Origin: Flavobacteriales bacterium
Lineage (GTDB): Bacteria; Bacteroidota; Bacteroidia; Flavobacteriales; BACL11
Direction: 5' to 3'
DNA length: 33,681 nt
NCBI GenBank assembly: GCA_012960835.1
Contig: DUAL01000030.1
Span: 11,270-44,950 of the forward strand
A program made the translations under genes and the position numbers. The notes under the pieces were generated by a model. That model searched no databases, was not told the DNA's origin, and saw only the letters and a program-made list of their open reading frames with translations. Below, one piece after another: positions 1-33,681 of this stretch (position 1 is the stretch's first letter; every line of letters begins with the position of its first letter).

Positions 1-1595
<1,595 letters not shown>

Positions 1596-1625
1596 TTTAT
1601 TATCAATTTACATTTTCAAAAATAA

Positions 1626-2459
1626 CTATTTCTTTGTGGCTTTTAGCATTCTATTCTTATCGTTTATATCTTTTTTTAACGCTATATCAACAAAACCTAT
1701 TTTTCGTAGCATTTCCAAAATTTCATTCCCGTATTTTTCATTAATTTCAAAATATAATTTACCCTTACAATTTAAGGATTTTGCTGCTAATTCCCCAATT
1801 TTTTTGTAAAATAATAAGGGATTATTATCCGCTACAAAAAGGGCTAAATTGGGTTCGTATTCTAAAACATTATCAAGCATCAATTCCTTTTCAGACTCCA
1901 AAACATAAGGAGGATTACTTACAATTACATCCACTTTTGGTAAAGTAGTTGTTTTTAAGAGATCTTGCCTAAAAAAGTTGATTTCTACTCCATTTATTTT
2001 TGCGTTTTCTTTAGCGACTACTAAAGCATCTTCTGATACATCAATTGCAGAAATTATAGCATTCGTATTTTTAGCAAGTACTATAGGAATACAGCCACTA
2101 CCTGTTCCTATATCTAGTGCAGAAGAAAATTCTTTTTTTAATATCCAATCTACCAATTCTTCCGTTTCTGGTCTTGGAATTAAAGTATGCTCATTTACTA
2201 TGAATTTTAATCCGTAAAACTCTGTTTCACCTAAGATGTATTGTACTGGTTTATTTGTTTTTAAAGCTGCAATAATCTGCTTAAATCTATCCGATAATGA
2301 AGTAGTAATTTGCTTCTCTGCATGAATGATACAATCCGAACGATTATATTCCAAACAATGCTCAATACTAATATATGCCCAAGAAATAATTTCACGCTCA
2401 TCAGCAATGCCACTCAGTTGCTTAATAAAATACGGTATTATATTGCTGACTTTTTCCAC
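1626..2459 (-). CDS. prmC: Release factor glutamine N5-methyltransferase PrmC/HemK
   Basis: PVQYILG, LIPRPETEEL, LDIGTGSGCI and VSNPPY motifs; GTG start at 2459. Confidence 0.96.
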   Translation of the reverse strand: MEKVSNIIPYFIKQLSGIADEREIISWAYISIEHCLEYNRSDCIIHAEKQITTSLSDRFKQIIAALKTNKPVQYILGETEFYGLKFIVNEHTLIPRPETEELVDWILKKEFSSALDIGTGSGCIPIVLAKNTNAIISAIDVSEDALVVAKENAKINGVEINFFRQDLLKTTTLPKVDVIVSNPPYVLESEKELMLDNVLEYEPNLALFVADNNPLLFYKKIGELAAKSLNCKGKLYFEINEKYGNEILEMLRKIGFVDIALKKDINDKNRMLKATKK

Positions 2460-2463
2460 AGGA

Positions 2464-2489
2464 CAAATGTAATAATTTGGCTATTTTTG
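2464..2489. promoter_or_regulatory. Back-to-back Bacteroidota -7 promoter boxes for prmC and ribD
   Basis: TACATTTG on - (2471-2464) and TATTTTTG on + (2482-2489) both match TAnnTTTG; each lies 4 nt before its start codon. Confidence 0.7.
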
Positions 2490-2493
2490 AGCC

Positions 2494-3972
2494 ATGCAAA
2501 ATGGGGAGATTTTCATGAAAAGATGTATTGAGTTGGCCAACAAAGCAATGGGCTATGCATCTCCAAACCCTATGGTGGGTTCAGTTATTGTTTATGAAGG
2601 TAAAATAATTGGAGAAGGCTATCATGAAAACTATGGAAAATCACATGCTGAAGTGAATGCAATTGCTAGTGTAAAAGACAAAAGTTTACTTCCTAAATCT
2701 ACCCTTTATGTCAATTTAGAACCATGTGCTCATTTCGGAAAAACACCTCCCTGTTCCGACCTAATAATAGAACATAAAATACCAAAAGTTGTTATCGGAT
2801 GTGTCGACTCTTTTTCTGAGGTTGCTGGAAAAGGGATAGCAAAAATGGAAAATGCAGGGATTGAGGTTATTGTTGGCGTTCTAGAAAAAGAAAGCAGAGC
2901 ATTAAACAAACGATTCTTTACTTTTCATGAAAAGGAAAGACCCTACATCATATTGAAATGGGCGGAAAGCAATGATGGATTTATTGCTCCTAAAAATCAA
3001 ACAGCACCTTTTTGGATGACTTCTAGTGAATCAAAGAAATTAGTGCACCAATGGAGAGCAGAAGAAGACGCTATTTTAGTAGGAAGAATTACTGCTAAAA
3101 AGGACAATCCTTCCCTAACAGTTAGAGAAGTTGAAGGAAAAAACCCTGTAAGAATTGTAATAGACAAAGATTTAAAACTTTCTGATGAATTGAATCTGTT
3201 TGATAGTGATTCAAAAACAATTGTTTTTAATGCAATAAAAACAGAAGAAATTGACTCAAATTATTTTATAAAAATTCCCCTTAACAATTTGATTGAAAAT
3301 ATATTAAGTGAATTATATAAACAAAACATTCAGTCAATAATTATTGAAGGAGGAACTATTACTTTACAGTCCTTTATTGATAAAAATATCTGGGATGAAG
3401 CTAGAATTTTTGCAACCAACAAAACATTAGTTGAAGGAGTAAAAGCACCCACTATTGATGGAGAAATTATTTCAGAAGAAGAAATTGAAGGGGATAAACT
3501 TACTTATTACAAATCAATTTCTTCAGTAGAAAAAATTTGGAAAGACTTTATTTCTGAAAATCATCAATACTATAAACTTAAAACTCCCGAATCATTCTTC
3601 TTTTGTGATAATAAGAAAGATGCAGATGAGTGTGCTGAATTGGTTTTAAACAGAATAAAACAAGCTACTGCAGGATCATTATGGTCCTATAAAAAACACA
3701 ATACTGATTTTCCCAAAAAAGGAGATTTATTTATTATAACAGATTGGAAGGGAAATGCAAAAGCAATTATAAAAACTACAAATATAAAGCAAATTCCCTT
3801 TAATCAGATTACTCCTGAATTTGCAAAAACAGAAGGGGAAGGAGATAAATCCCTTTCTTATTGGAAAAAAGTCCATTGGGATTTTTTTTCGAGAGAAATG
3901 GAAGAATATGGAGAAAAACCAAGTGAAGATATGATAATCATATGTGAATACTTTAAAATCTTATATGTATAA
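2494..3972 (+). CDS. ribD: Riboflavin biosynthesis deaminase/reductase RibD fused to a C-terminal ASCH domain
   Basis: aa 1-~340: PNPMVG, HAE, EPCAHFGKTPPC (Zn deaminase), KWAESNDG, DNPSLTVR, IEGG (reductase). aa ~341-492: ADECAELVLNRIKQATA, PKKGD, FAKTEGEGDKSLSYW, typical of EF3133/YhfF-like ASCH proteins. No stop between the two parts. Confidence 0.92.
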   Translation: MQNGEIFMKRCIELANKAMGYASPNPMVGSVIVYEGKIIGEGYHENYGKSHAEVNAIASVKDKSLLPKSTLYVNLEPCAHFGKTPPCSDLIIEHKIPKVVIGCVDSFSEVAGKGIAKMENAGIEVIVGVLEKESRALNKRFFTFHEKERPYIILKWAESNDGFIAPKNQTAPFWMTSSESKKLVHQWRAEEDAILVGRITAKKDNPSLTVREVEGKNPVRIVIDKDLKLSDELNLFDSDSKTIVFNAIKTEEIDSNYFIKIPLNNLIENILSELYKQNIQSIIIEGGTITLQSFIDKNIWDEARIFATNKTLVEGVKAPTIDGEIISEEEIEGDKLTYYKSISSVEKIWKDFISENHQYYKLKTPESFFFCDNKKDADECAELVLNRIKQATAGSLWSYKKHNTDFPKKGDLFIITDWKGNAKAIIKTTNIKQIPFNQITPEFAKTEGEGDKSLSYWKKVHWDFFSREMEEYGEKPSEDMIIICEYFKILYV

Positions 3973-4828
3973 CATAATCTACACCATACTCCTATTCAAC
4001 ATTTTAATAATTACATTTAAAATGTTCAAAAAATACAAAGTTGATAATTTACAAGCGTTAATTGTAAACTACTTAACTGCAGCAATATGTTCTTACTTCT
4101 TTTTAGAACAAGATTTTTCATTAAATTATGTAGTAAATTCTGAATGGTTATATCATGCAATGATTATTGGAACACTATTTATTGTTGTATTTAATTTTTA
4201 CGCTTTTGGAACCCAAAAAGTAGGAATAGCAGTTACGACAGTAGCAAATAAAATGTCCTTAATTATTCCAGTTTGTGCAGCACTTATTTTATATCCAGAA
4301 GAAAACACCTTTGATGCATTAAAAGGAGTTGCATTTTTCTTAGCTCTTGCCGGTATTTATTTATCCTCAACAAGAGGAGGTAAACTAAGTTTTGATAAAA
4401 AATATTTATGGTTAATTATATTGGTATTTGTTGGACAGGGAATTTCTGATTCTATATTTAATGATTTCGCGCAACAATTTCCTGATGAAGGAGGGTATTT
4501 ATTCTTTATGGTATTGTTTTTTATGGCAAGTATTAGTGGAATACTAATATTATCGGCTAAATCTGTTAGAAGCAAAAATCCACTTCAGATAAGGAGTCTG
4601 TTTTGGGGAATCGTTTTTGGAGTCCCTAATTTCTTTTCTTTAGTATTTTTTCTGAAAGCACTTGGAGATCCTAAACTTACAAGTTCAATAGTATTTCCAT
4701 TAGTAAGTATGGGGGTTGTTGTTAGTTCCTCAGTAATTGGATTATTTTTATTTAAAGAAAATTTAACTAGAAATAATTGGATTGGAATTATTCTATCTAT
4801 CTGTGCAATTTACATTTTTACTTATTAA
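3965..4828 (+). CDS. EamA/DMT family transporter
   Basis: About 10 hydrophobic segments in two EamA-like halves (ANKMSLIIPV; FKENLTRNNWIGI). The probable start is ATG 3965, overlapping the ribD stop. Confidence 0.85.
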   Translation: MYNIIYTILLFNILIITFKMFKKYKVDNLQALIVNYLTAAICSYFFLEQDFSLNYVVNSEWLYHAMIIGTLFIVVFNFYAFGTQKVGIAVTTVANKMSLIIPVCAALILYPEENTFDALKGVAFFLALAGIYLSSTRGGKLSFDKKYLWLIILVFVGQGISDSIFNDFAQQFPDEGGYLFFMVLFFMASISGILILSAKSVRSKNPLQIRSLFWGIVFGVPNFFSLVFFLKALGDPKLTSSIVFPLVSMGVVVSSSVIGLFLFKENLTRNNWIGIILSICAIYIFTY

Positions 4829-5439
4829 TGTTTAACGATACTTACAAAGAGATAAAATCCCATACCACAGGAATTTACAAAGAGAAGGGAAGTAAATTTA
4901 TCGCTTACTCCTATCCTGTTTATTCTGAACAAGATGTAAAAGATAAACTTGAAGAAGTAAGGAAATTAGAACATTCTGCTCGTCATCATTGTTATGCCTA
5001 CATTCTTAACCCTGACAAATCAGCACAAAGAGCCAATGATGATGGAGAGCCCTCCTCTACTGCAGGAAAACCCATTTTAGGACAAATACTATCCAACAAC
5101 TTAACCAATATACTCATAGTAGTAGTTCGTTATTTTGGAGGAGTAAAACTAGGTGTTCCAGGATTAATACGATCCTACAAAACAGCAGCTGCAGCTGCAA
5201 TAGCTAATGCTACTATCCTTTCAAAAAAAATAAAAGAACATTATGAGGTGAGTTTCAAATATCCACAAATGAATGATGTAATGCGATTGGTGAAAGAATA
5301 TGATTTAGAAGTTGTAAATACTGACTTCCAAATAGATTGTAAACTTATATTTGCAGCTCCAAAAAGTAAAGCAAATGATATTGTGGATACTTTTAAGAAA
5401 AACCATGAATTAAGTATCAAGTATGTAAAAACTATCTGA
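4828..5439 (+). CDS. yigZ: YigZ/IMPACT family protein
   Basis: KGSKF, ARHHCYAY, DDGEPSSTAGKPIL, VVRYFGGVKLG motifs. The probable start is ATG 4828 (TAATG overlap). Confidence 0.93.
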   Translation: MFNDTYKEIKSHTTGIYKEKGSKFIAYSYPVYSEQDVKDKLEEVRKLEHSARHHCYAYILNPDKSAQRANDDGEPSSTAGKPILGQILSNNLTNILIVVVRYFGGVKLGVPGLIRSYKTAAAAAIANATILSKKIKEHYEVSFKYPQMNDVMRLVKEYDLEVVNTDFQIDCKLIFAAPKSKANDIVDTFKKNHELSIKYVKTI

Positions 5440-5444
5440 GAAGA

Positions 5445-6509
5445 TTAGTAAAACACAACATCTAAGGCATTACCATTTACTTGAATTGACCCTACAAAAC
5501 TTCCTGTCCAAGCTTCATATTTTAAAACGAATCCACTTTGATTTGCATCATTGGCATACAAATAATCCACCTTAGTACTATCATTAATTGACTCAGTATT
5601 AATTGTTATAAAACTCGCATCAATACCGGGAATATGTAAAATAGGGTAAATGGTTAAATCCGTAATATAAATTCCATCTGTTGAAGAGAAAAACATTCTT
5701 GATTTAGATTCATTTATAGCTAAATTATCAGCATTATAAATGCTTGTTAAATTTTTATCATCATCAATTACATTACTCCAAGGCGCAATTTTATACATGG
5801 TCGACTGTCTATTTTGGGATGGATCTTGTGAATTATAAACCCCTTTACAAAGTACCCATAAATGATTAGCACTAAAAACAGCAGAATTAGGATTATAACC
5901 AACATCTAACTTTGCAGAAAAATCATTGATTGCTACCCCAGATTGAAAATAATCAATAGCAACAATTGAGCTATCTCTATCTGAAAAAGAATCCCCTCCT
6001 CCATTTAATACAAAAGCCCTGAACCAACTCCCTACAATATTTGCTGGCCTTGAAGTGTCTCCTGTTTCAATATGCCCTAAAACTTCTAATTTGGATAGAT
6101 CCACTATTTTAACAGAAGAAGCACCTTTATCCACCACATACAATCTATTTTTATCTATTTTTTTACAACTTACTGGATCAGAGAATCCACTTACAGTTCC
6201 CTCACTACCGAAAGTTTCCATATTGGCAATGTAGAGTTTATCACCAATAATATAGACCTGTTTTCCACTTATATGCAAACTTTTTGGCTGAATAATATCC
6301 GTATTATTTACTTTTTTATAGATATTTTCTGTTACAATTCTGAGCGTATCAACTGCTAAATAATTGTAAAAAGAAACACCTTGATCAGTGAGGATATACA
6401 TTCCAGCTCCATAATCTTTTGGAAGATTAATTGTTGGATCGCTTTTTTCTTCTTTCTTACAAGAGGATATTACTAAAGATAAAATAAGGAAATATTTTAA
6501 TAGTTTCAT
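5445..6509 (-). CDS. Surface lipoprotein, YncE/DUF5074-like beta-propeller (divergent BtuG paralogue)
   Basis: Lipobox VISSC followed by KKEEKSD. Propeller-type motifs (RLYVVD, VKIVDL, VGYNPNS, LWVLCKG) parallel those of the neighbouring gene. The probable start is ATG 6509. Confidence 0.7.
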   Translation of the reverse strand: MKLLKYFLILSLVISSCKKEEKSDPTINLPKDYGAGMYILTDQGVSFYNYLAVDTLRIVTENIYKKVNNTDIIQPKSLHISGKQVYIIGDKLYIANMETFGSEGTVSGFSDPVSCKKIDKNRLYVVDKGASSVKIVDLSKLEVLGHIETGDTSRPANIVGSWFRAFVLNGGGDSFSDRDSSIVAIDYFQSGVAINDFSAKLDVGYNPNSAVFSANHLWVLCKGVYNSQDPSQNRQSTMYKIAPWSNVIDDDKNLTSIYNADNLAINESKSRMFFSSTDGIYITDLTIYPILHIPGIDASFITINTESINDSTKVDYLYANDANQSGFVLKYEAWTGSFVGSIQVNGNALDVVFY

Positions 6510-6524
6510 AAAAATAAATTTTAG

Positions 6525-6532
6525 CAAATATA
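6525..6532 (-). promoter_or_regulatory. -7 promoter box for the second propeller lipoprotein
   Basis: TATATTTG on the - strand, 15 nt before ATG 6509. Confidence 0.6.
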
Positions 6533-6559
6533 AAAAAAGGGAAGCTAATGCCTCCCTCT
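6532..6559 (-). terminator. Rho-independent terminator after btuG
   Basis: Minus strand AGGGAGGC-ATTA-GCTTCCCT hairpin followed by a T run. Confidence 0.82.
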
Positions 6560-6586
6560 TTAAATCTAAATCTTATTTATTCAAGA

Positions 6587-7678
6587 TTAGTTAAAGCAAT
6601 ATCCTCCTGGAATAATACCAACTTGAGCTGAATCTACAATAATTCCACTTGTAGTGTATCGGTAGGACCAACCATTTTGCATGTAATCCACAGCATCTGT
6701 TCCGTAAATATAGCCACCATTACATCCTAAACTATAGAAACTCTTGCTAATCAATGCAGTAGTTGGTAATTCTGTAGCAGCAATATCAAAAGCATAAACG
6801 GCTTTTGTCCAACCTCCGTTACTAAAATACAAAGTTGTTCCTGCATTATTAATCACTAAATTGCTTGGATGCTGGGTAGAATCTGCAAAAATAAATGTTT
6901 CTTCAATTTGAGCAGTAACCCCATTAATTCTGATTAACTGCCCTGCCGTATGGCTTTCAATATACGACCAAGTTGAATCGTAATTTGTAGCCCCTTCACA
7001 AAGCACCCAAACATCACCATTTACATCTACTTGAATAGACCTTGGAACATCTCCCACATCAATGGTGCTTTCTATTTCATCTGTAATGGTATTGATTACT
7101 GAAACTCTTGGAGAAGAACTAGACCAACCATAACCGCCATCAGCTGTAAAAACTTTATCGCCCGCCTTTACTAAACCCTCAGGGCTACTGCCATTATAAA
7201 TAAGACCTGTTTGAATATTGCTTTCTAAATCAATGATAACAATAGAACCTCCAAAACCACCTCCCCAATCTGATACATAAGCTTTATGTTCATCTACTTG
7301 TAAAATATATCTTGGAGATTGAAAATATCCTCCTTCTATGCTTGCAACATGTGTCATAGAATTGATATTCGCCACTTCAATTTTATAGGAGTTATTCACT
7401 ACAATATAGGCCTTATCATTAATGACATTCATGGATTGCACCACATCTCCTAAAAGGAAAGAATTTACGGATGCAAACACATTATTTTCTACTGTGTTAT
7501 CACCACTAATAAAAGAAATGGAGCCATTCCCACTTCCAAACCCTCCTTCATTGCTTACAAAGTAACCTTGCTCATAATTACCCTCTGTAACAGATGGTGT
7601 TGGTGTATCTTTTTTACAAGATTCCAAAGTACTGATTGCTAATACAATCATTCCTATTATTTTTAAATTTGTGTTCAT
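6587..7678 (-). CDS. btuG: BtuG-like cobalamin-binding surface lipoprotein (beta-propeller, YncE/DUF5074)
   Basis: Lipobox LESC-KKD; FVSNEGGFGSGNGSISF, LGDVVQSM, AYIVVNNS, SPRY, KAYVSDW, VGIIPG motifs as in Bacteroides BtuG; overlaps the TonB receptor stop by 4 nt. Confidence 0.8.
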   Translation of the reverse strand: MNTNLKIIGMIVLAISTLESCKKDTPTPSVTEGNYEQGYFVSNEGGFGSGNGSISFISGDNTVENNVFASVNSFLLGDVVQSMNVINDKAYIVVNNSYKIEVANINSMTHVASIEGGYFQSPRYILQVDEHKAYVSDWGGGFGGSIVIIDLESNIQTGLIYNGSSPEGLVKAGDKVFTADGGYGWSSSSPRVSVINTITDEIESTIDVGDVPRSIQVDVNGDVWVLCEGATNYDSTWSYIESHTAGQLIRINGVTAQIEETFIFADSTQHPSNLVINNAGTTLYFSNGGWTKAVYAFDIAATELPTTALISKSFYSLGCNGGYIYGTDAVDYMQNGWSYRYTTSGIIVDSAQVGIIPGGYCFN

Positions 7679-9555
7679 TGTTTTTGGTTAATAATATAAT
7701 TTAAAGTTGCTACTAATTCCCTACCAGCAGCCGGATAATTTTTATAGGGCTGATAGGTTTTGTTGTTGATATTTTTAATTGTTAGCTGAAAGCTAAATAG
7801 CAATTCCTCAAATTGGTACAAGAGTGCTACATCACAAAGTAGATAAGCATCTAAACTATCCTTATTATCAGAAGTAGTGAAAACTGAGCCATTGTAAGAT
7901 TGATTGATACTCAATTGAAAATTGTTTTCTTTCAGTATAAAAGTAAGGTTTCCTTTATGAAAAGGAGAGTAAATCAATTGCTTGCCGATAGAGTTGTCCA
8001 ATGTACTTATTCCTTTTTCATTGGTCGATTGGTTGTATTGATAATTTCCTACAAGCAGCAGCTCAGCACTGTTTAGTTGCATCTTGTATTTTAAATTTCC
8101 CTCAATGCCCCTACTCCATACCTGCTTTATATTTTCAGGATGCCACTGCCCCATTTCATTGGGTGTCCATTTAATCCAATCTTGCACTTTTAGGGAAAAA
8201 GCAGTGGCGCTTATTGCTAATCCTTTTAGTTTGACATCAAAACCAGCCTCATGGCTCCATCCATTTTCTGCAAGTAAATCAGCATTACCAAACCCTGCCC
8301 AGAACCTTTCATTAAAAGTAGGGGAACGGAAATTCTTATTTGTTTTGGCGCGAATAGAAAGAAAATCAGTAAGTTTTTGATCGATCCCCAATGATGGAAT
8401 GATTGGTATTTTATAAGTGCTGTGTATTTGTTGCCTTATGGAAATAGTAGAAGAAAACCCTTGAAAGTTTGTTTGCAAAGAAGCATAAACTGCCTTTTCG
8501 TTTTCCTCTCTTTTACCGTTCTGATAATTATTACTCTCTATTTTGTTGTGAGTGAATGCCGCCCCAATATTAACAGTAAAGTATTTTGAACAGTAGCTGA
8601 AATCAGCATTGGAAATATAGCTTTTTGCCAATATTTTACTGTCTATATTTTTGGGTTCATCCACATAATTAAAATCTTCCTCCATCAGGGCTTGCTTTAA
8701 TTTTAATGTTCCTGAATCAATAATATGAGAAGATTTTAGTAAAAAACGATTGGCATCATCATACTGCATGGCAGTAGCATTTGCTACTGTCATATTGGAT
8801 GGAATTTCCCTTTCTGTTTGTACTTTCCAAAAATGCATCTCTACCCTGTTTTTTGTATTGTATTTATAAGCGAAAATAGCTTGCAAATTTTCTGATTTTA
8901 CCCTAGCGTGTTTATTCTGCTCAATAGGATTATCCATTTTTGTAGTATTGACAAAGGAAAAACTATTGTTGTCCTGAATATTGTTGTAAGTTAATTTCAG
9001 AAAGTTGCGATTATTAGCATGTTTCAATTCCAAATGCTTGGATGCTAAACCAAAAGAACCCTTCTCCAATCCAAGTCTTATTTCATTTTTATTTTGGAAA
9101 GAAACGATATTATTAAGATGAATACTCCCACCAACAGCACCACTCCCAAAAATGGAGGAACTGCCACCATAAGCAACTTGCAATTGGTCAAAGGAATTTG
9201 CAGGCAATAGGCCTATATCAATCATGCCGGAAGAAAGAGAATTAAGCGGAATACCATTCCACAAGAAAAGCGTATGTGCAGCAGCCGTTCCTCTAAAAGA
9301 AGGAGTAGCCAAAGCCCCATATTGTTTTATAAAAATGCTGCCGTTTTTATTTAGGAAATCCGCAAGGGTTTGTGTTTTTCCCTCTCCTAATAAAAGAGGG
9401 AAAATAGTTTCTGTTTTACCACCGATTGCGTGTATTTCTATTTTGCTCTCGGATAGCAATACTTCTGGAAGATGAATGGTATCCAAAGTAGTTTGCGCCA
9501 GCAGGTTTACCGATAGCCCAAAAAAGAGTAATATGTATACTAAAAAATGTTTCAT
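7675..9555 (-). CDS. btuB: TonB-dependent cobalamin receptor (BtuB-like)
   Basis: Signal peptide, plug motifs (FRGT, WNGIPLNS, GSGAVGGSIHL), FRSPTFNE, NINNKTY near the C-terminus; lies directly downstream of a cobalamin riboswitch. Confidence 0.85.
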   Translation of the reverse strand: MKHFLVYILLFFGLSVNLLAQTTLDTIHLPEVLLSESKIEIHAIGGKTETIFPLLLGEGKTQTLADFLNKNGSIFIKQYGALATPSFRGTAAAHTLFLWNGIPLNSLSSGMIDIGLLPANSFDQLQVAYGGSSSIFGSGAVGGSIHLNNIVSFQNKNEIRLGLEKGSFGLASKHLELKHANNRNFLKLTYNNIQDNNSFSFVNTTKMDNPIEQNKHARVKSENLQAIFAYKYNTKNRVEMHFWKVQTEREIPSNMTVANATAMQYDDANRFLLKSSHIIDSGTLKLKQALMEEDFNYVDEPKNIDSKILAKSYISNADFSYCSKYFTVNIGAAFTHNKIESNNYQNGKREENEKAVYASLQTNFQGFSSTISIRQQIHSTYKIPIIPSLGIDQKLTDFLSIRAKTNKNFRSPTFNERFWAGFGNADLLAENGWSHEAGFDVKLKGLAISATAFSLKVQDWIKWTPNEMGQWHPENIKQVWSRGIEGNLKYKMQLNSAELLLVGNYQYNQSTNEKGISTLDNSIGKQLIYSPFHKGNLTFILKENNFQLSINQSYNGSVFTTSDNKDSLDAYLLCDVALLYQFEELLFSFQLTIKNINNKTYQPYKNYPAAGRELVATLNYIINQKQ

Positions 9556-9562
9556 TCCCCCT

Positions 9563-9755
9563 ACCGTTTTATCCAGAAACGATTCAGTTTTGTTTCATTC
9601 AGCAGGTCTTCTGACTTGGTCCTTTTGGAGTTGGCCTTCCCATTTATTAAACAGTGGCACATGTAGTTCCCAAAAATTTACGGACTTTACAGCTTCTGGT
9701 AAAGTTGAGGATTCACGCCCCATTCCCTTTTACACCATAATGATGTACTAAACTT
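9563..9755 (-). promoter_or_regulatory. Cobalamin riboswitch with P13 expression hairpin
   Basis: Minus strand: AAAAGGGAA, GTGAATCC T-loop, GCTGTAA, GCCACTG...TGGGAAGGC, B12 box AAGTCAGAAGACCTGC. L5 CCAG (9699-9696) is complementary to L13 CTGG (9576-9573). Confidence 0.93.
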
Positions 9756-9759
9756 AGGG

Positions 9760-9767
9760 CAAAGATA
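9760..9767 (-). promoter_or_regulatory. -7 promoter box for the riboswitch-btuB transcript
   Basis: TATCTTTG on the - strand immediately before riboswitch P1. Confidence 0.75.
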
Positions 9768-9805
9768 AAAATAGTTTGTAGTTGGCTATTGTTAGTTGTA
9801 AGTTT

Positions 9806-10651
9806 TTAGAAAACAGAATTAGATATTTCCAAACTCTTCTCCAGCGCTACCCTATTCAATCCTAAATCCTCAGTAAAATAAGTAATTAGTTTTTCGGTTG
9901 GCATATTTCCTGTAAGTTTATCTTCAGCCATTGGGCAGCCCCCGTATCCTTTTAAAGCTGCATCAAATCTTCTGCACCCATTTTGATAGGCAGCATTTAC
10001 TTTTTCCTCCCAAGTATCAGGGGTAGTATGGAAATGAGCTCCAAATTCTATTGTTGGGTATTCTTTTATTAAAGTACTGAAAAGTGGCGCAATATTTGCA
10101 GGGTTTGAAACTCCAATAGTATCCGATAAAGCAACTATATTCACTTCTAAATGGTGCAGTTTTTCCGTTAGTTCCGCTACTACATCAGGATGGTAATTCT
10201 CTTTATAAGGATTCCCAAAGGCCATGGACAGATACACAACCAATTCCTTCTTGTTTTTAACTGATAAATTCTGAATTTCTTCTACAATAGTGAGCGCCTG
10301 AACAATACTTTTATTCGTATTTCTTTGTTGAAACTGCTCAGAAACTGAAAGCGGAAAACCTAAGTAATTGATTTCCTCAAAATGACAAGCATCAGTAGCC
10401 CCTCTTGTATTTGCGATAATAGCTAATAGTTTACTAGAAGTATTTTCTAAGTCTAAACTAGATAATACTTCAGCAGTATCCTTTAATTGAGGAATAGCTT
10501 TAGGCGAAACAAAAGAACCAAAATCAATCGTATCAAACCCTACTTTTAACAATTGATTGATGTATGCAATTTTGGTATAAGTGGGAATAAACGCACTGAT
10601 TCCTTGCATTACATCTCTTGGACATTCTACTATTTTTATTGCAGAACTCAT
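9806..10651 (-). CDS. Hydroxymethylglutaryl-CoA lyase
   Basis: [29 protein letters not shown] and GGCP motifs. Confidence 0.92.
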
Positions 10652-11676
10652 CTTTTAATTATCGCTTTGTTTATTCTTTTAATAAGTGCTGACCCCTCAT
10701 AAATAAAGCCTGTATATACCTGCACCAAAGTAGCTCCTGCATCTAGTTTTTCTAGCGCATCTTCAGCAGAGTGGATACCACCTACCCCAATAATTGGGAA
10801 TGCTTTATTCGATTTATCCGCTAAGTACTTAATCACTTCAGTTGACCTAGCTTTAAGCGGCTTACCACTCAAGCCCCCATTACCAATGGCCTCCACCTTA
10901 GTTTTATTCGTTTTAAGTCCTTTTCTACCAATGGTTGTATTAGTTGCCACTACGCCATCAATTTTAGTGTCAGCCACAATTGCTATGATATCATCCAATT
11001 GCTCATTGGTTAAATCTGGGGCAATCTTTAATAAAATTGGTTTTCTTTTTTCTTTCTGATTATTAATTTTTTGCAAACTATTGAGTAATGCTGTTAATGG
11101 CTCTTTCTCCTGTAAATCCCTTAATCCTGGTGTGTTTGGAGAACTTACATTCACTGCAAAATAATCAACATAAGGAAACAATTTCTCAAAACAGATCTCA
11201 TAATCGGCTACTACGTTTTCGTTTGGCGTAACTTTATTTTTTCCAATATTTCCTCCAATAATAATGTTGGACTTTTTTCTTCTTAATCTAGCAACTACAG
11301 CCTCAATCCCTTCATTATTAAAACCCATTCGGTTGATAAGTGCATTGTCTTCTTTTAAGCGGAATAGCCTAGGCTTAGGATTACCCTCTTGAGGTAAAGG
11401 GGTTACGGTTCCTATCTCTACAAATCCAAAACCAAAGGATGCTAATTCATCAAACAGTTTTGCATCTTTATCAAAACCTGCTGCCAAACCAACTGGGTTT
11501 TCAAATTTTATTCCGAAAACTTCTCTAACTAATTTAGGATGGCTAACTTTAAACAGCAAGCGCCATGTCCACATTTTAAGCGGGACTATTGCCCCAATTT
11601 TTATGGCTTTGAAGGAGATATGATGTATAAATTCAGGATTGAAAAGAAATAAAATCGGACGGAATAATTTATACAT
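10648..11676 (-). CDS. pyrD: Quinone-dependent dihydroorotate dehydrogenase
   Basis: [41 protein letters not shown] motifs; TATTTTTG box at 11698-11691. Confidence 0.97.
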
Positions 11677-11714
11677 GAAAGATTTTTAAGCAAAAATACA
11701 AGATTGATTAAAAT

Positions 11715-12014
11715 TTACGCCTTTAACTCCTCAAAAGATTTATCATCATAAAAAACAACTACTTTTCCTATGGATTTAAAGAATTTTACTTCCTGTTGCT
11801 TTTGATTTTCTTGCATATAACCAATACCCGTAATGAGCCAATTGGCATTTAAGTCAGGATAACTATGCAATAGTTTCTGTAAAAAATCAATACTCGGCTT
11901 GTTTCTGCCGGAAAGTATGTGCGAAATAGTAGCACGGTTAACCCCAATATTATCAGCCAATGCTGAGGACTTTAAGCTCTCTGATTCCATCCAATTTTTA
12001 AGTCTATTATTCAT
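11715..12014 (-). CDS. XRE-family helix-turn-helix transcriptional regulator
   Basis: LADNIGVNRATISHILSGRNKPS...NANWLITG, with a C-terminal KVVVFYDDKSFEE motif. Confidence 0.9.
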   Translation of the reverse strand: MNNRLKNWMESESLKSSALADNIGVNRATISHILSGRNKPSIDFLQKLLHSYPDLNANWLITGIGYMQENQKQQEVKFFKSIGKVVVFYDDKSFEELKA

Positions 12015-12024
12015 TTATTTTATT

Positions 12025-12058
12025 ATTTACAAATGTTAATAGCAAAACTACAAATATA
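12025..12058 (-). promoter_or_regulatory. Candidate promoter(s) and operator of the XRE gene
   Basis: TAGTTTTG (12050-12043) and TATATTTG (12058-12051) on the - strand; near-palindrome ATTTACA-AA-TGTTAAT at 12025-12040 between promoter and ATG. Confidence 0.55.
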
Positions 12059-12215
12059 TTTTAATTTACCAAATTATTTTAACTTAATCATGGTTAATTA
12101 CTATACCTAGTACTTGATATAAAAAATATAACTGATTGATTTTTAAATATTTTTATTATATTTAATTAATTCAATGCAATAATATGAATTTATAGCTGAT
12201 TTTAGTACTATTTTG

Positions 12216-12229
12216 TTTACAAATGTAAA
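12216..12229. promoter_or_regulatory. Palindrome TTTACA-AA-TGTAAA (candidate XRE operator)
   Basis: Perfect 6-2-6 inverted repeat, differing by one base from the copy at 12026-12039. Confidence 0.5.
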
Positions 12230-12287
12230 TTATTTTAGAAAATACCCTGTAGATTTGTATGTTAATTGTAGTAAATTGAAAATATTT

Positions 12288-13013
12288 CTACCCTACTCTC
12301 CAACTAAATCCAACTGACACGTAATTCATTTTATGATTCAATCCTAAACCAAATGAATAATCAAGTTGGAAATGATTATTCAAAAGATAGGTTAGACCTG
12401 TATTAATTGAAGATGTTTGATTACCCAAACCTATAAATTCACCAAAAGGTTCAATATAAATACTAACTGATTCACTTACTATACTACCAAGCACTATAGA
12501 ATAAGTATAAATTTCATTATCTTTAGATAAATAATTATACCCTATATTGCAAGCAATTCCTATCTCATCGTTTAAATCTTTAGAGATACAAAATTTATTA
12601 ATCATTTGCACTTCCTTATTGCTTAGCTCATTGCTTCCAGTTGGTAAAGTAAGATGAGACAAAATTGCACAATTAACAGAATTATTATGAAATAATTCTA
12701 CTTTTACCCCTAATTCTAAATCACTAACCAAAAACTTACCAATCTTACCTTGATAAAACTTAATCTGATTAAGAAGCCTTAATTCAACACCTTTATAAAT
12801 TCCATACCTAAAAAGGTTTGATGGTAATGATATGTTTCTATTTGTTTTATCTTCACCAATATATTCTATTAACAAACCGCTTTCAATCTGCAACTGACCA
12901 ACCTCTACTGAAAACGAACTCTCTGTTTGGTCTGGTCTATCGGTAATGATTGATTGAGAAAATATTAAAGAATTAACTGTTATTAATACAATAAATATTA
13001 AACTTAGCTTCAT
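12288..13013 (-). CDS. Outer-membrane beta-barrel 'transporter' (Phenol_MetA_deg/SphA-like family)
   Basis: Signal peptide, N-terminal TDRPDQTES motif, alternating beta-strands, LPTG, C-terminal VSVGFSWR. The probable start is ATG 13013. Confidence 0.78.
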   Translation of the reverse strand: MKLSLIFIVLITVNSLIFSQSIITDRPDQTESSFSVEVGQLQIESGLLIEYIGEDKTNRNISLPSNLFRYGIYKGVELRLLNQIKFYQGKIGKFLVSDLELGVKVELFHNNSVNCAILSHLTLPTGSNELSNKEVQMINKFCISKDLNDEIGIACNIGYNYLSKDNEIYTYSIVLGSIVSESVSIYIEPFGEFIGLGNQTSSINTGLTYLLNNHFQLDYSFGLGLNHKMNYVSVGFSWRVG

Positions 13014-13042
13014 AATAGTAATTTTAATGCAAAAATACAAAT

Positions 13043-13060
13043 ATTTAGACGTATCTAAAT
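13043..13060. promoter_or_regulatory. DtxR/MntR-like operator palindrome
   Basis: Perfect ATTTAGA-CGTA-TCTAAAT between divergent -7 boxes TATTTTTG (-, 13037-13030) and TATGTTTG (+, 13085-13092). Confidence 0.72.
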
Positions 13061-13096
13061 TTTTATTTATACTAATTTAATTCTTATGTTTGCAGC

Positions 13097-13753
13097 ATGA
13101 TTACCTTAACAGAAGAAAATTATTTAAAAGCCATTTTAGCCATCAGTTTGAATACTGATGGAAAAGTTTCTACGAATGCAATAGCAAATGAAATTGGCAC
13201 TTCTGCTGCCTCTGTTTCGGATATGTTAAAAAAGTTACAGGACAAGAAACTCATTAAATATGAAAAATACAAAGGAGTAATTTTAAGTAAAAAAGGGGAA
13301 AGTAAGGCCACAAATATCCTCAGGAAACACAGACTATGGGAAACTTTTTTAGTGAATAAATTAGCATTTGGCTGGGGAGAAGTACATGATGTAGCCGAGC
13401 AATTGGAACATATAAAATCAGAAGAATTAGTTGACAGATTGGATGCTTTTTTAAATCATCCTAAATTTGATCCTCATGGAGAGCCTATCCCAACAAAAAA
13501 TGGAAAGATTCCCAAAAGCAACACCATTCCATTAAATGAATTGACCAATGGAACCAATGGGAAAGTGATGGGCGTTACCTTAGATGAAAAAACATTTCTG
13601 GATTATCTGACCAAACTCAATATCAGTATAGGAACAGAAATTGAACTTTTAGAAACCATCCGTTTTGATCAATCCTTAAGTATAAAAGTAGCAAAACAAA
13701 CCCAGCACATCAGCAGTGATGTAGCCAAACACCTTTTAATTAAAATAATCTAA
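13097..13753 (+). CDS. mntR: DtxR/MntR-family metal-dependent regulator with C-terminal FeoA-like domain
   Basis: EENYLKAI, SVSDMLKKL, RKHRLWETFL, AEQLEH, DPHGEPIP motifs. Confidence 0.93.
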   Translation: MITLTEENYLKAILAISLNTDGKVSTNAIANEIGTSAASVSDMLKKLQDKKLIKYEKYKGVILSKKGESKATNILRKHRLWETFLVNKLAFGWGEVHDVAEQLEHIKSEELVDRLDAFLNHPKFDPHGEPIPTKNGKIPKSNTIPLNELTNGTNGKVMGVTLDEKTFLDYLTKLNISIGTEIELLETIRFDQSLSIKVAKQTQHISSDVAKHLLIKII

Positions 13754-13757
13754 ACAA

Positions 13758-14624
13758 ATGGAGAATTACGAATTATACAAATGGTTTATTCAGCAAAGCC
13801 CAATCATGCAGGCGCTTTATGCAGGGCTTTTCACTTGGGGATTAACCGCAATTGGTGCCGCATTGGTTTTCTTATTCAAAACAAGTAACCGTAAAGCATT
13901 AGATATTTCACTAGGATTTACAGGTGGAGTAATGATAGCTGCTAGTTTCTGGTCATTACTTGCCCCTTCCATTGCTTATGTAGAAATGCAAAATGAAATG
14001 GGACTTTCTGATTCCCCATCATGGTTTGCCCCAGCAGTAGGCTTCTTTTTAGGGGCTGTTTTTTTGTTTGGATTAGATAAAATAATACCTCACTTACACA
14101 TTTTCGCTAAAAGAGAAGAAGCTGAAGGAGTAGAAACTAATTGGAGAAAGACCATACTTTTAGTATTAGCAATTGCACTACACAACATCCCGGAAGGATT
14201 GGCAGTTGGAGTTGCATTTGGCGCACTTGCCAACCCTGAACTTTTAGGGATGGAAGGTCATTCTGTTTTCACCATTGGATCGGCAATTGCACTAGCAATA
14301 GGAATTGGAATACAAAATTTTCCAGAAGGATTTGCGGTATCTATGCCTCTTAGAAGGCAAGGTCTTAGCAGATGGAAATCATGGAAATGGGGACAACTTT
14401 CTGCCATTGTAGAACCTGTTTTTGCAGTAATTGGTGCAGCCATAGTAATGCAAGTATTGCCTATTTTACCGTATGCCCTAGCCTTTGCTGCTGGTGCTAT
14501 GATTTTTATTGTGGTGGAGGAAGTAATTCCTGAAAGCCAAAGAGGTGGTCATACTGATCTTGCCACTATGGGACTTATACTAGGGTTTATTGTAATGATG
14601 GTACTGGATGTCGCACTTGGATAG
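13758..14624 (+). CDS. ZIP family (GufA/ZupT-like) divalent metal transporter
   Basis: GVMIAASFWSLL, PHLH, LHNIPEG, IQNFPEG, AAGAMI, EVIPE motifs. Confidence 0.94.
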   Translation: MENYELYKWFIQQSPIMQALYAGLFTWGLTAIGAALVFLFKTSNRKALDISLGFTGGVMIAASFWSLLAPSIAYVEMQNEMGLSDSPSWFAPAVGFFLGAVFLFGLDKIIPHLHIFAKREEAEGVETNWRKTILLVLAIALHNIPEGLAVGVAFGALANPELLGMEGHSVFTIGSAIALAIGIGIQNFPEGFAVSMPLRRQGLSRWKSWKWGQLSAIVEPVFAVIGAAIVMQVLPILPYALAFAAGAMIFIVVEEVIPESQRGGHTDLATMGLILGFIVMMVLDVALG

Positions 14625-14630
14625 ATTCTT

Positions 14631-14701
14631 AATTTGCTGATTTGATAATATGCTAATTAATAAATTATCATCAAATTAATATTTCAGCACATCAGTACAT
14701 T
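14631..14701. repeat. Degenerate 8-bp-period repeats arranged as an imperfect inverted repeat
   Basis: AATTTGCT GATTTGAT AATATGCT on the left arm; ATCAAATT, AGCACATC, AGTACATT (reverse complements of similar octamers) on the right arm. Confidence 0.5.
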
Positions 14702-14718
14702 TTTTCTATCTTTGCAAT

Positions 14719-15174
14719 ATGTCATCCAAGGTAAATATCAAAAACCGTAAAGCATCATTCGAATATCAATTTATTGATAAATATGTAGCTGGAATAATGC
14801 TGCTTGGTACTGAAATAAAGTCAATTCGGAACAACCAAGCCAATATTTCGGATGCTCATTGCGTTTTTATTGAGGACGAACTATTTGTAAGAAATTTGCA
14901 CATAGCGGAATATAGCAATGGAGGGCACAACAATCATGAGCCTAAAAGAGAGAGAAAACTACTGTTGAATCGGCAGGAGCTTGGTAAAATGATAGGCAAG
15001 GTAAAAGAAAAAGGAATGTCCGTTATCCCTATTCGTTTGTTCATCAATGATAAAGGAAAGGCAAAATTGGAAATTGCACTCGCTAAGGGTAAAAAGATTT
15101 ATGACAAAAGAGAAAGCATAAAAGAGAAAGACCAAAAACGCGACATTGCAAGGGAACAATCTACTAGAAAATAA
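14719..15174 (+). CDS. smpB: SsrA-binding protein
   Basis: NRKASFEY, GTEIKSIR, RERKLLL, KGKKIYDKRE motifs; TATCTTTG box at 14707-14714. Confidence 0.97.
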   Translation: MSSKVNIKNRKASFEYQFIDKYVAGIMLLGTEIKSIRNNQANISDAHCVFIEDELFVRNLHIAEYSNGGHNNHEPKRERKLLLNRQELGKMIGKVKEKGMSVIPIRLFINDKGKAKLEIALAKGKKIYDKRESIKEKDQKRDIAREQSTRK

Positions 15175-15177
15175 AAG

Positions 15178-15251
15178 TGACTCTGGAGGGAGTCGAACCC
15201 CCAACCTCCTGATCCGTAGTCAGGTGCTCTATCCAATTAAGCTACAGAGCC
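15178..15251 (-). tRNA. tRNA-Arg (ACG), CCA not encoded
   Basis: GGCTCTG/CAGAGTC acceptor stem, anticodon arm CCTGA-CTACGGA-TCAGG, GGTTCGACTCC T-arm; TATCTTTG box at 15273-15266. Confidence 0.96.
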
Positions 15252-15300
15252 ATCTTTTGAGGGCGCAAAGATAATTAACTAAAAATAGTAGATAAAATTT

Positions 15301-15570
15301 TTATACGATTTCTACATCCAAATCATATTGATTTAGATCGTTTTTAAAAGAAAGCAAGTCCTTAAATTTTCCAGTTTTAATAATACAAGAACCATTATAA
15401 TGGGTGATAGTTGCGCATTGTTCTGCCTGAATTGGATCATGCTCACAAATAGCTACAAGGCAATCGATAACATGATCAAAACTATTAAAATCATCATTAA
15501 TTAAAACCAACTTTTTCTGGTCAACTAATTGCTTTTTTCCTTTGGGTGAGAGATGGGGATTATATTTCAT
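15301..15570 (-). CDS. clpS: ATP-dependent Clp protease adaptor ClpS (Bacteroidota type)
   Basis: LVLINDDFNSFDHVIDCL, QAEQCA, HYNG motifs. Confidence 0.87.
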   Translation of the reverse strand: MKYNPHLSPKGKKQLVDQKKLVLINDDFNSFDHVIDCLVAICEHDPIQAEQCATITHYNGSCIIKTGKFKDLLSFKNDLNQYDLDVEIV

Positions 15571-15573
15571 AAT

Positions 15574-16212
15574 TTATTTTTTACCGAATTTAGCTTTATT
15601 TTCTTCTCGTCTTATTAGCCTTTCAATATTTTTTTGGTGAGTTATTAACGAGAGAATGGGGACAAATATGGAAAATATGATTAAAGAAGAGTTAGTATTA
15701 TTCATTCCTAATATAACAATTACGATAAAAGGAAATGCCAATGATGCAATAATTGAACTTAAAGAAACATACTTACTTATAAGAAAAGCAATAACAAAAA
15801 CTAGGGCAGAAAGTAAAGCCGCCTGCCAGTAAATTCCTAACATAAAGCCAAGCATAGTAGCGATACCTTTTCCACCCCTGAAACCCGTATAAATAGGGAA
15901 CAGATGCCCTATTACAGCTGCAATACCAAAAACTAATTTTAGCTCAAAAAACTTTTCATCTGACAAGAGCTGATTATCAGTAACAAAATAAACAAGATTT
16001 ACAGCTAACCATCCCTTTAAAATATCCATTAGCAAAACAGGAACACCTGCTTTTGCCCCTAAAGTTCTGAAAGTATTAGTAGCGCCAGCATTACCACTTC
16101 CGTATTCTCTTACATCCGTATTGTAAAAAGTTCGCCCCAGCCAAACAGCTGATGGAAATGCTCCAATTAGATACGCAAAAGTTAAAAATAATATGTTTTC
16201 AGTAGTTAGCAT
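15574..16212 (-). CDS. plsY: Glycerol-3-phosphate acyltransferase PlsY
   Basis: GSGNAGATN, DILKG, GHLFP, FRGGKGIAT, HQKNIERL motifs. Confidence 0.96.
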   Translation of the reverse strand: MLTTENILFLTFAYLIGAFPSAVWLGRTFYNTDVREYGSGNAGATNTFRTLGAKAGVPVLLMDILKGWLAVNLVYFVTDNQLLSDEKFFELKLVFGIAAVIGHLFPIYTGFRGGKGIATMLGFMLGIYWQAALLSALVFVIAFLISKYVSLSSIIASLAFPFIVIVILGMNNTNSSLIIFSIFVPILSLITHQKNIERLIRREENKAKFGKK

Positions 16213-16234
16213 TTAAAGTTCGGCAATATAGTAA

Positions 16235-19200
16235 TTAATGCTTTTTCTCCATTTCTTTTACAAAACGATCAACTGATTGCTGAGGTGCTATCTGATAACG
16301 AAATGCTGGAATACCTCCTTTATGAGGCGCTTTTCGTTTTCCTTCTTTTATTTCTTGAATGGCTTCATTAAATTCTAAATTGGATGATCGTGCTCGCATC
16401 ACTCCAGATTTATAATTAAAGTAATAGCTTTCGTAAGATTCTGTTACTAAATAGATAGTAAGAATATCATTATTTCTGCCTTTTTTAATTTTGATGTAAC
16501 TATCCTTTAGAAAGCTATTTAATTGATAGTCAACCATACTTCCTAATCCAATACTTCCAATAGAATAATACGCTTTTTCCTTTCCGTCCCATCTCAGCTC
16601 TAAGTCGGTAAAGCTCATGGTATGATTTAGGGCATCAGGGAATTCAACAAATTCTGCTCTAGTTTCCAACTCCAAGAGCAACATCTCTGCCTCTTCCTTT
16701 CCAACAATTCTTCCTAAAGTTTTTCCGTAAAATTCACTTTCAAATTCATAATTCTCAATTCCTGGTGACAGAAATATATCTTCTGCCATCACCTTTAAAG
16801 CTTTCTCAGAAAAGAAAAAATCTAATAGTAAAAACAGACGCATCTGCTCTTTATCCGCTAAAATATTATGTTCTACAAAACCTGCTGTTTCTACCTTAAT
16901 TCTTCCTAAAAAAATACCTAAATCCATAAGTCCATCTCCCTTTGTTTTGCACTGCTTATCGTAAAGGCGAAAAATATTAGAAAGCGTATCGTATCCGCTA
17001 ACTACAAATGCTGATTCATTTTTGTCATAATACAGAAAATAAGAAGCAGAAAGTAAATCAATATCCATACTTCTATTTTTACGATTTAAAAATGTAGAAT
17101 AGACATTGGAGGAATCTGCCCCCATTATTAGCCCAGTGGTTAATCGCTCATCATCATCATTTACAACTACTGAATCCAATTCAAGCGTGATATTATCTGG
17201 GGCAATTTCTGAAGTGAATCGCACCCACTCAATTGGAATAAAAGAGCACTGATGATCCATCTTGAAATAACCATCAAAAGTCAAGTATTTATCATCTGCT
17301 GATAAATTCACTACTCCTTTAAAACTAAATTTAGCACCTAACTTAAATGGCTTCTCCCCTTCAACCGAACCACTTGCAATCGTCATTTTATCGTCATTAA
17401 CACTAATTTTTTGGAACAAAATAGTTTGCTCTTTATTTAGTTCGTCCTTGTAGGTGTAATCGCCAGAACCAGTATAATTGTTTTTACCCTTGATATTGAT
17501 ACTCGCCTTTTTGAAGGTATGGTATTCTGTTAGGTTATTGGTTAAAACTGTCGCATTCTCAAGAATTCGGATAAATGCTTTTTTCTCAACGATAACTTTA
17601 CCAGAATCAGGGAAAATAGTGGCATCTGCCACCTCAATTTTATCCACTCCTCTAGCATGAATCACATAATCTTTTAAGCTATAATTTGCTGTTTTTGCAA
17701 TAAAACTGAGGGAATCCTGTAATGGATGAGAAGATACAAATTCAGTTCCTAAGGAAGATTTGCTTGTTTCGCCCAACTCCAATAGTTGCTCTTTCATATA
17801 CCATTTCAGTTTATCGATATAACAGATGTATTGATTTTCCGGAAGTCGAACATAGGATTCTGATCCATTGGAATAGAACATCCCTATTTTCTCTTCTAAG
17901 TCGATATGAGTTCTTAAATTTTTAGACTCAAATGCAATGCCTTCCAAATCATCCGCATGCACTACTAAATCAGCAGTGTCGGCATTAAAAAATACGGTAT
18001 TATACATAAAGAAATTAGAAGTTACTTCTGCTTTATCTAATTTCATAATTCCATTTCCAGTCAATCCGGTTGGGCGTAATTCTATATCGCCATCCAATGT
18101 TACTTGTCCGTTATAAAAACTAAATTCACTTTGTTTTTTGTAAATATTCATTACATCATAATAGGGCTGATAATGTACATAAGTAGTGGTATTATTTGCT
18201 TCTGGAAATTCAATCCCCTCTCTTACAGCTAATAAGTTAAATTGCTGAGTGTGTAAGTTCGTGGAATCAGGGAAAAACAGAATATTATCAGCAATAGAAA
18301 CTGAGGTAAGATACTCCATTTTTCCACTTCCTTTTATTCCTTTATTACTTAACTGAATCTCATTAAAATATTTTCCTTTCCCACCATAAATTGGAAACCC
18401 ATCTTTAGGAGTGTTTCTTTTAAAGCCGAGTGAATAATCCTTTTGTAAGCGCAAAGTATCATCAAAAACAGGGAATATTCCTGCCGATTTAAAAGTTCCT
18501 GCAAACCTTAATCCTTTTCCTGTAAAGTTTTCTAAACTATCAATCTCAAAGGGAAGCAAATGAAAGGAAACCCTATCCCTGTCATACACCCCATTGTAAA
18601 TACTTTTTCTATCGTAAAAAACATAAGAATCTTCATAGCTTCTAAAAATAGGATAGCCCGGAAAACTATCTTTTCTCAATCCCGATTTATTAGTAGGATG
18701 ATCAATTTGCAAATCGCCAGTAACCGCCTCAATTACCGTCTTAATTTTTGTAAGGATTTCATCTCCATACATATCTCTTCTAATTGGTTCTAGTGGAACA
18801 GAAAGCTGCACAGAATCAATTTTGTTTAAATCTACCCAAAAGCTATCGTAATGAAAATAGAAGTCTTTTCCGAAAAGATTGAACCTACCATTTCCAGCAG
18901 AAATTTGCCCAGAGAAAATAAAATCTCTGTTTTTCTTTATTACTATTCTACCATCTGTTGGATACATATAAACTCTTTGGGAATCGGAAAGCGTAATTTC
19001 AGGAACCCCTAAAATATTCAAATCTTTGGTTTTGATATTCAGGGCAGAATTAATTTGCATTTTCATTGCCCCAGAAGTGCTTTGAACTTGCGATTTGAAA
19101 CTAATCACATCATAATCCCCTTTCCCTGACTTTGCTTTTAAGTAGTTGTGAAGTTTTCCTAGTACTTTTATTCTCTGCTCACCATAGTCATAATACACAA

Positions 19201-20686
19201 ATCCTTTATTGGAAAGATTAGTAAGATAATGTTGAATTTGAGAAAGTGTATAGCCAGCATATCTAGCAAAATCTTCCACAAAAAACAACTCTTCCCCTTT
19301 ATCTTTCATGTAATTTCTTATTAAAATTAAAGGATGAATTTTATCCATTCCGTGAAGTTGCTGATATTTTGCTTCCAAATAATTATTTGTAGATTCAAAA
19401 TTTGCATCTGAAATAGATGAGCCAGGCAAAGAGCCAAAGAATATCATGTCTTTATCAATACTCCATTCCAAAAGTTCACAATCCATTGTTATCTGATGGT
19501 AGGTATTAATAAGCGGACTTTCTGAAACGCCATTTCGTTTTCTGTAAAGCTCTAATTTTCTTTTGGAATCGGAATACTTGAATTGCAATGCAGAATGGTA
19601 AATAGAATCGGTATCAAAAAAAACTTTTACAGCAGCCAATTGGGAAGAAATTCTATCGTTTCCAATACTAAAACGATTGGCATTTGCAATAATAATGGGC
19701 TTTCCATTTCTTTTTAATATGATACGTGCCTCAGCATAATCGCCACCATCCGCAATAAACTCCTTCCCTTTAAGAATGTAGCCACCTTTATAATCTACAT
19801 CAGGGAAAATTTCGCTAAGCAGCACATTTTTATCCTTAGATTTAAAGTAAGGATATGCCTTTTTTTTATCGTAACCACCAACATCTATTTTATGTTGTAG
19901 CGTTCCAATTATCGGTCTTTTAAAGAGATACTTATTATAAAACAAAACAGAATCTGCATGTATCTGGTCTTTTTTAAGGTCGATTTTAAAGTGAGCTAAT
20001 TGTGCATAAACTGAATCTGTATGCAAACCCACCTTTTGCCAATCAATCATACCTCCTTTTCCTTCCCATTTGTAATTTATTGGCCAATACTTTCCTTTTG
20101 TATTATACACATAAATGGTGCTTCCTTTTGCTGAACAACTTAGAGTAAATTCTTTGTAAAAGGATAAAAATGGATGTCCTAATTCTACTTCAAAAGTATA
20201 ATCGGTAGATGGGCAATACCAACTTACAGCCCTAGAATTTCTTAGCATTCCAGAGGATAGAAAATCATCCGTAAATATAAAATACAGCATCAATCTTTTG
20301 GTAGTAGATTCTTCTAGCAGAATATCTACTATATTTAACCAATCATTGAATTTTGGGATTGCAGTTGGCTGATAAGCAAACTGATTGATGGCTTTTAGGA
20401 AATTGGTAAAATGAGGATTTGCCCTTAGCCGTTTTTCAAGCATTGTATTTGCAATTGCAATTATTTTCTTTGTGCTTTTTGTATCAAACTTTTCGGATTG
20501 AATATTTTCCTCAAACTGAGAAAAAACCCTTGATAAATCTTTGTTTTTTTTGGCGGAAATAAATACATCCATTTCCTCTAAAAAACCAGAAGTTTCCTCT
20601 GAAAATTTAGTAAGTTTCTTCTTATCTTGACTAAAACTGCTATTAAAGCAAAGTAAAAAACTTAAAAAAAGTAATAATTTTCTCAT
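16235..20686 (-). CDS. Very large (~1,483 aa) exported beta-rich hypothetical protein
   Basis: Uninterrupted ORF. The probable start is ATG 20686 (MRKLLLFLSFLLCFNSSFSQ, Sec signal). Internal duplication; no T9SS CTD or terminal aromatic beta-signal seen. Confidence 0.85.
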   Translation of the reverse strand: MRKLLLFLSFLLCFNSSFSQDKKKLTKFSEETSGFLEEMDVFISAKKNKDLSRVFSQFEENIQSEKFDTKSTKKIIAIANTMLEKRLRANPHFTNFLKAINQFAYQPTAIPKFNDWLNIVDILLEESTTKRLMLYFIFTDDFLSSGMLRNSRAVSWYCPSTDYTFEVELGHPFLSFYKEFTLSCSAKGSTIYVYNTKGKYWPINYKWEGKGGMIDWQKVGLHTDSVYAQLAHFKIDLKKDQIHADSVLFYNKYLFKRPIIGTLQHKIDVGGYDKKKAYPYFKSKDKNVLLSEIFPDVDYKGGYILKGKEFIADGGDYAEARIILKRNGKPIIIANANRFSIGNDRISSQLAAVKVFFDTDSIYHSALQFKYSDSKRKLELYRKRNGVSESPLINTYHQITMDCELLEWSIDKDMIFFGSLPGSSISDANFESTNNYLEAKYQQLHGMDKIHPLILIRNYMKDKGEELFFVEDFARYAGYTLSQIQHYLTNLSNKGFVYYDYGEQRIKVLGKLHNYLKAKSGKGDYDVISFKSQVQSTSGAMKMQINSALNIKTKDLNILGVPEITLSDSQRVYMYPTDGRIVIKKNRDFIFSGQISAGNGRFNLFGKDFYFHYDSFWVDLNKIDSVQLSVPLEPIRRDMYGDEILTKIKTVIEAVTGDLQIDHPTNKSGLRKDSFPGYPIFRSYEDSYVFYDRKSIYNGVYDRDRVSFHLLPFEIDSLENFTGKGLRFAGTFKSAGIFPVFDDTLRLQKDYSLGFKRNTPKDGFPIYGGKGKYFNEIQLSNKGIKGSGKMEYLTSVSIADNILFFPDSTNLHTQQFNLLAVREGIEFPEANNTTTYVHYQPYYDVMNIYKKQSEFSFYNGQVTLDGDIELRPTGLTGNGIMKLDKAEVTSNFFMYNTVFFNADTADLVVHADDLEGIAFESKNLRTHIDLEEKIGMFYSNGSESYVRLPENQYICYIDKLKWYMKEQLLELGETSKSSLGTEFVSSHPLQDSLSFIAKTANYSLKDYVIHARGVDKIEVADATIFPDSGKVIVEKKAFIRILENATVLTNNLTEYHTFKKASINIKGKNNYTGSGDYTYKDELNKEQTILFQKISVNDDKMTIASGSVEGEKPFKLGAKFSFKGVVNLSADDKYLTFDGYFKMDHQCSFIPIEWVRFTSEIAPDNITLELDSVVVNDDDERLTTGLIMGADSSNVYSTFLNRKNRSMDIDLLSASYFLYYDKNESAFVVSGYDTLSNIFRLYDKQCKTKGDGLMDLGIFLGRIKVETAGFVEHNILADKEQMRLFLLLDFFFSEKALKVMAEDIFLSPGIENYEFESEFYGKTLGRIVGKEEAEMLLLELETRAEFVEFPDALNHTMSFTDLELRWDGKEKAYYSIGSIGLGSMVDYQLNSFLKDSYIKIKKGRNNDILTIYLVTESYESYYFNYKSGVMRARSSNLEFNEAIQEIKEGKRKAPHKGGIPAFRYQIAPQQSVDRFVKEMEKKH

Positions 20687-20756
20687 TTTTGTAAGTGGAA
20701 TAATATCACTAAAAGGATTTTTTCTGATAGAGAAATATCCACTTGAATATAATTCA

Positions 20757-21512
20757 TTAAAATGAATGTATGATTGCCAAAAAATCATCTGCATTTAATG
20801 ATGCACCACCAATTAAACCGCCATCAATATCTTTTTGCGTGAAAAGGTCTTTTGCATTATTTGGATTGCAACTTCCCCCATACAAAATAGAGGTGTTTTC
20901 AGCAATTTCATTCCCAAACTTTTCGCTAATAATAGTCCGAATAAATCCGTGCATTTCTTGTGCTTGTTCGCTTGTTGCAGTTATACCTGTTCCGATTGCC
21001 CAAATTGGTTCATAAGCAATCACAATATTATTAAAATCAGCAACTGATAAATGGAACAAGCTCTCATTTATTTGTTGTTTTACCCAATCAAAATGAGTGC
21101 TTTCTTCTCTTTGATTTAACCTTTCCCCACAGCAAAAAATCACTTTCAAATTATTAGCAAGCGCCATATTTATTTTTTGTACTAAATCAGCATTTGTTTC
21201 TTTAAAAAATTCTCTTCTTTCAGAATGACCGATTATCACATAATCGCCATTGGAAGACTCTATCATTTCAGATGAAATTTCCCCAGTAAAAGCACCTTTT
21301 CCCTCTTTACTACAATTTTGTGCAGAAACTTTTACCCTTTCAAAATCACTACATAATTTTGCTATTTTATACAAATACAAAAAAGAGGGGGCAAACACAA
21401 CCTCTGTATTTTTGTCTTCTGGAAGTTTGCTTAAAACTGCTGAAACTAATTCCAAACTTTCCTCTCTTTTAAGGTTCATTTTCCAATTTCCTACGACAAT
21501 ATTTTTTCTCAT
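20757..21512 (-). CDS. tpiA: Triosephosphate isomerase
   Basis: GNWKMN, GHSERR, AYEPIWAIGTG, YGGS, GGLIGGASL motifs. Confidence 0.98.
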   Translation of the reverse strand: MRKNIVVGNWKMNLKREESLELVSAVLSKLPEDKNTEVVFAPSFLYLYKIAKLCSDFERVKVSAQNCSKEGKGAFTGEISSEMIESSNGDYVIIGHSERREFFKETNADLVQKINMALANNLKVIFCCGERLNQREESTHFDWVKQQINESLFHLSVADFNNIVIAYEPIWAIGTGITATSEQAQEMHGFIRTIISEKFGNEIAENTSILYGGSCNPNNAKDLFTQKDIDGGLIGGASLNADDFLAIIHSF

Positions 21513-21513
21513 T

Positions 21514-22590
21514 TTATGTTATTCTTATTCTAGGATCTAATATTCCGTAAATAATATCAACCGCTATATTAACGACAACAAATATAGTAGCAATAAATAA
21601 AACAGCCCCCATTACAACTGGCAAATCCAAATTATTAAGCGCATCTACTATTTCTTTTCCAATTCCGTTCCATGCAAAAATATATTCTACAAATACTGCA
21701 CCAGCAAGCATTGACGCAAACCAACCCGAAACTGCCGTTACCACAGGATTAAGAGCATTGCGTAATCCATGTTTGAAAAGCACTACAAATTTACTCAAAC
21801 CCTTTGCAATTGCTGTTCGCATATAATCCATTTTCAAAACTTCTAAAAGGGAATTTCTGGTGAGTTGCACAATTACAGAAAGAGGCCTAATACCCAAAGT
21901 AATGGCAGGCAAAATCAAGTTTTTCAAATTGATAAACTCCCCTCTTCCGTAATCATCAACCTCATGCAAACTGCCCGTCATAGAAAGGCCCGTAATATCG
22001 GCAAGCAAAAAGCCAAAAAACCAAGCAAAAAGAATTGCCGAGAAAAAAGAAGGAACAGACATTCCTAAAACAGATAGGAATAAAGTCAATTTATCAATCC
22101 AAGAATTTTTATAAATTGCTGCCAAAACCCCTAATAAAATACCAATCAGTAGTGCAATACTAATAGAAGCCAAAGCCAAAACAAAGGTGTTTGGAAATGT
22201 ATCAGCAATTATGGAAGATACGGATTTCCCCCTTTTTACAAATGATTCTCTTAAATAAGGATACTTAACAACAATTGCTAATTTTTTAGTTTCAAAAATA
22301 GTGGTATAATTGTATTTTCCAGATTCTATAAAATGAAAAGCATCTTTGTTTTTGCTATGAAAGGAAAGTGGCGATAAATCATTGAGATACAAAAAGTATT
22401 GCGCACTAATGGATTTATCAAATCCGTATTTTTGCTTTAGCGCCATAAGTTGCTCAGAGTCCTCTCTTTGGTCAAGCATCATTCGGGCAGGGTCGCCAGG
22501 TAAAACATTAAACAAAAAGAAAACCAAAGTAAGGACACCCCAAAGCACCAAAATGCTATAAGTAATTTTCTTTATTATGAATTTAATCAC
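21514..22590 (-). CDS. ABC transporter permease, DppB/OppB type
   Basis: LPGDPA, SVPSF, LILPAITL, YMRTAIAKGL (EAA-like), LRNAL, DPRIR motifs; GTG start. Confidence 0.92.
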   Translation of the reverse strand: MIKFIIKKITYSILVLWGVLTLVFFLFNVLPGDPARMMLDQREDSEQLMALKQKYGFDKSISAQYFLYLNDLSPLSFHSKNKDAFHFIESGKYNYTTIFETKKLAIVVKYPYLRESFVKRGKSVSSIIADTFPNTFVLALASISIALLIGILLGVLAAIYKNSWIDKLTLFLSVLGMSVPSFFSAILFAWFFGFLLADITGLSMTGSLHEVDDYGRGEFINLKNLILPAITLGIRPLSVIVQLTRNSLLEVLKMDYMRTAIAKGLSKFVVLFKHGLRNALNPVVTAVSGWFASMLAGAVFVEYIFAWNGIGKEIVDALNNLDLPVVMGAVLFIATIFVVVNIAVDIIYGILDPRIRIT

Positions 22591-22593
22591 AAT

Positions 22594-23694
22594 TTAGTTT
22601 GTGAGTTTTTCTATGGAAGGAAAATCATTAAAATGCCATTTCCCTATAATTGTACCTTCTTCTATTTTTACCAGCCCAGGATTGGAACGAACGATTGTTT
22701 TTAGGGTTGTTTCATCCGTAAAATGATAAGGAAACATAATGTTGTTTTCATGGCGAAATACATCAATCAGCTCATCAGATGAAGCAGAAAGTGCTACAAA
22801 AGTAATCCCCTTTTTTTCGCAAGCCAAATACAAATCAGTTAGTTTTTTGCTTGCTTCTGCATTTGTTTTTCCAATGTTATAGGCAATGACTAAATACGCC
22901 TTTTTTGCAGACAAAATAGAGTCGGTAATATCCACCTCATCTTTTGAGATGGAAAAATCATGAATGGGCGGCTCATATCCTTTTTCAATGAGTTTTGTTT
23001 TTCTATCCACATATTTTGCCCCCTCTATTTTCCATGGTTCTTGCTCGGTGGTAAATTGCTGAGTTTCTCCATCAAGTTCATAGTACCAAATATCTTCAAA
23101 AACATCTTGCTTTGCATCTTTTGGAATTAGCATTCCCTCTGGAATATTTTCACCAATTGCATAGGGTCTAAAATCTTTGGTAGGTAAATGGGAATAGGTA
23201 TGCCAAACGAAATAACAACTTAACAGAAGGATTAATAAATTAATTTTGTTTTCCGCTTTTTTGGTAAATAATGACTGTATTTTATTCTGGCTTTTAAATA
23301 GGAGAAGAATGAAAAATAGCAAAACCATATCTTTTGTGAAAGATTGCCATGGCGTGAGTTTTAAGGCGTCCCCAAAACATCCACAATCTGTTACTTTGTT
23401 AAAATAGGCAGAAAAGAAAGTAAGAAAAGTGAAAAATACTATCATCAAAAGCAAACTCCAAGAAATTAATTTTATTCGACTGCCAAGAAGCAGCATTACA
23501 CCAAGCAATATTTCAAAAATACAAATACTTACAGCCGTTAAAAGTGCAAAAGGAACAAACCACTCCATTCCAAAAACTTCAAAATACTCTGCTAATTTGT
23601 AAGAAAATCCTATTGTATCATTAGCTTTTATCAGCCCAGAAATAATGAATAAAACACCAACTAAAAATCTTGAAATGATAAGTAAAATCCTCAT
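22594..23694 (-). CDS. DoxX/MauE-family membrane protein with C-terminal thioredoxin-like domain (BT_3928-like)
   Basis: N-terminal TMs with SGLIKAND and DCGCFGDA; C-terminal DFRPY and DETTLKTIVRSNPG. Confidence 0.83.
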   Translation of the reverse strand: MRILLIISRFLVGVLFIISGLIKANDTIGFSYKLAEYFEVFGMEWFVPFALLTAVSICIFEILLGVMLLLGSRIKLISWSLLLMIVFFTFLTFFSAYFNKVTDCGCFGDALKLTPWQSFTKDMVLLFFILLLFKSQNKIQSLFTKKAENKINLLILLLSCYFVWHTYSHLPTKDFRPYAIGENIPEGMLIPKDAKQDVFEDIWYYELDGETQQFTTEQEPWKIEGAKYVDRKTKLIEKGYEPPIHDFSISKDEVDITDSILSAKKAYLVIAYNIGKTNAEASKKLTDLYLACEKKGITFVALSASSDELIDVFRHENNIMFPYHFTDETTLKTIVRSNPGLVKIEEGTIIGKWHFNDFPSIEKLTN

Positions 23695-23695
23695 C

Positions 23696-24232
23696 TTATT
23701 TTGTTTTAATTAAAGCAAAAACAGCATAATTTATCATATCCAAATAATTAGCATCAATCCCTTCCGAAATCAGTGTTTCCCCTTCATTATTTTCAATCTG
23801 TTTTACGCGTAATAATTTTTGTAAAATAAGGTCGGTAAGTGAACTTATCCGCATATCTTTCCATGCCTCATCATAATCATGGTTTTTATCAGACATTAAT
23901 CGTTTTGCTTGATTGGCATATTGACTAAAAAGTCCCATGGCATTGGAAAAAGACAATTCTTCTGCATGCTCTGCCACCCCTAGTTCTAATTGTATCAGTC
24001 CAATAATGGAATAATTGATTATCCCAACATATTCATTACTTATATCTTCATTTATCTTTTGTGTGCCCTTTTGGTCAATGCTTCTTATTCTTTGGGCTTT
24101 GATGAAAATTTGGTCTGTAAGTGAGCTAATTCTCAGAATTCGCCATGCTGTTCCATAATCTTTTAGTTTTTTAGCAAAAATGTCCTCACATTTTTTTATT
24201 ATTGACTCGTATTCAGTAATTGTCTGTTTCAT
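23696..24232 (-). CDS. DUF1599 domain protein (tandem domain)
   Basis: Two copies of K..DY..AW...RISSLTD.I..K..R; TATTTTTG box at 24264-24257. Confidence 0.85.
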   Translation of the reverse strand: MKQTITEYESIIKKCEDIFAKKLKDYGTAWRILRISSLTDQIFIKAQRIRSIDQKGTQKINEDISNEYVGIINYSIIGLIQLELGVAEHAEELSFSNAMGLFSQYANQAKRLMSDKNHDYDEAWKDMRISSLTDLILQKLLRVKQIENNEGETLISEGIDANYLDMINYAVFALIKTK

Positions 24233-24276
24233 GAATTTTTTATTGTTCTTTTAAGCCAAAAATACATTTTTTCCAA

Positions 24277-25113
24277 ATGAAAGCTTTTAATATAAAAGGT
24301 AAAATGCTTGATTTATCAACACCAAAAGTAATGGGGATTCTTAATATTACTGACGATTCTTTTTTTGATGGCGGAAAATACATTAGTAAAAATAAAATAT
24401 TAGAAAGGTGCGATAAAATGCTTACGGAAGGTGCATCAATCATTGATATTGGCGCACAATCGTCAAGACCTGGTTCAAAAAGCATAAACTCTAATCTTGA
24501 AAAAGAACGCCTACTTACAGCTATCACAAATGTAAAACATCATTTCCCCGACATTATTATTTCGGTGGATACTTATAATGCATCTATTGCAAAAAGCTGC
24601 ATTAAAAATGGAGCTGATATTATTAATGATATTTCAGCAGGAGAAAAGGATAAAGAAATGTGGGCAGTAGTAGCAGAATTTGGCGTTACCTATATTATGA
24701 TGCATATGAAAGGTAAGCCAGAAAATATGCAAGAAAATCCACAATACGATAATGTAACTAACGATATTATGGTATTTTTTGAAAAAAAAATAAAGAACTT
24801 GAAAACGAAAGGAATTGAGCAAATTATCATTGACCCTGGTTTTGGTTTCGGAAAAACTATGGAGCATAATTATGAGATTTTAAATAATTTAGAAAGATTT
24901 CAAAAATTCGGCTTACCACTATTAGTTGGCGTATCACGAAAGTCTATGATTTACAATTTACTAGATACAACAGCTCAAAAAGCATTGAACGGCACAACAG
25001 CCATAAACATGATGGCATTACTAAACGGGGCAAATATTTTGAGAGTTCATGATGTAAAACAGGCCATTGAATGTATTAAAATTGTTAATTTCGCCAAAAG
25101 TTGTAAAAAATGA
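24277..25113 (+). CDS. folP: Dihydropteroate synthase
   Basis: MGILNITDDSF, DIGAQSSRPG, INDIS, DPGFGFGK, SRKS, LRVHDV motifs. Confidence 0.97.
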   Translation: MKAFNIKGKMLDLSTPKVMGILNITDDSFFDGGKYISKNKILERCDKMLTEGASIIDIGAQSSRPGSKSINSNLEKERLLTAITNVKHHFPDIIISVDTYNASIAKSCIKNGADIINDISAGEKDKEMWAVVAEFGVTYIMMHMKGKPENMQENPQYDNVTNDIMVFFEKKIKNLKTKGIEQIIIDPGFGFGKTMEHNYEILNNLERFQKFGLPLLVGVSRKSMIYNLLDTTAQKALNGTTAINMMALLNGANILRVHDVKQAIECIKIVNFAKSCKK

Positions 25114-25895
25114 GTTTTCTGGATTTTATAGAATTTAATTTTATTAGCATTATTGATATTGTATTGGTTGCCATACTAATGTATCAGTTATACAAATTGG
25201 TAAGAGGAACGGTAGCAATCAATATTTTTATTGGTCTAACTTCTATCTATTTGCTTTGGAAATTGGTAGATGCCTTGCATATGGAGTTATTAAGTGAGAT
25301 TTTAGGACAATTTATTGGAGTTGGCGTTATTATTTTGGTAATTGTTTTCCAGCAAGAACTTAGAAAGTTTTTGATTATGATTGGCAGAGCAAAGCTGATA
25401 AAAAATAAAGGATTCTTTAAATTTAATATAGGAGAACAAGACAACAAACTCAATATAGGAATTATTTGCAAAGCCTGTCAGGATTTATCAAACAGTAAAA
25501 CAGGAGCACTACTTGTTATTACCCATACAGATGACTTGGCTTTTTTCTCAGAATCGGGAGTGCAAATTGGATCCGATATAACCATACCATTACTAAAAAG
25601 TATCTTTTTCAAAAATAGTCCTTTACATGATGGAGCAGTAATTATTAGAGATAATAAAATAGTTGCTGCTAGATGTGTTTTACCCGTTACAAACAATACT
25701 AATTTCCCTACCCATTTAGGGATGCGACACAGGGCTGCTGCCGGAATTTCGGAAGATACGGATGCAGTTGTAATTATTGTTTCCGAGCAAAATGGAGAAA
25801 TCTCATTTGCGAAAGAAGGAAAATTACAAAACCATTGTAGCGGAGAAAAGTTAGAAGAATTATTACGCTTTGAAGCAAATAAGCTTAACGCTTAG
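25110..25895 (+). CDS. cdaA: Diadenylate cyclase CdaA/DacA
   Basis: Three N-terminal TMs, FQQELRK, PLHDGAV and GMRHRAA catalytic motifs; ATGA overlap with folP. Confidence 0.94.
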   Translation: MSFLDFIEFNFISIIDIVLVAILMYQLYKLVRGTVAINIFIGLTSIYLLWKLVDALHMELLSEILGQFIGVGVIILVIVFQQELRKFLIMIGRAKLIKNKGFFKFNIGEQDNKLNIGIICKACQDLSNSKTGALLVITHTDDLAFFSESGVQIGSDITIPLLKSIFFKNSPLHDGAVIIRDNKIVAARCVLPVTNNTNFPTHLGMRHRAAAGISEDTDAVVIIVSEQNGEISFAKEGKLQNHCSGEKLEELLRFEANKLNA

Positions 25896-26445
25896 GAAAA
25901 CGCATTTTATAACTTATCTCTACTTTTCCTTTTGAAATGTCAGAAAGTTTTCCTTTCAAAACTCTTTTACGTAAAGGGCTGATTTTATCGGTAAATAGAA
26001 TTCCATCCAAATGATCGTACTCATGTTGAATTACCCTAGCGGTAATTCCATCAAATTTTTTCTGCAGTTTTTTAAAATTTTCGTCCAAAAATTCTATTTC
26101 AATTTCAGATTTGCGAGAAATATCTTCCCTAATTTCAGGAATGCTCAAACAACCCTCATTAAATAACCACTTCGGCCCTTCTTCCTTTATCATTTTAGGA
26201 TTGATAAATACTTGTTTCATGGGCTGAATATCATTCTCTTCATCATCAACAAAAGGAGCAGTATCTATAATAAACATACGGATTGATTTATTGATTTGTG
26301 GAGCAGCCAATCCAACACCACTTGCCGCATACATAGTCTCGAACATATCGTCAATAATTTCCGGTAAATCAGGAAAAGATTTTGAGATTTCTTTGCATTT
26401 CTCTCTGAGAATCGGAGAGCCAAAAGCTACAATAGGAAGAATCAT
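25885..26445 (-). CDS. def: Peptide deformylase
   Basis: GVGLAAPQ, EGCLSIP, QHEYDHLDG motifs; its 3' end overlaps cdaA by 11 nt. Confidence 0.97.
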   Translation of the reverse strand: MILPIVAFGSPILREKCKEISKSFPDLPEIIDDMFETMYAASGVGLAAPQINKSIRMFIIDTAPFVDDEENDIQPMKQVFINPKMIKEEGPKWLFNEGCLSIPEIREDISRKSEIEIEFLDENFKKLQKKFDGITARVIQHEYDHLDGILFTDKISPLRKRVLKGKLSDISKGKVEISYKMRFPKR

Positions 26446-26448
26446 ATT

Positions 26449-27420
26449 TTATAAAATGATGTCGATAATATCATCCACAGTAATCCCTTCTGCTTCTGCT
26501 TTATAATTCCTTATTATTCGGTGTCGGAGAATTGGCTTTGCTACTGCTTTTACATCTTCAATATCAGGGGAGTATTTACCGTTTATTGCGGCATAACATT
26601 TTGCACCCAAAAGCATAAACTGAGAAGCTCTAGGGCCAGCTCCCCATGAAATATACTGCTGTACCTTTTCTGAAGCCATCTCAGTATCGGGGCGGGTTTT
26701 TGCTACTAAGGAAACTGCATACTCTATCACATTGTCATTCACAGGGATTTTCCTAAGAATATTCTGATGAAATACAATGTCTTCTGCATCCATTACTTTA
26801 TTTAAAGTAGCTGAATAATCAGAGGTTGTTTGTTTAACAATTTGGATTTCCTCATTATAATTAGGATAATCTAAAATCACATTGAACATAAATCGATCTA
26901 ATTGGGCTTCTGGCAAAGGATATGTACCTTCTTGTTCGATAGGGTTTTGGGTTGCCAGCACAAAAAACGGATTCTCTAATTCGTATTTATTTCCAGCATT
27001 AGTAACAGAGCGTTCCTGCATGGCTTCCAAAAGTGCGGATTGGGTTTTTGGTGGCGTTCTGTTTATCTCATCTGCTAAAATAATATTGGCAAATAAAGGG
27101 CCTTTTATAAATTTGAAATTTCTACTCTCATCCAAAATTTCAGCACCCACAATGTCTGAAGGCATTAAATCAGGTGTAAACTGGATTCTGTTGAATTTTA
27201 GCCCTAAGCAATCTGCAATGGTTTGCACCAATAGAGTTTTTGCCAATCCTGGAACACCAACTAAAAGACAATGCCCCTTGCTAAAAATAGAAATTAAAAC
27301 TTGGTCAACTACCTCATCTTGCCCAACAATTACTTTGGCTATTTCTGTTCTAAAATTTTTGAAAACCTTTGCAAAAGCATCAATCGCTTTAACATCCGAA
27401 TTTATTAGTTGTTCATCCAT
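26449..27420 (-). CDS. MoxR-family AAA+ ATPase
   Basis: GVPGLAKT, RIQFTPDLMPSD, DEINR, ATQNPIEQEGTYPLPEAQLDRF motifs; start at 27420 or 27438. Confidence 0.95.
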   Translation of the reverse strand: MDEQLINSDVKAIDAFAKVFKNFRTEIAKVIVGQDEVVDQVLISIFSKGHCLLVGVPGLAKTLLVQTIADCLGLKFNRIQFTPDLMPSDIVGAEILDESRNFKFIKGPLFANIILADEINRTPPKTQSALLEAMQERSVTNAGNKYELENPFFVLATQNPIEQEGTYPLPEAQLDRFMFNVILDYPNYNEEIQIVKQTTSDYSATLNKVMDAEDIVFHQNILRKIPVNDNVIEYAVSLVAKTRPDTEMASEKVQQYISWGAGPRASQFMLLGAKCYAAINGKYSPDIEDVKAVAKPILRHRIIRNYKAEAEGITVDDIIDIIL

Positions 27421-27422
27421 AT

Positions 27423-28751
27423 TTATAAAATTATCCATTTATGATCAAAAGTACAATCCTTTAAGCTATTTCCTAATTTAATATAGGTTTTTTCTATTTT
27501 TTCTTCTAACCAATCATTTATTGTTTCTTGTTTCTTTTCTGATAATGTTACATTCCGAATTTTATCGTAATCCTCAGTTAAGTTAGCCGTATGTGCTATG
27601 GTTTTTTTTCTTAGTTTTATGAGTCGGTACGCTTTTCTCCCATCATCTGTTTGCATAATCATTGGTGCCGATATTTCATTTTCACTCATTTTTTCAATTA
27701 CAAAATACAAAGTTGGATCCAAATCTTTCATAATAAACATACTAGAACCAGAATTAGGATTTATGAGTAATCCCTCATTGTTTTTACTCTCATCATCCGA
27801 AAAATTCAATGCCGCTTTTTCAAAAGTTATTTTTCCATCAGAAATCTGCTTTGCAATATCCTCAATTTCCGATTTTAGCTCCATAAGTTGAGTGGAAGAA
27901 ACTTTTGGTTTTAAAAGAATATGTCGCACATTTATCTGCTCTCCCCTTCTTTCTATCAGTTGAATGATATGATAACCAAATTCACTTTTAATAATATCAG
28001 AAAGTTCATCTCCTTTTAGCTTATAAGCTGCCGCTTCAAATGCTGGAACCAAATCGCCCCTCCCTACAAAACCTAATTCTCCTCCATTTTTTGCAGAACC
28101 AGGATCGTCAGAATAAAGGGTAGCTAATACCTTAAAATCTTCTCCTTTTATTATCCTCTCTTTAAAAGTTTCTAATTTATTTTTTATCCTTTCTTTTTCC
28201 TCAACTGAAATTTCTGGTTTTAAAACTATTTGGGAAATTTCAACTTCTGCCTCAACCGTAGGAAGGCTGTCTTTTGCTAAATTGTTAAAATAGTTTTTTA
28301 CTTCTGAAGGAGTAACTTTCACTCCAGCAGTAATACCTCCTTGCATTCTTTGTGAAAGTAATTGATCGTTTATTAAATCTCGAAATTCTGATTTTATTTC
28401 AATAATAGATTTTCCATAAAACTCTTCTAATTTTTCTTTGCTTCCCACTTGTCCTACAAAATAACGGATTCTTTTTTCCAATTCACTCTCAATTTCTTGT
28501 TCCGATATTTCCAAGCTATCAATTTTTGCTTGGTTTAAAAGCAGTTTCTGATACAATAAATCTTCAATAATCCTGCATTTTATCTCGCCCCTATTTGTAT
28601 ACCCTTGCGCTAAATATTGTTGGTATTGGGTCTCAATATCAGAGGTGAGAATAATTTCATTTCCAATTATTGCTTCTACGCCATCAATCACTTTTTGGCA
28701 GTAGATTTTACTGCTAAAAAGCAAAAGTGCTATAAGGATATATTTTTTCAT
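27423..28751 (-). CDS. surA: SurA-like periplasmic chaperone / parvulin PPIase
   Basis: Signal peptide, SurA N-domain (IDGVEAIIGNEIILTSD), two rotamase domains (SDDPGSAKNGGELG, FGYHII, VRHIL). Confidence 0.88.
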   Translation of the reverse strand: MKKYILIALLLFSSKIYCQKVIDGVEAIIGNEIILTSDIETQYQQYLAQGYTNRGEIKCRIIEDLLYQKLLLNQAKIDSLEISEQEIESELEKRIRYFVGQVGSKEKLEEFYGKSIIEIKSEFRDLINDQLLSQRMQGGITAGVKVTPSEVKNYFNNLAKDSLPTVEAEVEISQIVLKPEISVEEKERIKNKLETFKERIIKGEDFKVLATLYSDDPGSAKNGGELGFVGRGDLVPAFEAAAYKLKGDELSDIIKSEFGYHIIQLIERRGEQINVRHILLKPKVSSTQLMELKSEIEDIAKQISDGKITFEKAALNFSDDESKNNEGLLINPNSGSSMFIMKDLDPTLYFVIEKMSENEISAPMIMQTDDGRKAYRLIKLRKKTIAHTANLTEDYDKIRNVTLSEKKQETINDWLEEKIEKTYIKLGNSLKDCTFDHKWIIL

Positions 28752-29596
28752 TGATGTATTTTAATTTTATTTGTTGAAATTGCTTTCTGATATAACTTAT
28801 CTTCTAAATCTTTCAAAAACAACAATTTATTTCTATTTAAAATTATTTCTCTAATTTTTTCTTGCACCAAACTTAACGGACTTCTGCTGCCTTTTATTTG
28901 ATATCCATGAATAAATAAAAAATATTTGCTACTATCAGCAGTATAGCTGTAATATTTATTACTACTTAAATAATAGGTTGAATTCTTCACTTCCATTGGC
29001 AACTTGTCGGCAAACTTAGAAAAATAAACCCATTTGGATTCATCTAAATGATAGTCAGCAGCAAATTGTCTGCAATACTCTATTAAATCTTCTTTATCTT
29101 CCTCTTTGTTTGAACGAAATAATTTGCGTAACAAATCTAATTTTGGAGCGTCAAAAGCCGTTTTTACATATCTTCCTTTAAATATATTTTCTTTTAATTC
29201 CAACTCATCCAAATTCTTATCATAATAATTTTGAATTTCTGCTTTTGTAACAACTGTATCAAAATTTTGCTTTATCAATTCTTGCTGATAGGCATAAATA
29301 AGTAGTGAATTTCTATAATCGTCAATTCTATCTTCTACATCCTTGAGAGCATCCGTCAAATTCATTTCGGCTTGCGCCACCAAAAGCTGTTTTTTTATCC
29401 AACTATCGATATAACTTTGTACAAATGCGGCACTATCGGTTTTATCCTCAGGAAGAGAGTTGCTTATTTCAGAAAAATACAAATCTTTATCGTACAAACT
29501 AACCAACAACTTATCATCAGAAGACAAGCCATTGCAAGCCATAAAAAATAATGCAGTACAATAAAGGAAAAGATAGTGTTTCACTTTCAAAACCAC
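28748..29596 (-). CDS. Lipoprotein with degenerate SurA/PPIase-like fold
   Basis: Lipobox FFMAC; YIDSWIKKQLL, YRNSLLIYAY, EIQNYY, PLSLV..KIREIILN motifs; no intact parvulin HIL motif. Confidence 0.72.
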   Translation of the reverse strand: MVLKVKHYLFLYCTALFFMACNGLSSDDKLLVSLYDKDLYFSEISNSLPEDKTDSAAFVQSYIDSWIKKQLLVAQAEMNLTDALKDVEDRIDDYRNSLLIYAYQQELIKQNFDTVVTKAEIQNYYDKNLDELELKENIFKGRYVKTAFDAPKLDLLRKLFRSNKEEDKEDLIEYCRQFAADYHLDESKWVYFSKFADKLPMEVKNSTYYLSSNKYYSYTADSSKYFLFIHGYQIKGSRSPLSLVQEKIREIILNRNKLLFLKDLEDKLYQKAISTNKIKIHQ

Positions 29597-29600
29597 TTGC

Positions 29601-31556
29601 TTATCGAATTAAAGAATGGAGAACCTGAGCATTAGCCCTTACCTGATACTTTTCTTTTAACTCATCTAACCATTGCTTTTCCAAGAAATCCTGATAATCT
29701 GAAATAACTTTACCTTTTGTTTCTGAAAGCTCTTTTTGTTGTGGAGGAATTAATGCTAAAATATCTACAATGATTATAGAACCATCTTTGCCTTTAATAT
29801 TTTTACTTATACCAATATTCCTACCAGCTTCATTTACATAATCATTCTCCTGTTGAGAATATTTTTTTCCTAGAATCTGAAGGTTTAATGGCGAGCTATA
29901 ATTTACCTTTTTTAGCACATCTTCATCAGTCAAATACAGCATTCTGTGTCGTTTTTTAATTTGTCTTAAAGTTTTTTTGGCAACTGTTTCATCAATACAA
30001 GTATATATTTTTGCTTCCACCCTTTCGCCCCACATATAATTTTCTTTATTGTTGTTAAAGAATGTTTGTAATCCTAAAGTATCCTTTATAGCTTTTGTCC
30101 AAACTTTATCATCCATTAAATCAAAAAGAAGAATACCATCCGTATATTCTTGTAATAATGACTTAAATTCAGGATACTTTTCCTCTAATCTGCTGTTTTC
30201 ATAACTCAGACAACTCTCACTTACAAAGGCCTTATACAAATCATTAAAATAAGTTTGATAATTATCTTTTACCTGCATTTGATTTGCCAGAATAAATGCA
30301 ATAAAATCAGCTTGGGTATAATAATTTGCATCTAAAACAAACAGGTTTCTTTTGAGTAAATTTGTTTTTTCGGAAGCCCATTTTCCTTTAGACAAACTCT
30401 CATCAATGTATTTTGAAATTTCGTTTAATCTGCTGCTGTATTGCTTAAAATTATACTCTTTTTTAATTTTGCTAATTAGTGCCTTATCTCGCAAAGCATT
30501 TCTGGAATCTTGATTGACTTTCTTTTCTAAATTATCTTTTACATCCTCAAAAGCAGGAATAGGTTTTTTTTCTAAAAGCTTGACTACATGCCAACCGAAA
30601 GGAGTTTTAAAAACAGTACTAGTCTCATCAATGGTTTGTAATAAAAAGGCGGCATTCTCAAATTCCTTTACCATCTTTCCTACGCCAAACCAAGGGATAC
30701 TCCCTCCCTTTACAGCTGTGGCTCTATCCTCTGAAAACTGTTTAGCTAAGTCGCTAAAATCCTCTCCATTTTTTAGTTTTATGGCAATCTCCTCAATCTT
30801 AGTTTTACTAATATTAATCGCTTCCTCTGAAGCATCTTTTGCTAATTTAAACATGATGTGGGCTACCTTCACCTCTCCAATTGCCTTCCTTTTATCATTC
30901 ACTTTTATCAGATGATAACCATACTTTGTTCTAACTGGCTTAGATATTTTCCCTATTTCTGTATTATATGCCGCATTCTCGAAAGGATAAACCATCATAA
31001 AAACAGTAAAATAACCCAAACTTCCTCCATTATTTATAGCTGATTTGTCATCAGAATATTGCTTGGCTGCATGATAGAAGTCCATTCCTTTAAGGATTTT
31101 ATTCCGAATATCTGTTGCTTTTTTATATGCTTTTAGTGTGTCGGTAGGAGTTGCTTTTTCAGCTATTGCAAATAAAATATGGCTTGCATTTACATCTTCT
31201 TGCATTCGCTCGTATGCCTCTTCTATTAATTTTTCATCAAATTGATTGTCACTCAAATAGGGCTTTGCCAATTGATTTCTGTACATGGCGAGTTCATTTA
31301 CAAATGCAGCAATAGTATCGTATTTTAGCTCTTTTGCTTCTTTTACTTTCAAACGAAAATTAATAAACAGTTGCATATAGTCATTCAAATACTCCTTGGT
31401 AATGATAGAGTCATTGTGGTTATTTTTTAAGAATATCGCTTTAAACTCACCAAGAGTGATGTTATCTTCTCCTACACTTAAAATTACTTCATTGTTTTGT
31501 GCAAAAGACAAAGAACAAAAAAGACCAATACAAAATACTAACACATTTTTTTTCAT
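29601..31556 (-). CDS. Peptidyl-prolyl cis-trans isomerase, two parvulin domains
   Basis: Signal peptide; ASHIL, NGGSLGYF, FENAAY, YGYHLIK, VAHIM, FGWHVVK motifs. Confidence 0.9.
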   Translation of the reverse strand: MKKNVLVFCIGLFCSLSFAQNNEVILSVGEDNITLGEFKAIFLKNNHNDSIITKEYLNDYMQLFINFRLKVKEAKELKYDTIAAFVNELAMYRNQLAKPYLSDNQFDEKLIEEAYERMQEDVNASHILFAIAEKATPTDTLKAYKKATDIRNKILKGMDFYHAAKQYSDDKSAINNGGSLGYFTVFMMVYPFENAAYNTEIGKISKPVRTKYGYHLIKVNDKRKAIGEVKVAHIMFKLAKDASEEAINISKTKIEEIAIKLKNGEDFSDLAKQFSEDRATAVKGGSIPWFGVGKMVKEFENAAFLLQTIDETSTVFKTPFGWHVVKLLEKKPIPAFEDVKDNLEKKVNQDSRNALRDKALISKIKKEYNFKQYSSRLNEISKYIDESLSKGKWASEKTNLLKRNLFVLDANYYTQADFIAFILANQMQVKDNYQTYFNDLYKAFVSESCLSYENSRLEEKYPEFKSLLQEYTDGILLFDLMDDKVWTKAIKDTLGLQTFFNNNKENYMWGERVEAKIYTCIDETVAKKTLRQIKKRHRMLYLTDEDVLKKVNYSSPLNLQILGKKYSQQENDYVNEAGRNIGISKNIKGKDGSIIIVDILALIPPQQKELSETKGKVISDYQDFLEKQWLDELKEKYQVRANAQVLHSLIR

Positions 31557-31575
31557 GCTTATTTTATTTTTAAAT

Positions 31576-33042
31576 TTATTTTCGACTATAATTTGGAGCT
31601 TCCCTTGTTATAGTTACATCATGAGGATGGCTTTCCGTAACTCCTGCGGCTGTAATTTTTATGAATCTAGCTTTTGCTAAATCTGTTATGTTTTTAGCAC
31701 CACAATAACCCATTCCAGCCCTTAATCCTCCAATCATTTGATGTATTACTTCTGATAAAGCACCTTTATAAGCTACTCTACCAACAATCCCTTCTGGTAC
31801 TAATTTCTTTGGATCATTTTCAGTAGTTTGAAAATACCTGTCCTTTGAGCCATCCTGCATAGCATCCACTGAACCCATCCCGCGAAATGTTTTGAATTTT
31901 CTTCCCTCAAAAATAATAGTTTCACCAGGAGCTTCTTCCACTCCAGCAATTAAGGAGCCTAACATTACAGTACTAGAGCCTGCAACCAATGCTTTTACAA
32001 TATCTCCAGAATACCTTATTCCTCCATCCGCAATTACAGGAATATTATTCTTTTTTGCTACCTCATTTACATCCAAAAGAGCAGTAAGTTGAGGAACCCC
32101 AATTCCTGCAATAATTCTGGTAGTACAAATTGAACCAGGACCAATTCCTACTTTTATGGCATCTGCACCAGCATCAATAAGAGCTTTTGCCGCTTTTGCA
32201 GTAGCGATATTTCCTACCACAACATCCAATTTTGGGTAGTCCGATTTTATTTTCTTTAACAAATCAATTACTCCTTTTGAATGTCCATGAGCTGTATCAA
32301 TAATGATTGCATCAACTGATACTTTTACTAGTGCTGCAACCCTTTCAAAAACATCAGTAGTTACGCCAACAGCCGCAACAACTCTTAATCTTCCATACTT
32401 ATCTTTGCAAGCGTTAGGACGCATCCTGTTTTTAATAATGTCCTTAAAAGTAATTAGCCCAACTAGTTCATTATTTTTGTTTACTACTGGCAACTTTTCA
32501 ATTTTGTTTTCTTGCAGAATGTGTTCCGCATTTTCTAAATCAGCAATTTCAGTAGTAATAATGTTATCAGTAGTCATGATTTGCTTAATCGGTAAGCTCA
32601 AATCTTTCTCGAATCTTAAATCTCTATTAGTTACTATGCCCACTAATTCATTTTTCTTATTTATAATTGGAATTCCTCCAATTTTAAATTCTTGCATGAT
32701 ATTCATAGCATCCCCTACCTTGGCTTCAACCAATAAAGTTATGGGATCTAAAATCATTCCACTTTCTGATCGTTTTACTTTTCTCACTTCATTTGCCTGA
32801 TTTTCGATACTCATGTTTTTGTGCAAAACACCAATACCACCTTCTTGGGCGATTGCGATAGCCATTCCTGCTTCTGTAACCGTATCCATTGCTGCAGAAA
32901 CGATAGGAATATTTAACTTTATATTTTTGGTGAAATTTGTAGTTACACCCACACAAGATGGCAATACCTCAGAATAATCAGGAACAACCAATACATCATC
33001 ATAGGTAAGCCCTTCTGATATAAGTTTGTTCTGTTGTTTCAT
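31576..33042 (-). CDS. guaB: IMP dehydrogenase (with CBS pair)
   Basis: [42 protein letters not shown] motifs. The probable start is ATG 33042; TATTTTTG box at 33074-33067. Confidence 0.98.
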
Positions 33043-33097
33043 ATTCTGTTTTTTAAAAATTGTGTGCAAAAATAGTTAAAATATCAGTTCAAAAGAC

Positions 33098-33123
33098 AAA
33101 AAAAAGTCCCAAAAATGGGACTC
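33098..33123 (-). terminator. Rho-independent terminator
   Basis: Minus strand AGTCCCA-TTTT-TGGGACT followed by a T run, downstream of the T9SS-substrate gene. Confidence 0.85.
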
Positions 33124-33143
33124 TTATTTTTATGTGATCTTTC

Positions 33144-33681
33144 TTATCTTATTAAACTTACAATATCTGTTTTTTCTGTGAGCATTCCAACTCCATTTAT
33201 GTATTGAACATGATAGACATAATTTCCATTCTGTGCAGGATTGCCTAAATAATTTCCATCCCATCCTTTAGAGGGGTCATTAGTCCTAAAAATTTCATGC
33301 CCCCATTTATCATAAATTGCAAATGAATAGCCAATTTCAGAAACAAAAGAGGTTATAGGATGAAATATTTCATTATGCTCATCATCATTTGGGGTAAAGG
33401 TGTTTGGCACAATTAAAACAGGAACTTGTGAAATACAAGATATATTCGACAGACTTCTTTCAACAAAACCATAAGGATTTGTATTCCCCTCTAATGCCTC
33501 AACATAATAACAAAACCGGCCGTTTCCATCTGTATATTCAACTACATTATCATTATAAAAATAGTTCTCGCTTCCACCAGAAAAGGTTGCTAATGGAATG
33601 GCTGAGAAATCACCTCTGTTAACCGAACGATAAAGATTATATACTACATCATCACCAAGCCAACCATCATAATCATTAAAC
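33144..33681 (-). CDS. T9SS type-B (gliding-motility-associated) C-terminal domain protein, 3' part
   Basis: The frame stays open to the window end: FN3-like YNLYRS...FCYYVEA segment, then VPNTFTPNDDEHNEIF, IYDKWG, GWDG, GNYVY, SLIR. Confidence 0.9.
   Translation of the reverse strand, partial: FNDYDGWLGDDVVYNLYRSVNRGDFSAIPLATFSGGSENYFYNDNVVEYTDGNGRFCYYVEALEGNTNPYGFVERSLSNISCISQVPVLIVPNTFTPNDDEHNEIFHPITSFVSEIGYSFAIYDKWGHEIFRTNDPSKGWDGNYLGNPAQNGNYVYHVQYINGVGMLTEKTDIVSLIR

Follow-up and report, generated by a model that had tools for sequence, protein, structure and literature searches.

Gene fusions have in earlier cases brought to light hidden steps of vitamin pathways as well as their damage-control enzymes. 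An N-glycosidase of the COG3236 (RibX/YbiA) type is carried as an extra hydrolase domain on riboflavin enzymes, where it serves in damage control and is frequently fused to or clustered with rib genes (PMC4921024). Bacterial riboflavin synthesis can include a formamidase step on the 5-formylamino precursor AFRPP; the formamidase BrbF, of the creatininase family, reportedly interacts with pathway enzymes (PMC9478397). The chemistry known for ASCH proteins is N-acyl hydrolysis at the exocyclic amine of a pyrimidine nucleoside. Escherichia coli YqfB is an N4-acetylcytidine amidohydrolase (PDB 9kyf, 9kyh), and its Arg26Ala variant is inactive according to PMC6972931. A preprint (10.64898/2026.02.27.708502) gives GxKxx[E/T/S]xR as the ASCH motif and reports that 19 of 19 tested ASCH proteins deacetylated ac4C in tRNA in vitro; motif variants lacking the final Arg were excluded from that study. 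Two members of the YhfF/EF3133 branch, EF3133 (PDB 1t62) and a Lactobacillus crispatus protein (3s9x), are free proteins of ~150-165 aa whose crystal structures date from 2004 and 2011. We found no assigned function for either of them, and no published assay of any ASCH protein of this type.

The window analysed here, a stretch of 33,681 nucleotides from a Flavobacteriales bacterium, contains an open reading frame in which RibD is joined directly to an ASCH domain. A sequence-only reading of the same DNA had suggested that the added domain might proofread riboflavin intermediates or act as an RNA-binding autoregulatory module. Here, we describe the organisation, distribution and relatives of the fusion, and we weigh these proposals against the reading that the ASCH domain is an accessory passenger with an activity of its own.

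Results

Organisation of the ribD-ASCH locus

The features of the locus are collected in Table 1. It had been claimed that an intact RibD continues without a stop into a full ASCH domain, and the ORF coordinates and family scores confirm this. The RibD equivalog model TIGR00326 matches residues 8-313 with 291.4 bits (cut-off 156.35), the Pfam deaminase domain precedes RibD_C, which is the order that marks a bifunctional RibD, and ASCH (PF04266) matches residues 378-490 with 79.9 bits (gathering cut-off 21.2). The translation of the deaminase domain contains the HAE and PC...C zinc-motif residues, and the RibD part is predicted from family membership to catalyse the usual deamination and reduction in riboflavin synthesis. 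Searches of the ORF with Pfam and NCBIfam gave no match beyond deaminase-type families, RibD_C and ASCH, and so no COG3236-type homology; neither the ASCH part nor the downstream EamA protein received a name from NCBIfam. The earlier statement that no in-frame ATG lies near the junction also holds for GTG and TTG, none of the three being present between residues 266 and 383. The whole ASCH domain therefore cannot be translated separately.

Table 1. Features of the ribD-ASCH locus and contigs that bridge its junction, in window positions
Feature	Position	Strand	Remarks
PrmC-type methyltransferase gene	1626..2459	-	divergent; conserved upstream neighbour
Whole RibD-ASCH ORF	2494..3972	+	492 aa, with stop
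Second possible start	2515		ATG; fused relatives P0001-P0004 begin here (485 aa)
Deaminase domain dCMP_cyt_deam_1 (PF00383)	2497..2802	+	residues 2-103; Pfam
Reductase domain RibD_C (PF01872)	2941..3429	+	residues 150-312
Junction GDKLTYYKSIS	3490..3522	+	residues 333-343; no linker, no start codon
EF3133/YhfF-type ASCH module	3508..3969	+	residues 339-492; own N-terminal helix
Pfam ASCH core	3625..3963	+	residues 378-490
K389	3658..3660	+	aligned with YqfB Lys21
T392	3667..3669	+	aligned with YqfB Thr24
G394	3673..3675	+	Thr +2 position; YqfB has essential Arg26 there
E447	3832..3834	+	aligned with YqfB Glu74
EamA/DMT membrane protein gene	3965..4828	+	downstream of ribD-ASCH
Bridging contig, run X1	3398..3611
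Bridging contig, run X2	3303..3741
Bridging contig, run X3	3370..3536
Bridging contig, run X4	3364..3998

Compared with canonical RibD proteins of the same genus (335-345 aa), the fusion is an ordinary RibD over residues 1 to ~338, after which the final ~6 residues are exchanged and 154 more residues are added. Its neighbours are those of canonical ribD in the genus, with prmC upstream and EamA and UPF0029 genes downstream. The EamA ATG (3965-3967) overlaps the stop codon of the fusion (ATGTATAA), and an identical overlap is seen with plain ribD in unfused relatives. The gap between ribD and the divergent prmC-like gene is only 34 nt, and neither an FMN riboswitch nor another RNA element linked to rib genes was found in the window. 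The host genome (G000) is 96% complete, and this ribD is the only complete copy found in it; the rest of the pathway is represented by GTP cyclohydrolase II and lumazine synthase. The ac4C writers TmcAL (PF05636) and TmcA (PF13718) were not found in this 96% complete genome, which makes ac4C of the host's own tRNA an improbable substrate.

The junction in independent assemblies

In place of a stop or a misassembly at the junction, contigs that bridge it were recovered from all four runs examined for this, which come from four studies, with 0-3 differences and no indels listed (Table 1). Run X1 may be the source sample of the contig itself. Loose contig ends at 3355 and 3970 reveal an unfused allele in the same runs. 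Contig depth, which cannot rank the parts of a gene, dropped from the RibD part to the ASCH part in all four runs, and in the RNA runs X19 and X20 only 6-7% of the sampled words were present. The idea that an assembly or sequencing artefact joined two genes could draw on the nature of the host genome, a fragmented MAG of 343 contigs with 5.7% contamination whose contig C87 holds a second, unfused 3' fragment of ribD. It is opposed by seven other sequences that keep the same frame, down to 72% identity, and by the independent bridging contigs from four studies, on which misassembly was rejected; we regard an artefact as next to impossible.

Distribution, origin and loss of the fusion

The fusion is shared rather than unique to this contig. 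It is present in five metagenome protein clusters (P0001-P0005) at 74-89% identity and in two further genomes of the same family: G069, with an open frame of 493 aa, and G070, in which the contig begins inside ribD and is open across the junction. Genome G043 holds a deletion remnant that keeps the first ASCH codons and the last ~70 nt, the interior being deleted. A match to the fused ASCH type is found in 4 of 68 family genomes and is missing from the remaining 64, and ribD is plain in seven of the eight other genomes of the genus. The sequence of unfused relatives departs directly after GDxL and ends 6-7 codons further on. When a representative library was searched with residues 250-492, none of the best 150 of 3654 hits showed another RibD-ASCH architecture. 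P0128 (158 aa, 86% identity) was rejected as a stand-alone close relative and is a contig-edge artefact; beyond its first residue it is contained in the L014 and L017 frames; these are open from base 1, which lies within ribD, and the 'M' of P0128 falls on an ATA codon.

The fusion is genuine and has a single origin. In a tree of 86 ASCH rows, the eight fused ASCH parts form one group that takes one change (SH-aLRT 94). In a RibD tree of 130 rows (residues 8-300), fused proteins lie dispersed between unfused ones, and the fused label takes six changes, at least three of which are forced by well-supported branches. The closest RibD is that of the unfused P0010, 96% identical over residues 8-300, and fused and unfused alleles co-occur in the same samples; the ASCH part is therefore best described as an accessory module that recombines or is repeatedly lost.

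The module is under purifying selection (dN/dS about 0.2-0.27). Between G000 and G069 dN/dS is 0.205 for ASCH and 0.132 for RibD, and other ASCH pairs give 0.26-0.27. That the ASCH part is a functionless or decaying passenger, a neutral accident contributing nothing to the cell, would accord with its patchy presence and with the lineage in which nothing but a deletion remnant is left, but this selection, the host-like composition (GC3 0.20 vs 0.21) and the retention of the K, T, E and EGEGD residues in all eight fused copies argue otherwise, and we consider such an accident unlikely.

Fold and candidate active site of the ASCH module

Among PDB sequences the ASCH part matches 3s9x (E 8.5e-29) and 1t62 (E 5.2e-24). 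Its AF2 model (pLDDT 92.3) is a PUA-like beta-barrel whose best structural matches are all ASCH proteins, with VIA-align Z scores of 21.9 for 3s9x and 20.3 for 1t62. Full-length similarity to these two structures, which extends to the N-terminal helix and EGEGD motif, places it in the EF3133/YhfF type, the same subfamily by sequence and by fold; unlike its two free relatives, the module is without a start codon and is welded onto RibD. The full-length AlphaFold model, built from a 60-row alignment whose RibD rows were all close relatives, was poor (mean pLDDT 64.6, pTM 0.45, RibD residues 172-310 mostly <50), and the arrangement of the domains is not readable from it; it has a strand at 334-340 and then a helix at 344-355.

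With YqfB the module has in common the ASCH beta-barrel core and a Lys/Thr/Glu set; it differs in its low identity (~20%), the lack of Arg26, a 6-residue insert after the Thr and the extra N-terminal helix. The residue numbers put forward in the sequence-only reading are correct, NRIKQAT starting at 386 and TEGEGD at 446, and its comparison of K389, T392 and E447 with Lys21, Thr24 and Glu74 of YqfB is supported. The three residues are aligned with the YqfB triad by MAFFT and are conserved among 115 relatives (K389 115/115, T392 114/115, E447 115/115), and the model fits the YqfB-ac4C structure (9kyh_B) with a Z score of 13.2 and an rmsd of 2.0 over 100 of 103 residues. Their equivalence is a matter of alignment, and one of the alignments is weak: hhalign of our ASCH alignment A2 against YqfB covers the C-terminal half only and reaches just the Glu (E 0.14). 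A profile search of PDB sequences with the same alignment did not reach YqfB.

The octapeptide GxKxx[E/T/S]xR is matched in its K and T, whereas its first G is R and its last R is G. The Arg at the usual Gly of GxK, to which the earlier reading drew attention, is indeed present and represents ordinary variation: 88 of the 115 relatives have G in this column and the others have K, N, D, R or E. The Gly is present in the fused relatives G069 and P0005. The column equivalent to Arg26 is never Arg in the 115 relatives (T 84, G 11, S 9, A 6, P 4, I 1). Given the inactivity of the Arg26Ala variant of YqfB, catalysis in this family may thus differ or be absent.

Neighbours and fusion partners of this ASCH type

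The YhfF/EF3133 branch is widespread, with 3654 hits at E <= 0.001 in the representative library. A ribD gene lies within 4 kb of one of 78 stand-alone homologues, and Pfam matched no riboflavin gene among 146 of the 287 neighbouring ORFs, drawn from 40 of 77 stand-alone loci (L019-L059, omitting L039, whose ORF coordinates are the same as those of L038). L065, in which no ASCH ORF was called, was excluded from the stand-alone set. RibD is absent from all 41 multi-domain relatives of this ASCH, and the partners found come from a dozen or more unrelated enzyme families, GNAT acetyltransferases foremost. GNAT-, FMN_red- and VF530-ASCH fusions carry the same ASCH subfamily (40-62% identity) as a compact end module. 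VF530 is DNA-binding, and the partner in FMN_red-ASCH (P0125) is an FMN reductase, a faint second link to flavins. GNAT-ASCH fusions exist in either domain order, and 8 of 77 stand-alone loci are flanked by a GNAT gene, which in five of these is fused or lies within 300 nt.

Discussion

RibD-ASCH is a new architecture. The impression that it had not been described before agrees with our finding no published description of it, and it is missing from the text and one supplement of the fusion survey PMC4921024. We favour, with a probability of roughly 0.55, the reading that its ASCH part is an independent, N-acyl amidohydrolase-like accessory passenger on ribD, outside the riboflavin pathway. A near-complete stand-alone YhfF/EF3133-type ASCH gene would have taken the place of about six codons at the end of ribD, landing precisely where ribD meets the overlapping start of the following gene, and the ASCH part would be expressed and translated together with RibD. 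It would most likely act alone, as a small YqfB-like amidohydrolase in which Lys389 and Glu447 may serve as base and acid and Thr392 may activate water. Its targets would probably be N-acylated amino groups on a nucleoside-like or other small molecule, and our best single guess is free N4-acetylcytidine-type compounds imported from outside. Homologous recombination within ribD could carry such an optional module from one related strain to another, or the module could be repeatedly lost. The in-frame, linker-free persistence of the fusion across lineages that are 72% identical in ASCH counts against a passenger, because a module that is no more than that should more often have come apart from RibD or decayed.

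Proofreading of riboflavin intermediates would, in its most developed form, make the ASCH domain a new, non-homologous pathway amidohydrolase tethered to RibD, which deacylates or deformylates an N-acylated diamino- or aminopyrimidine on or beside the pathway and passes the repaired product to the deaminase, for supply or for damage control. Candidate substrates are AFRPP or a similar compound and N-acylated 5-amino-6-ribitylaminouracil (5-A-RU). Such a role is suggested by the linker-free fusion under selection, by the known ASCH chemistry, by the AFRPP formamidase step and the reported contacts of BrbF, by the precedent of COG3236 and by FMN_red-ASCH as a second flavin-related partner. However, neither BrbF nor COG3236 is related to ASCH, the frequent association of COG3236 with rib genes is missing here, and the host, with its normal GTP cyclohydrolase II, needs no formamidase. 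Most relatives do without the module and yet have the same ribD, G043 has lost it by deletion, and its spread is polymorphic and confined to one family. The single ribD among 78 loci, the absence of riboflavin genes from the 146 neighbouring ORFs, and the many unrelated fusion partners also run counter to the proofreading proposal. Support for a riboflavin role of the ASCH domain is weak, and we consider a tethered pathway amidohydrolase of this kind decidedly improbable. If true, it would be an analogue of the creatininase-type formamidases ArfB/BrbF or of COG3236, and would provide the first substrate class for the YhfF-type ASCH family. The other proposal, that the PUA-like ASCH domain binds RNA (erasing ac4C from tRNA, or contacting rib mRNA) and thereby regulates or localises RibD, recalls that ASCH proteins bind nucleic acids and strip ac4C from tRNA in vitro and that this ASCH type is also fused to VF530. 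The invariant polar residues, however, are patterned like a small-molecule active site, the host has no match to the TmcA or TmcAL families, and nothing at the locus favours autoregulation, given the short ribD/prmC-like gap and a window free of rib-linked RNA elements; we judge an RNA module very unlikely.

The fusion to RibD, being local and optional, says little about what the ASCH part does. The locus is at the same time a clean natural case of a domain-sized presence/absence polymorphism within an essential gene, one that travels between strains with the 3' end of ribD. Fusion to RibD has a single origin, but GNAT is a repeated partner, in several independent arrangements. This recurrent GNAT partnership is a stronger functional lead than the RibD fusion, and it fits the finding that ASCH proteins are deacetylases.

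The fused gene and its junction

The fusion lies in a single open frame in which the Pfam matches are a cytidine-deaminase-type zinc domain (residues 2-103), RibD_C (residues 150-312) and an ASCH domain (residues 378-490; 79.9 bits against a cut-off of 21.2). The bacterial RibD equivalog of NCBIfam scores 291.4 bits (cut-off 156.35), and the RibD part is an ordinary RibD. No in-frame ATG, GTG or TTG occurs between residues 266 and 383, so a whole ASCH domain can be produced only within RibD. The sequence-only reading, which described an intact RibD running into a full ASCH domain with no in-frame ATG near the junction, is thus borne out, and its residue numbers (K389, T392 and E447) are exact.

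Because the window's own MAG (G000) is fragmented (343 contigs, 96.2% complete, 5.7% contamination), the junction was checked against contigs from four public sequencing runs of four studies (X1-X4), placed on window positions 2300-4300. A contig bridges the junction in every run, with 0-3 differences and no indels listed; this establishes the continuity that had been proposed as a check on misassembly, and an artefact as the source of the fusion has a negligible probability. Loose contig ends at 3355 and 3970 carry the normal unfused end of ribD, and fused and unfused alleles therefore coexist within the same samples. In nucleotide alignment these alleles are collinear as far as the GDxL codons and again from the ATG of the downstream EamA gene, which overlaps the ribD stop in both (ATGTATAA in the window); the insert is therefore the ASCH reading frame minus just its first few codons. 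It takes the place of the last ~six ribD codons, without a linker, and matches RibD in GC3 (0.20 against 0.21).

Positions of the features in the window and in related loci
Feature	Sequence	Positions	Strand	Remark
RibD-ASCH ORF	window	2494-3972	+	492 codons plus stop
EamA/DMT-family membrane protein gene	window	3965-4828	+	begins within last ribD codons; overlap kept in unfused relatives compared
Junction-bridging contig, X1	window	3398-3611		run possibly the source sample
Junction-bridging contig, X2	window	3303-3741
Junction-bridging contig, X3	window	3370-3536
Junction-bridging contig, X4	window	3364-3998
Cobalamin riboswitch	window	9584-9767	-	81.2 bits; unrelated to fusion
tRNA gene	window	15178-15251	-	unrelated to fusion
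ribD of G043	L016 (C48)	1539-2609	-	disrupted fusion
Truncated RibD-ASCH tail (P0128)	L014 and L017	1-612		cut by contig start
Second ribD 3' end of G000	L011 (C87)	1-1146		unfused
GNAT with YhfF-type ASCH	L056	3989-4993
GNAT with YhfF-type ASCH	L057	3476-4465

Fold and conserved residues of the ASCH module

By sequence the ASCH part matches the two solved EF3133-type proteins (3s9x, 8.5e-29; 1t62, 5.2e-24), and AlphaFold, run on an alignment of 115 relatives, models it confidently (pLDDT 92.3). In VIA-align the best matches are 3s9x (Z 21.9) and 1t62 (Z 20.3), followed by E. coli YqfB with bound N4-acetylcytidine (ac4C; 9kyh_B, Z 13.2, rmsd 2.0 over 100 of 103 residues), a ranking with which Foldseek agrees. 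According to the portion of PMC6972931 consulted, alanine mutants of YqfB Lys21, Thr24, Arg26 and Glu74 lose activity. MAFFT aligns Lys21, Thr24 and Glu74 to K389, T392 and E447, and hhalign weakly repeats the Glu74/E447 match (E 0.14); the columns hold Lys in 115, Thr in 114 and Glu in 115 of the 115 relatives, and the triad earlier matched by eye is thus probably correct. Unlike YqfB with its Arg26, no relative has Arg in the corresponding column. An Arg in place of the Gly of GxK had also been singled out; Arg387 is indeed there, but it is ordinary variation, since Gly is present in just 88 of the 115 relatives.

In the consulted text of a 2026 preprint (10.64898/2026.02.27.708502), all 19 tested ASCH proteins strip ac4C from tRNA in vitro, motif variants without the terminal Arg are excluded, and YhfF and EF3133 go unmentioned; our literature search found no assay of the YhfF/EF3133-type subfamily. 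Bacteroidota YhfF-type proteins carry three (near-)invariant cysteines, in FCDN, DxCA and CE.F (residues ~371, 380 and 484 here), whereas none of them occurs in EF3133 and the third is missing from the L. crispatus protein (3s9x).

Distribution and history

Of the 120 best-scoring among 8000 whole-protein relatives, five clusters (P0001-P0005; 74-89% identity, 485-492 aa) have all domains; plain RibDs of 334-345 aa make up the remaining 115, of which the nearest is 93% identical across the RibD part. The ASCH part occurs in one of 41 related whole genomes (G000 itself) and in four of 68 genomes of the family: G000, which carries the fusion; G069, with an open frame of 493 aa and an identical junction; G070, whose contig starts within ribD and whose frame is open across the junction; and G043. 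The fusion is thus not unique to this contig, and it is confined to one family of marine Flavobacteriales-type MAGs. All copies share a locus of a prmC-like gene (minus strand), ribD, the EamA-type gene and a UPF0029 protein gene. G043 documents one loss: its 357-aa RibD retains the first ASCH codons, after which an internal stretch of ~330-370 nt has been deleted and the frame is broken; ahead of the EamA start the final ~70 nt of ASCH can still be recognised.

The 158-aa P0128, publicly named 'ASCH domain-containing protein', was rejected as a free-standing close relative; it is a contig-edge artefact whose annotated first residue sits on an ATA codon. The second ribD end in G000 is 69% identical over residues 286-336 and precedes the same EamA gene, suggesting that the bin holds a second strain or contaminating sequence.

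When the eight fused ASCH parts are placed in a tree with 78 further ASCH sequences, they group together (one change, SH-aLRT 94); even the nearest stand-alone relatives do not exceed 65% identity. On the RibD tree (residues 8-300, 130 rows) six changes are needed to explain the fused label, of which well-supported branches force three or more, and the unfused P0010 shares 96% identity with the RibD of the window. The single ASCH group and the scattered label point to a single origin followed by 3'-end transfer through homologous recombination, repeated loss, or both.

Function of the ASCH module

Between G000 and G069, dN/dS is 0.205 for ASCH and 0.132 for RibD, and the other two ASCH pairs give 0.26-0.27; judged by these ratios the ASCH domain is under purifying selection, and we consider it unlikely that it is a neutral passenger without function. 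We favor, with a probability of roughly 0.55, a selected but optional add-on: the module would be a YqfB-like amidohydrolase that hydrolyses some N-acylated compound by itself, and ribD would give it co-expression and nothing more.

The proofreading of acylated pyrimidine intermediates of riboflavin synthesis, proposed earlier, is a minority reading and somewhat less probable even than a neutral passenger. Its chemistry would fit, the substrate being a pyrimidine with an acylated exocyclic amine, and some bacterial lineages do use a formamidase on AFRPP (PMC9478397, in the part consulted); that enzyme, however, belongs to another family and is not needed by this genome, and the comparative evidence argues against a general link. 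In a scan of one genome per species (475 confirmed stretches, best 80 used), two stretches are fused, and ribD lies within 4 kb of one of the 78 other loci (L051, opposite strand). Of the 287 nearest ORFs, 146 (from 40 loci) were searched with Pfam and none is a riboflavin gene; the neighbors are mixed, the sole theme to recur being a GNAT acetyltransferase (6 loci), and RibD is in none of 41 multi-domain representatives of this ASCH type. G000 encodes a normal GTP cyclohydrolase II as well as lumazine synthase; no other ASCH and neither ac4C writer family (TmcAL, PF05636; TmcA, PF13718) was found in this 96.2% complete genome, nor an FMN riboswitch within the window. An RNA-binding role of ASCH is very improbable.

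The EamA protein matches EamA alone in Pfam and nothing in NCBIfam. The riboflavin importer RibN belongs to the same EamA/DMT superfamily, so by analogy the gene could encode a transporter with a flavin link whose translation is coupled to that of ribD. The sole other flavin-related fusion partner seen is in P0125 (327 aa), where an NADPH-dependent FMN reductase/flavodoxin-like domain joins the same ASCH type (52% identical).

RibD-ASCH is a new architecture from two known domains, of modest interest. As the sequence-only reading suspected, our literature search found no paper describing it, and it is absent from the consulted text and one supplement of the 2016 survey of vitamin-pathway fusions (PMC4921024).

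Other partners of this ASCH type are GNAT (in both domain orders), SAM methyltransferase, APH-type kinase, GFA, glyoxalase (VOC), rhodanese, AHSA1 (SRPBCC), SnoaL/DUF4440, DUF2007, VF530, NlpC/P60, TPR and FMN reductase. Searched with a local profile, 8 of 77 ASCH loci have GNAT in their flanks, five of them within 300 nt or fused. The recurrent pairing, which looks like a writer/eraser arrangement, is the more useful by-product as a lead to YhfF-type function, and possibly the strongest hint at what substrate the family acts on. It involves different GNAT subfamilies, in L056 and L057 and also in P0121-P0123, P0296, P0330, P0337, P0343 and P0356.
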